From assembly GCF_000026545.1 (NCBI RefSeq), contig NC_011601.1: a DNA stretch of 64,000 bases; one strand, 5' to 3'. The first letter of the stretch is position 1, and each line of letters starts with the position of its first letter. The position numbers were made by a program, and so were the translations under genes. Under the pieces are notes generated by a model, which had not been told where the DNA came from, ran no database searches, and saw only the letters and a list, made by a program, of their open reading frames with translations. The DNA comes from Escherichia coli O127:H6 str. E2348/69 (GTDB lineage: Bacteria; Pseudomonadota; Gammaproteobacteria; Enterobacterales; Enterobacteriaceae). Shown one piece after another: positions 1 to 64,000 of this stretch.

Positions 1-123
1 GGTGACAGGGCGGCCTAAAAAGGCTTTGCTATTGCTTCCCTGAATCACCAGCGGCGTTTTATCGCTAATCGCCTGATTCACCTGCTCCAGCAGCGCCTGA
101 CTGTAATCACACTCGCGTAGCAT
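1..123 (-). CDS. glcE: Glycolate oxidase FAD-binding subunit GlcE, N-terminal fragment (gene continues past window start)
   Basis: Reverse-strand ATG at 123 overlaps the glcD stop (ATGA); translation begins MLRECDYSQALLEQVNQ..., matching the GlcE N-terminus; position downstream of glcD fits the glcDEFGB operon order. Confidence 0.8.
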   Translation of the reverse strand, partial: MLRECDYSQALLEQVNQAISDKTPLVIQGSNSKAFLGRPVT

Positions 124-1622
124 CAGAAACGCTCCAGTTCAGGGAAAGGTAAATGACCGTGATGCACATGCATGGCACCAAATTCAGCACAGCGGTGTAG
201 CGTGGGAATGTTTTTTCCTGGGTTCAGCAAACCATCGGGGTCAAACGCCGCCTTGACCGCATGGAAGGTCGTGATTTCATCGCTGTTGAACTGGGCGCAC
301 ATTTGATTGATTTTTTCGCGCCCGATGCCATGTTCCCCACTGATGCTGCCGCCAACTTCAACGCAGAGTTCGAGGATCTTCCCGCCCAGTTCTTCCGCGC
401 GGGCAAATTCACCGGGTTCGTTGGCATCGAAAAGGATTAACGGGTGCATGTTGCCGTCTCCGGCATGAAAGACGTTGGCAACGCGTAAATCATATTGCTG
501 CGATAAACGGGCAATGCCTTCCAGTACGCCTGGCAGGGCGCGGCGCGGGATGGTGCCATCCATGCAGTAGTAATCCGGGGAGATACGTCCTACCGCCGGG
601 AACGCATTTTTGCGACCGGCCCAGAAACGTACGCGCTCTGCTTCGTCCTGTGCCAGACGGACGTCAGTCGCACCCGCGTTCAACAAGATGTCGTTAACCT
701 GCTCGCAGTCTTCCTGTACGTCAGACTCCACGCCGTCCAGTTCGCATAACAAAATCGCTTCGGCATCGACGGGATAACCGGCATGAATAAAATCTTCCGC
801 CGCGCGAATCGACAGGTTATCCATCATCTCCAGCCCGCCGGGGATAATGCCATTGGCGATGATGTCACCAACCGCAAGTCCGGCTTTTTCTACCGAGTCA
901 AAGCTGGCTAACAGAACCCGCGCCACGGGCGGCTTCGGCAACAGCTTCACCGTTACTTCGGTGGTCACGCCGAGCATACCTTCCGATCCGGTAAACAGCG
1001 CCAGCAGGTCAAAACCAGGCGAATCCAGCGCGTCCGATCCCAGCGTCAGCGCCTCGCCATCCAGCGTTTGCACTTCAATTTTCAGCAGGTTATGTACGGT
1101 TAGACCATATTTCAGGCAGTGAACGCCACCGGCATTTTCCGCCACATTGCCGCCAATCGAACAGGCGATTTGTGAGGACGGATCCGGCGCGTAATAGAGA
1201 TTATGCGGCGCAACGGCCTGGGAGATCGCCAGGTTACGCACGCCCGGCTGCACGCGCGCGTGGCGACCAATGGGGTTAATGTCGAGGATCTCTTTAAAGC
1301 GCGCCATCACCAACAACACACCTTTTTCCAGCGGCAGCGCGCCACCAGAAAGCCCGGTGCCTGCGCCACGGGTCACCACCGGCACACGCAGGCGGTGGCA
1401 GACAGCCAGAATCGCCGTCACCTGTTCCATCTGCTTAGGCAGAACAACCAGTAATGGACGCGTGCGATACGCGCTCAACCCGTCACACTCGTAAGGAATG
1501 ATCTCCTCATCGGTATGCAGGATCTCCAGTCCAGGGACATGCTCACGCAGTGCCATCAGTACCGATGTGCGGTCGACTTCGGGTAAAGCGCCATCAAGAC
1601 GCTCTTCGTACAAGATGCTCAT
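123..1622 (-). CDS. glcD: Glycolate oxidase subunit GlcD (FAD-linked oxidase)
   Basis: 499-aa ORF; sequence recognised as E. coli GlcD; FAD-binding oxidase family. Confidence 0.95.
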   Translation of the reverse strand: MSILYEERLDGALPEVDRTSVLMALREHVPGLEILHTDEEIIPYECDGLSAYRTRPLLVVLPKQMEQVTAILAVCHRLRVPVVTRGAGTGLSGGALPLEKGVLLVMARFKEILDINPIGRHARVQPGVRNLAISQAVAPHNLYYAPDPSSQIACSIGGNVAENAGGVHCLKYGLTVHNLLKIEVQTLDGEALTLGSDALDSPGFDLLALFTGSEGMLGVTTEVTVKLLPKPPVARVLLASFDSVEKAGLAVGDIIANGIIPGGLEMMDNLSIRAAEDFIHAGYPVDAEAILLCELDGVESDVQEDCEQVNDILLNAGATDVRLAQDEAERVRFWAGRKNAFPAVGRISPDYYCMDGTIPRRALPGVLEGIARLSQQYDLRVANVFHAGDGNMHPLILFDANEPGEFARAEELGGKILELCVEVGGSISGEHGIGREKINQMCAQFNSDEITTFHAVKAAFDPDGLLNPGKNIPTLHRCAEFGAMHVHHGHLPFPELERF

Positions 1623-1872
1623 GAGTAGGGTTCGCTTTGTTGTGTTGTGTGGCAGCTGATTTTTTCGCGCTGCTTCTGTGAACAGTTATTAAGCGGGCTT
1701 TTCGTTTTCGTCTATATCTTTAGCTACCGGTCAGACCATTTTTTTTCCAGCTCTGTGACCTTGCTTTGGTTAACTTAATGTTAAATTGATGTAACATAAT
1801 CACTTACGTGATGTGCGTGTTTTGCGAGTTAAGAACAGAAAAATTGGTCCTACCTGTGCACGAGGTCCGGGA
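1623..1872. promoter_or_regulatory. Divergent glcC / glcDEFGB control region
   Basis: 250-bp AT-rich intergenic region between divergently transcribed glcD (-) and glcC (+); the GlcC-activated glc promoter is expected here. No individual sites mapped. Confidence 0.5.
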
Positions 1873-2637
1873 ATGAAAGATGAACGTCGCCCTATTTGCG
1901 AAGTGGTTGCAGAAAGTATCGAACGGTTAATTATCGACGGCGTACTGAAGGTCGGTCAGCCGCTTCCCTCGGAACGTCGACTGTGTGAAAAGCTCGGCTT
2001 CTCACGCTCCGCACTGCGTGAAGGGCTGACCGTGCTGCGCGGGCGCGGGATTATTGAAACGGCGCAGGGTCGCGATTCTCGTGTCGCACGGCTTAATCGG
2101 GTGCAGGACGCCAGCCCGCTGATCCATCTGTTCAGTACGCAGCCGCGAACGCTGTACGATCTGCTCGACGTTCGCGCATTACTGGAGGGCGAATCGGCAA
2201 GGCTGGCGGCAACGCTGGGAACGCAAGCTGATTTTGTTGTGATAACCCGCTGTTATGAAAAAATGCTCGCCGCCAGTGAGAACAACAAAGAGATTTCGCT
2301 GATCGAACATGCGCAGTTGGATCACGCTTTCCATCTCGCCATTTGTCAGGCTTCTCACAATCAGGTGTTGGTGTTTACACTGCAATCATTGACCGACCTG
2401 ATGTTTAATTCAGTGTTTGCCAGCGTAAATAATCTCTATCATCGACCACAGCAAAAAAAGCAGATCGATCGCCAGCATGCGCGGATCTACAACGCGGTGT
2501 TGCAGCGGCTGCCGCACGTCGCCCAGCGCGCAGCACGCGATCATGTGCGGACCGTGAAAAAGAATCTCCACGATATCGAGCTGGAAGGCCACCATTTGAT
2601 TCGCTCGGCGGTGCCGCTGGAGATGAAGCAGGGGTGA
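1873..2637 (+). CDS. glcC: GntR/FadR-family transcriptional activator of the glc operon
   Basis: ORF 1813..2637; start placed at the internal Met (MKDERRPICEV...) matching the remembered GlcC N-terminus; N-terminal GntR-type HTH. Confidence 0.9.
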   Translation: MKDERRPICEVVAESIERLIIDGVLKVGQPLPSERRLCEKLGFSRSALREGLTVLRGRGIIETAQGRDSRVARLNRVQDASPLIHLFSTQPRTLYDLLDVRALLEGESARLAATLGTQADFVVITRCYEKMLAASENNKEISLIEHAQLDHAFHLAICQASHNQVLVFTLQSLTDLMFNSVFASVNNLYHRPQQKKQIDRQHARIYNAVLQRLPHVAQRAARDHVRTVKKNLHDIELEGHHLIRSAVPLEMKQG

Positions 2638-2643
2638 CTGTCA

Positions 2644-3786
2644 TCAAATCTGCTTTTCATACAATCGGTAACGCTTGTACGGCTCCGCCCCAATGCGTTC
2701 CAGCATGTTATTCATGCCTGTATTGGTTTCGAGGATCCATGACATTTCCAGCGCATCGATCTTCCGACGGGCAAACGGATCGCGTAAGGCTTCAATCAAT
2801 AACAGCGCAATTACCGGGCCGATGCGGCTGAACTGATACTCGTCCCGCACGCCCATCAGCGGTACTCGCGCAGTTCGCACACCGCTGACTTTCAAACGCC
2901 ACAGCAATTTTGCCCAGCCGAAGGGAAAGAGCGATCCGTTCAGATCGGCAATCGCCTCGTTGATGTTCGGCAAGCCGACAATAAACGCGCAGGGTGCAGA
3001 ATCAATCTCAGCGATGTAGATCATATCGTCCGGCACCAGATATTTAAGTTGATCGCCCATGGTCGCGAATTCATGTTCGGTAAACGGCACAAATCCCCAG
3101 TTGTGCTGCCAGCCAGAATTGAAAATCTCACGCAGGATCTGCATCTCTTCGGCAAACCGCTGGCGATTGATGCAGCGAATGGTCACCTTTTTGCGCACCT
3201 GATCCATCAGTTTTTTTAGCGCCGGAGAGAAAGTGAGATCGGTTCGCTGCATCCACCACGCCAGTAAATCAATGCCTTTGTGATAACCCAGTTGTTCAAT
3301 ATGCGCGGCATACCACGGTTTGCCGTGTGGCATCATCGCACAGGGCGGAGTGTCAAAACCTTCAATCAGTAATCCGCTTTCCTGATTGATATTCAGGCTG
3401 AAAGGCCCGCTGATCTTACTTGCACCTTGTGACTTTAACCACGCTTCCGCTGTACCAAACAACGCGGCAAAAACCTGCGGATCATCAATGGCGTCAATCA
3501 TGCCGAAATGACCGGTATCTTCACCGTAACGCTCACGGTGCAAGGTATCTATTTGCGCGGTAATACGCCCAACTATCTGCCCCGCTTTTTTTGCCACCCA
3601 CGCCTGCCAGATGATATGGTCCGTCCCCGGATTCTTCGCAGACAAATGCTCGTTGCGTTCAATGAATAAAGGGGGTATCCAGTTTGGATCGTCGGGATAA
3701 AGTGATGACGGAAAAGCGATAAATGCCTTAAGGTCATTTTTATTAATTACTTTTTCAATTTTAATCATCAGCAGATCGCATTCCAT
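2644..3786 (-). CDS. yghO: YghO, full-length 380-aa form; candidate N-acyltransferase (remembered as a pseudogene in K-12)
   Basis: 380-aa intact ORF beginning MECDLLMIKIEKVINKNDLKAF...; divergent from the adjacent biosynthetic operon. Function inferred from context only; exact start (1st or 2nd Met) uncertain. Confidence 0.75.
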   Translation of the reverse strand: MECDLLMIKIEKVINKNDLKAFIAFPSSLYPDDPNWIPPLFIERNEHLSAKNPGTDHIIWQAWVAKKAGQIVGRITAQIDTLHRERYGEDTGHFGMIDAIDDPQVFAALFGTAEAWLKSQGASKISGPFSLNINQESGLLIEGFDTPPCAMMPHGKPWYAAHIEQLGYHKGIDLLAWWMQRTDLTFSPALKKLMDQVRKKVTIRCINRQRFAEEMQILREIFNSGWQHNWGFVPFTEHEFATMGDQLKYLVPDDMIYIAEIDSAPCAFIVGLPNINEAIADLNGSLFPFGWAKLLWRLKVSGVRTARVPLMGVRDEYQFSRIGPVIALLLIEALRDPFARRKIDALEMSWILETNTGMNNMLERIGAEPYKRYRLYEKQI

Positions 3787-4138
3787 AGTTCTGTGGGTAA
3801 CAAATAATTAACGGTGACAAACAGGTTGCAACAGCAACGAACGGCACCTTAACAATCAACCCAATGAATACAAACGACGAATAAATAGTATTATTAATGA
3901 TTACGATAAGGTCAGAGACTACACAGAAGCGCCTCAATGCCTTTTGTCGATTTAAGGCGACCGGACAAGGCTTCTTCTTAATATATTCATAAATTAAATA
4001 TCATTCACAAAAAAACTCAAACTCATTATTTAAATCAATGTTCATTTTCACACTGATGAAAATACTATCTCATTTATCTTTTATGCCTATATAATCCACC
4101 GCATTATTGTCATTTTATTTTGGATATCCAATTTTTTC
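3787..4138. promoter_or_regulatory. Divergent promoter region between yghO and the FAAL-reductase-ACP-AOS operon
   Basis: 352-bp strongly AT-rich intergenic region with several TATAAT-like hexamers separating divergent genes; no specific operator identified. Confidence 0.4.
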
Positions 4139-5872
4139 GTGGTGTATATGTCTAATAAAATCTTTACGCATTCCCTACCTATGCGCTATGCCGATTTTCC
4201 AACGCTGGTTGATGCTTTGGACTACGCCGCTCTGAGTAGCGCCGGAATGAATTTTTATGACAGACGTTGCCAACTTGAAGATCAACTGGAATATCAGACG
4301 TTAAAAGCGCGTGCCGAAGCTGGTGCGAAGCGGTTGTTATCGCTGAACCTGAAAAAAGGCGATCGCGTGGCGCTGATTGCCGAAACCAGTAGCGGGTTCG
4401 TAGAGGCTTTTTTTTCCTGCCAGTATGCCGGCTTAGTCGCCGTCCCGTTGGCGATTCCAATGGGCGTCGGTCAGCGGGATTCCTGGAGCGCCAAACTGCA
4501 GGGTTTACTGGCAAGTTGCCAGCCCGCAGCCATTATCACTGGTGATGAGTGGTTGCCACTGGTCAATGCCGCGACGCATAACAACAACCCCGAATTACAT
4601 GTTTTAAGCCACGCCTGGTTTAAGGCATTACCGGAAGCCGATGTTGCGCTCCAGCGTCCAGTTCCAAACGATATCGCCTACCTCCAGTACACCTCCGGCA
4701 GCACCCGTTTTCCCCGTGGCGTCATTATCACCCATCACGAAGTGATGGCTAATCTACGTGCTATAAGCCACGATGGCATTAAATTACGCCCTGGCGACCG
4801 CTGCGTCTCCTGGCTGCCTTTCTACCATGATATGGGACTGGTCGGCTTTCTCCTGACCCCCGTCGCCACGCAGCTTTCAGTAGATTATTTGCGCACTCAG
4901 GATTTTGCCATGCGTCCTCTGCAATGGCTTAAATTGATCAGTAAAAATCGCGGCACCGTTTCCGTTGCACCGCCGTTTGGCTATGAATTGTGCCAGCGCC
5001 GCGTGAATGAAAAAGATCTCGCTGAACTGGATCTTTCCTGCTGGCGCGTCGCTGGTATTGGAGCAGAACCGATCTCCGCAGAACAACTCCATCAATTCGC
5101 TGAATGTTTTCGTCAGGTTAACTTTGACGATAAAACTTTCATGCCGTGCTACGGACTGGCAGAAAATGCGCTGGCTGTCAGCTTCTCTGATGAAGCCTGC
5201 GGGGTTGTGGTTAACGAAGTGGATCGCGACATCCTCGAATACCAGGGTAAAGCCGTCGCGCCGGGTGCTGAAACACGCGCCGTATCGACTTTCGTCAACT
5301 GCGGTAAAGCGTTGCCGGAACATGGCATTGAAATCCGCAATGAAGCAGATATACCTGTCGCGGAACGTGTGGTAGGCCATATTTGCATCTCCGGCCCCAG
5401 CCTGATGAGCGGGTACTTTGGCGACCAGGTTTCGCAAGACGAGATTGCCGCGACGGGCTGGTTAGACACCGGCGACCTTGGTTATCTGCTGGACGGTTAT
5501 CTGTATGTCACCGGACGCATTAAAGATCTGATTATTATTCGTGGCCGTAATATCTGGCCGCAGGATATTGAATACATTGCGGAACAGGAACCGGAAATTC
5601 ATTCTGGCGATGCGATTGCTTTTGTTACCGCCCAGGAAAAAATCATTTTGCAGATCCAGTGTCGGATCAGCGACGAAGAACGTCGCGGGCAGCTTATCCA
5701 CGCGCTGGCAGCTCGGATCCAAAGCGAATTTGGCGTTACCGCGGATATCGATCTGTTGCCGCCCCACAGTATTCCCCGAACATCCTCCGGCAAGCCTGCC
5801 CGTGCGGAAGCGAAAAAACGTTATCAGAAGGCTTATGCTGCCAGTCTTCATGTGCAGGAATCCCTGGCATGA
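4139..5872 (+). CDS. AMP-dependent synthetase/ligase; fatty acyl-AMP ligase or acyl-ACP synthetase-like
   Basis: 577-aa ORF with adenylate-forming core motif YTSGSTRFPRGVIITH and downstream GYLYVTGRIKDLIIIRG motif typical of the ANL superfamily; stop overlaps next gene start (ATGA). Confidence 0.85.
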   Translation: MVYMSNKIFTHSLPMRYADFPTLVDALDYAALSSAGMNFYDRRCQLEDQLEYQTLKARAEAGAKRLLSLNLKKGDRVALIAETSSGFVEAFFSCQYAGLVAVPLAIPMGVGQRDSWSAKLQGLLASCQPAAIITGDEWLPLVNAATHNNNPELHVLSHAWFKALPEADVALQRPVPNDIAYLQYTSGSTRFPRGVIITHHEVMANLRAISHDGIKLRPGDRCVSWLPFYHDMGLVGFLLTPVATQLSVDYLRTQDFAMRPLQWLKLISKNRGTVSVAPPFGYELCQRRVNEKDLAELDLSCWRVAGIGAEPISAEQLHQFAECFRQVNFDDKTFMPCYGLAENALAVSFSDEACGVVVNEVDRDILEYQGKAVAPGAETRAVSTFVNCGKALPEHGIEIRNEADIPVAERVVGHICISGPSLMSGYFGDQVSQDEIAATGWLDTGDLGYLLDGYLYVTGRIKDLIIIRGRNIWPQDIEYIAEQEPEIHSGDAIAFVTAQEKIILQIQCRISDEERRGQLIHALAARIQSEFGVTADIDLLPPHSIPRTSSGKPARAEAKKRYQKAYAASLHVQESLA

Positions 5873-6783
5873 ATCAAACTGTCGCGGTGACGGGCGCTAC
5901 CGGGTTTATCGGTAAATATATTATTGATAACCTGCTCGCCCGCGGCTTTCACGTTCGCGCATTAACGCGTACTGCCCGCGCTCACGTCAATGATAATCTC
6001 ATCTGGGTGCGCGGTTCGCTGGAAGATACACATTCGCTTAGCGAACTGGTTGCCGGAGCCAGCGCGGTGGTCCATTGCGCCGGACAAGTGCGCGGACACA
6101 AAGAAGAGATTTTTACCCGCTGTAACGTTGACGGCAGCCTGCGCCTGATGCAAGCGGCAAAAGAGAGCGGCTTTTGCCAACGTTTTCTGTTTATCTCTTC
6201 GCTGGCGGCGCGCCATCCCGAACTCTCCTGGTACGCAAATTCCAAACACGTCGCCGAACAACGACTGATCGCAATGGCTGACGAAATTACGCTGGGCATT
6301 TTTCGCCCGACAGCCGTGTATGGTCCCGGCGATAAAGAGTTAAAACCGCTGTTTGACTGGATGCTGCGCGGCCTGCTGCCACGACTTGGTGCGCCAGATA
6401 CACAACTCTCTTTCCTGCACGTCACCGATTTTGCGCAAGCAGTGGGTCAGTGGTTAAACGCCGAAACTGTACAGACGCAAACCTATGAATTATGCGATGG
6501 CGTCGCTGGCGGCTATGACTGGCAACGCGTACGACAGCTTGCCGCCGAAGCCCGTTGTGGTTCTGTGCGGATGGTTGGCATTCCTCTGCCGCTACTCACC
6601 TGCCTTGCGGATATCAGTACTGCGTTGAGTCGCCTGGCAGGTAAAGAACCTATGCTGACCCGCTCGAAAATTCGTGAATTAACCCACGCCGACTGGTCGG
6701 CAAATAATAACCGTATTTCTGAAGATATTAATTGGTTTCCCGGGATTAGCCTGGAACACGCATTACGCAACGGGCTATTTTGA
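5869..6783 (+). CDS. NAD(P)-dependent epimerase/dehydratase-family oxidoreductase (extended SDR); candidate 3-keto reductase
   Basis: Start chosen at ATG 5869 (MNQTVAVTGATGFIGKYIIDNL...), giving an N-terminal Rossmann GxxGxxG motif; the longer ORF from 5659 would overlap the upstream gene by 200 bp and is rejected. Confidence 0.8.
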   Translation: MNQTVAVTGATGFIGKYIIDNLLARGFHVRALTRTARAHVNDNLIWVRGSLEDTHSLSELVAGASAVVHCAGQVRGHKEEIFTRCNVDGSLRLMQAAKESGFCQRFLFISSLAARHPELSWYANSKHVAEQRLIAMADEITLGIFRPTAVYGPGDKELKPLFDWMLRGLLPRLGAPDTQLSFLHVTDFAQAVGQWLNAETVQTQTYELCDGVAGGYDWQRVRQLAAEARCGSVRMVGIPLPLLTCLADISTALSRLAGKEPMLTRSKIRELTHADWSANNNRISEDINWFPGISLEHALRNGLF

Positions 6784-6814
6784 TTGTCTTGTTTAAAGGT
6801 GTGTTAACGTTTCT

Positions 6815-7063
6815 ATGGTAAATCGTGAAATAGTAATGGATTACATCCTTTCCTGTTTACAGGATTTGGTCGAAAACGGTGTGGAAATTAAGCCCGACAG
6901 CGATCTCGTCAACGATCTTGGCCTGGAGTCGATCAAAGTGATGGATCTCTTAATGATGCTGGAAGACAGATTCGATATTTCCATTCCTATTAATATTCTG
7001 CTGGATGTCAAAACCCCTGCGCAATTAATGGAAACTCTACTTCCATGGCTGGAGAATAAATAA
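6815..7063 (+). CDS. Acyl carrier protein (phosphopantetheine-binding)
   Basis: 82-aa acidic ORF with ACP-like motif DLGLESIKVMDLLMMLEDRF (conserved Ser attachment site); AAAGG ribosome-binding site upstream; stop overlaps next start (TAATG). Confidence 0.8.
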   Translation: MVNREIVMDYILSCLQDLVENGVEIKPDSDLVNDLGLESIKVMDLLMMLEDRFDISIPINILLDVKTPAQLMETLLPWLENK

Positions 7064-8235
7064 TGGGGCTATACGATAAATATGCGCGCCTTGCTGGCGA
7101 GCGCCTGCAATTTAGTGATAACGGGTTAACACCATTTGGCACCTGTATTGATGAAGTATATTCCGCCACCGAAGGCCGGATCGGCAATAAAAAAGTGATT
7201 CTGGCCGGGACCAATAATTATCTCGGTTTAACCTTTAATCATGATGCTATCCGCGAAGGTCAGGCAGCGTTAGCGGCCCAAGGCACTGGCACCACCGGTT
7301 CTCGTATGGCAAACGGCAGTTATGCGCCGCATCTGGCGTTAGAGAAAGAGATTGCCGAGTTTTTCAATCGCCCTACCGCTATCGTTTTTTCAACCGGTTA
7401 TACAGCTAATTTAGGCGTCATCAGCGCACTTGCCGACCATAACGCCGTGGTGTTACTGGATGCCGACAGCCACGCCAGTATTTATGACGCCTGTTCTCTC
7501 GGCGGCGCAGAGATTATTCGTTTCCGCCATAATGACGTCAACGATCTGGAACGGCGCATGGTCCGCCTCGGTGAACGGGCGAAAGAGGCGATTATTATCG
7601 TTGAAGGCATCTACAGTATGCTCGGTGACGTTGCGCCGCTGGCAGAAATTGTTGATATCAAACGTCGTCTCGGTGGTTATTTGATTGTCGATGAAGCACA
7701 TTCGTTTGGCGTGTTAGGCGTAACAGGCCGCGGACTGGTTGAAGCCGTTGGCGTTGAAGACGACGTGGATATTATCGTCGGCACCTTCAGTAAAAGTTTG
7801 GCTTCCATTGGTGGTTTTGCCGTGGGTTCAGAAGCGATGGAAGTGCTGCGCTACGGCAGCCGCCCGTATATTTTTACCGCCTCTCCTTCTCCGTCCTGCA
7901 TTGCGACCGTGCGCTCGTCGTTAAGAACCATTGCCACACAACCAGAGTTGCGGCAAAAACTGATGGATAACGCCAACCATCTGTATGACGGTCTGCAAAA
8001 ACTGGGTTACGAGTTAAGTTCACATATTAGCCCGGTAGTGCCAGTAATAATCGGTTCGAAAGAGGAAGGTTTACGCATCTGGCGCGAGCTTATTTCGCTG
8101 GGCGTTTATGTGAATCTTATCCTGCCACCTGCCGCGCCTGCAGGCATCACGCTGCTGCGCTGTAGCGTAAACGCTGCCCACAGTCGTGAGCAAATCGATG
8201 CCATCATTCAGGCATTTGCTACTCTGAAGCAGTAA
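7063..8235 (+). CDS. PLP-dependent alpha-oxoamine synthase (serine palmitoyltransferase / 8-amino-7-oxononanoate synthase family)
   Basis: 390-aa ORF with class-II aminotransferase features: HSFG motif and PLP-lysine motif GTFSKSLASIGGF. A paralogue of BioF/Kbl, but co-operonic with an ACP and an acyl-AMP ligase. Confidence 0.85.
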   Translation: MGLYDKYARLAGERLQFSDNGLTPFGTCIDEVYSATEGRIGNKKVILAGTNNYLGLTFNHDAIREGQAALAAQGTGTTGSRMANGSYAPHLALEKEIAEFFNRPTAIVFSTGYTANLGVISALADHNAVVLLDADSHASIYDACSLGGAEIIRFRHNDVNDLERRMVRLGERAKEAIIIVEGIYSMLGDVAPLAEIVDIKRRLGGYLIVDEAHSFGVLGVTGRGLVEAVGVEDDVDIIVGTFSKSLASIGGFAVGSEAMEVLRYGSRPYIFTASPSPSCIATVRSSLRTIATQPELRQKLMDNANHLYDGLQKLGYELSSHISPVVPVIIGSKEEGLRIWRELISLGVYVNLILPPAAPAGITLLRCSVNAAHSREQIDAIIQAFATLKQ

Positions 8236-8241
8236 TGTGAA

Positions 8242-8272
8242 CCCGCCGTGGTGTTGCGCCACGGCGGGTTTA
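8242..8272. terminator. Bidirectional intrinsic terminator between convergent operons
   Basis: Perfect inverted repeat CCCGCCGTGG-(7 nt)-CCACGGCGGG followed by TTTA, between the plus-strand AOS gene and the minus-strand LptG-like gene. Confidence 0.7.
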
Positions 8273-9349
8273 ATGTTGTCTGTCATGCCAATACACCAGG
8301 CTCAACGCCACCAGCACAAACGCTACCGGTAAACCGAGCGCGGTAACAGGTGCGCTCAACGCAAATAGCAATCCCAGATTGACCATGATTTGATAGCTGA
8401 TCCAGGTGAGTAAACCAACGATGACCCCTACAGCGAGACGGCTACCCATCCTAGGCGAGCGCGGGGCACTAAAGGTAAACGGCACAGCCAGCAAAATCAT
8501 CGCCAGAGTCAAGATGGGTTGCCCCAGTTTTTCCCACAGTGCAAGGCGGTATTCGCTGCTGGGTTGCCCGGTTTCCTGCAAATAATGGATGTAATGATTA
8601 AGCTGACGGACAGAAAAAGTATTTCCCGGCATCGATAACTCTTCAAGATTCATACTGGTGAAGGTCGATTGCCAGGCAAGATAATCAGATGTTTCCTGCG
8701 TTTCTTTGCCATTCAGCCATTTTTTATGATTCACACCATGCAGGATCCACGTTTTGTCATCTTCAATGGTGGCACTGCGCGCATAAATGTAGGATTCGAG
8801 CGAGAGATCATCGCGGTAATGAAATATCTCCACGTCCACCGGCTGGCCCTGCTCGTTCAGCGATTTCACCGTCACAAATTCATTACCACGCCTGGCCCAC
8901 AGCATATTGCCGGTAATGTCATCGTCCTCCCCCAACGCAGTGGCAGTCGATTTGATTTGCAGCGCCTGTTGCTGCAATGGCGACGCCACCCACTCATCTA
9001 TCGCGCCTAATGAAACAGTCCACAATATCCCGGCAACCAGCGCCACCAGTGCAATACGGAAGATAGAAAACCCCGTGCTGCGAATGGCGGTAAGCTCACT
9101 GTTTTTCGATAACTGCCCCAGGCCGACAATCCCTCCCAATAAGGCGATAAACGGCGAAAGTTCGACCAGTGTGCGCGGTAAGGTCATCAGCACCACCAGC
9201 ACCGCCTGAGTCCAGCGATAACCACCCGGGCTGACATCATCCAGTTCGTTAATCAGGTTGAAGGTGGTAAAAAGCGGCAGCAATAGCCCTGCGGCGGCGG
9301 CAAAACCGAGAAAGAGATGACGGATTAAATAGCGACTGAAAACATTCAT
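8270..9349 (-). CDS. LptG-like permease (YjgP/YjgQ family)
   Basis: Multi-pass membrane protein; start placed at Met of MNVFSRYLIRHLFLGF..., which overlaps the upstream gene stop (ATGA). Resembles LptF/LptG N-termini and topology, with a central periplasmic domain. Confidence 0.75.
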   Translation of the reverse strand: MNVFSRYLIRHLFLGFAAAAGLLLPLFTTFNLINELDDVSPGGYRWTQAVLVVLMTLPRTLVELSPFIALLGGIVGLGQLSKNSELTAIRSTGFSIFRIALVALVAGILWTVSLGAIDEWVASPLQQQALQIKSTATALGEDDDITGNMLWARRGNEFVTVKSLNEQGQPVDVEIFHYRDDLSLESYIYARSATIEDDKTWILHGVNHKKWLNGKETQETSDYLAWQSTFTSMNLEELSMPGNTFSVRQLNHYIHYLQETGQPSSEYRLALWEKLGQPILTLAMILLAVPFTFSAPRSPRMGSRLAVGVIVGLLTWISYQIMVNLGLLFALSAPVTALGLPVAFVLVALSLVYWHDRQH

Positions 9350-10416
9350 CGGGAAAATTTCTGCAGCAAAGAGAAGTCGCGTGCGACCAACATCAGCAGG
9401 CCCATTAGCATGAGTCCGGGTACTAACCACAAACCAGGAATGAGGGGAATCGCGCCGTTAGCCACCAGCGTACGGCAGACGTCGCCGCCATAAAAAATGG
9501 CAACAAACAGCAACGTCAGTGGCAATAACGTTGAAAATCGCCCTTGCCGCGGTTTTACCCGACTTAATGAAATGGCCAGCAGCGCCATCAACAATGCTGT
9601 CAGGCCACGGCTTTGTCGCCATTGCAGTTCGGCATGATCGGCAGGAAAGGCGGAGCGCGCCAGCTCCGTGACCGATTTTGCTTTGCGTTTGACGTTAGGG
9701 CTTTGATCCAGCGGATTCAGATGTAATTGCAGATTACGGTAGATCTGTTCGTTGTCGTCACGCCCCTGATGATCGAGAAGATAGGCGGTCCCGTTATGCA
9801 ACATAACGGTCGGTTTCTCAGGTGATGGGTCAACCACATCAACCGAACGGGCGCGGAAAATGCGGGTTCGATTAGCAGTAGAAGTATAAATCAGCGCGTC
9901 AGTCAGGCGATTATTATCCTGATCAACCGTCTGCGAAAGGATCATTCGTCCGTTATCGTTAGTGTTAAATTGCTTTGCCCGCAACTGGCGAACATCCAGC
10001 TCCGACTGTGACTGTTGCTCCAGTTGATAAATCTGCGCATAAGCCCACGGACGACCATACATCGACAGAAGGGTGACAAAAATACTTAGCGGTATCGCCA
10101 GATAAAGAACGGCTTTGTACAAGCGTCCCGGACTGCCCCCCGCCGCAGAGATAGCGGTAATTTCCGAGTCGGTATACATCTGCCCTAGCGTCACGCCAAC
10201 TGACACATACAGTCCAACAGGTAACAACATCTCCAGTGCAATCAGCACTTTGTAGAAAACGATATCCAGCACAACATCAAGAGCTAATGTCCCATTTGCC
10301 GCTTCGGTCAGATAACGCTGTGCGGAGTAGCTGGCGAAAATAAAGATCAGAAAACCGACGATAATCAGCACCAGACGGCGCGTACCACGCATGATGTAGT
10401 GTTCAACCAGCTTCAT
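9346..10416 (-). CDS. LptF-like permease (YjgP/YjgQ family)
   Basis: 356-aa ORF MKLVEHYIMRGTRRLVLIIVGFLIF...; hydrophobic N- and C-terminal segments with a central soluble domain, as in LptF/LptG; translationally coupled to the downstream permease. Confidence 0.75.
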   Translation of the reverse strand: MKLVEHYIMRGTRRLVLIIVGFLIFIFASYSAQRYLTEAANGTLALDVVLDIVFYKVLIALEMLLPVGLYVSVGVTLGQMYTDSEITAISAAGGSPGRLYKAVLYLAIPLSIFVTLLSMYGRPWAYAQIYQLEQQSQSELDVRQLRAKQFNTNDNGRMILSQTVDQDNNRLTDALIYTSTANRTRIFRARSVDVVDPSPEKPTVMLHNGTAYLLDHQGRDDNEQIYRNLQLHLNPLDQSPNVKRKAKSVTELARSAFPADHAELQWRQSRGLTALLMALLAISLSRVKPRQGRFSTLLPLTLLFVAIFYGGDVCRTLVANGAIPLIPGLWLVPGLMLMGLLMLVARDFSLLQKFSR

Positions 10417-10445
10417 CTCACTAACGCCCTCAATCCTTTGAATTT

Positions 10446-11009
10446 TTATTCATTGATCAGCTTCTGCGCCAGCGCAATGACATGATCTACCTCTTCCGGC
10501 GTCAGGCTGCCGTCCTTTGCCCACTGAATTTGCCCGGTTTTATTCAGCACCAGAATGGTTGAACTCTGCTCCTGCAAGTGCCAGGCAACGCGTCCCTGTC
10601 CATTGCCGTCAATAACGAATTGCGCCCATGGATAGCGGCGTTTATTTTTTTCGATTTTGCCAACGACAAAATAGCCGGTACCAAAGATGGCATCATCAGT
10701 GTTCACAATGGTGGTGGGCTGAAAACGATCCTGCGGAAAGTTTGCCGCTTCAACTGCTTTAATTAACAGTGAGTTCTTTTTCTTCGCCGACTTACGCCCG
10801 GCGATATACTGAATAATGCGAACTTTTCCTGCCAATTGGGTGCTGTTCCACTTTTGGTAGTGAATTTCGTCGTCGCTATTCCGAAGCAGCTCGCCGCCTT
10901 CCTGGATATAAACGGGGGTAACCGTTTTGCCAGTGACGAAATTGTGTGCCTGCACACCCGGGGCTAAGAGCATGATAATCAGCGCAATAATCAAACGAGA
11001 TGACATCAT
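10446..11009 (-). CDS. Secreted periplasmic protein, YtfJ-like
   Basis: 187-aa ORF with N-terminal signal peptide (MMSSRLIIALIIMLLAPGVQA); family assignment is from memory of YtfJ-type proteins, not a search. Confidence 0.5.
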   Translation of the reverse strand: MMSSRLIIALIIMLLAPGVQAHNFVTGKTVTPVYIQEGGELLRNSDDEIHYQKWNSTQLAGKVRIIQYIAGRKSAKKKNSLLIKAVEAANFPQDRFQPTTIVNTDDAIFGTGYFVVGKIEKNKRRYPWAQFVIDGNGQGRVAWHLQEQSSTILVLNKTGQIQWAKDGSLTPEEVDHVIALAQKLINE

Positions 11010-11017
11010 TGCTCCGG

Positions 11018-11842
11018 TTATAGCGGAAAACGCGAAATCAGCAGTTCTAAGCGCTGGCGAATATCGCTATCCAGCGCCATCGGTGCATCATACGACTGGC
11101 GGTTTTCCATATCATCCGCCACCATGTCGTCGTGTTTATCCCCCATCAGGCCATTAATGGCGGCGAGGAAGCGGGAAATCTGTAACGCCTCTTTATTTTC
11201 AGGATCAAGCGATCTTAAGGTGTCGTAATAAGAAACCTGCTGGCTGATGATTTTTCGCACATCATGAAATTCCCTGCCAGTTAGTTGCGGTTTAGCAATA
11301 ATCTCTTTCAGGATGTACATTTGCTTCTGGCGGTAGGCGATAAAACCGTTCACGGTTTCTAACTGGCTATGGCGCAATGAATAGTTCACCAGCCACCAGA
11401 CAGGGGAGCTCAAATAAACACGTAACAGGTTACCGTAAAACGACACAATATTTTTCTTACCGTTACGAAAGCCATCCTGAAAATGCCCAAGAAAAACGGT
11501 CGTTTTGCCGAATAAAAATCCAGCCTGATGCTTCTTTAAATACAGCCGTTGCGCAAAACGCAGATGCTTGTAGCGCGCTCGCATGTATTTAAACTGTTTG
11601 CGCTCGTCTGTCGTCAGCTCATCGCCTTTCGCCTGTTTGCGGATTAAACGCAGTAACTCCTGACGATTAACACCATCCAGCCAGAATTTCAGGCATAACG
11701 CGTAATTATCATGGATGATTTCGGTGGTACAACTTAGTGCGATAGTCGGCGGCAAACTGACCTGTGCATCAACAACATCATCTTCTTCAATCGCAACAAA
11801 TAGACGCTCGCTCGCCTCAAGCGGGAAATATTTTCTCATCAT
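11018..11842 (-). CDS. Hypothetical basic protein, operon member of unknown function
   Basis: 274-aa ORF with no signal peptide or obvious transmembrane segments; start overlaps the yghQ stop by 1 nt; no recognisable catalytic motif. Confidence 0.6.
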   Translation of the reverse strand: MMRKYFPLEASERLFVAIEEDDVVDAQVSLPPTIALSCTTEIIHDNYALCLKFWLDGVNRQELLRLIRKQAKGDELTTDERKQFKYMRARYKHLRFAQRLYLKKHQAGFLFGKTTVFLGHFQDGFRNGKKNIVSFYGNLLRVYLSSPVWWLVNYSLRHSQLETVNGFIAYRQKQMYILKEIIAKPQLTGREFHDVRKIISQQVSYYDTLRSLDPENKEALQISRFLAAINGLMGDKHDDMVADDMENRQSYDAPMALDSDIRQRLELLISRFPL

Positions 11843-13191
11843 CAGGATTTCTCTCCGGTTGAGTTATAAAGCAAGGAATGGCGCTGAAAAAATGCCTTTA
11901 AGGTCGGAATTAGCGAGAGCACCACATCCAGACATTGCCCACCGAAGTAAGCAAATGCAGCCCCCAGCACGCCAAACAGATGACAGAACATGAACAGCAA
12001 TACGATGTAGCCGATTGAGGCGATGGTTTGCGCCACGAGAAAAGCGCGCTGTTTTCCCGCCATCAATAGCAATGACTCCTGTGGGAAGCCCAGCATCGAA
12101 ATCACAATTGCGCCCAGCATCACCTGAATCAGGTCATACGCTTCGAGATACTTAACGCCAAACACCAGCGAAATGAGCGGCTTGCCGACGATCAACACCG
12201 CGAGCGCCACCAGAATACCGATTCCGCCCGCCAGTAAACCGGACTTCACGCCTAACAACCACGGTCTGGTGGTGCGTGGATCTAAACGCATCACCTCTGG
12301 ATAAAAACTTTTGCCCAGTAAACCCGCTGGCGTTCCGGCGGCATCGAAGAATGTCATGGCGATTTTAAATAACCCGACAGCAGCGGGTCCTAACACGATC
12401 CCCACCAACACTGTGCTGCACGAGTTACGCGCCGACCAGATGGAGTGGGCAATGTTGGTTGACCAGACAAAACTCCACGCGCCTTTAATGTGTCGGGCAG
12501 ACTCAAACAGATTCAATTTGAAGGCGTTATGGATATTTCTGCGGCGTAATTCGCGCGCGGCAAACCACCAGTACATGGTGCCGCCAACCAGATTCGACAC
12601 GTACCAGGCAATAACAAAACCCGCAAAACCAAAGTCAAAATACCAGGCTACGACGCTCCCCGCTGCGCGCAGAAAAGGTTTCGTCGCCTGCTGTACAGCA
12701 ATCAAATCAAAGCGATCTACCGCACGCAGAATGCCGGTCGGCGTGGAGGAAGCCATTGAAGGAATGAGCGTGCAATAGAGCGCCGCCAGCCAAAAGCTTT
12801 GGTCATCCAGACCTAATGAATGGGAAAGGAATGGCAGTAAGGCAATGCCGCCGACAATCGCCACCGCGCCGCTGACGATATCCAGCGAGAAGGAAAATGA
12901 GACAACATTGCGAAATTGCTGCGGATTATTGTTGGTCAAGGCCGGCGTTCCGTACTGGACCACCAGTTGCCATGTCTGAAACTTAATAAAATCGCTGATC
13001 GATTTGGCGTACGATTGCACAATTACCAGTACGCCAAACATGGCGGGCGTCATCCCTTTACCGGCACACGAGAGCGCCAACAGCCCCAGCAAAGCGCTCA
13101 CAACATTACTGGAGCCTAACCAGGCGCTATTGCGAATAATGGTGCGAAACGCGCCATCTGCAAACCAATGTTTGATGTTTAAACCCGCCAA
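11842..13191 (-). CDS. yghQ: Polysaccharide/lipid flippase-like inner membrane protein (MOP superfamily), full-length YghQ
   Basis: 449-aa polytopic membrane ORF; the K-12 YghQ is remembered as shorter (N-terminally truncated), and this copy appears to be the intact form. Confidence 0.8.
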   Translation of the reverse strand: MAGLNIKHWFADGAFRTIIRNSAWLGSSNVVSALLGLLALSCAGKGMTPAMFGVLVIVQSYAKSISDFIKFQTWQLVVQYGTPALTNNNPQQFRNVVSFSFSLDIVSGAVAIVGGIALLPFLSHSLGLDDQSFWLAALYCTLIPSMASSTPTGILRAVDRFDLIAVQQATKPFLRAAGSVVAWYFDFGFAGFVIAWYVSNLVGGTMYWWFAARELRRRNIHNAFKLNLFESARHIKGAWSFVWSTNIAHSIWSARNSCSTVLVGIVLGPAAVGLFKIAMTFFDAAGTPAGLLGKSFYPEVMRLDPRTTRPWLLGVKSGLLAGGIGILVALAVLIVGKPLISLVFGVKYLEAYDLIQVMLGAIVISMLGFPQESLLLMAGKQRAFLVAQTIASIGYIVLLFMFCHLFGVLGAAFAYFGGQCLDVVLSLIPTLKAFFQRHSLLYNSTGEKS

Positions 13192-13236
13192 TTCAGCCTG
13201 ACCTTATCGTTGATAGTAAAAAGTATCCCGCCAGCC

Positions 13237-13995
13237 TTAAGTTAAACTTCGGCGGTCAGAAACGATGGCAACCAGAGAAACCGCCTTCTGTGCCTGTTCC
13301 AGCACCTCGCTGTAAGGCGCTCTGGAATCAATCTCAAGAATTTTTGTGCCGTTATAGCCAATCGTCGACATGACGCCGATTTTGTCCTGCAGCTCGGCAT
13401 AGTCATGGTCAGGCTTGCGGGAGATGGCAGTATCAATATCAATCCCCAAGCGAATGATTAATTCAGGACGGTATTGCGCCATTTGTTGGTATAAGCGCCG
13501 TTCGCGCTGCGCCAGAAACATGCTGATTTTCCCGGTCGCACGTTCGACGCCGATCCCCGGTCCGTCATAATAAAAGCCCGAAATTTCAGCCTGCGGGAAG
13601 CGATCGCTGACCACCAGAACGCCACTTTGCGCCAGTCGCTGAACCTTGCGCAGATTCGCCATTCTTCGCAGCGAGAAGCAGTACATAATCACCGCCGCCC
13701 ATAGCGCCGGAGATTTGGTTTTCATGCTTTGGGTTTTCGAGGATTTGGCCGCCAGTCGCCGTTCCAGCCAGACGCCAACCAACGGCAACCGTTTGATTTT
13801 GTCGCCGTCTTCGCCTGAGAGCAGCCCCAGATAGCGGCGCTCGGTTTGCCAGTGTTGTTGCAGCGATTTCACCAGGTCAGTGGTCAGTGTGGATTTACCG
13901 GTGCCATCACACCCGACCACCGCAATCAGCCCCGGAATGTAGTTGGGCTGCGGCGCGGTTGTACTCTTAACAGTTTGTGTTTGTAGTGCATCCAT
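13237..13995 (-). CDS. yghR: P-loop NTPase, kinase-like (YghR)
   Basis: 252-aa ORF; Walker A GCDGTGKST plus VVSDRFPQ (DRY/F-like motif of nucleoside/nucleotide-kinase-fold proteins); paralogue of the next two genes. Confidence 0.85.
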   Translation of the reverse strand: MDALQTQTVKSTTAPQPNYIPGLIAVVGCDGTGKSTLTTDLVKSLQQHWQTERRYLGLLSGEDGDKIKRLPLVGVWLERRLAAKSSKTQSMKTKSPALWAAVIMYCFSLRRMANLRKVQRLAQSGVLVVSDRFPQAEISGFYYDGPGIGVERATGKISMFLAQRERRLYQQMAQYRPELIIRLGIDIDTAISRKPDHDYAELQDKIGVMSTIGYNGTKILEIDSRAPYSEVLEQAQKAVSLVAIVSDRRSLT

Positions 13996-14026
13996 TCGTT
14001 AAATCATCCCCTATCCATTTTGGTGA

Positions 14027-14740
14027 TCAGGAAAGCGCGGCGTGAATTGCGCGTAGTGACGCTTGCAGAATTTCATCGGCTGGTTGCCGACCATCCAGTT
14101 CAAGGATCTTTGCGCCATTGAATGTCAGTTGCGGCGTAACGGCGATTTTTTCCTGTAACGCTGCCAGTTGGTGGTCAGGTTTACGCGCAAACGCGGTTTG
14201 TTCATCAATGCCAAGACGAATCAACAATACGGGCAAATAAGACGCCATCCATTGGTACAGCTTCAGCTCGCGCTGCCTTAACATTTTTATCCAACCGTTA
14301 CCGCCCGTGGTTTTTGCCAATTGCGGGCCATCAAAGCGAAAACCCGGCACTTCAACCTGCGGGTAGCGGTCGGTGATGAGCAGATAGCCTTGCTGGCTTT
14401 TACACAACATTTTGCGAAACTTGTACGCCCGCCAGCAGGAAAGCAGATAGATAACCAGCGCAGTAATATTGCCAGGCGGTGTTAAGGGCTTTTCGTGCAC
14501 ATGTGCCGCTTTACTTCGCAAATAACGCCCAAAAGGTGCGCCAATAACAGGGAGCTGTGAAATCCATTCGCCAATTCGCCCGGACGATTGCCCGAGATAA
14601 ATGTGTTCTGTTGGCATTCTTGATGCCAGTTCATTTACCAGGCTTGCCGTGAGGGTCGATTTACCTGAACCATCACATCCTACAATGGCAATAACACGCA
14701 CTGGCGTGGAATTAATTATTGACATATTACGTTGATTCAC
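14027..14740 (-). CDS. yghS: P-loop NTPase, kinase-like (YghS)
   Basis: 237-aa ORF; Walker A GCDGSGKST and LITDRYPQ motif; paralogue of YghR and YghT. Confidence 0.85.
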   Translation of the reverse strand: MNQRNMSIINSTPVRVIAIVGCDGSGKSTLTASLVNELASRMPTEHIYLGQSSGRIGEWISQLPVIGAPFGRYLRSKAAHVHEKPLTPPGNITALVIYLLSCWRAYKFRKMLCKSQQGYLLITDRYPQVEVPGFRFDGPQLAKTTGGNGWIKMLRQRELKLYQWMASYLPVLLIRLGIDEQTAFARKPDHQLAALQEKIAVTPQLTFNGAKILELDGRQPADEILQASLRAIHAALS

Positions 14741-14914
14741 GAAAAACCCGGCAGCAAATAATGTATTGAATATTACGTGGTCCGTGCTCAGAATATCCGT
14801 TCAACCTTATTGTGACAATGGTTAATTGTGACATTGACCTGAATTACGCTTTCATCAAAAACATATTAACCAAATAAATATTTTGGATGGACATTTAAAT
14901 TTAAGGATATATTC

Positions 14915-15607
14915 ATGCAGTCAATAATACCTCCATTAATTGCCGTTATTGGTAGCGATGGTTCAGGCAAGTCAACGGTGTGTGAACATCTTATTACCGT
15001 TGTCGAAAAATATGGTGCTGCCGAAAGGGTTCATTTAGGAAAACAGGCCGGAAATGTCGGTCGTGCAGTGACAAAATTACCGTTGATGGGAAAATCCTTA
15101 CATAAAACAATTGAACGAAATCAGGTAAAAATAGCAAAAAAATTGCCGGGACCAGTTCCGGCGCTGGTAATTACAGCGTTTGTCGCCCGCCGCTTACTGC
15201 GCTTTCGTCATATGCTTGCCTGTCGTCGTCGCGGGTTAATTGTTTTAACCGACCGTTATCCGCAGGAACAGATTCCTGGCGCTTATGATGGTACGGTGTT
15301 CCCGCCTAACGTTGAAGGTGGTCGTTTTGTCTCATGGCTGGCAAGTCAGGAACGTAAAGCATTTCACTGGATGGCGAGCCATAAGCCCGATCTGGTCATC
15401 AAACTCAATGTCGATCTGGACGTAGCCTGCGCGCGTAAGCCTGACCACAAAAGAGAATCGCTGGAAAGGAAGATAGCAATAACGCCACAGTTAACCTTTG
15501 GAGGCGCGCAACTGGTTGATATCGATGCCAATCAACCGCTGGAACAAGTGCTGGTTGATGCGGAAAAAGCGATTACGGATTTTATGACCGCGCGTGGTTA
15601 TCACTAG
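14915..15607 (+). CDS. yghT: P-loop NTPase, kinase-like (YghT)
   Basis: 230-aa ORF; Walker [10 protein letters not shown] and VLTDRYPQ motif; divergently transcribed from yghS. Confidence 0.85.
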
Positions 15608-15655
15608 TCAAAAATGGAAATGCCCGATCGCCAGGACCGGGCATTTTCAGGAAGG

Positions 15656-17155
15656 TTAAATCAACTGCAATGCTATCCAGTACAACCCACCAGAAAGAAA
15701 AATCGCCGCCGGTAAAGTAAATACCCACGCCATCAGGATGCTGGTTACCGTTTTACGCTGTAACCCACCGCCGTCCACCACCATCGTCCCTGCTACTGCA
15801 GACGAGAGTACGTGTGTTGTGGAGACGGGCATCCCAATATAACTGGCAAGGCCGATAGACACTGCCGCCGTCATCTGTGCCGCCATGCCTTGCGCATACG
15901 TCATGCCGCGCTTACCAATCTTCTCACCGATGGTCATCGCTACACGACGCCAGCCAATCATGGTGCCGATGCCGAGCGCCAGTGCTACCGCCATGATGAT
16001 CCATACCGGTGCGTACTCAATGGTGCTTAACATATCGCTGCGCAGTTTTTTCAGCAGGTTCTGGTCTTCTTTACTGACGCCTGGCAGTTTCGCCAGCTTC
16101 GCGGAGGTATCAGAGATGCACAGCATAATGCGGCGCAGCTGGCTGCGCTGACTCACGCTTAACGGCTCGTAACTTTCCATATTGCCTGGCAGCATCGTTT
16201 TAACGCGCGCAATCGCATCAAAGGTATTTGCCGGATGACAGTGAAACTCTGTTACTTGCGTGCCATCAGTCGATGTCGCAGGCAATGGAGGTTCCATCGT
16301 AATCAACTTCTGCGGCAGTTCAGGATGCTGTTGCAGGTAGTGTTCGAAGTTGGTGACGGCATCGCGGGTACGGGTAATTTCATAGCCGGACGCATTCATA
16401 TTGACGACAAACCCGGCGGGAGCAATCCCCACCAGCACCAGCATCACCAGACCAATTCCTTTCTGCCCGTCGTTCGCGCCGTGCGAAAACGCCACGCCCG
16501 CAGCGGAAACAATGAGGGCAATACGCGTCCAGAATGGCGGCTTACGTTTGCCTTTTTTCTTTTGGCGATCTTCCGGAATGCGGTGAATACGGTCACGCTT
16601 TTTCGTCCCGCTCCAGTAGCGACGCAGCAGAAAAATCAGCCCCCCCGCAATCACCAGCCCCACGATGGGGGAGACAATGAGTGAAGAGAAAATCTTGGTG
16701 ACTTCGCGCAGGTTTAACGCATCCATCACCGACGAACCATTTAACAGCGCGTTGGTTAAACCGATGCCGATAATCGCACCAATCAAAGTGTGCGAACTGG
16801 AGGCCGGTAAACCAAAGAACCACGTTCCCAGATTCCAGATAATCGCCGCCAGCAGCATGGAAAAGACCATCGCCAGACCGTGAGTTGACCCCATATTCAG
16901 CAACAAATCGGTTGGCAACATATGGACGATGGCATAGGCAACGCTAAGCCCGCCAAGCAATACGCCAAAAAAGTTAAAAAATGCCGCCATGACTACAGCA
17001 AGCTGTGGTTGCATGGCACGGGTATAAATAACGGTTGCCACCGCATTCGCTGTGTCATGAAAACCATTGATTGCTTCATAGAACAACACAAATGCCAGAG
17101 CAAGTAATAACAAAAGCCCCGTATATATATCAAGGCCAACAAATAAATTTAGCAT
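15656..17155 (-). CDS. pitB: Low-affinity inorganic phosphate transporter PitB
   Basis: 499-aa polytopic ORF recognised as E. coli PitB (PiT family). Confidence 0.9.
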
Positions 17156-17445
17156 ATATTAGATTACGCCATTTTGAATTTACGAACGGAGGCATTATCA
17201 GTGACTTTCACGGCGTGGGCAAAGTGAAATATCATTTTTTAACGATAAAAAGCGTGTTATTTCTTGTGTATCAGACAATAAGCCTTCATTCAAAGCTTTT
17301 AGAAATAATTAATACACTGAAATTTCGTTAGTTGATATATTCATGTACAGAATACATATATAATAAATATATAAGAATTAAATGCTTTGATTAATCCCCG
17401 TACTGATTATTCATCATAATCAGTACGGAGTTGCTACAACATGTA

Positions 17446-19305
17446 TTACTCTTTTACCACAATTAACGGCTCAATATCACTCTCTTTTTTGATGACCAGT
17501 GATTCATCACCGCGTAAGCAAGTCCCACCGTAGTTGCCGCCAACGGTGAAGGTACATACCTGAATGTATTTACCGTCCACTTTCGGCAAACACCACAGTT
17601 GCTGATAGATGTTTTTCTGCTCGGCAAATTTACCGCTGGTTTTGTCCAGCACCTCTTCATGATGGCTGACGAGGTCGATGTTACTGCCACAGCGACCGGC
17701 GATCGGTTTAACGGCATAACCGGTTTTCACCAGCTCATCATTCACGGTGAAGTCAGTATCCAACAGATAACGATGGTGCGGGAACAGAGACCAGAGGATC
17801 GGCAGAATCGCTTTGTTGCCGGGGATCACTGTCCACAGAGGTTCAAAGACCAGCACTTCCGGGCGCAGCAATACGTCGATAAGACGCACTTCATTTTGCG
17901 GATGACCGGTACGGATCGGCACCGCAGCAAACTCACGGTCGCTAACTTCACGAATCTGATCAAACGCGGTTTCCCACGCCCAGGTTTTCCACACGCAGTT
18001 AACCAGTCGCCCTTCCCCATCAATCAGTTGCCCGGCAGCATCCCAGCCCAGTTCATCCAGCCCGCGCAAGATACGCGTTTCAAAGCCCGCCTGGTGCAGC
18101 GCCTGCTCCATAAACTGCGCGTGATAGTTTTCCTCGATATCTTTGTCCTGCATGATATGGACAAACGGACGTGCACGACTGTGTTTCCAGGCACCAGCCA
18201 GTTCGTTAATCAGCCCTTCCGCCGGATTGAAGCCGTTGCCTTTATAGCCCTGCTCCGCCCAACGTTCGAGGATCAAGCCAGCTTCGGTATGACAGGAGGC
18301 GGAGTCGGCGTTGTATTCGTAGACCTTCAGGCCACGTTCGTCCATACAGAAATCCATACGACCGGTGATCATATGGTGACGGCGACGCTGCCAGGAGAGA
18401 CGCAAACGTGGCCAGAGGATTTTTGGGATGTCGAACAGCGCCAGCAGGTTGTCATCTTTCAGCACCTTGTCGGTTGCGTGAAGATACATCAGGTGCAGTT
18501 CGTTGGTGGCTTTAATCAGCTCCTGCTCTGCGCTCTCGGTAATGGTGTAGTAATGATACGGATCCTGATTGATCACCTGACCGTTGGCCTGCACATAGGC
18601 GTTTTGTAGCGGATCTTTTTCATCCAGCCATTTACCGTCAAACTGGCCTTTGTTTTCCAGACGCGCTCCGCTGATTTTCAGCAGCTCGCCTGCAATTTCC
18701 GGCTGCGGTAAGCTGTATTCAGTATCTTCCGTCTGGATCATCCAGCCCAGAATAGTGGTGTCATCGAAGGTGTCTTTCAGGGTATAGCAGCCGTTTTCGA
18801 CCACCATCTCCAGCTCGCGTGTCCACTGTTGCCCTTGCGGCAACGGGGAATGAATCACGTTCTGTTCCGCAATACGGACTTTGTTGCCATGCAATTGGGT
18901 AATGATGGCGACATGGCCAGTGTCTTTAAATTCACCGCCTTTATCCCAGATAAGAAGCGCCCCCGCTACCGGTGCACGCGGCGAACCGTTAGGAAATGCC
19001 TGCAATGGCAGGATGTTGTCATTGACCACTTCACGCAAGAAGCGCAGTGAGAAAATCTCCCATGCCATACCCACGTCAGTGAAGACTACACCGTAGTTCA
19101 GAAAGAGAAAACGGCGAGCAAATTCAACGCATTGCCATTTGTGGCCCATATATTCATCGTCGATATAGCTACGGAATACGGCGTCATCTTCGTATTCCTG
19201 CGGATCGAGAGAACTGTAATCTGAAGAGTAGATTGCTACCCCACCTGGGGCGTAGCCCAATAATGTCCCGAACGGGGCATCCTGGCTGGTCGTTCCTTTG
19301 CTCAT
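17446..19305 (-). CDS. gss: Bifunctional glutathionylspermidine synthetase/amidase
   Basis: ORF 17446..19308; start placed at the second Met (MSKGTTSQDAPFGTLLGYAPGG...), giving the 619-aa Gss remembered for E. coli. Confidence 0.9.
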   Translation of the reverse strand: MSKGTTSQDAPFGTLLGYAPGGVAIYSSDYSSLDPQEYEDDAVFRSYIDDEYMGHKWQCVEFARRFLFLNYGVVFTDVGMAWEIFSLRFLREVVNDNILPLQAFPNGSPRAPVAGALLIWDKGGEFKDTGHVAIITQLHGNKVRIAEQNVIHSPLPQGQQWTRELEMVVENGCYTLKDTFDDTTILGWMIQTEDTEYSLPQPEIAGELLKISGARLENKGQFDGKWLDEKDPLQNAYVQANGQVINQDPYHYYTITESAEQELIKATNELHLMYLHATDKVLKDDNLLALFDIPKILWPRLRLSWQRRRHHMITGRMDFCMDERGLKVYEYNADSASCHTEAGLILERWAEQGYKGNGFNPAEGLINELAGAWKHSRARPFVHIMQDKDIEENYHAQFMEQALHQAGFETRILRGLDELGWDAAGQLIDGEGRLVNCVWKTWAWETAFDQIREVSDREFAAVPIRTGHPQNEVRLIDVLLRPEVLVFEPLWTVIPGNKAILPILWSLFPHHRYLLDTDFTVNDELVKTGYAVKPIAGRCGSNIDLVSHHEEVLDKTSGKFAEQKNIYQQLWCLPKVDGKYIQVCTFTVGGNYGGTCLRGDESLVIKKESDIEPLIVVKE

Positions 19306-19509
19306 CACTTTACCTTTAACAATACAACCTAAGCAGTTGGCGTAATTGTTGTGCTCTGATTACCTGCTCAGCGACATTAACCGGACAGAGGTCAGAGTAA
19401 TCATACACCTCATCGCAGCGGCTGGCGCAAAGGGTTAAAAAATTCACATTCTGTACAGCAAGTGACCTGCTACACTGCTTCAACACTACCACTCAGAAGG
19501 CAACTCACT

Positions 19510-20376
19510 ATGACAGACAATACTTATCAGCCCGCGAAAGTCTGGACGTGGGATAAATCCGCTGGCGGCGCGTTCGCCAGTATCAATCGCCCGATTTCTG
19601 GTCCGACGCATGAAAAAACGCTGCCGGTGGGCAAACATCCATTGCAACTTTATTCGCTGGGAACGCCGAACGGTCAGAAAGTGACGATTATGCTCGAAGA
19701 ACTACTCGCACTGGGCGTTACTGGTGCAGAGTACGACGCCTGGCTGATTCGCATTGGCGATGGCGATCAATTCTCCAGCGGCTTTGTCGAAGTGAACCCG
19801 AATTCGAAGATCCCGGCATTGCGCGATCATACCCATAATCCGCCGATCCGCGTGTTTGAGTCAGGCTCGATTCTGCTTTATCTGGCGGAGAAATTTGGCT
19901 ACTTCTTGCCGCAGGATCTGGCAAAGCGTACTGAAACGATGAGCTGGCTGTTCTGGTTACAGGGCGCGGCACCGTTCCTCGGCGGTGGTTTTGGTCACTT
20001 TTACCATTACGCACCGGTGAAAATTGAGTACGCCATCAACCGCTTTACTATGGAAGCCAAGCGCCTTCTCGACGTGCTGGATAAGCAACTGGCGCAGCAT
20101 AAGTTTGTTGCGGGCGATGAGTACACCATTGCGGATATGGCGATCTGGCCGTGGTTTGGCAATGTGGTGTTAGGCGGCGTATATGATGCCGCAGAGTTTC
20201 TTGATGCGGGCAGTTATAAGCATGTACAACGCTGGGCGAAAGAAGTGGGCGAACGTCCGGCAGTGAAGCGTGGGCGTATTGTTAACCGCATCAACGGACC
20301 GCTGAACGAGCAGTTGCATGAACGCCATGACGCCAGTGATTTCGAGACGAATACGGAAGATAAGCGTCAGGGGTAA
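19510..20376 (+). CDS. yghU: Glutathione S-transferase-like protein YghU
   Basis: Start placed at internal Met MTDNTYQPAKVWTWDKS..., matching the YghU N-terminus (288 aa). Confidence 0.9.
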   Translation: MTDNTYQPAKVWTWDKSAGGAFASINRPISGPTHEKTLPVGKHPLQLYSLGTPNGQKVTIMLEELLALGVTGAEYDAWLIRIGDGDQFSSGFVEVNPNSKIPALRDHTHNPPIRVFESGSILLYLAEKFGYFLPQDLAKRTETMSWLFWLQGAAPFLGGGFGHFYHYAPVKIEYAINRFTMEAKRLLDVLDKQLAQHKFVAGDEYTIADMAIWPWFGNVVLGGVYDAAEFLDAGSYKHVQRWAKEVGERPAVKRGRIVNRINGPLNEQLHERHDASDFETNTEDKRQG

Positions 20377-20414
20377 TGGTTAGCGTTCGTCGCAGCAAGC
20401 CATCCAGACCAATG

Positions 20415-20512
20415 TAGGCCGGATAAGGCGTTCACGCCGCATCCGGCAATCAGGCACAATGCCTGATGCGACGCTGCCGCGTCTTATCAGGCCTACGAAA
20501 GCATCCGGCTTT
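20415..20512. repeat. REP/BIME-type extragenic palindromic repeat cluster
   Basis: Imperfect palindromes GCCGGATAAGGCGTTCACGCCGCATCCGGC and GCCTGATGCGACGCTGCCGCGTCTTATCAGGCCTAC between convergent yghU and hybG. Confidence 0.8.
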
Positions 20513-20517
20513 AATCA

Positions 20518-20766
20518 TCACGCGCTGGTAATGTCGTAATCCATTTGGCGCAGTGCGTCTAATGTGGCTTTGGCTTCGTCTTCATCGATAATGCTCATGG
20601 CAAATCCGACGTGTACCAGTACCCACTGGCCCAGCAGATCGGCAGGGTTACCTTCACAAATCAGGGCGATATTCACGTCGCGCTTGATACCACATACTTC
20701 AACCTGCGCAAGCTGGTGAATATCTTCACCGACAGCCAGCACCTGGCCTGGAACGCCAATACACAT
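20518..20766 (-). CDS. hybG: Hydrogenase maturation factor HybG (HypC family)
   Basis: 82-aa ORF beginning MCIGVPGQV (HypC-type N-terminal Cys). Confidence 0.95.
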
Positions 20767-20778
20767 TGTTAACTCCGG

Positions 20779-21120
20779 TTATTCAACTTCAATACTTTTG
20801 ACGATTAGCGAATCGCCGGTATCGACACGCAACCGCTCGCCGTGACAGATCGGACACTGCGCATCGTGCTGATGAATCTCCACCACCTGGCTGCAATCCC
20901 AACACCAGGCCTGGGCGGGTTTATAGACGATATGTAAATCGCACCCTTGCGCTACCGTTCCGTGGCAGACAATTTCAAAACTAAAACGGACGGCGCTCTC
21001 CTCAACGCAGGAGAGTGCGCCAATTTCCAGCCACACGGCGGTGACGCGCTTAACATCGTGCTGCTCCGCCTGCCGTTGGATAATTTCAACGGCGCTCTGG
21101 CAAAGCGACAACTCATGCAT
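20779..21120 (-). CDS. hybF: Hydrogenase nickel-incorporation protein HybF (HypA family)
   Basis: Start placed at MHELSLCQSAVEI...; two CxxC zinc motifs (CWDC, CPICHG); 113 aa. Confidence 0.9.
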   Translation of the reverse strand: MHELSLCQSAVEIIQRQAEQHDVKRVTAVWLEIGALSCVEESAVRFSFEIVCHGTVAQGCDLHIVYKPAQAWCWDCSQVVEIHQHDAQCPICHGERLRVDTGDSLIVKSIEVE

Positions 21121-21601
21121 TTTCGCCACTCCTGCGGCCAAATAGCAGGGCACGACGCCCTGCGTGTGGTACATCCGGATTGGTGACTGGCAGCGAAAGG
21201 ATCATTCGGGCGCAGTCATCCGTCAGCCGTTGGCCCTCTTCAATCGACATGCTGTGCGAAAGCGGCGACATCAGCGAGCAGGAGAGGTATTGCGAAACAC
21301 CGTCCAGTTCACCAACAGTAAAGGTCATAGTGCCATACGGCAGTTGCAGACCAATTTTTTCACTCACTTTGCGCAGCGGCCAGAGTTGATCCGGGCCGGG
21401 GAAGATAACTGCACTCAGCATCCACGGGGTGATCACACACCCCGTCCACTGACCTTCGAACAGCGTAAAGTCAGAAACATACACCGGCATTGAAGGATGC
21501 AGAAAAGAGAGATCATGCATCGAACGCCGGGCAATTTCTTCAAAAGCTACCTGTACTTGCGCCTTCGGGGAGGTCTGGAAACCTGCTATCTCTTCAGTCA
21601 T
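21113..21601 (-). CDS. hybE: Hydrogenase 2-specific chaperone HybE
   Basis: Start placed at MTEEIAGFQTSPKAQ... (162 aa); overlaps hybD and hybF ends as expected for this operon. Confidence 0.9.
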   Translation of the reverse strand: MTEEIAGFQTSPKAQVQVAFEEIARRSMHDLSFLHPSMPVYVSDFTLFEGQWTGCVITPWMLSAVIFPGPDQLWPLRKVSEKIGLQLPYGTMTFTVGELDGVSQYLSCSLMSPLSHSMSIEEGQRLTDDCARMILSLPVTNPDVPHAGRRALLFGRRSGENA

Positions 21602-22088
21602 GAGTCGCCTCCCGTGGGATAGCTTCCACGCCTGATTCGCGCAGCGCAGCCAGAACCTGCTCAAGCGCAGGTTCAATCATCGCTTCGACCGTCGGCGTCA
21701 AACCGATGTGCGGCTCCAGTGATTCCGGGATCACGCCGACCAGGGTCAGCTTTTTCGGAAACTCACCGGTGAAGCGCAGGGCCGACAAGACGTCGGCCAG
21801 GCCAAGCTGATGCGGAGAGATTTTGTTGGTAAACAACGCCGGAACTTCTTCATCCCGCAGGATCATCATCGTTCCCGGCGCGTTCTTTTTCGACACAATG
21901 GCATCCGCAATAATCAGATGATCGCGATTTGCCATGTCACCAAGCAGCTCCATTCCCGCTGTGCCGCCATCGAGGATCTCAACATAATCCGGCAGAATGT
22001 ATCGTTGCTCTAACGCTTCAACAATCCGCACACCGATGGCTTCATCAGTCAGCAAAATATTGCCGATCCCTAAGACTAAAATACGCAT
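21594..22088 (-). CDS. hybD: Hydrogenase 2 maturation endopeptidase HybD
   Basis: 164-aa ORF MRILVLGIGNILLTDEAIGVRIVE... typical of hydrogenase maturation proteases. Confidence 0.95.
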   Translation of the reverse strand: MRILVLGIGNILLTDEAIGVRIVEALEQRYILPDYVEILDGGTAGMELLGDMANRDHLIIADAIVSKKNAPGTMMILRDEEVPALFTNKISPHQLGLADVLSALRFTGEFPKKLTLVGVIPESLEPHIGLTPTVEAMIEPALEQVLAALRESGVEAIPREATHD

Positions 22089-23791
22089 TACAGAACCTTC
22101 ACTGAAACCACTTCATTGCCGTCGGCATCCACTACGTGTACCGCACAGGCCATGCACGGGTCGAAGGAGTGAATGGTACGCACCACTTCCAGCGGTTTAT
22201 TCGGATCGGCAACCGGTGTACCCACCAGAGACTGCTCGTAAGGACCGACGTCATCATTGAAGTTACGCGGGCCAGAGTTCCAGGTTGATGGAACAACTGC
22301 CTGGTAGTTACTGATGATACCGTCTTTAATAACCATCCAGTGAGAGAGCATACCGCGCGGTGCTTCGAGGAAACCTACGCCTTTGAACTCACCCGTTGCC
22401 GGAATGTTCGGCTTCACAAAGGTGGTGTGATCGCCTTTGCCGATATTGGTGATCAGTGCACTATATTGATTTTGCAGGATATCCTGCAATTCACAGCAGT
22501 GAACGGTACGACCAATAATACGGCCCAGCGTGGAGTGCAGCTGCGCCACTTCCAGCGTGTTGCCCGTCAGTTTCTGATAAATCGCAACGATTTCATTCAG
22601 TTTGTTCTGGGTAGACTCGCGTCCTGCCGCCAGTTTCACCAGCATGTTAGCCAGCGGACCCACTTCTACCGTTTTGCCGTAGAAAGTCGGTGATTTCACC
22701 CAGGAATATTTACCGTCGTCAGACCAACCATCATAAGCCGGAATGGTGGTACCTTCCCACGGTGCCTGCGGCGCTTCGTCTTTATACCAGGAATGCTTTG
22801 CGCTTTCCTGAATTCCTTTGATCAGGTATTCATCGGAATGAGAAGTGATCGGACGATACGAGGACAGATCCGCATTCTCAATGTAGCCACCCGGGAACAG
22901 GAAGCTGCCATTTTTACTGTCGGTCGGGAATTCCGGCACGCTCAGGTAGTTCACCGCACCTTTACCGCGCGTCAGCCATTCCGGGTAGAACGCAGCGATA
23001 ACTGCAGTATCAACCTTGTAAACCTGCTCAACAAAGTCGCTCAGCTTGTCGATGAAGGACTTGATGTACATCAGGCGCTCAAGGTTCAGCACACCCAGAC
23101 CGTCGAGGTTGATCGGGTTCGCGACACCACCTACCGCCAGGTTCTGAATATGCGGCGTTTTACCGCCCAGCAGCGCCACAACGCGGTTAGCGTCACGCTG
23201 ACACTCCAGCGCCTGCAGGTAGTGCGCTACCGCAATCAGGTTCACTTCCGGCGGCAGTTTCATTGCCGGGTGACCCCAGTAGCCATTGGCGAAAATACCC
23301 AACTGACCGCTGGCAACCAGATCTTTGATCTTGTTCTGAACTTTGGTGAACTCTTCCGGGCTGTTCAGATGCCAGGTCGAAACGCCTTTCAGCATTTCGG
23401 AGGCTTTGGTCGGATCGGCTTGCAGTGCAGAAGTGATGTCCACCCAGTCCAGCGCCGAAAGCTGATAGAAATGAACAATATGGTCATGCGTGGTGTGCGC
23501 AGCCAGAATGATGTTACGGATGTATTGCGCGTTAACCGGAACGTCGATATTCAGCGCACTTTCTGCCGCACGAACGGAAGACAGCGCGTGAGTGGTAGTA
23601 CATACGCCACAGATACGTTGCACAATCATCCATGCATCGCGCGGATCGCGGTTTTTCACGATCTCTTCCATGCCGCGCCACATGGTACCGGAAGCCCATG
23701 CTTTCGAAACGACGCCATTTTCGATTTCGCAATCAATGCGTAAATGCCCTTCAATACGGGTTACCGGATCAATAGTAATTCTCTGGCTCAT
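22088..23791 (-). CDS. hybC: [NiFe] hydrogenase 2 large subunit HybC
   Basis: 567-aa ORF; N-terminal RxCGxCxxxH nickel-binding motif (RICGVCTTTHA) and C-terminal DPCMACAVH motif. Confidence 0.95.
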   Translation of the reverse strand: MSQRITIDPVTRIEGHLRIDCEIENGVVSKAWASGTMWRGMEEIVKNRDPRDAWMIVQRICGVCTTTHALSSVRAAESALNIDVPVNAQYIRNIILAAHTTHDHIVHFYQLSALDWVDITSALQADPTKASEMLKGVSTWHLNSPEEFTKVQNKIKDLVASGQLGIFANGYWGHPAMKLPPEVNLIAVAHYLQALECQRDANRVVALLGGKTPHIQNLAVGGVANPINLDGLGVLNLERLMYIKSFIDKLSDFVEQVYKVDTAVIAAFYPEWLTRGKGAVNYLSVPEFPTDSKNGSFLFPGGYIENADLSSYRPITSHSDEYLIKGIQESAKHSWYKDEAPQAPWEGTTIPAYDGWSDDGKYSWVKSPTFYGKTVEVGPLANMLVKLAAGRESTQNKLNEIVAIYQKLTGNTLEVAQLHSTLGRIIGRTVHCCELQDILQNQYSALITNIGKGDHTTFVKPNIPATGEFKGVGFLEAPRGMLSHWMVIKDGIISNYQAVVPSTWNSGPRNFNDDVGPYEQSLVGTPVADPNKPLEVVRTIHSFDPCMACAVHVVDADGNEVVSVKVL

Positions 23792-24966
23792 GCTTTGCTC
23801 GCCTCATGACGATTATGATCGTTTTGTTTTAAAGGAGGAAGTATCGGCAGTAGACGAATGAGTACGATATAAGCGCAAATCTCAATAGCCACAAAACCAA
23901 TAGAAATCAACAGTTCTTCCCAGGTCGGGAAGTAGGCGTAACCGCCACCCGGGTTGAATGCCACCAGCGAATAGGTCAGACGCCAGGTTGCACAACCTAA
24001 CAGTGCACTCAGTGCTGACAGGAACAGCATGCGGGAATCATTACGCAACTTCGCCACACGCAGAACGACCAGCGGGAAGAGCATCAGCAGGACTTCAATC
24101 CAGAACATCACGGAGTAGAAGTCACCGGCAAACGCTAACGACAGCTTGTCGCGATAGATAAGCTCGCCAAAGCGCAGCACGATGAAAATCGCCAGCAACA
24201 CACTGATGGTGTTGGTCAGCTTAACGAACAGACTCTTTTCATCCGGACCGTTGCCACGCAGACCCGCCTGCACCAACGAACCTTCAAAGATGACAATCGA
24301 GAAGCCCATGATGAACGCCGTCAGCAGCGAGAACAGCGGCAACATTTCATAGCTTTGCCACAGCGGATGCACCTTGTAGCCCGCCGAGATCATCAGCGAT
24401 CCCATTGAAGACTGGTGCATAGTTGGCAGCAGCGCACCAAGCGCGATGATAAAGAACATCACCTTGTTCAGACGTTTGAGTGACAGTTTCCAGCCCAGAC
24501 GTTCAAACAATGCCGGAGCAAACTCCAGTGCCATCACACCGATGTAGATGGTCATACAGACCGCCGTCTCGAACAGTACCGAGTTCACGTTGAAGTGACC
24601 CGGAATGTAGAAGTACGGCAGGTTCCAGTAGCGACCCACGTCGATAGTGATCGACAAGCCACCCAGTGAATAACCAAACAGACTCGCCAACAGCGCCGGA
24701 CGCACCAGCGGATGGTATTGCCCACGGTTAAAGACGTATACTGCCCACGCCAGCGCCCAGCCGCCACAGGCAAAGCCGGTACCGATCAGCAGGTCAAACG
24801 CGATCCACACGCCCCACGGGAAGCCGCCGTTCAGGTCGGAGACAGAGCCCAGACCGAACACCAGACGCTTCACAATCAGGAGCATACAGATGACGATTAA
24901 CGGTCCAAAAATCATGACCGGTTTACTGATGATTTTGCCGCCCAGCGGTTGTGGATCATGACTCAT
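23788..24966 (-). CDS. hybB: Hydrogenase 2 integral membrane subunit HybB
   Basis: 392-aa polytopic membrane ORF between hybA and hybC. Confidence 0.9.
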
Positions 24967-25942
24967 GATCGTCTCCTCCGTCGTGATGGTCGTTTTTAGT
25001 GTTGCGACGAACCAGCACGGTTAAGCCCGCCAGCACAGCCAGTGGTAGCATCATGCCTTTATACAGGGTGTGTTGGACATGTTCGGAACGCGCACCAGTA
25101 GAAAGATCGTCCAGTTTCGGCAGGTCGAGATTTTCATAAGGCACACCCGTCAGTACCAGAACCTGAGTACCGCCGCCCTCTTTCTCGCCGTACAGATGCG
25201 GATAATATTTCGGCACCGTATGCAGGTAAGTGTCGCCAGATTTCAGCGTCTGACGCGGATAGTGGTATTCGCTGCCCGGCTTCAGCGCCAGACGTTTTTT
25301 CGCCTCCGCCATCAGCTCTTCACGCGTACCAAAAATCACCGCGCCCGCCGGGCACACTTCTACGCAGCCAGGCAGACCGCCTTTATCGAGACGTTCCACA
25401 CCTTTCTGGTTGCACAACTCGCACTTATGCAGCGCACCAAACGGGTTGTTGTAGTCGTACTTCGGCACGTTGTATGGGCAGGCGACCATGCAGTAACGGC
25501 AGCCGGTGCACACATCTTTGTCGTAATGGACAATGCCGGTTTTCGGATCTTTTTTCAGCGCAGAGACCGGGCACACAGAGACACAGTTCGGATCGACGCA
25601 GTGCATACACTGTTTCTTAATGTACGCGTAGCCATTCTCCTCCTGGTCTTTGTTGACCCCTGTGCCGCTGGTCCACACCTGAATGATGTTATTGGTATAC
25701 GGCGACAGTTTGTCGTTGTTCGACCAGGTCTGTTCCCCTTGCGGGTTACGTTCAGGGAAGTTGATATCCTGACACTTGGTGACGCAAGCCTGACAGCCTA
25801 CGCACAAGGTCGAGTCGTACAACATCCCCAGCGATCCCGGAATTGGCGGGCGGTTTTCAGCAGCCGCATGACTGACAGACGGCAGCGCGCCCGTCAGCAA
25901 TGCCCCGCAGGAGGCTGCTTTAATAAAATTACGTCTGTTCAC
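24956..25942 (-). CDS. hybA: Hydrogenase 2 iron-sulfur ferredoxin-type subunit HybA
   Basis: 328-aa ORF with several CxxCxxCxxxCP 4Fe-4S motifs and a twin-arginine-like N-terminus ([11 protein letters not shown]). Confidence 0.95.
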
Positions 25943-25944
25943 GG

Positions 25945-27063
25945 TTATTCTCCCCGTGAGTCAGCGTTATCTTTCTTTTGCTGACGACCCAGTTCACGCA
26001 CCGCCATCACGCTGACACCGGCAACCAGCCCAACCACACCGCCGAGCAAACCAATAGCGCCTGCCGAGACGTTGCCGCCTTCTTTAGCGTTAACGTCCGG
26101 TTTCTGTGAACGCGGAGTCTGGTTTTCGACGTTGGCAAGCTGATGGATGTCTTTATGGAAGCCGATACCTTCTTCGTTACAGCCATAGCACGGGTGACCA
26201 ATCGCTACCGGCCACACGCCGCCAACATCGCAGAATTGCAGCGTTGAGCAGTTGCCGTAAGTTTCTGGCCCTTTACAGCCGAGGTGGTACAGGCACCAAC
26301 CTTCGCGGTGGCCTTCATCACCGAACTCTTTGGCAAAACGACCAGCATCGAAGTGCGGGCGACGTTCACAGTGTTCGTGAATCAGACGACCATAGGCGAA
26401 AGTCGGACGGTTTTTGTCATCCAGTTTCGGCGGTTTGCCGTAAGTGATGATGTGCGCAACGGTCGCGAGGAAGTTGTGCGGGTTCGGCGGGCAGCCAGGA
26501 ATATTGATAACGGTTTTGCCCGGTAGAACTTCTTGCAGGCTGACTGCGCCAGTTGGGTTAACTCCAGCTGCGGCAACACCGCCCCACGCAGAGCAGGAAC
26601 CGATAGCGATAATGGCTGCTGCGCCTTCCGCCGCTTTGCGGATGTGATCCACAATCGGCTCACCGGCAACCATGCAATAAATACCGTTATCTTTTAATGG
26701 GATGGAACCATCCACCACTAACACATACTGCCCTTTGTACTTCTCGAGAGCGTTATGTTTGTTCTCTTCGACCTGATGACCGAAGGCGGCGGAAAGCACT
26801 TCGTGATACTCCAGAGAGATAGTCTCCAGCACGAGGTTTTCTACCGTTGGATGCGTTGCACGAAGCAGAGATTCCGTACAACCGGTGCACTCCTGCGCGC
26901 CAATCCAGATAACTGGCGGACGCTGCGGGTTAGTAACCGATTCGGCCATCTCTGCAGCGGCTTTGCTACTTAACCCCATGGTGGCGGCTAATGCTGCACA
27001 AAGCTTCATGAAATCACGACGGTTAATGCCGTGAGAATGGATGAGGGTGTTATCTCCAGTCAT
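25945..27063 (-). CDS. hybO: [NiFe] hydrogenase 2 small subunit HybO
   Basis: 372-aa ORF with Tat signal ([13 protein letters not shown]) and cysteine-rich Fe-S ligand motifs. Confidence 0.95.
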
Positions 27064-27251
27064 TTATAGTTATTCCGTTGCGAAGACCTGGCATATATTT
27101 TGCCTCAATCGCAAAATCAATAATGCGATCGATGCGCCATTTACCACACATTTATTATGGTTATCGATATCATGATACTGCGGCGGGGCACTAAAACGAA
27201 GGGAAGAAGCATTAGTGTAATTAATTAAAGCAAGATAATACGTATGTTTGA
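27064..27251. promoter_or_regulatory. hyb operon promoter region
   Basis: AT-rich 188-bp region immediately upstream of hybO (minus strand); no individual binding sites resolved. Confidence 0.4.
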
Positions 27252-27539
27252 TCAATTTTCTAGGCGATAACCAGCCATAAAAAAGCGCAACGTAGAACAG
27301 GAATTATTCTCACGAAAGAAATCCATTACCATCTCTTTATCCAGTCCATAACGGCGCGTCAGAATACCCGCTTCCCAGGCGCTAAGCTGGCGATCTCCGG
27401 TCTTTTCGTACATCCGGTGTGAGTAGCCTAATACAAAACCGCGTTTATAATCGGCACAGAATTTTGTCACATTAACCGCACTGTCGGCATGCGTTGCTTT
27501 TAATCCCGCCATTAAGCCTTTACCAAAATGGTTATTCAT
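27252..27539 (-). CDS. yghW: Small protein YghW (DUF2623-like)
   Basis: 95-aa [23 protein letters not shown]... recognised as YghW. Confidence 0.85.
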
Positions 27540-27657
27540 CGTTCACCTCATTCGCTATATATTGCCATATATAGCGATATTTTAGGCAAAGAACGACATT
27601 TGCGCACGCTATTTTTTCATGCTTGTTTAAGACGTAATCCTGTAAGAGATAAACCCA

Positions 27658-28545
27658 TCAGGAGAGATATTTATCGAACCATTTCAGCGTCCTTTGCCAG
27701 GCAAGATCGGCGGCAGATTTGTCATAACGGGGCGTGGAATCATTATGGAATCCGTGATTAACCCCCGGATATATATACGCCTCATAGACCTTATTATTGG
27801 CTTTCAACGCCGCCTCGTAAGCGGGCCAGCCCTCGTTGATTCGGCTATCCAGTTCAGCGTAGTGGAGCAGTAAAGGCGCTTCAATCTTCGCCACATCGGC
27901 AGTGGGTGCCTGACGCCCATAAAACGGCACCGCGCAGGCCAGTTCCGGATACGCGACTGCTGCCGCGTTCGATACGCCCCCGCCATAGCAAAATCCGCTA
28001 ATACCCACTTTGCCTGTCGCTTGCGGATAGCGTTGCATAAACTCAATTGCGGCAAAGAAATCATTCATCAGTTTGGTTGGATCAACCTGCTGTTGCAGCT
28101 CACGACCTTTATCATCATTTCCCGGATAACCTCCAACGGAACTTAAGCCGTCAGGTGCCAGGGCGATATACCCCGCCTTCGCCACTCGCCGTGCCACATC
28201 TTCGATATACGGATTCAGTCCACGATTCTCATGCACCACCACCACGGCTGGCGTTTTGCCGCTCATTTTTGCGGGCTTCACCAGATAACCCCGTACCTCG
28301 CCGTGACCATTTGGCGAGGGATACGTGATGTACTCAGCAACAATTTCCGGGTCGGTAAACTCTACCTGAGTCGCCAGCGCATAATTTGGCTTGAGCAAAT
28401 CAAACAGCGCTAATGCCGTCATCCCGCCCACCGCATACTTCGCCGCAAGGTTGAGGAACTCACGTTTCGAGATTTTCCCGTGAGCGTAATAGTCGTAGTA
28501 ATCCAGCAACTCTTGTGGGAAATCTTTGGCGGTTAAACGCGGCAT
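27658..28545 (-). CDS. yghX: Dienelactone hydrolase-family protein YghX (intact here)
   Basis: Start placed at MPRLTAKDFPQ..., preceded by a GAGGAG ribosome-binding site; alpha/beta-hydrolase of dienelactone hydrolase type. Remembered as a frameshifted pseudogene in K-12; uninterrupted in this window. Confidence 0.8.
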   Translation of the reverse strand: MPRLTAKDFPQELLDYYDYYAHGKISKREFLNLAAKYAVGGMTALALFDLLKPNYALATQVEFTDPEIVAEYITYPSPNGHGEVRGYLVKPAKMSGKTPAVVVVHENRGLNPYIEDVARRVAKAGYIALAPDGLSSVGGYPGNDDKGRELQQQVDPTKLMNDFFAAIEFMQRYPQATGKVGISGFCYGGGVSNAAAVAYPELACAVPFYGRQAPTADVAKIEAPLLLHYAELDSRINEGWPAYEAALKANNKVYEAYIYPGVNHGFHNDSTPRYDKSAADLAWQRTLKWFDKYLS

Positions 28546-28701
28546 CGTTGCACTCCTCAACTGGTGTTTTTTTAAGCAAAGCATAAGCGCGTGTTTTTGC
28601 CCAGTTTTTCGTCACTCTGTGAGCCAGACTACGGGATACGCGCTGGCGAATCGCTAAACTAGAAACATTGTTTCGAAATTGAACGATGGAAAGGAGAGGT
28701 C

Positions 28702-29010
28702 ATGGTCTGGTTAGCGAATCCCGAACGTTACGGGCAGATGCAGTACCGCTATTGCGGAAAAAGTGGTTTACGCCTGCCCGCGTTATCGCTCGGTTTATGG
28801 CACAATTTCGGTCACGTTAACGCGCTGGAATCACAGCGTGCGATCCTGCGTAAAGCGTTTGATTTAGGCATTACGCACTTTGATTTAGCCAACAATTACG
28901 GGCCGCCTCCAGGAAGCGCAGAAGAGAACTTTGGTCGCCTGCTGCGCGAGGATTTTGCCGCTTATCGCGATGAACTGATTATCTCTACCAAAGCCGGATA
29001 CGATATGTGG
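28702..29010 (+). pseudogene. yghZ: yghZ 5' fragment (aldo-keto reductase), interrupted by IS insertion
   Basis: Encodes MVWLANPERYGQMQYRYCGKSGLRLPALSLGLWHNFG...STKAGYDMW, then runs into the IS end, which supplies a TGA stop; the remainder of the reading frame resumes at 30440. Confidence 0.9.
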
Positions 29011-29034
29011 TGAACTGCACCCCAAATGTTGGAC
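29011..29034 (+). repeat. IS left terminal inverted repeat
   Basis: TGAACTGCACCCCAAATGTTGGAC, matching the reverse complement of the right end at about 20 of 24 positions. Confidence 0.75.
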
Positions 29035-29061
29035 ATAATCTGACATCTGAAGGTACAGTTT

Positions 29062-29555
29062 ATGAAACATTCATTTGAAGTAAAACTTGCCGCTGTAAAT
29101 CATTACCTGGCTGGTCATGCAGGCATCATTTCTACGGCAAAACTCTTTCAACTTTCTCACACCAGCCTCTCACACTGGATTAATCTTTTTCTTCTTCACG
29201 GTCCTCGGGCACTGGATTGCAGACACAAGCGTAGCTATTCTCCTGAAGATAAACTTTGCGTGGTTCTTTATGCTCTCGGGCATTCTGAGTCTCTACCCCG
29301 GGTAGCTGCCCGGTTTAACATTCCCAGCCACAACACGGTTAAAAACTGGATAAAAGGCTACCGCAAATCTGGTAATGAGGCCTTTATCAGGCGCAGGAAG
29401 GAGAAAAGCATGACCCGTTCTGATGATACCCATGAAAACGAGGCAAACATGACGCCGGAAGAGATGAAGAATGAGCTGCGTTATCTTCGCGCAGAAAATG
29501 CATATCTGAAAGCCATGCAGGAGCATCTCCTGGAAAAAAAGCGCCAGGAGCTGGA

Positions 29556-29583
<28 letters not shown>
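29062..29583 (+). CDS. insJ: IS150 transposase OrfA (InsJ, HTH DNA-binding)
   Basis: 173-aa ORF MKHSFEVKLAAVNHYLAGHAGIISTAKLF... recognised as IS150 InsJ; leucine-zipper-like C-terminal region. Confidence 0.9.
29535..29541 (+). other. Programmed -1 ribosomal frameshift slippery heptamer (A_AAA_AAG)
   Basis: A AAA AAG lies in the OrfA frame just before its stop, and the downstream OrfB is in the -1 frame; the classic IS3-family arrangement yielding an OrfAB fusion transposase. Confidence 0.7.
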
Positions 29584-31174
<1,591 letters not shown>

Positions 31175-31213
31175 CCTGTTAATAACGGGCGCGAGAACCG
31201 CGCCCGAATCAGA

Positions 31214-31777
<564 letters not shown>

Positions 31778-31898
31778 TCAACATATCCGTTAAACCTTTG
31801 TCGCATAAATCCGAGGTTTAGGGATCTTCCTGGTTCCCTTATCAACGCATCGAGAGCGTCTACCCTTAAAGGGCGTTGAACCTGAAGGGAGAAAAACA

Positions 31899-32783
31899 AT
31901 GTCTCATTTAAAAGACCCGACCACGCAGTATTACACTGGTGAATATCCCAAACAGAAACAACCGACGCCAGGCATCCAGGCGAAAATGACACCGGTGCCG
32001 GATTGCGGCGAGAAAACCTATGTTGGTAGCGGCCGCCTGAAAGATCGTAAAGCACTGGTGACAGGGGGCGATTCCGGAATCGGTCGCGCTGCCGCCATTG
32101 CTTACGCGCGTGAAGGGGCTGACGTGGCGATCAGTTATCTTCCCGTGGAAGAAGAAGACGCTCAGGATGTGAAAAAGATCATTGAAGAATGCGGACGCAA
32201 AGCCGTTCTGCTGCCAGGCGATTTAAGCGATGAGAAATTCGCCCGTTCGCTGGTTCACGAAGCACACAAGGCGTTAGGCGGGCTGGATATTATGGCGCTG
32301 GTAGCCGGGAAACAGGTTGCCATTCCTGATATTGCAGACCTCACCAGCGAACAGTTTCAAAAGACCTTTGCCATTAACGTTTTCGCGTTGTTCTGGCTAA
32401 CCCAGGAAGCGATCCCCCTGCTACCGAAAGGTGCAAGTATCATCACCACTTCCTCAATCCAGGCATACCAGCCAAGCCCGCATTTACTGGACTATGCGGC
32501 TACGAAGGTGGCAATTCTGAACTACAGCCGTGGCCTGGCAAAACAGGTCGCAGAGAAAGGTATTCGGGTGAATATTGTCGCGCCAGGCCCGATCTGGACA
32601 GCACTGCAAATTTCTGGCGGGCAAACGCAGGATAAGATCCCGCAGTTTGGTCAGAAAACGCCGATGAAGCGTGCGGGGCAACCGGCGGAGCTGGCCCCTG
32701 TATATGTTTACCTGGCAAGTCAGGAGTCGAGCTACGTCACCGCAGAAGTGCACGGTGTCTGCGGCGGCGAGCATTTAGGTTAA
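31899..32783 (+). CDS. yghA: Short-chain dehydrogenase/reductase YghA
   Basis: 294-aa ORF; SDR cofactor motif [10 protein letters not shown] and active-site Y-x3-K (YAATKVA). Confidence 0.9.
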
Positions 32784-32825
32784 AAAAATGCCCGGTTGTG
32801 AAAAGCAACCGGGCATCATTTTTAT
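32784..32825. terminator. Bidirectional intrinsic terminator (yghA / exbD)
   Basis: Stem ATGCCCGGTTG...CAACCGGGCAT flanked by A-run upstream and T-run downstream, between convergent genes. Confidence 0.75.
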
Positions 32826-33247
32826 TTCGCTTTCGCAGTTTCTTCGCCGACCAGACCTATTTTCAGGTAACCCGCCTGATGCAGCGTATCCATTACCTTC
32901 ATCAACGTCTCGTAATCGACAGTTTTATCCGCACGGAAGAAGATGGTGGTGTCTTTCTTGCCTTCGGTTAACGCATTCAACGCCGTAATCATTGTTTCAT
33001 CGGTGACCGGATCGTTACCAATAAACATCGAGTTGTCTGCTTTCACCGACAGATAAACCGGTTTTTCCGGGCGCGGCTGCGGCGTGCTGGTAGAAGCAGG
33101 CAAATTCACCTTCACATCTACCGTCGCTAACGGTGCCGCCACCATAAAGATAATCAGCAAAACCAACATCACGTCGATAAACGGCGTCACGTTGATATCA
33201 TGCATTTCGCCGTTATCGTCGAGGTTTTCGTTAAGATGCATTGCCAT
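32822..33247 (-). CDS. exbD: TonB-system energiser ExbD
   Basis: 141-aa ORF recognised as ExbD. Confidence 0.95.
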   Translation of the reverse strand: MAMHLNENLDDNGEMHDINVTPFIDVMLVLLIIFMVAAPLATVDVKVNLPASTSTPQPRPEKPVYLSVKADNSMFIGNDPVTDETMITALNALTEGKKDTTIFFRADKTVDYETLMKVMDTLHQAGYLKIGLVGEETAKAK

Positions 33248-33253
33248 CGGACA

Positions 33254-33988
33254 TTATCCTGCGCGTAATTTTTGTGCGACACGAACCGGATGTGCAGCGG
33301 CGCTGGCTTCCAGATCCAGGTCACGGCTTTGCAACAACAATACCTGCGCTGCAACGTCACCCAGCATCGCTTTAAAGCCACCAATCTGGCGCGCGAATAC
33401 GTTATAGATAACGACCGCAGGAATCGCTGCCACGAGGCCGATTGCCGTTGCTAACAGAGCTTCTGCAATACCCGGCGCAACGACTGCCAGGTTAGTGGTC
33501 TGCGTTTGCGCGATACCAATAAAGCTGTTCATGATGCCCCAGACCGTACCAAACAGACCAACGAACGGCGAAATCGCGCCGATGGTTGCCAGATAGCCGT
33601 TACCACGGCCCATTTGACGACCTACTGCGGCGACCCGACGCTCCAGACGGAAGCTGGTACGTTCTTTAATACCTTCGTTATCGTCGCTGCCTTCTGACAG
33701 TTCCAGCTCATTCTGCGCTTCATTGAGCAAATGCAGGCTCAAGCTTTTGCTACCAAAATCAGCGGCGATATCGTTGGCCTGGTTTAAGGAACGCGCTTCA
33801 GCCAGCAATTGCTGCTCGCGCTTAAGACGACGCTTCTGATTGAAGAACTCCACGCTCTTACTGAAGAAGATTGCCCAGGTGACTACGGAGGCCAAAATAA
33901 GCCCAATCATCACGCACTTAACGACAATATCGGCGTGCTGATACATACCCCAGACGGAGAGGTCCGTCTGCATTAAATTATTACCCAC
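33254..33988 (-). CDS. exbB: TonB-system energiser ExbB
   Basis: 244-aa ORF recognised as ExbB (MotA/TolQ/ExbB family). Confidence 0.95.
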   Translation of the reverse strand: MGNNLMQTDLSVWGMYQHADIVVKCVMIGLILASVVTWAIFFSKSVEFFNQKRRLKREQQLLAEARSLNQANDIAADFGSKSLSLHLLNEAQNELELSEGSDDNEGIKERTSFRLERRVAAVGRQMGRGNGYLATIGAISPFVGLFGTVWGIMNSFIGIAQTQTTNLAVVAPGIAEALLATAIGLVAAIPAVVIYNVFARQIGGFKAMLGDVAAQVLLLQSRDLDLEASAAAHPVRVAQKLRAG

Positions 33989-34020
33989 TGTGTATCTCCA
34001 GGACGCAAGTCACAAAATCT

Positions 34021-34076
34021 GTGCATAATAATATCAAAACGACGTCGAATTGATAGTCGTTCTCATTACTATTTGC
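34021..34076 (-). promoter_or_regulatory. exbB promoter region with candidate Fur box
   Basis: AT-rich segment upstream of exbB containing GATAAT/ATCATT-like hexamer repeats (reverse strand AATAGTAATGAGAACGACTATCAATT); exbBD is known to be iron-regulated. The site was not scored against a matrix. Confidence 0.4.
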
Positions 34077-34203
34077 ATACTGCCGTACCTTTGCTTTCTT
34101 TTCCTTGCGTTTACGCAGTAAAAAAGTCACCAGCACGCCATTTGCGAAAATTTTCTGCTTTATGCCAATTCTTCAGGATGCGCCCGCGAATATTCATGCT
34201 AGT

Positions 34204-34221
34204 TTAGACATCCAGACGTAT
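34204..34221 (+). promoter_or_regulatory. Tandem MetJ boxes in the metC promoter
   Basis: TTAGACATCCAGACGTAT contains two adjacent 8-bp repeats resembling the metbox consensus AGACGTCT, about 20 bp upstream of the metC start. Confidence 0.6.
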
Positions 34222-34239
34222 AAAAACAGGAATCCCGAC

Positions 34240-35427
34240 ATGGCGGACAAAAAGCTTGATACTCAACTGGTGAATGCAGGACGCAGCAAAAAATACACGC
34301 TCGGTGCGGTAAATAGCGTGATTCAGCGCGCGTCTTCGCTGGTCTTTGACAGTGTAGAAGCCAAAAAACACGCGACACGTAATCGCGCCAATGGCGAGTT
34401 GTTCTATGGACGGCGTGGAACGTTAACCCATTTCTCCTTACAACAAGCGATGTGTGAACTGGAAGGTGGCGCAGGCTGTGTGCTATTTCCCTGCGGGGCG
34501 GCAGCGGTTGCTAATTCCATTCTTGCTTTTGTCGAACAGGGCGATCATGTGTTGATGACCAACACCGCCTATGAACCGAGTCAGGATTTCTGTAGCAAAA
34601 TCCTCAGCAAACTGGGCGTAACGACATCGTGGTTTGATCCGCTGATTGGTGCCGATATCGTTAAGCATCTGCAGCCAAACACTAAAATCGTGTTTCTGGA
34701 ATCGCCAGGTTCCATCACCATGGAAGTCCACGATGTTCCGGCGATTGTTGCCGCCGTACGCAGTGTGGTCCCGAATGCCATCATTATGATCGACAACACC
34801 TGGGCAGCCGGTGTGCTGTTTAAGGCGCTGGATTTTGGCATCGATGTTTCTATTCAGGCCGCCACCAAATATCTGGTTGGGCATTCAGATGCGATGATTG
34901 GCACTGCGGTGTGCAATGCCCGTTGCTGGGAGCAGCTGCGAGAGAATGCCTATCTGATGGGCCAGATGGTCGATGCCGATACCGCCTATATAACCAGCCG
35001 TGGCCTGCGCACTTTGGGGGTTCGCCTGCGTCAACATCGTGAAAGCAGTCTGAAAGTGGCTGAATGGCTGGCAGAACATCCCCAAGTAGCGCGAGTTAAC
35101 CACCCTGCTCTGCCTGGCAGTAAAGGTCACGAATTCTGGAAACGAGACTTTACAGGCAGCAGCGGGCTATTTTCCTTTGTGCTTAAGAAAAAACTCAATA
35201 ACGAAGAGCTGGCGAACTATCTGGATAACTTCAGTTTATTCAGCATGGCCTACTCGTGGGGCGGGTATGAATCGTTGATCCTGGCAAATCAACCAGAACA
35301 TATCGCCGCCATTCGCCCACAAGGCGAGATCGATTTTAGCGGGACCTTGATTCGCCTGCATATTGGTCTGGAAGATGTCGACGATCTGATTGCCGATCTG
35401 GACGCCGGTTTTGCGCGAATTGTATAA
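34240..35427 (+). CDS. metC: Cystathionine beta-lyase MetC
   Basis: Start placed at [25 protein letters not shown]... (395 aa); PLP-dependent Cys/Met metabolism family. Confidence 0.95.
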
Positions 35428-35486
35428 CATTGCCACTTTTGGACAATTTTGCAGACATTTTATTGTGAAAAGTCTTAAATTGTTGC

Positions 35487-35510
35487 GTCCGGGATCAAGG
35501 CGTCCCGGAC
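35487..35510 (+). terminator. Stem-loop downstream of metC (possible terminator)
   Basis: GTCCGGGATCAAGGCGTCCCGGAC hairpin; no clear T-run, so terminator function is uncertain. Confidence 0.3.
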
Positions 35511-35566
35511 GATTCAGGAGTACAATAGGCAGATAAAGGCTTAAACGCTGTTCCACAGGAAAGTCC

Positions 35567-36226
35567 ATGGCTGTTATTCAAGATATCATCGCTGCGCTCT
35601 GGCAACACGACTTTGCCGCGCTGGCGGATCCTCATATTGTTAGCGTTGTTTACTTTGTCATGTTTGCCACGCTGTTTTTAGAAAACGGCCTGCTGCCCGC
35701 CTCATTTTTGCCAGGCGACAGCTTGTTAATATTGGCAGGCGCATTGATTGCCCAGGGGGTTATGGATTTTCTGCCTACGATTGCGATTCTGACCGCCGCA
35801 GCAAGTCTGGGCTGCTGGCTAAGTTATATTCAGGGGCGCTGGTTAGGGAATACCAAAACGGTGAAAGGCTGGCTGGCACAGCTTCCTGCTAAATATCACC
35901 AGCGCGCCACCTGCATGTTTGACCGCCACGGTCTGCTGGCGCTGCTGGCTGGACGTTTTCTTGCATTTGTCCGTACGTTGCTGCCAACCATGGCGGGAAT
36001 TTCCGGTCTGCCAAACCGCCGCTTCCAGTTTTTCAACTGGTTAAGCGGATTGCTGTGGGTCAGCGTGGTAACCAGTTTCGGCTATGCCTTAAGTATGATT
36101 CCGTTCGTTAAACGCCATGAAGATCAGGTAATGACGTTCCTGATGATCCTGCCAGTTGCCTTGTTAACCGCTGGCTTGTTGGGCACGCTGTTTGTGGTGA
36201 TTAAAAAAAAATACTGTAACGCCTGA
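35567..36226 (+). CDS. yghB: DedA-family inner membrane protein YghB
   Basis: 219-aa membrane ORF recognised as YghB. Confidence 0.9.
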
Positions 36227-36265
36227 CGATTTTCCCCGTTCCCGGTTGCTGTACCGGGAACGTAT

Positions 36266-37222
36266 TTAATTCCCCTGCATCGCCCGCATTCTTGCCGCAT
36301 CTTCCCCCGGCGTCACACCGAAGTAACGTTTAAACTCACGGCTAAATTGCGATGCACTTTCGTAACCGACGCGCATCGCTGCCGCACTGGCCTTCATGCC
36401 GTCGTGGATGATCATCATCCGCGCCTTATGCAGACGGTAATTCTTCAAATACTGCAACGGCGAGGTGCTGGTGACAGACTTAAAATTATGGTGGAACGCC
36501 GATACGCTCATGTTGGCTTCTGCCGCCAGTTGCTCGACGCTCAGGTTTTCGGTGTATTTATTCTCAATCCGTTTCAGCACGCGGCTAATCAGGCTGAAGT
36601 GGGTCTGACGGCTGACCAGTGCCAGTAACGCGCCGCCGCAAGGTCCGGTCAGCACGTAGTATAGAATTTCGCGGATAATCTGTTTGCCGAGAATGCGCGC
36701 ATCCAGCGGTCGCTCCATCACATCCAGTAACCGCTCTGCCGCGCATAAAATCTCTTCTGATAACGTGGCGGAGTTAATACCGCTGGCTGCCATTGACGGC
36801 TGAAAATGTTCATCTTCGCCAATGTCCATCAACAGTTCCTGTAACTGCAAAATATCGACATTGAGACGCAACCCTGCCAGCGGCACCTCTGACGTGGCAT
36901 AGGTTTCGCACTCAAACGGCAACGGCACCGTCAGCAGCAGGTATTCATTGGCATCATAACGAAACACGCGTTCATTGATATAACCGATTTTATGCCCGGA
37001 AAAGAGAATTATGATGCCAGGCTCGTACATCACCGGTGTGCGTGCGAAAGGCGTCTCGCCATACAACAAACGCACATCGGGCAACAGCTCTGACAAACTA
37101 TTTTCTTTATTTTTCAGTTTATTAACTTTATCCGCCAGCAAGCGGCAAATCTCTTCACGTTTCATATCGCGTAATTTCTTAGGAATAATGCGGCAATTTG
37201 ATTGTGCGCAATTTTGTAGCAT
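36266..37222 (-). CDS. yqhC: AraC-family transcriptional activator YqhC
   Basis: Start placed at [17 protein letters not shown]... (318 aa); C-terminal AraC-type HTH; divergent from yqhD. Confidence 0.9.
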
Positions 37223-37358
37223 TTCTCCAGCACTCTGGAGAAATAGGCAAGACATTGGCAGAAATGAGCATTGAGAGGTACGGCGCTGGCGACCACAATG
37301 AAAAACATCAGGCAGATCGTTCTCTGCCCTCATATTGACCCAGCAAAGGGAGCAAGTA
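37223..37358. promoter_or_regulatory. Divergent yqhC / yqhD-dkgA control region
   Basis: Short intergenic region between the divergent regulator and its known target operon; contains partial palindromic sequence; sites not resolved. Confidence 0.45.
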
Positions 37359-38522
37359 ATGAACAACTTTAATCTGCACACCCCAACCCGCATTCTGTTT
37401 GGTAAAGGCGCAATCGCTGGTTTACGCGAACAAATTCCTCACGATGCTCGCGTATTGATTACCTACGGCGGCGGCAGCGTGAAAAAAACCGGCGTTCTCG
37501 ATCAAGTTCTGGATGCCCTGAAAGGCATGGACGTGCTGGAATTTGGCGGTATTGAACCAAACCCGGCTTATGAAACGCTGATGAACGCCGTGAAACTGGT
37601 TCGCGAACAGAAAGTGACTTTCCTGCTGGCGGTTGGCGGCGGTTCTGTACTGGACGGCACCAAATTTATCGCTGCAGCGGCTAACTATCCGGAAAATATC
37701 GATCCGTGGCACATTCTGCAAACGGGCGGCAAAGAGATTAAAAGCGCCATCCCGATGGGCTGTGTGCTGACGCTGCCAGCAACCGGTTCAGAATCCAACG
37801 CAGGCGCGGTGATCTCCCGTAAAACCACAGGCGACAAGCAGGCGTTCCATTCTGCCCATGTTCAGCCCGTATTTGCCGTGCTCGATCCGGTTTATACCTA
37901 CACCCTGCCGCCGCGTCAGGTGGCTAACGGCGTAGTGGATGCCTTTGTACACACCGTGGAACAGTATGTTACCAAACCGGTTGATGCCAAAATTCAGGAC
38001 CGTTTCGCAGAAGGCATTTTGCTGACGCTGATCGAAGATGGTCCGAAAGCCCTGAAAGAGCCAGAAAACTACGATGTGCGCGCCAACGTCATGTGGGCGG
38101 CGACTCAGGCGCTGAACGGTTTGATCGGCGCTGGCGTACCGCAGGACTGGGCAACGCATATGCTGGGCCACGAACTGACGGCGATGCACGGTCTGGATCA
38201 CGCGCAAACACTGGCTATCGTCCTGCCTGCACTGTGGAATGAAAAACGCGATACCAAGCGCGCTAAGCTGCTGCAATATGCTGAACGCGTCTGGAACATC
38301 ACTGAAGGTTCAGACGATGAGCGTATTGACGCCGCGATAGCCGCAACCCGCAATTTCTTTGAGCAATTAGGCGTGCCGACCCACCTCTCCGACTACGGTC
38401 TGGACGGCAGCTCCATCCCGGCTTTGCTGAAAAAACTGGAAGAGCACGGCATGACCCAACTGGGCGAAAATCATGACATTACGCTGGATGTCAGCCGCCG
38501 TATATACGAAGCCGCCCGCTAA
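37359..38522 (+). CDS. yqhD: NADPH-dependent aldehyde reductase YqhD (iron-containing ADH family)
   Basis: Start placed at [17 protein letters not shown]... (387 aa). Confidence 0.95.
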
Positions 38523-38626
38523 GCTTTTTACGCCTCAAACTTTCGTTTTCGGGCATTTCGTCCAGACTTAAGTTCACAACACCTCACCGGATCCTGCTCC
38601 GGTGAGTTCATATAAAGGAGGAACGT

Positions 38627-39454
38627 ATGGCTAATCCAACCGTTATTAAGCTACAGGATGGCAATGTCATGCCCCAGCTGGGACTGGGCGTCTGGCAAGC
38701 AAGTAATGAGGAAGTAATCACCGCCATTCAAAAAGCGTTAGAAGTGGGTTATCGCTCGATTGATACCGCCGCGGCCTACAAGAACGAAGAAGGTGTCGGC
38801 AAAGCCCTGAAAAATGCCTCAGTCAACAGAGAAGAACTGTTCATCACCACTAAGCTGTGGAACGACGACCACAAGCGCCCCCGCGAAGCCCTGCTCGACA
38901 GCCTGAAAAAACTCCAGCTTGATTATATCGACCTCTATTTAATGCACTGGCCCGTTCCCGCTATCGACCATTATGTCAAAGCATGGAAAGGCATGATCGA
39001 ATTGCAAAAAGAGGGATTAATCAAAAGCATCGGCGTGTGCAACTTCCAGATCCATCACCTGCAACGCCTGATTGATGAAACTGGCGTGACGCCTGTGATA
39101 AACCAGATCGAACTTCACCCGCTGATGCAACAACGCCAGCTACATGCCTGGAACGCGACACACAAAATCCAGACCGAATCCTGGAGCCCATTAGCGCAAG
39201 GAGGGAAAGGCGTTTTCGATCAGAAAGTCATTCGCGATCTGGCAGATAAATACGGCAAAACCCCTGCGCAGATTGTTATCCGCTGGCATCTGGATAGCGG
39301 CCTGGTGGTGATCCCAAAATCGGTCACACCTTCACGCATTGTCGAAAACTTTGATGTCTGGGATTTCCGTCTCGACAAAGACGAACTTGGCGAAATTGCA
39401 AAACTCGATCAGGGCAAGCGTCTCGGTCCCGATCCTGACCAGTTCGGCGGCTAA
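38627..39454 (+). CDS. dkgA: 2,5-diketo-D-gluconate reductase A / methylglyoxal reductase (aldo-keto reductase)
   Basis: 275-aa ORF recognised as DkgA. Confidence 0.95.
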   Translation: MANPTVIKLQDGNVMPQLGLGVWQASNEEVITAIQKALEVGYRSIDTAAAYKNEEGVGKALKNASVNREELFITTKLWNDDHKRPREALLDSLKKLQLDYIDLYLMHWPVPAIDHYVKAWKGMIELQKEGLIKSIGVCNFQIHHLQRLIDETGVTPVINQIELHPLMQQRQLHAWNATHKIQTESWSPLAQGGKGVFDQKVIRDLADKYGKTPAQIVIRWHLDSGLVVIPKSVTPSRIVENFDVWDFRLDKDELGEIAKLDQGKRLGPDPDQFGG

Positions 39455-39653
39455 CGTGCAAATTCTCCCGGTGGCGGTAATGTTCCGCTACCGGACTTTT
39501 CAGAAATCATTTATTCCCCTCGCGTCCCGCCCGTTGCTACTCTTCCTTGTTCAGGAATGCCAAATATAAGGACATCATCATGCAGAGCCGGAAGCTCTTA
39601 AAAGAACAACTCATCTATATCCGGGATAAACGCAACGGAGAGGTGAAAAACAG

Positions 39654-40580
39654 ATGAAAATAATACTTCTGTTTTTAGCAGCCCTGGCAAGTTTTACCGT
39701 ACACGCACAGCCCCCCTCACAGACCGTAGAACAAACAGTCCGGCATATTTATCAGAACTATAAATCAGATGCCACTGCCCCTTATTTTGGTGAAACCGGA
39801 GAGCGAGCGATAACTTCTGCGCGTATTCAACAGGCGCTTACCCTGAACGACAATCTTACGCTGCCGGGCAATATTGGCTGGCTGGATTATGATCCGGTTT
39901 GTGATTGTCAGGATTTTGGCGATCTGGTGTTAGAAAGCGTAGCGATAACCCAAACTGACGCCAATCATGCCGATGCCGTTGTGCACTTTCGTATCTTTAA
40001 AGACGATAAAGAAAAGACCTCGCAGACACTGAAAATGGTGGCGGAAAATGGTCGTTGGGTCATTGACGATATTGTCAGCAATCATGGCAGCGTCTTACAA
40101 GCGGTTAATAGCGAGAATGAAAAAACACTGGCCGCTATAGCTTCGTTGCAAAAAGAACAGCCGGAAGCCTTTGTTGCCGAACTCTTTGAACATATTGCTG
40201 ATTATAGCTGGCCGTGGACGTGGGTGGTTTCCGACTCTTACCGCCAGGCGGTCAATGCCTTCTATAAAACCACCTTCAAGACGGCCAACAATCCCGATGA
40301 AGATATGCAAATAGAACGGCAATTTATTTACGACAATCCGATCTGTTTTGGCGAAGAGTCGTTATTTTCACGCGTTGATGAAATTCGAGTCCTGGAGAAA
40401 ACCACCGATTCCGCCCGCATTCATGTTCGTTTTACGCTGACCAATGGCAACAACGAAGAGCAAGAACTGATTTTACAACGGCGCGAAGGTAAGTGGGAAA
40501 TCGCTGATTTTATCCACCCGAACAGCGGCAGCCTACTTAAACAGATTGAGGCAAAAACCGCCGCCAGATTAAAACAATGA
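39654..40580 (+). CDS. yqhG: Periplasmic protein YqhG (DUF3828)
   Basis: 308-aa ORF with signal peptide (MKIILLFLAALASFTVHA). Confidence 0.85.
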   Translation: MKIILLFLAALASFTVHAQPPSQTVEQTVRHIYQNYKSDATAPYFGETGERAITSARIQQALTLNDNLTLPGNIGWLDYDPVCDCQDFGDLVLESVAITQTDANHADAVVHFRIFKDDKEKTSQTLKMVAENGRWVIDDIVSNHGSVLQAVNSENEKTLAAIASLQKEQPEAFVAELFEHIADYSWPWTWVVSDSYRQAVNAFYKTTFKTANNPDEDMQIERQFIYDNPICFGEESLFSRVDEIRVLEKTTDSARIHVRFTLTNGNNEEQELILQRREGKWEIADFIHPNSGSLLKQIEAKTAARLKQ

Positions 40581-40630
40581 GCTGAATTAAATAACAATTA
40601 GCCGGAACAATAAATAAAAGGGAACACTAT

Positions 40631-40888
40631 ATGAAAACAATTTTCACCGTGGGAGCTGTTGTTCTGGCAACCTGCTTGCTCAGTGGCTGCGTCAATGAGC
40701 AAAAGGTCAATCAGCTGGCGAGCAATGTGCAAACATTAAATGCCAAAATCGCCCGGCTTGAGCAGGATATGAAAGCATTACGCCCACAAATCTATGCTGC
40801 CAAATCCGAAGCTAACAGAGCCAATACGCGTCTTGATGCACAGGACTATTTCGACTGCCTGCGCTGCTTGCGTATGTACGCAGAATGA
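40631..40888 (+). CDS. yqhH: Small lipoprotein YqhH (Lpp-like)
   Basis: 85-aa ORF with lipoprotein signal and lipobox (LLSGC) followed by a coiled-coil-like region. Confidence 0.85.
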
Positions 40889-40889
40889 T

Positions 40890-40931
40890 AAAAAAATCCC
40901 CGGCAGCATTCTGTTACCGGGGATATTTTTT
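40890..40931. terminator. Bidirectional intrinsic terminator (yqhH / ygiQ)
   Basis: Hairpin TCCCCGG-(13 nt)-CCGGGGA flanked by an A-run and a T-run between convergent genes. Confidence 0.7.
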
Positions 40932-43149
40932 AACGTCCACCCGCCGCTTTAGGGCGTTTCTTCGCACCAGCATTCTGCAGGCGAGATTGCGTAGACGACG
41001 CTTTTTTTGCCGTAGCAGGTGTCTGACGCTGGGTCGCCATCGGCGTATGTTTAGTCAACGCCGGACGGGTATTGCGGTTCTGGCGGCGAGCCTCACGCAT
41101 CTCTTCAATGGTTGGCGCAGGCACTAAGCAATCGCGACGGCTGCCAATCAGATGCTTTTTACCCATTGCTTCCAGCGCCTGGCGGATTAACGGCCAGTTT
41201 GCCGGATCGTGGTAACGCAACAACGCTTTATGCAAACGACGCTGTTTGTCGCCCTTCGGCACGAAGACGTCTTCACTCTTATAACCAATTTTCGCCAGCG
41301 GGTTTTTGCCGGTGTAATACATGGTGGTCGAGTTAGCCAGCGGCGACGGATAGAAGTTCTGCACCTGGTCGAGGCGGAAGCGATGCTTTTTCAGCCATAG
41401 CGCCAGATTCACCATATCTTCATCACGCGTACCCGGGTGCGCGGAGATGAAATACGGGATCAGATACTGTTCTTTACCTGCCTGTTTCGAGTAAGTATCG
41501 AACAGCTCTTTAAAGCGGTCATAGCTGCCCATGCCCGGCTTCATCATCTTCGATAACGGCCCTTCTTCGGTATGTTCCGGGGCAATCTTCAGATAACCGC
41601 CGACGTGATGGGTCGCCAGCTCTTTGATATAGCGCGGATCTTCTACGGCGATGTCATAACGCACACCAGAGGCAATCAGGATCTTTTTAATGCCTTTCAG
41701 ATCGCGCGCACGGCGATAGAGGTTGATCGTCGGTTCGTGGTTAGTGTCCATATGCGGACAAATATCCGGATAAACGCACGACAAACGACGGCAGGTTTGC
41801 TCAGCGCGTGGCGATTTGCAACGCAACATATACATGTTGGCAGTAGGCCCACCGAGATCGGAAATCACGCCCGTAAAACCTGGAACAGTGTCGCGGATCG
41901 CTTCGATCTCATTAATAATCGAATCTTCGGAACGGCTCTGAATAATGCGCCCTTCGTGCTCGGTAATAGAACAGAAAGAGCAGCCGCCAAAGCAGCCACG
42001 CATAATGTTGACCGAGAAACGAATCATTTCGTAAGCCGGAATTCGGGCATTACCGTAAGCCGGATGCAGCACGCGCTTGTACGGCAGCGCAAAGACGCTA
42101 TCCATCTCTTCGGTAGAAAGCGGAATAGCAGGCGGGTTGATCCATACATAGCGGTCGCCATGTTTTTGCATCAATGCGCGGGCGCAGCCTGGGTTAGTTT
42201 CGTGGTGCAGAATGCGCGAAGCATGGGCGTACAGCACTTTATCGCCCTTCACTTTCTCGAAAGAAGGCAGCAACACGTAGGTTTTTTCCCACGGTTTCGG
42301 GCGTGGTGGCTGCACGGTTACAGCTTTGGCTTCCTGCTTTTTCGGAGCTACCGGTTTGTTATCCGCGCACGGCAAATCTTCGCCATACGGATGCGGGATT
42401 GGGTCGATTTTCCCTGGGGTATCAAGACGGGTGGAATCCACACCGCTCCAGCCAGGCAACGCCTCTTTTACGATAATCGCGGTATTACGCACATCGCGGA
42501 TTTCACTAATCGGCTCGCCCATCGCCAGACGGTGCGCCACTTCCACCAGCGGACGCTCGCCATTGCCAAACATCAACATGTCGGCTTTAGAATCCACCAG
42601 CACGGAACGGCGCACGGTATCGGACCAGTAATCATAATGCGCGGTACGCCGCAGGCTGGCTTCGATACCGCCGAGGATCACCGGCACATCTTTCCACGCC
42701 TCTTTACAACGCTGGGTATAAACCAGTGTTGCACGATCCGGGCGCTTACCCGCGACGTTATTCGGCGTGTAAGCGTCATCATGGCGCAAACGGCGATCGG
42801 CTGTGTAACGGTTGATCATCGAGTCCATGTTGCCAGCAGTAACGCCGAAAAACAGATTCGGTTTACCCAGACGCATAAAGTCGTCTTTGCTGCTCCAGTC
42901 TGGCTGGGCGATGATCCCAACGCGAAAGCCCTGCGCTTCCAGCATACGACCACAAATCGCCATCCCGAAGCTTGGGTGATCGACATACGCGTCGCCAGTA
43001 ACCAAAATGATGTCGCAGCTATCCCAGCCAAGTTGATCCATCTCTTCACGTGACATCGGCAAAAACGGTGCCGGTCCAAAACAGGCGGCCCAGTACTGCG
43101 GCCAGGAGAACAGGTCGCGATCCGGTTGGATCAGGGAGATAGAGCTCAT
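40930..43149 (-). CDS. ygiQ: Radical SAM superfamily protein YgiQ (UPF0313)
   Basis: 739-aa ORF; contains the radical-SAM cysteine cluster (CFGGCSFC) and a lysine/arginine-rich C-terminal tail. Confidence 0.9.
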
Positions 43150-43400
43150 TTTGCTTCCAGAAATGGTAAAAAAATAATCAAAGGCCGGGGATTATACGCT
43201 GTATCACGCGCGGAAATGAAGTGATGTTGATGAACGGTGGCGAAATACCCTGGTGAGGTTTTTCACTGCCCGACTTGGGCAAGCACATTTAAGGCTGGCG
43301 GTATCGTGGCAACTGCCGCTACTATTTATGCCGATCAGCAACGTTCAAATCATATTGCACGACGATCGGCTATCCGAGGACACCCACAGTAAGGCAAGGT

Positions 43401-44150
43401 ATGGAACAGGTTATTACAAAGCGCCGCTATTACGATATTGGTCTACAGATTGAAGAGCTGCTGTATTCAGGCGTATTTAAGGCCGGAGAACGCTTACCTT
43501 CAGAACGTGAACTGAGCGAGCGGTTTAATACCAGCCGAACTACCATTCGTGAAGCCATCATTATGCTGGAACTGAAAGGCGTATTGAATGTGAAGCAAGG
43601 GTCAGGGATTTTCTTTGTCGACTCCACCGATAAGCTCAACCAGAAATCATTAATGCCCTATTCAGAAATTGGCCCGTTTGAACTGTTACAGGCACGTCAG
43701 GTAATTGAGAGCAATATTACCGGTTTTGCTGCCAGCCAGATCAGCTTTAACGAGTTACAAGAGTTGAAGAAAATCATTGGATTACAGGAAAAAGCCATCG
43801 CTGCGGAAAGTGATAAATTTGAAGACCTGGATCACCGATTTCATAGCATTATTGCCGAAGCGACGCAAAATCGGGTACTCATCAAACAAGCCGCTGAATT
43901 ATGGCGGGCAGTGCGCACAGAAAACCCCCGCTGGAAGAAACTTAACTACAAGTACCTGCATGAAAAGCATTTGCGTCTGCAATGGCTGGAAGATCACCGG
44001 GCTATTTTCTTGGCTCTGCAACAGAAAGATTCAGAGCTCGCCAGGGAAGCGTCCTGGAGACATCTGGAAAACAGCAAAAATGAACTGATCAAAATCTTCA
44101 AACAAGACGCTTCCATCAGCGATTTTGATGACTTTTTCTTCGCTCGTTAA
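43401..44150 (+). CDS. GntR/FadR-family transcriptional regulator (accessory island)
   Basis: 249-aa ORF with N-terminal GntR-type winged HTH (GERLPSERELSERFNTSRTTIREAI) and FadR-like C-terminal domain; not part of the K-12 ygiQ–ftsP interval as I remember it. Confidence 0.8.
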   Translation: MEQVITKRRYYDIGLQIEELLYSGVFKAGERLPSERELSERFNTSRTTIREAIIMLELKGVLNVKQGSGIFFVDSTDKLNQKSLMPYSEIGPFELLQARQVIESNITGFAASQISFNELQELKKIIGLQEKAIAAESDKFEDLDHRFHSIIAEATQNRVLIKQAAELWRAVRTENPRWKKLNYKYLHEKHLRLQWLEDHRAIFLALQQKDSELAREASWRHLENSKNELIKIFKQDASISDFDDFFFAR

Positions 44151-44472
44151 CCTTCATTAGTCCAGAGCTGGCGGAAAAAATAACGCCGGCTCTGCCTTCC
44201 GCCCTCCACTGGTACACGCTCTCTTTTTAATTGGTCTAATAAATCAACTATCATCAGATATCTTAGATTAGCGGCAATTATCCTAAAAACTGACCTCTAA
44301 AAAACTTTCCTTTCATTTTATTCATATAACTCATTGATACAGATATAAATAACGCCTTGTTGTTCTGTTTCGTACTTTTACCTTTCTCTGCAAGCGTGAT
44401 GCATCCCTCTGTTTTTGGTCTAGTGAATTATGTAAATTGGTATACACACAAGCCACCAGGAGTAAGAGCATA

Positions 44473-45945
44473 ATGTCAGGGAACGAAAGTATCGATGCCG
44501 CCCACTATGATCAGGTAACCACCTGGCCTCGGGGCGGGTTACAGGCAGATATTGTCCATATTGGTTTTGGCGCTTTTCATCGCGGACACCAGGCTGTCTA
44601 CACGGATCTCACTAATCAACTTTCGGACACCCGCTGGGGGATCTTTGAGATTAACCTGTTTGGTGATGCTCAACTGATCGAAAACTTAAATGCGCAAAAT
44701 GGGCTGTTTTCGGTTGTGGAAACATCTGCATCGCAATCTACCTCACGCCTTGTGCGTTCGGTGGCTGGCGGTATTCATACCCCCAGAGATGGCATTGCCG
44801 CAGCAATCCATAAACTGGCTGAACCTCAGGTAAAAATCGTTTCATTAACTATCACCGAGAAAGGCTATTGTCTCGATCCGCAAACGCGATCGCTTGATCT
44901 CACCAATGGATTAATCAACCACGATCTACAAAATCCGGATGCGCCTCAGTCGGCTATTGGCGTGATCGTCTGTGCTTTGCAACAACGTAAAGCGGCAGGA
45001 CTCGCCGCTTTTAGTGTGCTCTCCTGCGACAACTTGCCAGACAATGGGCATCTGACGCGAAATGCCGTTCTCGGTTTTGCCCGACAACTGGACCAGCCCC
45101 TGGCTCAGTGGATCGAAGAAAATGTCTCATTTCCAGGCACGATGGTAGATCGCATTGTTCCGGCAATGACTGAATCGCAATTCGCCTTACTGGAAACGAA
45201 AACCGGTTATGCCGATCCCTGCGGGATCGTCTGCGAATCATTTCGTCAGTGGGTGATCGAAGATAATTTTGTGCGCGGACGACCGGAATGGGATAAAGCC
45301 GGCGCGATGTTTGTCAGCAATGTTCAGCCTTATGAAGAGATGAAGTTACGCATGTTAAATGGTAGCCATTCATTTCTGGCTTATAACGGCTCACTGGCTG
45401 GCTATGAATTTATCTGGCAATGCATGGAAGACGCTGATTTTCGTTCCATTACCCGCCAACTGATGATTAATGAACAAGCCCGAACACTTAATCCAGACTT
45501 AAATATCGACGCCCAGGAATACGCCGACCTGTTAATTGAACGCTTTAGCAACCGTAATGTTGCACACCGTACCGGGCAAATCGCTATGGACGGTTCGCAA
45601 AAGCTTCCCCAGCGAGCGCTGACGCCCTGGCTGAAATTGCATCAGCAAAAACAAAACAATGCTGTTCTGTCACTGCTCGTTGCTGGTTGGTTGCATTATG
45701 TCATTGATGCTGTTGAGAAAAGCCAGTCTGTCGCTGATCCAATGAATGACCAACTTCAGGCGCTAATAAAGGAACAACAAGACGCATGGCAACAGGCGCT
45801 CGCATTACTGCACCTTAGCGCCATATTTGGTGATTTAAGCAACCATCAGCCATTTATAAATGAAATAAAAATCGCCTTTGCAAATATAAAAAACAAAGGC
45901 ATCAAGGCCACCATCAGCCAATTATTATCGGATGAGCAGAAATGA
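44473..45945 (+). CDS. Long-chain mannitol dehydrogenase-family oxidoreductase (mannonate/fructuronate reductase-like)
   Basis: Start at ATG 44473 with GGAG ribosome-binding site; N-terminal HIGFGAFHRGHQA dinucleotide-binding motif typical of the mannitol dehydrogenase family. Confidence 0.8.
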   Translation: MSGNESIDAAHYDQVTTWPRGGLQADIVHIGFGAFHRGHQAVYTDLTNQLSDTRWGIFEINLFGDAQLIENLNAQNGLFSVVETSASQSTSRLVRSVAGGIHTPRDGIAAAIHKLAEPQVKIVSLTITEKGYCLDPQTRSLDLTNGLINHDLQNPDAPQSAIGVIVCALQQRKAAGLAAFSVLSCDNLPDNGHLTRNAVLGFARQLDQPLAQWIEENVSFPGTMVDRIVPAMTESQFALLETKTGYADPCGIVCESFRQWVIEDNFVRGRPEWDKAGAMFVSNVQPYEEMKLRMLNGSHSFLAYNGSLAGYEFIWQCMEDADFRSITRQLMINEQARTLNPDLNIDAQEYADLLIERFSNRNVAHRTGQIAMDGSQKLPQRALTPWLKLHQQKQNNAVLSLLVAGWLHYVIDAVEKSQSVADPMNDQLQALIKEQQDAWQQALALLHLSAIFGDLSNHQPFINEIKIAFANIKNKGIKATISQLLSDEQK

Positions 45946-46958
45946 AAACATTAATTTGTCAGCAGCCTGGCGTTATGGAATATGTGGAAAAGGATATTCC
46001 CACACCAGCAGATAATGAAGTGCTGTTAAAAATCAAAGCTGTGGGTATTTGTGGTACGGATATTCACGCTTTTGCCGGCAGACAGCCTTTTTTTAGCTAC
46101 CCACGTGTATTAGGTCATGAAATATGCGCCGAAGCGGTTTCGCTAGGCAGCCAGTGCCAAACAGCACAGCCAGGCCAGCGCTATTCCGTCATCCCATGCA
46201 TTCCGTGTGGCGAGTGCGCAGCCTGTCGGGAAGAGAAAACGAATTGCTGCGAACGTGTTTCGCTGTATGGCGTGCATCAGGATGGAGGTTTTAGTGAGTA
46301 CCTTGCGGTACGTAAAGACAACCTGGTGCCGCTCCCTGACGAGGTAAGCGACAGCGCCGGAGCATTGGTTGAATGTTTCGCCATTGGTGCACATGCCGTT
46401 CGTCGGGCTGAGATCAAGGCTGAACAAAACGTACTGGTGATTGGCGCCGGGCCAATAGGTCTGGCTACCGCAGCCATCGCCAGGGCTAAAGGGGCGCATG
46501 TTGTTGTTGCTGATATTGATTGTCAACGTCGCCAGCACGTTGTGGGTAATCTGGATATTAATGCCTTCGATCCCACACAGAAAGATTTTATTGCCGCGCT
46601 TCGTGAGGCTTTTGGAGGCGAACTGGCTTGCGTAGTACTGGATGCGACGGGAAATAAAGCTTCAATGAGTCAGGATGTAAATCTTATTCGTCATGGCGGC
46701 AAAATTGTTTTCATCGGTTTATACATTGGTGAACTTGTTATTGACGATCCGACCTTCCATAAAAAAGAGACAACGTTACTCAGCAGTCGCAATGCCACAC
46801 GGGAAGATTTTGCGTTGGTGATTGAACTGATGCGCAGCAATAAAATTCACGAAAATTTAATGAAAAACCAGGCGTTCGATTTCTTTAGTGTTGGCGAAGA
46901 TTACCAGCGTAACGTTGTAGAAAATAAAAATATGGTCAAGGGTGTGATCACTTTTTAA
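45942..46958 (+). CDS. Zinc-dependent medium-chain alcohol/polyol dehydrogenase (sugar-acid 5-dehydrogenase-like)
   Basis: 338-aa ORF with GHE catalytic zinc motif, a structural-zinc Cys cluster (CGECAACREEKTNCC) and Rossmann motif VIGAGPIGL. Confidence 0.8.
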   Translation: MKTLICQQPGVMEYVEKDIPTPADNEVLLKIKAVGICGTDIHAFAGRQPFFSYPRVLGHEICAEAVSLGSQCQTAQPGQRYSVIPCIPCGECAACREEKTNCCERVSLYGVHQDGGFSEYLAVRKDNLVPLPDEVSDSAGALVECFAIGAHAVRRAEIKAEQNVLVIGAGPIGLATAAIARAKGAHVVVADIDCQRRQHVVGNLDINAFDPTQKDFIAALREAFGGELACVVLDATGNKASMSQDVNLIRHGGKIVFIGLYIGELVIDDPTFHKKETTLLSSRNATREDFALVIELMRSNKIHENLMKNQAFDFFSVGEDYQRNVVENKNMVKGVITF

Positions 46959-46968
46959 GGGAACAAAT

Positions 46969-47979
46969 ATGACAACTGTTTATGTCAGTGAAGAAAATTT
47001 AAAATCACTGGTGCACCACAAATTACATACCGCCGGGCTGGATACCGACACCACACAACAGGTGACAGATGTTTTAGTACATGCCGATATTACCGGTGTG
47101 CATTCACATGGTGTTATGTGTGTCGAACATTATTGCACCCGCCTTGCTGCCGGAGGGTTAAATAAAGCCCCGCAGTTTAGCATTGAGCAAATTTCACCGT
47201 CAGTGGCCATTCTCGACTCTGACGACGGAATGGGGCATTCCGCATTAATTACCGCCACTGAGCACGCTATTAAACTGGCCCAGCAAGAGGGTCTCGGTTT
47301 TGTTAGCGTTAAAAACACGTCTCACTGTGGTGCGTTATCTTATTTTGCAGAGATGATCACCAACAAAGGGTTGGTTGCTATCGTAATGACGCAAACCGAT
47401 ACCTGTGTGGCTCCCCATGGCGGCGCCGAGCGCTTTTTGGGAACTAACCCCATCGCCTTTGGTTTCCCGGTGGAAAACAGCCATCCGATGATTGTTGATA
47501 TGGCGACCAGTGCCACGGCTTTCGGCAAAATACTTCATGCAAAGGAAACCGGAAAACATATTGGTGAAGGGCTGGCGATAGATAAAAACGGTTATGGCAC
47601 CACTGATCCGTATAAGATTGAAAACCTGCTACCTTTCGGCCAACACAAAGGTTCAGGCATTGCACTGGCTATTGATGCACTGACTGGCGTGCTGATGAAT
47701 GCGAATTTTGGCAACCATATTGTTCGCATGTATGGTGATTATGACAAGATGCGTAAGCTGGCAAGTTTGGTTATTGCCATCGATCCGAAAAAGCTCGGCA
47801 ATCCTGTTTTTGCAAAAACTATGGCGAAAATGGTCACGGAGCTGCATGCCGTTAAACCGGCTCCTGGTGTCGAAAAAGTGTTAGCGCCGAACGATCCGCA
47901 AATGCACTACAAAGAAAAATGCCAACAGGAAGGTATTCCGGTTCCGGCAGGAATATTCCATTATCTGGCAGAGAATTAA
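46969..47979 (+). CDS. Ldh2-family (malate/L-lactate dehydrogenase-type) oxidoreductase, YiaK-like
   Basis: 336-aa ORF; family assignment from overall resemblance to Ldh2/YiaK-type 2-keto-acid reductases (motifs HGVMCVEHY, SHCGALSYFAEM). Confidence 0.65.
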   Translation: MTTVYVSEENLKSLVHHKLHTAGLDTDTTQQVTDVLVHADITGVHSHGVMCVEHYCTRLAAGGLNKAPQFSIEQISPSVAILDSDDGMGHSALITATEHAIKLAQQEGLGFVSVKNTSHCGALSYFAEMITNKGLVAIVMTQTDTCVAPHGGAERFLGTNPIAFGFPVENSHPMIVDMATSATAFGKILHAKETGKHIGEGLAIDKNGYGTTDPYKIENLLPFGQHKGSGIALAIDALTGVLMNANFGNHIVRMYGDYDKMRKLASLVIAIDPKKLGNPVFAKTMAKMVTELHAVKPAPGVEKVLAPNDPQMHYKEKCQQEGIPVPAGIFHYLAEN

Positions 47980-48051
47980 TCACTATTTTTTATTATAACG
48001 ATAGAAAAGCGCTGTATTTATCGTTTCTGTTATATTAACCAGGAGCAGGAT

Positions 48052-49035
48052 ATGAAAGCACTTCGTCCTCTGACGGCATCGCTTATGCTGTTAACCAGTT
48101 GTTTATTAATATCTAATACCACACTGGCAAAAACAACATTAAAACTGAGTCATAATCAGGATAAAAGCCATGCTGTCCATAAAGCATTAAGCTATTTAGC
48201 GGATAAAACCAAAGAGTATTCTAATAGTGAATTAGTTATTCGCATTTACCCAAATGCGACATTAGGTAATGAGCGTGAATCACTGGAATTAATGAACTCC
48301 GGTGCATTACAGATGGTTAAGGTTAATGCCGCATCACTAGAATCATTTGCTCCGGATTACAGCCTTTTCAGTCTGCCGTTCTTATTCCGCGACCGTGATC
48401 ACTATTATCGTGTTCTGCAAAGTGATTTAGGTAAAAAAATACTTAATTCATCAGAAAGCAAAGGTTTTGTTGGTATTACGTACTATGACGGCGGTGCGAG
48501 AAGTTTTTATTCCAATAAACCGATTACAAAACCTGAAGATTTAGCGGGAATGAAAATCAGGGTTCAACAAAGCCCCAGCGCCATTGCAATGATGAAAGCA
48601 CTCGGTGGTGTCGCTACCCCGATGGCGCAAGGCGAACTCTACACCGCACTTCAGCAAGGAGTGGTTGATGGCGGAGAGAACAATACCGTTGTCTATGCCG
48701 ATATGCGTCACGCCGAAGTCGCAAAAGTCTATTCACGTGATGAACACACCATGGTGCCTGATGTGTTAATTATCAGCACCGACGTGTTGAATAAACTTGG
48801 TGATAAAGAGCGCACGGCATTATTAAAAGCAGCCGATGAGTCAATGATGCAGATGAAGGACGTCATTTGGCCTGCGGCTGAAAAAGAAGCCTACGACAAA
48901 ATGAAAGGGATGAACGCAACAGTTGTTGATGTTGATAAATCCGCTTTCAAAGAACGCGTCAAACCGTTATACGATGAATTCAAGGCGAAAGATGCACAAT
49001 CAGCCAAAAACCTTGAGCTAGTAGAAAGTATGTAA
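48052..49035 (+). CDS. TRAP transporter substrate-binding protein (DctP family)
   Basis: 327-aa ORF with signal peptide, followed by small and large TRAP permease genes. Confidence 0.8.
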   Translation: MKALRPLTASLMLLTSCLLISNTTLAKTTLKLSHNQDKSHAVHKALSYLADKTKEYSNSELVIRIYPNATLGNERESLELMNSGALQMVKVNAASLESFAPDYSLFSLPFLFRDRDHYYRVLQSDLGKKILNSSESKGFVGITYYDGGARSFYSNKPITKPEDLAGMKIRVQQSPSAIAMMKALGGVATPMAQGELYTALQQGVVDGGENNTVVYADMRHAEVAKVYSRDEHTMVPDVLIISTDVLNKLGDKERTALLKAADESMMQMKDVIWPAAEKEAYDKMKGMNATVVDVDKSAFKERVKPLYDEFKAKDAQSAKNLELVESM

Positions 49036-49076
49036 CCCTAATGGGCAGGTAATTCCTGCCTTTTCATGGAAGACTT

Positions 49077-49559
49077 ATGCGAACACTCACTCATATTCTT
49101 AATAAGATCCTTGCCGGATGTTGCTGCATTATTCTCGCCATTATGGTGTTCTGCGTAACCTGGCAAGTTATTGCACGTTTTATTTTTAACGCTCCCAGCA
49201 CTGTGCTTGATGAGTTCACCCAGATTTTATTTATGTGGATGATTTTGCTTGGCGGTGTATATACTGCGGGTTTAAAAAAACATCTGGCCATTGATTTGTT
49301 GGCTCAAAAACTTCCTGCTGCATCTGTTCTGACGCTTGACAGTTTTATCCAAATTATCATTACGGTCTTTGCGGTTATTTTCATGATCTATGGCGGGAAT
49401 ATTGTTGTTGAAAAAGCACAACATGTTGGACAAATCTCTCCAGTATTAAAATGGCCAATGGATAAAGTATATTGGGTTATGCCTGTCAGTGGGCTTATTC
49501 TGGTCTGGTATTCAGTAATGAATATTATTGACAACTATCGTAAACGGAATTTTCATTAA
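49077..49559 (+). CDS. TRAP transporter small permease (DctQ family)
   Basis: 160-aa, 4-TM-type hydrophobic ORF between the binding-protein and large-permease genes. Confidence 0.8.
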   Translation: MRTLTHILNKILAGCCCIILAIMVFCVTWQVIARFIFNAPSTVLDEFTQILFMWMILLGGVYTAGLKKHLAIDLLAQKLPAASVLTLDSFIQIIITVFAVIFMIYGGNIVVEKAQHVGQISPVLKWPMDKVYWVMPVSGLILVWYSVMNIIDNYRKRNFH

Positions 49560-49569
49560 CGAGGGAAAT

Positions 49570-50874
49570 ATGGAATTTGAATATATCTACCCCGTCTTAA
49601 TTTTATTTGGCAGTTTTGCCGTCATGCTGGCAATAGGTGTGCCAATTACTTTTGCGATTGGTCTTTCTTCGCTGTTATCTATTATTACTGCCTTGCCACC
49701 CGACGCTGCCATTTCTGTTATTTCACAAAAAATGACTGTAGGGCTGGATGGCTTTACGCTATTAGCCATTCCCTTCTTCGTGTTAGCCGGAAACATTATG
49801 AATACCGGTGGTATAGCCAGACGACTGGTTAACCTGGCGCAAGCATTAGTTGGGCGTCTTCCTGGCTCACTGGCTCATTGTAATATCCTCGCGAATACAC
49901 TGTTTGGTGCGATTTCAGGTTCAGCCGTTGCGTCAGCCGCAGCGGTAGGTGGGATTATGTCACCACTGCAAGAAAAAGAGGGATATGATCCGGCGTTTTC
50001 AGCAGCGGTTAATATTGCCTCTGCCCCCATTGGCCTGATGATCCCACCGAGCAATGTGTTGATTGTTTATTCCCTCGCCAGTGGCGGGACTTCTGTCGCT
50101 GCGTTGTTCTTAGCTGGATATCTGCCGGGCATCCTCACCGCTGTTGCCTTAATGTTTGTAGCTGCACTTTATGCACGACGTCACCATTACCCAGTGGCCG
50201 AACGCATCAATTACCGTCAGTTTTTACAGGTATTCCGCGAATCAATTCCTAGCCTGATGCTTATTTTTATCATTATTGGCGGTATTATCGCAGGGGTATT
50301 TACGCCCACAGAAGCATCAGCAATAGCGGTAATTTATAGTTTAGCCCTGGCGATGATTTACCGGGAACTCACTCTTAAGAAACTCAATGATATTCTGTTA
50401 GATTCGGTAGTAACCAGTTCAATTGTTCTGTTACTGGTAGGCTGTTCAATGGGAATGTCATGGGCCATGACGAATGCTGATGTTCCTGAGTTGATCAACG
50501 AACTGATTACCCGCGTTTCGGATAACAAATGGGTCATTCTGTTTATTATCAATATCATTCTGTTGATCGTCGGTACCTTTATGGATATCACGCCGGCGAT
50601 CCTGATATTTACACCTATTTTCCTGCCGATCGCCCAGCATCTGGGGATTGATCCGATTCACTTCGGCATCATTATGGTTTTCAACTTAACCATTGGCCTT
50701 TGCACACCACCTGTCGGCACCATTCTGTTTGTGGGGTGCAGCATTGGTAAGGTCAGTATCGACAGGGCAATAAAACCATTACTGCCGATGTTTCTGGCAT
50801 TGTTTGTAGTAATGGCAATTATTTGTTATTTCCCGCAGCTTAGTCTGATGTTGCCAGGATTATTTTCGACCTGA
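49570..50874 (+). CDS. TRAP transporter large permease (DctM family)
   Basis: Start placed at MEFEYIYPVLILFG... with GAGGG ribosome-binding site; about 434-aa polytopic membrane protein. Confidence 0.8.
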   Translation: MEFEYIYPVLILFGSFAVMLAIGVPITFAIGLSSLLSIITALPPDAAISVISQKMTVGLDGFTLLAIPFFVLAGNIMNTGGIARRLVNLAQALVGRLPGSLAHCNILANTLFGAISGSAVASAAAVGGIMSPLQEKEGYDPAFSAAVNIASAPIGLMIPPSNVLIVYSLASGGTSVAALFLAGYLPGILTAVALMFVAALYARRHHYPVAERINYRQFLQVFRESIPSLMLIFIIIGGIIAGVFTPTEASAIAVIYSLALAMIYRELTLKKLNDILLDSVVTSSIVLLLVGCSMGMSWAMTNADVPELINELITRVSDNKWVILFIINIILLIVGTFMDITPAILIFTPIFLPIAQHLGIDPIHFGIIMVFNLTIGLCTPPVGTILFVGCSIGKVSIDRAIKPLLPMFLALFVVMAIICYFPQLSLMLPGLFST

Positions 50875-50944
50875 TACACAATGAAGACTGCATACTGAGT
50901 AATTTTCAATGCCCCACCACTCTGTGGGGCATTGAATTGGTCCA

Positions 50945-52357
50945 TTACGGTACCGGATTGACCAACAGTTGCCCAATCGAGCCACGGTCCGCCATTTCCA
51001 GCGTCTGACTGTTGAAGTAGAACGGGAAGTGCGCCCAGGAAGGCTGACCGAAATAAACAAGCAGCTCCACTTGTCCGTCAACCCAAACGGTATCTTTCCA
51101 GCCTCTGTCTTCCGGGAACGGCATCGCGCCATTCACGTTACGGATCTGGAACATCACGCCTTCAATATGGAACGCTTGCGGCTCGTCCGCGCGCACCGTC
51201 CAGCGTTCCCACGTTCCTTGCTGCGCAGTAACATCAATACGGTTGACGTCCCACAACTGCCCATTAATCCCCGGGTCATCACCCAGACTGATATCACGAC
51301 TTCGAATCGGCGAACCGGCCATGATTTCAGTTGGCAGCAAGCGCATCGGAAGACTGTCAGTGACCAGCGGCAGAAGGCCGGTTGGGCGCAGCGTTAGCAC
51401 CAGAGTAGAAACCAGAATGCTGGATGGCTCAAAGAAGCCACGAATACGATCAACAATGCTCGCCGCTTCGCCACAGGTAATCGACACTTCATCACCGTTG
51501 CTCATATCCACCAGAATCTCACGACGCTCGCCCGGTGCCAGCGAAAGTTGCTTCACCGATACAGGAGCGGGCAGGAATCCCTGATCGCCAGAAATCACAT
51601 GTAACGGGCGACCATCGCTCATCTGTAGTTGATAGCGACGAGAGTTCGACGCGTTCAACAGACGCAAGCGCACCCAGCCACGCGAGACTTCAACGTACGG
51701 GCTTTGTACACCGTTAACCAGCAGCGTATCACCAACAAAGCCGCCGTTTCCCGGTTCGTTGTATTCTGGCGTACCAAAGTTATCCAGCCGTTTATCCTGA
51801 ATAATGACCGGAAAATCATCCACACCATAATGGTTGGGGATAGGCAGCGATTTACTGACTTCATCTTCCACCAGCCACATTCCGGCAAGGCCGTTATAGA
51901 CCTGCTGAGCCGTGCGGTTGGGAGTATTGGCGTGATACCACAGAGTAGCTGCGTTCTGGCGAATGGGCAGTACGGGTGCCCAGTCAGCGTTTGGCGACAT
52001 CATCCGTGCCGGACCGCCCATCAGCGGGCCAGGTACCTGTAGCCCGGCCACCGTCATTGAGACATTTTCTGTCAGGCGGTTGCTGTAAATAAGCTTAACA
52101 TCGTCGCCCTTCCAGACGCGGATAGTCGGCCCCAGGTAACGACCATTGATTCCCCAAACCGACGCGCGTGTCCCTGGCGTAAATGACCAGTGCGCACGTT
52201 GTACAGTCATAAACAGCGGTTGCCCACGGCGAGATTCAAGCAGCGGCGGAACGGGTAGCGGTTGCTGTTGCCCGGCTGCGCTGGCCTTCAGGGGAACAGC
52301 GCCTGCACAAAGTGCAATCCCCGATGCCTGAATGAACTGACGCCGACTGAGTGACAT
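50945..52357 (-). CDS. ftsP: Cell division protein FtsP (SufI), multicopper-oxidase-like Tat substrate
   Basis: 470-aa ORF with Tat signal MSLSRRQFIQASGIALCAGA... Confidence 0.95.
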   Translation of the reverse strand: MSLSRRQFIQASGIALCAGAVPLKASAAGQQQPLPVPPLLESRRGQPLFMTVQRAHWSFTPGTRASVWGINGRYLGPTIRVWKGDDVKLIYSNRLTENVSMTVAGLQVPGPLMGGPARMMSPNADWAPVLPIRQNAATLWYHANTPNRTAQQVYNGLAGMWLVEDEVSKSLPIPNHYGVDDFPVIIQDKRLDNFGTPEYNEPGNGGFVGDTLLVNGVQSPYVEVSRGWVRLRLLNASNSRRYQLQMSDGRPLHVISGDQGFLPAPVSVKQLSLAPGERREILVDMSNGDEVSITCGEAASIVDRIRGFFEPSSILVSTLVLTLRPTGLLPLVTDSLPMRLLPTEIMAGSPIRSRDISLGDDPGINGQLWDVNRIDVTAQQGTWERWTVRADEPQAFHIEGVMFQIRNVNGAMPFPEDRGWKDTVWVDGQVELLVYFGQPSWAHFPFYFNSQTLEMADRGSIGQLLVNPVP

Positions 52358-52431
52358 ATTTGCTCCATGTAAAACTGGCTAAAGTAATACCGTGCAGGAA
52401 AGTGTTCCCCGCAAAAATACAGATTGCCGAC

Positions 52432-53169
52432 TTAAACTTTTCCGGCGGCTTCGCGTTCTGCGACTTCTTTATCGAGCTCGGCGATTTTTTGTTCCATTAT
52501 CGAACGACAATGGGCAGCCAACTCGCGAACCTGATCTTTGCCATACTGACTGACGTCAATTGGCGGCAGCATTTCGACAATCACCAGACCGTTGTGTAGC
52601 CGATTAAGATTAATCTTATTCGAAGTTGTAGAGACGCACACGGGTATAATCGGGACGCCCGCCGCAATTGCCGCGTGAAATGCCCCGGTCTTGAACGGCA
52701 GCAGGCCGCGACCACGGCTGCGGGTTCCTTCCGGGAACATCCAGATGGAAATACGGCGTTTTTTGAAGTGATTCACTACTTCCGCAATAGTGCCGTGAGC
52801 TTTAGTGCGATTGTTTCTGTCGATCAATAAGTTGCCGGTTAACCAGTACAACTGCCCGAAGAAGGGGATCCACAGCAAGCTCTTTTTACCTACCGTCACT
52901 GTCGGCGGCTGCACAATGTTCGATGCCGTCACCATGTCATAATTGTTCTGGTGGTTAGCGATATAGATAGCATTGCCGTAGCTTTCAGCGTCTGCAGGTT
53001 TGCGGCACTCCACTTTCAGGCCGAAAAGCGGCGCAAGACGACCAAACATATGCCCAAAGGTGGCCACATGTTTCGGGTTACGCGGGCTGAAAAGGCAGTA
53101 AATGGAGCCGAATACACAGACTAAGATGCTGTAAATCACGGTAATAATAAGACGAAAGATATATAGCAT
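52432..53169 (-). CDS. plsC: 1-acyl-sn-glycerol-3-phosphate acyltransferase PlsC
   Basis: 245-aa ORF containing the acyltransferase HxxxxD motif (NHQNNYD) and PEGTR motif. Confidence 0.95.
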   Translation of the reverse strand: MLYIFRLIITVIYSILVCVFGSIYCLFSPRNPKHVATFGHMFGRLAPLFGLKVECRKPADAESYGNAIYIANHQNNYDMVTASNIVQPPTVTVGKKSLLWIPFFGQLYWLTGNLLIDRNNRTKAHGTIAEVVNHFKKRRISIWMFPEGTRSRGRGLLPFKTGAFHAAIAAGVPIIPVCVSTTSNKINLNRLHNGLVIVEMLPPIDVSQYGKDQVRELAAHCRSIMEQKIAELDKEVAEREAAGKV

Positions 53170-53403
53170 AACACCCTCTGAAGGTCTGAGAGACTGGCAT
53201 TGTACGTCACCTGAAAATCAGGTTAGGGCATTGTTAAAAGCCGCTCTCTGGAAAAGCGTATTGTTAATCGCAACGCATGAATAAACAACGGTTTCAAGGG
53301 AATTTTTATCGTTTCCGGGGGTTGAATACGCTGCCGGATGACGACTTAACGTTTCATCCGGCGTTTCTTGCAAGCGGGAGGAAACAGCGCCCTCCCCGGC
53401 ATA

Positions 53404-55662
53404 TTACTCTTCGCTATCACCGCTGCTGGCACGGCGAGGAGAGTCGATCTCAACACGATCGATACGCTGCAAACCGCGCATCAACGTACCGCGGCGTCCA
53501 CGTTCGCCAGCGACTTTCTGTAGCTCTTCCGGACGCAGTTTAATTTTGCGTTTCCCAACATGAATGGTCAGCGTGCTTTGCGGCGGCAGAACGTACAGTT
53601 GCGCAAGACCATCCTCGCCACGCGCGGCTTCTGCCGATGGAATGTTGATAATCTTGTTGCCTTTGCCCTTCGACAGCTGCGGCAGATCGCTTACCGGGAA
53701 CATCAACATACGGCCTGCCTGAGTGATTGCCAGCAGCATATCGGAAGCATCTTCAATCACCACCGGCGGCATAACATGGGCATTTTCCGGTAAGGTGATC
53801 AAAGCTTTACCTGCACGGTTACGCGCCACCAGATCGTTAAAGGTGCAGACGAAACCGTAACCCGCATCGGAAGCCATCAGCAGTTTCTGATCGTCGCTTT
53901 CCATCAGCATATGGTCAACGGTCGCTCCAGGCGGCAACGTTAATTTGCCGGTGAGCGGCTCGCCCTGACCACGCGCCGACGGCAGCGTAATCGGGTCGAT
54001 GGCATAGCTACGACCGGTGGAATCAACAAACACTACCGGTTGGTTGCTCTTACCTTTCACCGCCGCTTTGAAGCTATCGCCCGCTTTATAATTCAGGCCC
54101 GGCGCGTCGATATCATGGCCTTTAGCGCTGCGTACCCAGCCCATCTGCGACAGCACAATGGTGACAGGTTCAGACGGCAGCATGTCGTGCTCGCTCATCG
54201 CTTTCGCTTCTTCGCGTTCCTGCAACGGCGAACGACGTTCGTCACCGTAGGCTTGCGCGTCTGCCTGCAGTTCTTTCTTCAGCAGGTTATTCATTTTACG
54301 CTCGGAAGCCAAAATGCCCTGCAACTGGTCGCGCTCTTTTTCCAGCTCACTCTGCTCACCGCGAATCTTCATCTCTTCCAGTTTGGCAAGATGACGCAGT
54401 TTCAGTTCGAGGATCGCTTCCGCCTGGGTTTCCGTAAGGCCAAACCGCGACATCAGCGCCGGTTTCGGTTCATCTTCATTACGAATGATCTCAATCACTT
54501 CGTCGATATTGAGAAACGCCACCAGCAAACCTTCAAGGATATGCAGGCGCTTGAGGACTTTCTCCAGACGATAGTTCAGTCGGCGGCGCACGGTATCGCG
54601 GCGGAACACCAGCCATTCGGAGAGGATTTCCAGCAGGTTTTTCACCGCCGGACGACCATCCAGACCGATCATATTGAGGTTAATGCGATAGCTCTTTTCC
54701 AGATCGGTGGTAGCAAAGAGGTGGTTCATCACCTGATCCATATCCACGCGGTTGGAACGCGGCACAATCACCAGACGGGTCGGGTTCTCGTGGTCAGATT
54801 CATCGCGCAGATCGTCAACCATCGGCAGCTTTTTGTTGCGCATTTGCGCAGCAATTTGCTCCAGTACGCGCGCACCTGAAACCTGATGCGGCAATGCGCT
54901 GATAACCACCGCGCCATCTTCTTTCTTCCAAACCGCGCGCATACGCACTGAACCACGTCCGTTCTCGTAGATTTTACGAATCTCGGCGCGCGAAGTGATA
55001 ATTTCCGCTTCAGTCGGATAATCCGGCCCCTGCACGATATCCAGCAGCTGATCGAGCGTGGTTTTCGGCTGGTCGATTAATGCGATTGCCGCCTGAGCCA
55101 CTTCACGCAGGTTATGCGGTGGAATATCGGTCGCCATGCCGACGGCAATACCGGTGGTGCCGTTAAGCAAAATGTTTGGCAGACGGGCAGGCAGCATTTT
55201 CGGCTCCTGCAAAGTGCCGTCGAAGTTTGGCACCCAGTCAGCCGTCCCCTGCCCCAGCTCGCTCAATAGCAGCTCGGAATATTTCGACAACCGGGATTCG
55301 GTGTAACGCATTGCCGCGAACGATTTCGGATCGTCCGGCGCGCCCCAGTTCCCCTGACCATCAACCAGCGGATAACGGTAAGAGAACGGCTGCGCCATCA
55401 GGACCATCGCTTCATAACAGGCACTATCGCCGTGCGGATGGTATTTACCCAGTACGTCACCGACGGTACGGGCCGATTTTTTAAATTTGGCGCTGGCATT
55501 CAGGCCCAGCTCAGACATCGCATACACAATGCGGCGCTGAACAGGTTTCAGACCATCACCAATAAACGGCAACGCACGGTCCATGATCACGTACATGGAG
55601 TAGTTTAAGTAGGCGTTTTCCGTAAATTCATGTAGCGCAAGGCGCTCTGCCATATCGCTCAT
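53404..55662 (-). CDS. parC: DNA topoisomerase IV subunit A ParC
   Basis: 752-aa ORF recognised as ParC (GyrA-like; active-site region AMRYTE). Confidence 0.95.
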
Positions 55663-55799
55663 TAATTCTGATTCCTCAACTTATTCGCCAGCCTTCAAAG
55701 GGGCAATATTGCCGGAGATACTACATTATCTGCCGCGTCGAGTCACAGGAGATCAGCGTGAATAGCGCCGCCGGACGTGCTCCGACGGCGATAAAGGCA

Positions 55800-57407
55800 T
55801 CAATGTGCCTTGATATACAACTCTTTGCTGTAGACATAATCCTGGGGATTATGCAGCGGAAAACCGCCAACGTAGGGTTTAAGCAGTTTGATTAACGGCT
55901 GATAGTAGATGGGAATCAGCGGTGCCTGCTGGTTGATGATCACTTCTGCCTGCTGATACAACGCATTACGCTTTGTCGCATCAGTGATCTGCGTGGCCTG
56001 GTTTAGTAAGGCGTCATACTGCGCATTTTTCCAGTGACCGACGTTTTCTTCACTATCGCTTTTGAGCGTGTTCAGAAAGCTGGAGGCATCATTGTACGTC
56101 GCATCCCACGACTGCCGAGACAGCATGAAATCACCGGCTCGTCGGGCATCAAGATAGGTTTTCCACTCCATTGCGCGCAGCGTCACCTGTGCACCCAGCC
56201 ATTTTTTCCATTCGGAAGACAACGCTATCGCGGTCTTTTCATGCAGATCGTACTTGTTGTAGAACAGCTCAAAGCGTAGCGGATGAGAGGCGTCGTATCC
56301 CGTCTGTTTGAGCAAGACTTTTGCCATCGCGACGCGCTCACTCATTGGCTTTTGCAGTTCATCGAACGTCGTCGCGCTAAAGCCTTTTACCTCTGGCGGC
56401 GTCAGCGTGGTTGCGGGCGTTCTCAACCCCAGTACCTTTTGCGCAATAAGCTGTCGATCAACCGTAAGATATAGCGCCCGACGCACCCGCACATCGTTAA
56501 ATGGCGGTTTCTCAAGGTTAAAGTTGTAATATTCGCTGTTCAGACGCGGGATAATTCGTAGCTCGCCAGGCAGTGATTTTTCAATGGCGGGAATTTGCTG
56601 CGCCGGAACCCAGGTGAGATCGACCTCTCCCGCGCGATAGCGGTTATAGCCGGTGACCGAATTATCCAGCGCCAGATACTCAACCTGTTGCAATACTGTA
56701 TGTTGCGCATCGCGGTACTTTGGATTTTTGCGTGCAGTAATCTTTTCGTTAACTACCCATTTATCAAGCACAAAGGCACCGTTGTAAACCATGTTCTCTG
56801 GCTTACTCCAGCTATCGCCATGTTTAGCGATGACATGATGAGGAACCGGGAACAGCGTCGGCCAGGCGAGCATCGTCGTGAACCAAGGAACTGGCTGCTC
56901 AAGCGTAACTTCAAGAGTACGATCATCCGTCGCTTTGACACCCAGCGATGTAACATCTGCTTTACCCGCAACAATAGCCGCGGCATTGTTAATGTGCGCC
57001 TGTGCCAGATAGCCAGCAAAAGGGCTTGCCGTTTTCGGGTCAACCGCGCGCTGCCAGCCGAGGACAAAATCCTCTGCCGTCAGAGGCTGACCGTCTGACC
57101 ACTGCAAACCGCTACGCAGATGGAAAATATAGCGCTTGCCGCCGTCAAGTATCTCCCAGCGTTCAGCCTGAGCGGGCTGCACCTGGCCTTCACCGTCCAT
57201 CCATACCAGACCTTCAAACAGATCCAGCACAATCTGCGCGGCAGTATTCTCCTCTACCTTTTGCGGGTCGAGCGTGCCTGGGTCGCTATGATTGTTGTAA
57301 CGAAAGACTTGTTGCGGGGCGAGCGGTGTGTTGGCGGGAACGTCAGCAGCGTAGAGAGGAGCCGCACTTACCAGGCTGACCAGCCATAATAAATTTCGCG
57401 TATACAT
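55800..57407 (-). CDS. ygiS: Periplasmic solute-binding protein YgiS (oligopeptide/bile-acid-binding family)
   Basis: Start placed at MYTRNLLWLVSLVSAAPLYA (signal peptide), giving 535 aa. Confidence 0.9.
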   Translation of the reverse strand: MYTRNLLWLVSLVSAAPLYAADVPANTPLAPQQVFRYNNHSDPGTLDPQKVEENTAAQIVLDLFEGLVWMDGEGQVQPAQAERWEILDGGKRYIFHLRSGLQWSDGQPLTAEDFVLGWQRAVDPKTASPFAGYLAQAHINNAAAIVAGKADVTSLGVKATDDRTLEVTLEQPVPWFTTMLAWPTLFPVPHHVIAKHGDSWSKPENMVYNGAFVLDKWVVNEKITARKNPKYRDAQHTVLQQVEYLALDNSVTGYNRYRAGEVDLTWVPAQQIPAIEKSLPGELRIIPRLNSEYYNFNLEKPPFNDVRVRRALYLTVDRQLIAQKVLGLRTPATTLTPPEVKGFSATTFDELQKPMSERVAMAKVLLKQTGYDASHPLRFELFYNKYDLHEKTAIALSSEWKKWLGAQVTLRAMEWKTYLDARRAGDFMLSRQSWDATYNDASSFLNTLKSDSEENVGHWKNAQYDALLNQATQITDATKRNALYQQAEVIINQQAPLIPIYYQPLIKLLKPYVGGFPLHNPQDYVYSKELYIKAH

Positions 57408-57515
57408 GGTATTCCTTACCGGAGAAATTATAAGCCCGACAACAATACGCCTGTGGCATTGTTTGCTCAAACTTATCGCGAGTGATTTGGCTCACACTCC
57501 GGTAAAGATTCCCCA

Positions 57516-57998
57516 TCACGCCAACGGCACATAAATATCCGTTTCCAGTCGCCGCTCTGTCATCCCTTCGGCAAGATTGGTGTAGTGAAACAGGATCGGG
57601 GCTTTGCGCATTTTTTCGCCGCTTGCAGGTAGCCAGTGGCGAATGATGCCCCATATCGTGTGTGAAATATCGTCCAGCTCGCCAACATGGCGGGCAACAG
57701 CATAACGCCCACCGGTAAGTTCGCCATTACTCACGCCATAACGATTATCGGGAACAGGTTCGCTAACGCTGCCGCAGATATCAAAGCGAAACGCTTCCGG
57801 TGCGGTGGTGGCTGGGTCGTCCCAGGCGACGCCAAAAGTCTGGCTTTGGTTAACAGGAGAAAGCCCCGTCTCTTTACGCCACATGATAAATTTCGCCACG
57901 CTGTAGTTGAGCAACTCAGGGCTACAGCGGTGCGGCAACATCGCCACAGGGATTGATGGGAAATCGATAATATTTACATCCAGTGTCAGGTTTGTCAT
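57516..57998 (-). CDS. ygiV: GyrI-like domain transcriptional regulator YgiV
   Basis: 160-aa ORF recognised as YgiV; lies directly after ygiS with no intervening mqsRA. Confidence 0.85.
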   Translation of the reverse strand: MTNLTLDVNIIDFPSIPVAMLPHRCSPELLNYSVAKFIMWRKETGLSPVNQSQTFGVAWDDPATTAPEAFRFDICGSVSEPVPDNRYGVSNGELTGGRYAVARHVGELDDISHTIWGIIRHWLPASGEKMRKAPILFHYTNLAEGMTERRLETDIYVPLA

Positions 57999-58050
57999 TT
58001 TGCCTCCCTGCGAAATTATTCCCGGGAACGCGTCCCGGGAGCGGTAACAA

Positions 58051-58443
58051 TTACGGATTTACTTTGCGGATCTGTTTGACGTCAATTTCAACAGAGTTCC
58101 AGTCTTTATCGACTTCCCCCTGAATCTCAACCGTATCTTTCGGCGTCACCGTCACGCCGTTCCAGCGTTTGTGGTCGATATCAACATTGATAGTACCGCT
58201 GGCATCTTTGAACACGTAGAGATCGTCAGAGGTGCGTTCAACGATATTGCCGCGTAGGGTTACCCAGGTGTCGTCACGCAGGGATTTTGCGCTTTCTACG
58301 GTCGTTACGCTGCCGTTCGGCCCCTGGAATCCTCCGGCCTGACTTTGCGTTGCCGATGGGCCAGAAAAACCTCCCTGCTCTGCTGCCATAACCGGTGTAC
58401 TGCACAGGGCCATTACTGCGATTACTGCTGCGAATTTTTTCAT
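58051..58443 (-). CDS. ygiW: Periplasmic OB-fold (BOF) stress protein YgiW/VisP
   Basis: Start placed at MKKFAAVIAVMALCSTPVMA (signal peptide), giving 130 aa. Confidence 0.9.
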   Translation of the reverse strand: MKKFAAVIAVMALCSTPVMAAEQGGFSGPSATQSQAGGFQGPNGSVTTVESAKSLRDDTWVTLRGNIVERTSDDLYVFKDASGTINVDIDHKRWNGVTVTPKDTVEIQGEVDKDWNSVEIDVKQIRKVNP

Positions 58444-58594
58444 GTTTATTACTCCCTTTAATGTCTGTTTCCGAGCATTTAACAAGATAGTCCTTAACAA
58501 CTTCTTAAGGGAAAAAAATAAAATTTAATGCTGTACAGAGCGCGTTACAACACGGTTTACTGGCAGCAAATACGGTTATCGCAGGGATGAAAAA

Positions 58595-59254
58595 ATGCGA
58601 ATTTTACTGATAGAAGATGACATGCTGATTGGCGACGGCATCAAAACGGGCCTTAGTAAAATGGGTTTTAGCATCGACTGGTTTACACAAGGTCGTCAGG
58701 GAAAAGAGGCGCTATATAGCGCGCCTTATGATGCGGTGATCCTAGATTTAACCTTACCAGGCATGGATGGTCGCGATATTTTGCGCGAATGGCGAGAAAA
58801 AGGTCAGCGTGAGCCGGTACTGATCCTGACCGCGCGCGATGCGCTGGCGGAACGTGTAGAAGGGCTGCGTCTGGGAGCTGACGATTATCTGTGTAAACCT
58901 TTTGCGTTGATAGAAGTCGCCGCCAGGCTGGAAGCTCTGATGCGCCGAACCAACGGCCAGGCCAGCAACGAGCTGCGCCACGGCAACGTCATGCTCGACC
59001 CCGGCAAACGTATCGCCACGCTGGCTGGCGAACCCTTAACGCTGAAACCAAAAGAATTTGCCCTGCTGGAATTGCTGATGCGTAACGCTGGTCGGGTACT
59101 GCCGCGCAAACTGATTGAAGAGAAACTGTATACCTGGGACGAAGAGGTCACCAGTAATGCCGTTGAAGTGCATGTGCATCATCTGCGACGCAAACTCGGC
59201 AGTGATTTTATTCGTACCGTTCATGGTATTGGCTACACATTAGGTGAGAAATGA
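58595..59254 (+). CDS. qseB: Two-component response regulator QseB (OmpR family)
   Basis: 219-aa ORF with receiver domain (phospho-acceptor Asp in [12 protein letters not shown]) and winged-helix output domain. Confidence 0.95.
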
Positions 59255-60600
59255 AATTTACCCAACGTCTTAGTCTGCGAGTCAGGCTGACGCTAATCTT
59301 TTTAATTCTGGCCTCAGTGACCTGGCTGCTTTCCAGCTTTGTCGCCTGGAAACAAACAACGGATAACGTCGATGAGTTGTTCGACACCCAACTGATGCTG
59401 TTTGCCAAGCGGTTAAGTACGCTCGATCTCAACGAAATCAATGCGGCAGATCGCATGGCACAGACGCCAAATAAATTAAAACACGGTCATGTTGATGACG
59501 ATGCGCTGACCTTTGCCATCTTTACCCACGACGGCAGAATGGTCCTTAACGATGGCGATAACGGAGAAGATATTCCCTATAGCTATCAACGGGAAGGTTT
59601 TGCTAACGGGCAACTGGTCGGTGAAGACGATCCCTGGCGTTTTGTCTGGATGACCTCACCTGATGGCAAATATCGCATCGTTGTTGGTCAGGAATGGGAA
59701 TACCGCGAAGACATGGCGCTGGCGATTGTTGCCAGGCAATTGATCCCGTGGCTTGTCGCACTGCCGATTATGTTAATCATCATGATGGTACTACTGGGTC
59801 GTGAACTCGCGCCGCTGAACAAACTGGCGCTGGCACTACGTATGCGTGACCCTGACTCGGAAAAACCACTAAACGCGACGGGCGTACCCAGCGAAGTGCG
59901 TCCACTGGTTGAGTCGTTGAATCAACTGTTCGCCCGCACACATGCGATGATGGTTCGTGAACGACGCTTTACCTCCGACGCAGCTCACGAACTACGTAGC
60001 CCGTTAACGGCGCTGAAAGTGCAAACCGAAGTTGCGCAGCTCTCTGACGATGATCAGCAGGCGCGGAAAAAAGCGCTGCTTCAATTACATTCCGGAATCG
60101 ATCGCGCTACTCGTCTGGTTGATCAACTGCTCACGCTATCGCGGCTGGACTCACTGGATAACCTTCAGGACGTCGCGGAGATCCCGCTTGAAGATCTCCT
60201 GCAATCGTCGGTGATGGATATTTACCACACGGCGCAGCAGGCGAAAATTGACGTGCGACTGACACTCAATGCCCACGGCATCAAACGTACCGGACAACCG
60301 CTATTGCTAAGTTTGTTGGTGCGAAATTTGCTGGATAACGCCGTGCGCTACAGTCCACAGGGCAGCGTGGTGGACGTCACGCTGAATGCCGATAATTTCA
60401 TCGTGAGGGATAACGGCCCCGGTGTGACACCAGAGGCACTGGCGAGAATTGGCGAACGCTTCTATCGCCCACCCGGACAAACCGCTACCGGCAGTGGACT
60501 TGGGCTATCAATTGTCCAGCGAATCGCCAAGCTGCATGGCATGAATGTTGAGTTTGGGAATGCGGAACAAGGTGGATTTGAGACGAAGGTAAGCTGGTAA
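59251..60600 (+). CDS. qseC: Sensor histidine kinase QseC
   Basis: 449-aa ORF; H-box ([12 protein letters not shown]) and ATPase G-boxes; start overlaps the qseB stop. Confidence 0.95.
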
Positions 60601-60709
60601 GGGTAAGATTTTTGCTAAATTCGCAAAAGACTTTGCACATTTTGCTAATTTCACCGTACCGCTCTGTGACGTACTATAGTCGGCAAACGTCTCACCTTGA
60701 GGTTAAAAA

Positions 60710-61291
60710 ATGAGCAACATCCTGATTATCAACGGCGCGAAAAAATTCGCCCACTCCAATGGTCAACTGAACGACACCCTGACCGAAGTCGCGGATGGCA
60801 CGTTGCGCGACCTCGGGCATGATGTCCGCATCGTTCGCGCCGACAGCGACTACGATGTCAAAGCGGAAGTACAAAACTTTCTCTGGGCTGATGTGGTGAT
60901 CTGGCAGATGCCAGGCTGGTGGATGGGCGCGCCGTGGACAGTGAAAAAATACATTGATGATGTATTCACCGAAGGTCACGGCACGCTGTACGCCAGCGAT
61001 GGTCGTACCCGCAAAGATCCGTCGAAAAAATACGGCTCCGGCGGCCTGGTACAGGGCAAAAAATATATGCTTTCTCTGACCTGGAACGCACCAATGGAAG
61101 CCTTCACCGAAAAAGATCAGTTCTTCCACGGCGTTGGCGTTGACGGTGTGTATCTGCCGTTCCATAAAGCAAACCAATTCCTTGGCATGGAACCGCTGCC
61201 GACATTTATCGCTAATGACGTGATAAAAATGCCTGATGTTCCCCGCTATACTGAAGAATATCGCAAGCATCTTGTGGAAATTTTTGGTTAA
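60710..61291 (+). CDS. mdaB: NADPH:quinone oxidoreductase MdaB
   Basis: 193-aa ORF recognised as MdaB (flavodoxin-like fold). Confidence 0.95.
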   Translation: MSNILIINGAKKFAHSNGQLNDTLTEVADGTLRDLGHDVRIVRADSDYDVKAEVQNFLWADVVIWQMPGWWMGAPWTVKKYIDDVFTEGHGTLYASDGRTRKDPSKKYGSGGLVQGKKYMLSLTWNAPMEAFTEKDQFFHGVGVDGVYLPFHKANQFLGMEPLPTFIANDVIKMPDVPRYTEEYRKHLVEIFG

Positions 61292-61321
61292 CTAGAGCTC
61301 AGGCTTTAGAAGGAGTTAACC

Positions 61322-61636
61322 ATGCTTACCGTAATCGCAGAAATCCGTACTCGTCCTGGTCAACATCACCGTCAGGCGGTATTGGATCAGTTTGCTAAAA
61401 TCGTTCCAACCGTACTGAAAGAAGAAGGTTGCCACGGCTATGCGCCAATGGTGGATTGCGCTGCTGGCGTGAGTTTCCAGTCTATGGCACCGGATTCTAT
61501 CGTGATGATTGAGCAGTGGGAAAGCATCGCGCATCTTGAAGCGCATCTGCAAACCCCGCACATGAAGGCGTACAGCGAAGCCGTAAAAGGTGACGTGCTG
61601 GAGATGAATATTCGTATCCTGCAGCCGGGGCTTTGA
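61322..61636 (+). CDS. ygiN: Quinol monooxygenase YgiN (ABM domain)
   Basis: 104-aa ORF recognised as YgiN. Confidence 0.9.
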   Translation: MLTVIAEIRTRPGQHHRQAVLDQFAKIVPTVLKEEGCHGYAPMVDCAAGVSFQSMAPDSIVMIEQWESIAHLEAHLQTPHMKAYSEAVKGDVLEMNIRILQPGL

Positions 61637-61680
61637 CATTTCTAAAAAGAGGCCGGTGCTGCTACCGGTCTCAGCCCAGA

Positions 61681-62568
61681 TTAGCCATTCTTTCTTCCCG
61701 TTTTCAGTCCTCGATGGAAATCGTTAATTCGCTTAATGGTTTTAACCGCACGCTGCGGCACTGCGGAAGCTACCGACCAGACAATCATTTCCAGACACAA
61801 CAATACCGTACCATGTAGCGGCGTTTTCCCTTTTTCATCCCCGCGCGGAACATGAATCACGATACTGGCGTCTTTGCTAAAACGTGAATCCAGCGCGTTT
61901 GTCAGCAAAATAACAGGGATCCCCAGCCGCCTCGCCTCACGAAGCGTTGTCAGCCCTTCCCGGTGCGCAGATTTTTGCGCCATCATGATCAGAACATCGC
62001 CACGTTGAAGCGCGATCAGTTGCTCGGCAAGGCCAATACCCGTACGGTTTAGTGCCGTGGCAGGCAAACCTATGCGGTTGAATAGTCGTGCGGTATAGTC
62101 CGCCAGGATACCCGAAGCGCCAATGCCAAAAATAGCGACTTGCCGTGCCTGCACCAACAACGCTACAGCTTGCGCAAGCGCGTGGCGGTTTTCAGGCTCT
62201 GACAGGACATTACAGGTATACAAATGCCCTTCAAGAACAAAGTCGATTGCGGTGTTAACATCGCTCGTCAAGTTACTCACCGTCGTAGACATCTTTTCGC
62301 TGGAACTAAGGGCTGGACCAAGCCACTGTTCCAGAGTGCGTTTCAGATCACGCAGCCCGGCAAACCCCAGGGCCTGTATAGCCCTGATAACTGTGGCATC
62401 GGAAGTGTTCAACGTGGCCGCAATTTCCATCGCCGTTTGCTCGAGTACCACTTCACGATGCTCATTAATGTAGCTGGCGACAGCTCTTAACCCAGGCGTT
62501 AACTGACTCGCGCGAGTGCGAAAACGCTCACCAAAAATATCAACCCGCGCTTTATCTTTCTGGATCAT
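61681..62568 (-). CDS. RpiR/MurR-family transcriptional regulator (HTH + SIS domain)
   Basis: 295-aa ORF with N-terminal HTH_6-type region and C-terminal sugar-isomerase (SIS)-like phosphosugar-binding domain; accessory relative to K-12 as I remember it. Confidence 0.7.
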   Translation of the reverse strand: MIQKDKARVDIFGERFRTRASQLTPGLRAVASYINEHREVVLEQTAMEIAATLNTSDATVIRAIQALGFAGLRDLKRTLEQWLGPALSSSEKMSTTVSNLTSDVNTAIDFVLEGHLYTCNVLSEPENRHALAQAVALLVQARQVAIFGIGASGILADYTARLFNRIGLPATALNRTGIGLAEQLIALQRGDVLIMMAQKSAHREGLTTLREARRLGIPVILLTNALDSRFSKDASIVIHVPRGDEKGKTPLHGTVLLCLEMIVWSVASAVPQRAVKTIKRINDFHRGLKTGRKNG

Positions 62569-63512
62569 TTAGCCTCCGGTAGAGGTCGCCCTGCAATTTG
62601 TGATTGTATCTGCGCAGCCATCAGCCCCAGTGATGCAAAGGAGTTAGAAATTGCCTCTTCACGAGAAATCAGCACATAACGCCCGGAACGACAGGCAGTC
62701 AGAAACTGACACCATCCCGGCATGACTTTTTCCATTGCTGCCAGCTCATCCTGAGGTTTACCACCGGTGTCACCGCGCCAGGTTGCAAAAACAAAATCGG
62801 CATCCAGTTCAGGTAAACGCTCCGCGCTCACATCCATTCGCCCACCTTCAGGAATGCTCTCAATCAGCGGCGGAAAACGAAAACCAGCATCGCGTAATAC
62901 CCGCCCCAGCGAATGATAGCTATGCATCACATTAATTTTTCCCTGGTTTGCCTGAATCACCGATACCGTTATTTTTTGGCTGTCCAGCGTCGCCTTCAGC
63001 GCATTGATTTGTGCCTGATAGCGGCGTTCAAGTATCGCCAGCTGCGACTGCGTTCCTGTAAGTTCTGCCAGCTTGCGATAGATTTCTGGCGCGCCCCCTT
63101 TGAGATGATCAATGCTCACCGTGGGCGCAATTTTTTCAAGTTGTTCAATGGGCGTATTACGGGTCGGTTCTGTGATGATCAAGTCAGGCTTTGCCGCCAC
63201 AATCGCTTCAATATCAATATCAGCGGTACCAATAAAGGCGATCGATGAATTATCAAAGTCGACACCTGTCAATAACGCGCCAGATCGAATGAAATGGCTA
63301 CCGTCAGGCCGAGTTCGCCCGTGGCTGGCGACAGGAGGTACACCGAGCTCAATCAGAGGAATAGTGATATCAAGATCGTGTAAAGAGACAATTCTCTTTG
63401 GATGAGCAGGAACAGTGACTTTGCGCCCTAAATCATCAGTAAATACCTGAACAGGTTCTGTTGCACGGGAAAAAAATGACAACAGTATCAGCAGAGAAAA
63501 AAATAAACGCAT
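62565..63512 (-). CDS. ABC transporter periplasmic binding protein (class III, iron-siderophore/hemin/B12 type)
   Basis: Start placed at MRLFFSLLILLSFFSRA (signal peptide); overall resemblance to FecB/BtuF-type binding proteins; adjacent to a FecCD-type permease. Confidence 0.65.
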   Translation of the reverse strand: MRLFFSLLILLSFFSRATEPVQVFTDDLGRKVTVPAHPKRIVSLHDLDITIPLIELGVPPVASHGRTRPDGSHFIRSGALLTGVDFDNSSIAFIGTADIDIEAIVAAKPDLIITEPTRNTPIEQLEKIAPTVSIDHLKGGAPEIYRKLAELTGTQSQLAILERRYQAQINALKATLDSQKITVSVIQANQGKINVMHSYHSLGRVLRDAGFRFPPLIESIPEGGRMDVSAERLPELDADFVFATWRGDTGGKPQDELAAMEKVMPGWCQFLTACRSGRYVLISREEAISNSFASLGLMAAQIQSQIAGRPLPEAK

Positions 63513-63522
63513 ATAACTCCCG

Positions 63523-64000
63523 TTAAAAACTGTTCCTGCGCTGCCAGAGCAGTAGCAAAAAAAATGGTCCACCAATCAGTGAGATAATGATTCCGGCAGG
63601 CAGTTGCAAAGGCAAAAAAGCCAAACGACCAATGCTATCCGCCAGAATAACTAACAACGCCCCCGATACCGCGCTCCCCAGCAGTAATGTCGTCTGCCCG
63701 CCACGTAGAATAAAACGTGATATATGGGGTGCTATCAATCCGACAAAACCGATGTTACCAACACACGAAACGCAGACGGCTGTCAGGATTATGGGTGCGG
63801 CGACACGTAACAACGCCAGACGAGAACTATTCACCCCTAACCCGGTTGCAACCTGATGACCAAGCAGAGCGATATCCGCCGTCCTGGCGGTGAACAGCAA
63901 TAAAAGAGCGGCTGGCAACATCCAACAGGCTGAAATACCGACTAACATCCAGTTAGCTGCATGCAGGCTTCCCGATAACCACATCAATGCAGTTTGTACA
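63523..64000 (-). CDS. ABC transporter permease, FecCD family (C-terminal part; gene continues beyond window end)
   Basis: Hydrophobic ORF with FecCD/BtuC-like C-terminal segment (…GGPFFLLLLWQRR); N-terminus lies outside the window. Confidence 0.65.
   Translation of the reverse strand, partial: VQTALMWLSGSLHAANWMLVGISACWMLPAALLLLFTARTADIALLGHQVATGLGVNSSRLALLRVAAPIILTAVCVSCVGNIGFVGLIAPHISRFILRGGQTTLLLGSAVSGALLVILADSIGRLAFLPLQLPAGIIISLIGGPFFLLLLWQRRNSF

Follow-up and report, generated by a model that had tools for sequence, protein, structure and literature searches.

An RpiR-type regulator beside a siderophore-type transporter between ygiN and parE of Escherichia coli E2348/69: the fit locus and its conservation in Enterobacterales

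Introduction

Why should a regulator of the RpiR family, equipped with a SIS domain, be encoded next to a binding-protein-dependent importer of the siderophore type, and why at a place where parE is expected to follow ygiN? This question is raised by the right-hand end (positions 61681–64000) of a stretch of 64,000 nucleotides from Escherichia coli O127:H6 strain E2348/69 (contig NC_011601.1), which we refer to as the window. The original prediction, made from the sequence of the window, regarded the pairing of a phosphosugar-sensing regulator with such a transporter as unusual and as a possible sign that a sugar-conjugated chelate is taken up. Here, we address the identity of the unit, the nature of its transporter, the ligand site of its regulator, and the conservation of the arrangement in other bacteria.

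Results

Gene content at the end of the window

The open reading frames and their Pfam matches confirmed a minus-strand unit consisting of an RpiR/SIS regulator, a periplasmic binding protein and a FecCD-type permease that runs off the window end. We name these genes fitR, fitE and fitD for the reasons given in the following section. The left flank is formed by ygiN (61322–61636, plus strand), according to its ORF, the RefSeq annotation and a comparison with K-12 a conserved core gene outside the fit system. Next to it, a terminator scan identified, as a consensus match only, a terminator-like hairpin and T-run on the minus strand (CCGGTAGCAGCACCGG plus CCTCTTTTTA; 61653–61668, or 14069–14054 in the extended record described below), which likely marks both the point where the fitBCDE-R transcript stops and the left border of the inserted segment.

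The last gene of the fitBCDE-R operon, fitR (61681–62568, minus strand), encodes a protein of 295 amino acids of the RpiR/MurR family (RefSeq WP_000614943.1), which matches the Pfam domains HTH_6 with 39.6 bits (cutoff 28.3) and SIS with 52.1 bits (cutoff 25). Its ATG, preceded at a distance of 8 nt by a GGAGG sequence, overlaps the stop codon of fitE (ATGA; …GAG GCT AAA TGA / ATG ATC CAG…). This overlap of the two reading frames by 4 nt indicates that fitE and fitR are co-transcribed and probably translationally coupled. The fitE gene (62565–63512, minus strand) encodes a class (group) III, or cluster A, binding protein of 315 amino acids with an N-terminal signal peptide and a Peripla_BP_2 domain (PF01497; 66.9 bits, cutoff 27.5). 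A longer fitE reading frame with a TTG start extends up to 63575 and differs from the start annotated in RefSeq. Of fitD, the window contains the 3′ part (63523–64000, minus strand), that is, the C-terminal 158 residues of a FecCD-type permease, aligned to positions 160–310 of the 311 positions of the FecCD profile (136.1 bits).

For the extension past position 64000, we used the E2348/69 record NZ_CP059840.2, which is 100% identical to the window (window position = record position + 47599). Full-length fitD spans positions 15924–16961 of this record, corresponding to 63523–64560 of the window. The gene order is ygiN, then on the minus strand fitR, fitE, fitD and fitC (the latter two encoding FecCD permeases) and fitB (ABC ATPase), followed by fitA on the plus strand and parE. 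The extension thus recovered the ATPase together with a second FecCD permease and a divergent TonB-dependent receptor. RefSeq annotation, Pfam and NCBIfam agree on this six-gene architecture, in which fitA is divergent from fitB-C-D-E-R across an AT-rich intergenic region of 373 bp (31% GC). No Rfam family was found in the fit locus.

The unit corresponds to the published fit system

A locus composed of fitA, fitBCDE and fitR has been described in the septicaemic strain i484 (Ouyang and Isaacson, Open Microbiol J 2008; PMC2593036), and fitA is in use as an ExPEC/AIEC marker (PMC9409007). We therefore mapped the fit primers listed in Table 2 of PMC2593036 onto the window and the extended record. 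All 18 primers (fitA to fitE, fitR and promoter) could be placed with 0–1 mismatch in the expected gene and orientation. Within the window, the fitR1, fitR2 and qPCR fitR primers lie at 61684–61701, 62494–62511, 62546–62568, 62378–62401 and 62442–62465, the qPCR fitE primers at 62894–62917 and 62942–62965, and the qPCR fitD primers at 63809–63828 and 63849–63868. The "fit promoter" primer pair brackets the fitA–fitB intergenic region (18753–19111 of the extended record; 359-bp amplicon). The loci of i484 and E2348/69 are alike in gene content, gene order, FitE protein and divergent promoter amplicon; the sole difference is the strain, with 0–1 mismatch per primer.

Two solved structures, PDB entries 3BE5 and 3BE6, match FitE residues 19–315 from end to end (E=2e-195) with two substitutions. 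The authors of the FitE structure reportedly deduced an anionic siderophore from a pocket lined by arginines. Entry 3BE6 is named Ec-FitE in PMC10553834, and a passage of PMC3080849 cites Shi et al. 2009 for the FitE structure. Gene order, primer matches and the FitE structure match identify the three genes at the window end as fitR, fitE and fitD, the last of them truncated to its 3′ part. Positions 61681–64000 (minus strand) are thus almost certainly part of the fit system by which pathogenic E. coli take up iron siderophores, working by the published mechanism to which an inferred operator can be added. The defining paper of the system is reportedly that of Ouyang and Isaacson in Infection and Immunity in 2006, the transport phenotype being taken here from papers that cite it. 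The sequence, the genetics and part of the structure of the fit locus were published between 2006 and 2009, and the novelty implied by the original prediction is not sustained, given the matching primers and the identity of FitE with 3BE5/3BE6.

The fit segment is accessory in E. coli

In K-12, parE begins 47 nt past ygiN; the genes found here in its place are thus a genuine difference in gene order, as predicted. The fit segment comprises ∼7.3 kb with a GC content of 49.2%, compared with 50.3% and 50.8% in its flanks, and carries its own terminators at each end, which replace the single hairpin of K-12. Among 5426 complete E. coli genomes, fit is present in 1870, while 3268 show the K-12-type ygiN–parE junction and roughly 288 have neither of the two. 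The copies are at least 99% identical in 1143 genomes; in a further 728, among them O157:H7, identity is 95–99%. Hence, fit is an accessory and not a core locus, in agreement with the expectation that the unit would not be shared by all E. coli. Neither the annotation nor a repeat search revealed an integrase, a tRNA or flanking direct repeats around the segment.

Transport components of the siderophore type

The best solved relatives of FitE are the siderophore binders YfiY, FhuD, SirA and FepB, and also CeuE. Together with the PF01497 match, these relatives place the binding protein in class III, as had been proposed, and not in a sugar-binding class. FitA, a plug and β-barrel receptor, passes the generic model for TonB-dependent siderophore receptors (TIGR01783) with 375.7 bits at a cutoff of 223.5; among proteins of solved structure, FoxA, FetA, FhuA and FhuE are its best matches. 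None of the NCBIfam equivalog models for FhuA, FhuE, FoxA, Fiu, FecA and FepA reached its cutoff with FitA, and no substrate could be assigned from them: the best equivalog score was 236.7 against a cutoff of 884 (PRK14050), and the FhuA and FhuE models gave 230 against 803 and 161 against 666, respectively. In NCBIfam, FitB, FitC and FitD come closest to models of the FecABCDE and FhuBCD systems, with all scores far below the equivalog cutoffs (for example, 284.6 bits for FitB with the FecE model at a cutoff of 375). According to a passage of PMC5907654, the Fit substrate is not enterobactin. A literature search for the Fit substrate or for more recent work on FitA found none.

The SIS domain of FitR carries an atypical loop

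FitR combines an N-terminal HTH_6 with a C-terminal SIS domain, the architecture of the MurR/RpiR family, both above the Pfam cutoffs; the solved structures that match it best are 8K3B, 8JU9 and 4IVN. We aligned FitR with eight orthologues (69–88% identity) from Salmonella, Lelliottia, Kosakonia, Citrobacter, Sodalis, Erwinia, a record labelled Pseudomonas cerasi and Raoultella, and with the E. coli K-12 paralogues MurR, AlsR and YebK. SIS domains contain a phosphate loop with the motif [ST]-x-[ST]-G-x-[KST], which contacts the phosphate. In the alignment, this loop follows an invariant G-D-V strand and reads SYSGSK in MurR, THSGRT in AlsR and SHTGRT in YebK; 8K3B has SQSGRS at the same register according to a phmmer alignment. 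The canonical motif is absent from FitR and its eight orthologues down to 69% identity, which show [AG]-Q-K-S-[AP]-H instead. A second loop, G-x-G-x-S, is retained in FitR, with G148, G150 and S152 invariant in the alignment.

Judged by these predicted features, FitR is a bona fide RpiR-family member in its architecture that lacks one hallmark of phosphosugar binding. That the replacement is itself conserved suggests a ligand site which has been maintained but differs from the canonical one, and without the phosphate-loop motif, family membership does not justify the term "phosphosugar-sensing". No FitR effector is reported in PMC2593036. A kinase, glycosidase, PTS or sugar-phosphate enzyme is not conserved beside the cassette in the four genera compared and in the Pantoea variant described below.

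A candidate FitR operator at both divergent promoters

Overexpression of FitR lowers the activity of fitA and fitB reporters about threefold, and a fitR knockout de-represses them, with repression restored by complementation; moreover, His-tagged FitR shifts fitA–fitB intergenic DNA, and unlabelled probe competes (PMC2593036). The same study describes FitR as an autorepressor acting independently of Fur, reports iron/Fur repression of the fit promoters, and found the fitR mutant still induced by iron chelation (PMC2593036). This last result indicates that Fur and FitR are independent repressors.

To this picture we add a comparison of five fitA–fitB intergenic regions from loci that were chosen by FitR protein identity, independently of any DNA motif. 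Within otherwise unalignable AT-rich DNA, two islands are invariant: TTTACTACTACA-N9-TTGAATGATTCTCAATTACAT near fitA and AAAAATAA..CTCATTC-N∼25-ATGTAGTAGTCAAG near fitB. The ACTACTACA/TGTAGTAGT elements within them form an inverted pair, with a spacing of 150 nt in E. coli and of about 150–210 bp overall. In E2348/69, the ACTACTACA elements are located at 18830–18842 and 18993–19005 of the extended record. The underlying 13-mer TT(G/T)ACTACTACAT occurs twice in 30 kb, both times at the fit promoters, with 0.03 sites expected by chance, and it was not found elsewhere in the window. On the sense strand of each gene, the element begins with TTGACT or TTTACT, a hexamer resembling a –35 box, and continues with ACTACAT; the Fur-like boxes cover the –10 region or are positioned shortly downstream of it. 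In a survey of one genome per species, 81 unique sequences have ACTACTACA upstream of a Fur-like 18-mer, always at a distance of exactly 21 nt; the 18-mer itself was the bait of the survey and is thus conserved in this set by construction. The inverted ATGTAGTAGTCAAG is found near fitB in 67 unique sequences.

Based on these observations, we propose TT(G/T)ACTACTACAT as a candidate FitR operator at both divergent promoters and the flanking boxes, with the candidates TTGAATGATTCTCAATTAC and AAAAATAAAACTCATTCTC, as putative Fur sites. A search for the 19-mer Fur box with up to three mismatches gave no match in 30 kb, and the best Fur-like boxes agree with the consensus at 12–13 of 19 positions, a score that shuffled sequence reaches as well. 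Fur control is therefore based on the literature and on cross-species conservation. A σ70 consensus scan called neither of the divergent fit promoters. Given this result and the weak Fur score, our reading of promoters and operators is derived from conservation.

The regulator-transporter cassette is conserved in Enterobacterales

FitR orthologue loci were retrieved by exact protein look-up. Kosakonia, Raoultella and Sodalis all carry the cassette, a receptor gene divergent from genes for an ATPase, two permeases, a binding protein and the regulator, each time in an unrelated neighbourhood. The record labelled Pseudomonas cerasi shows an insertion between fitE and fitR, with one gene for a PepSY_TM protein and two for PBP_like_2 proteins. 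In the species survey, 80 loci were found among the matches listed; about 68 are from Enterobacterales, and all of these with a sufficiently long flank show fit-like genes. Overall, the regulator-transporter cassette is conserved in about 68–75 Enterobacterales species. Pantoea shows a second architecture, in which fitR (65–68% identity) is divergent from the gene for a different TonB receptor (36–37% identity with FitA), and a Peripla_BP_2 gene lies behind this receptor gene.

Because the cassette is kept across genera in unrelated neighbourhoods, the combination of an RpiR-type regulator with TonB-dependent uptake is a stable arrangement rather than an accident. The predicted pairing of such a regulator with a siderophore-type transporter is real, and the authors who characterized FitR themselves called it a "novel regulator" (PMC2593036). 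The linkage is not specific to the E2348/69 window.

Discussion

How firmly the locus can be read as a siderophore uptake system depends on how other explanations fare. According to the original prediction, the importer would serve a sugar-conjugated chelate or another sugar-bearing substrate and be induced once the SIS domain of FitR senses the derived phosphosugar. The SIS domain does score above the Pfam cutoff and keeps its G-x-G-x-S loop. Nevertheless, the FitR orthologues have an invariant A/G-Q-K-S-A/P-H in place of the phosphate-loop motif, sugar-handling genes are not conserved beside the cassette in four genera and Pantoea, and every transport component is of the siderophore type. 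We consider this explanation very unlikely, and the sugar-chelate idea was not upheld in view of the atypical FitR loop and the lack of sugar-metabolism genes next to the cassette. The import of a non-siderophore substrate such as free divalent metals (Fe2+, Co2+ or Cd2+), heme or a corrinoid is highly improbable. A passage of PMC12928451 links the fit operon to the uptake of Fe2+, Co2+ and Cd2+, in conflict with a siderophore role, and heme and B12 importers also occur among FecCD/Peripla_BP_2 systems. However, FitA passes the siderophore receptor model and has FoxA, FetA, FhuA and FhuE as solved relatives, the nearest solved relatives of FitE (YfiY, FhuD, SirA and FepB) bind siderophores, the heme and B12 models score far lower, and fit expression is under iron/Fur control (PMC2593036).

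It could also be argued that fit is a recently acquired mobile genomic island and that the pairing of regulator and transporter is an accident of its assembly, since the locus is found in merely about one-third of E. coli genomes and the cassette occupies differing chromosomal contexts across other genera. The mobile-island reading was rejected because flanking repeats and mobility genes are absent; neither an integrase nor a tRNA is present, and the GC content of 49.2% compares with 50–51% in the flanks. An accidental pairing is further contradicted by the 4-nt overlap of the fitE and fitR frames, by the maintenance of the pairing as a unit in about 68–75 Enterobacterales species, by the second architecture, in which fitR is divergent from another TonB receptor and a Peripla_BP_2 gene and the promoter motif is retained, and by the published regulation of fit by FitR (PMC2593036). 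We regard it as extremely improbable.

We therefore return to the interpretation of fit as an iron-siderophore uptake system under dual control. Under iron limitation, Fur repression is lifted and both divergent promoters become active. The transport path can be laid out from knowledge of the protein families: FitA would mediate the TonB-powered uptake of a ferric chelate across the outer membrane, FitE would capture the chelate in the periplasm, and FitCD/FitB, a type II importer similar to BtuCD/FecCDE, would deliver it to the cytoplasm. FitR, produced from the fitBCDE-R transcript, binds the fitA–fitB intergenic DNA and represses both promoters independently of Fur and iron, probably by contacting the conserved TT(G/T)ACTACTACAT element, which at each promoter overlaps with the –35 region. 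This repression is probably relieved when the atypical SIS domain of FitR binds a small molecule. It is possible, if rather doubtful, that FitR, with its remodelled phosphate loop, responds not to a phosphosugar but to the chelate brought in by Fit, to the same compound without iron or to one of its breakdown products, while bound to two inverted TT(G/T)ACTACTACAT operators, which may be looped. If true, Fit would be a substrate-derepressed xenosiderophore system, a form of regulation that has so far not been described among iron uptake systems, and identification of the FitR ligand would also reveal the Fit substrate.

Fit shares a TonB-dependent receptor, a Peripla_BP_2 protein, FecCD permeases and an ATPase with the ferric dicitrate system FecABCDE and the ferric hydroxamate system FhuA/FhuBCD of K-12. 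In contrast to Fec, which depends on FecIR sigma/anti-sigma signalling, and Fhu, which lacks a specific regulator, Fit has an RpiR-type repressor. The HTH_6 and SIS domains of FitR are shared with MurR, AlsR, YebK/HexR and NanR of Vibrio vulnificus (4IVN) at 18–20% identity. Like MurR/RpiR regulators with phosphosugar effectors, FitR is a repressor at a divergent promoter, but it differs from MurR, AlsR and YebK in its A-Q-K-S-A-H loop and in its target, an iron-uptake operon instead of sugar catabolism. FoxR of Salmonella, as presented in a passage of PMC9804782, likewise is a dedicated one-component regulator next to a TonB-dependent receptor, acting on top of Fur control; FoxR is AraC-like, whereas FitR is a repressor from another protein family and of opposite sign.

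The observation that started this study was correct but ordinary, and its discovery value is small. What is new here is the recognition of the regulator-transporter pairing as a conserved Enterobacterales cassette, together with the inverted TT(G/T)ACTACTACAT motif; the FitR operator and Fur sites that we propose were not located in PMC2593036. The residual interest lies in the substrate of Fit and the signal of FitR, questions that were raised nearly 20 years ago. For both, there are now handles: a candidate operator that can be mutated and footprinted, the unusual loop of the SIS domain, which may guide ligand screens, and a list of species carrying the cassette as a resource for comparative work.

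Candidate operator and receptor variants

The operator of the RpiR-family repressor FitR was not pinpointed in the 2008 study of Ouyang and Isaacson (PMC2593036). In the extended E2348/69 record, past the window end, we identified an inverted pair of TT(G/T)ACTACTACAT elements with one copy for each of the divergent fit promoters: the first on the minus strand at 18830-18842 (window-equivalent 66429-66441) and the second on the plus strand at 18993-19005 (66592-66604). These elements show no variation across about 75 Enterobacterales species and keep a constant spacing of 21 nt to the Fur-like 18-mer that served as search bait. Judged by sequence, this pair is a candidate FitR operator.

The same promoter block, TTTACTACTACA plus the 18-mer, is also present in a variant fitR locus of Pantoea agglomerans (L042, 10137-14736), an architecture that recurs at nine further loci (L022, L023, L031, L043, L048, L052, L066, L075 and L089). 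Here, a FitR orthologue (65-68% identity) is encoded divergently from another TonB-dependent receptor, only 36-37% identical to FitA, and a Peripla_BP_2 gene; an exact inverted copy of TTTACTACTACA was not found upstream in this variant. Shimwellia pseudoproteus (L020) has the 18-mer and orthologues of FitB-E and FitR (56-74% identity), but its receptor shares just 37% identity with FitA, and an exact ACTACTACA is missing at -21 relative to the 18-mer. In this locus the receptor may have been exchanged and the operator may have diverged.

Distribution and additional genes

Among complete E. coli genomes, fit is present in 1870 and the K-12-type ygiN-parE junction (coverage of at least 80%) in 3268, while about 288 show neither; in these, the junction may have diverged or may hold a different insertion. 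Close to the fit segment, ygiZ is another small case of a gene present in one genome and absent from the other: in K-12 this gene, whose product is an inner-membrane protein with a DUF2645 domain, separates qseC from mdaB (L002, 1880-2212), whereas ygiZ is absent from the window, where the gap between these two genes is only about 110 nt (60600-60710).

PepSY_TM proteins include ferric-siderophore reductases. One such protein and two PBP_like_2 proteins are encoded by three additional genes between fitE and fitR in a fit-like cassette (L003, 6007-9004) of a record labelled Pseudomonas cerasi (GCA_977069525.1). The cassette is Enterobacterales-like, which raises the possibility of a wrong species label or of a horizontal transfer. 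In Sodalis sp., a siderophore-interacting-protein type reductase gene (FAD_binding_9 + SIP; L006, 11548-12342) is located about 1.6 kb 3′ of fitR, whereas the E. coli fit segment lacks one.

Substrate and effector

The Fit substrate has been given as "unknown" (PMC5907654). A 2026 genome paper links the operon to Fe2+, Co2+ and Cd2+ uptake (PMC12928451), in conflict with both that statement and the siderophore-type fit components; this attribution is probably a citation slip.

FitR itself (window 61681-62568) carries an atypical SIS loop, MMAQKSAHRE (residues ~205-212). MurR, AlsR and YebK share the phosphate-loop motif [ST]-x-[ST]-G-x-[KT], whereas FitR has A-Q-K-S-A-H instead, unvaried in orthologues down to 69% identity. 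Because the motif is replaced by this invariant sequence, the loop suggests that FitR may respond to a non-canonical effector.
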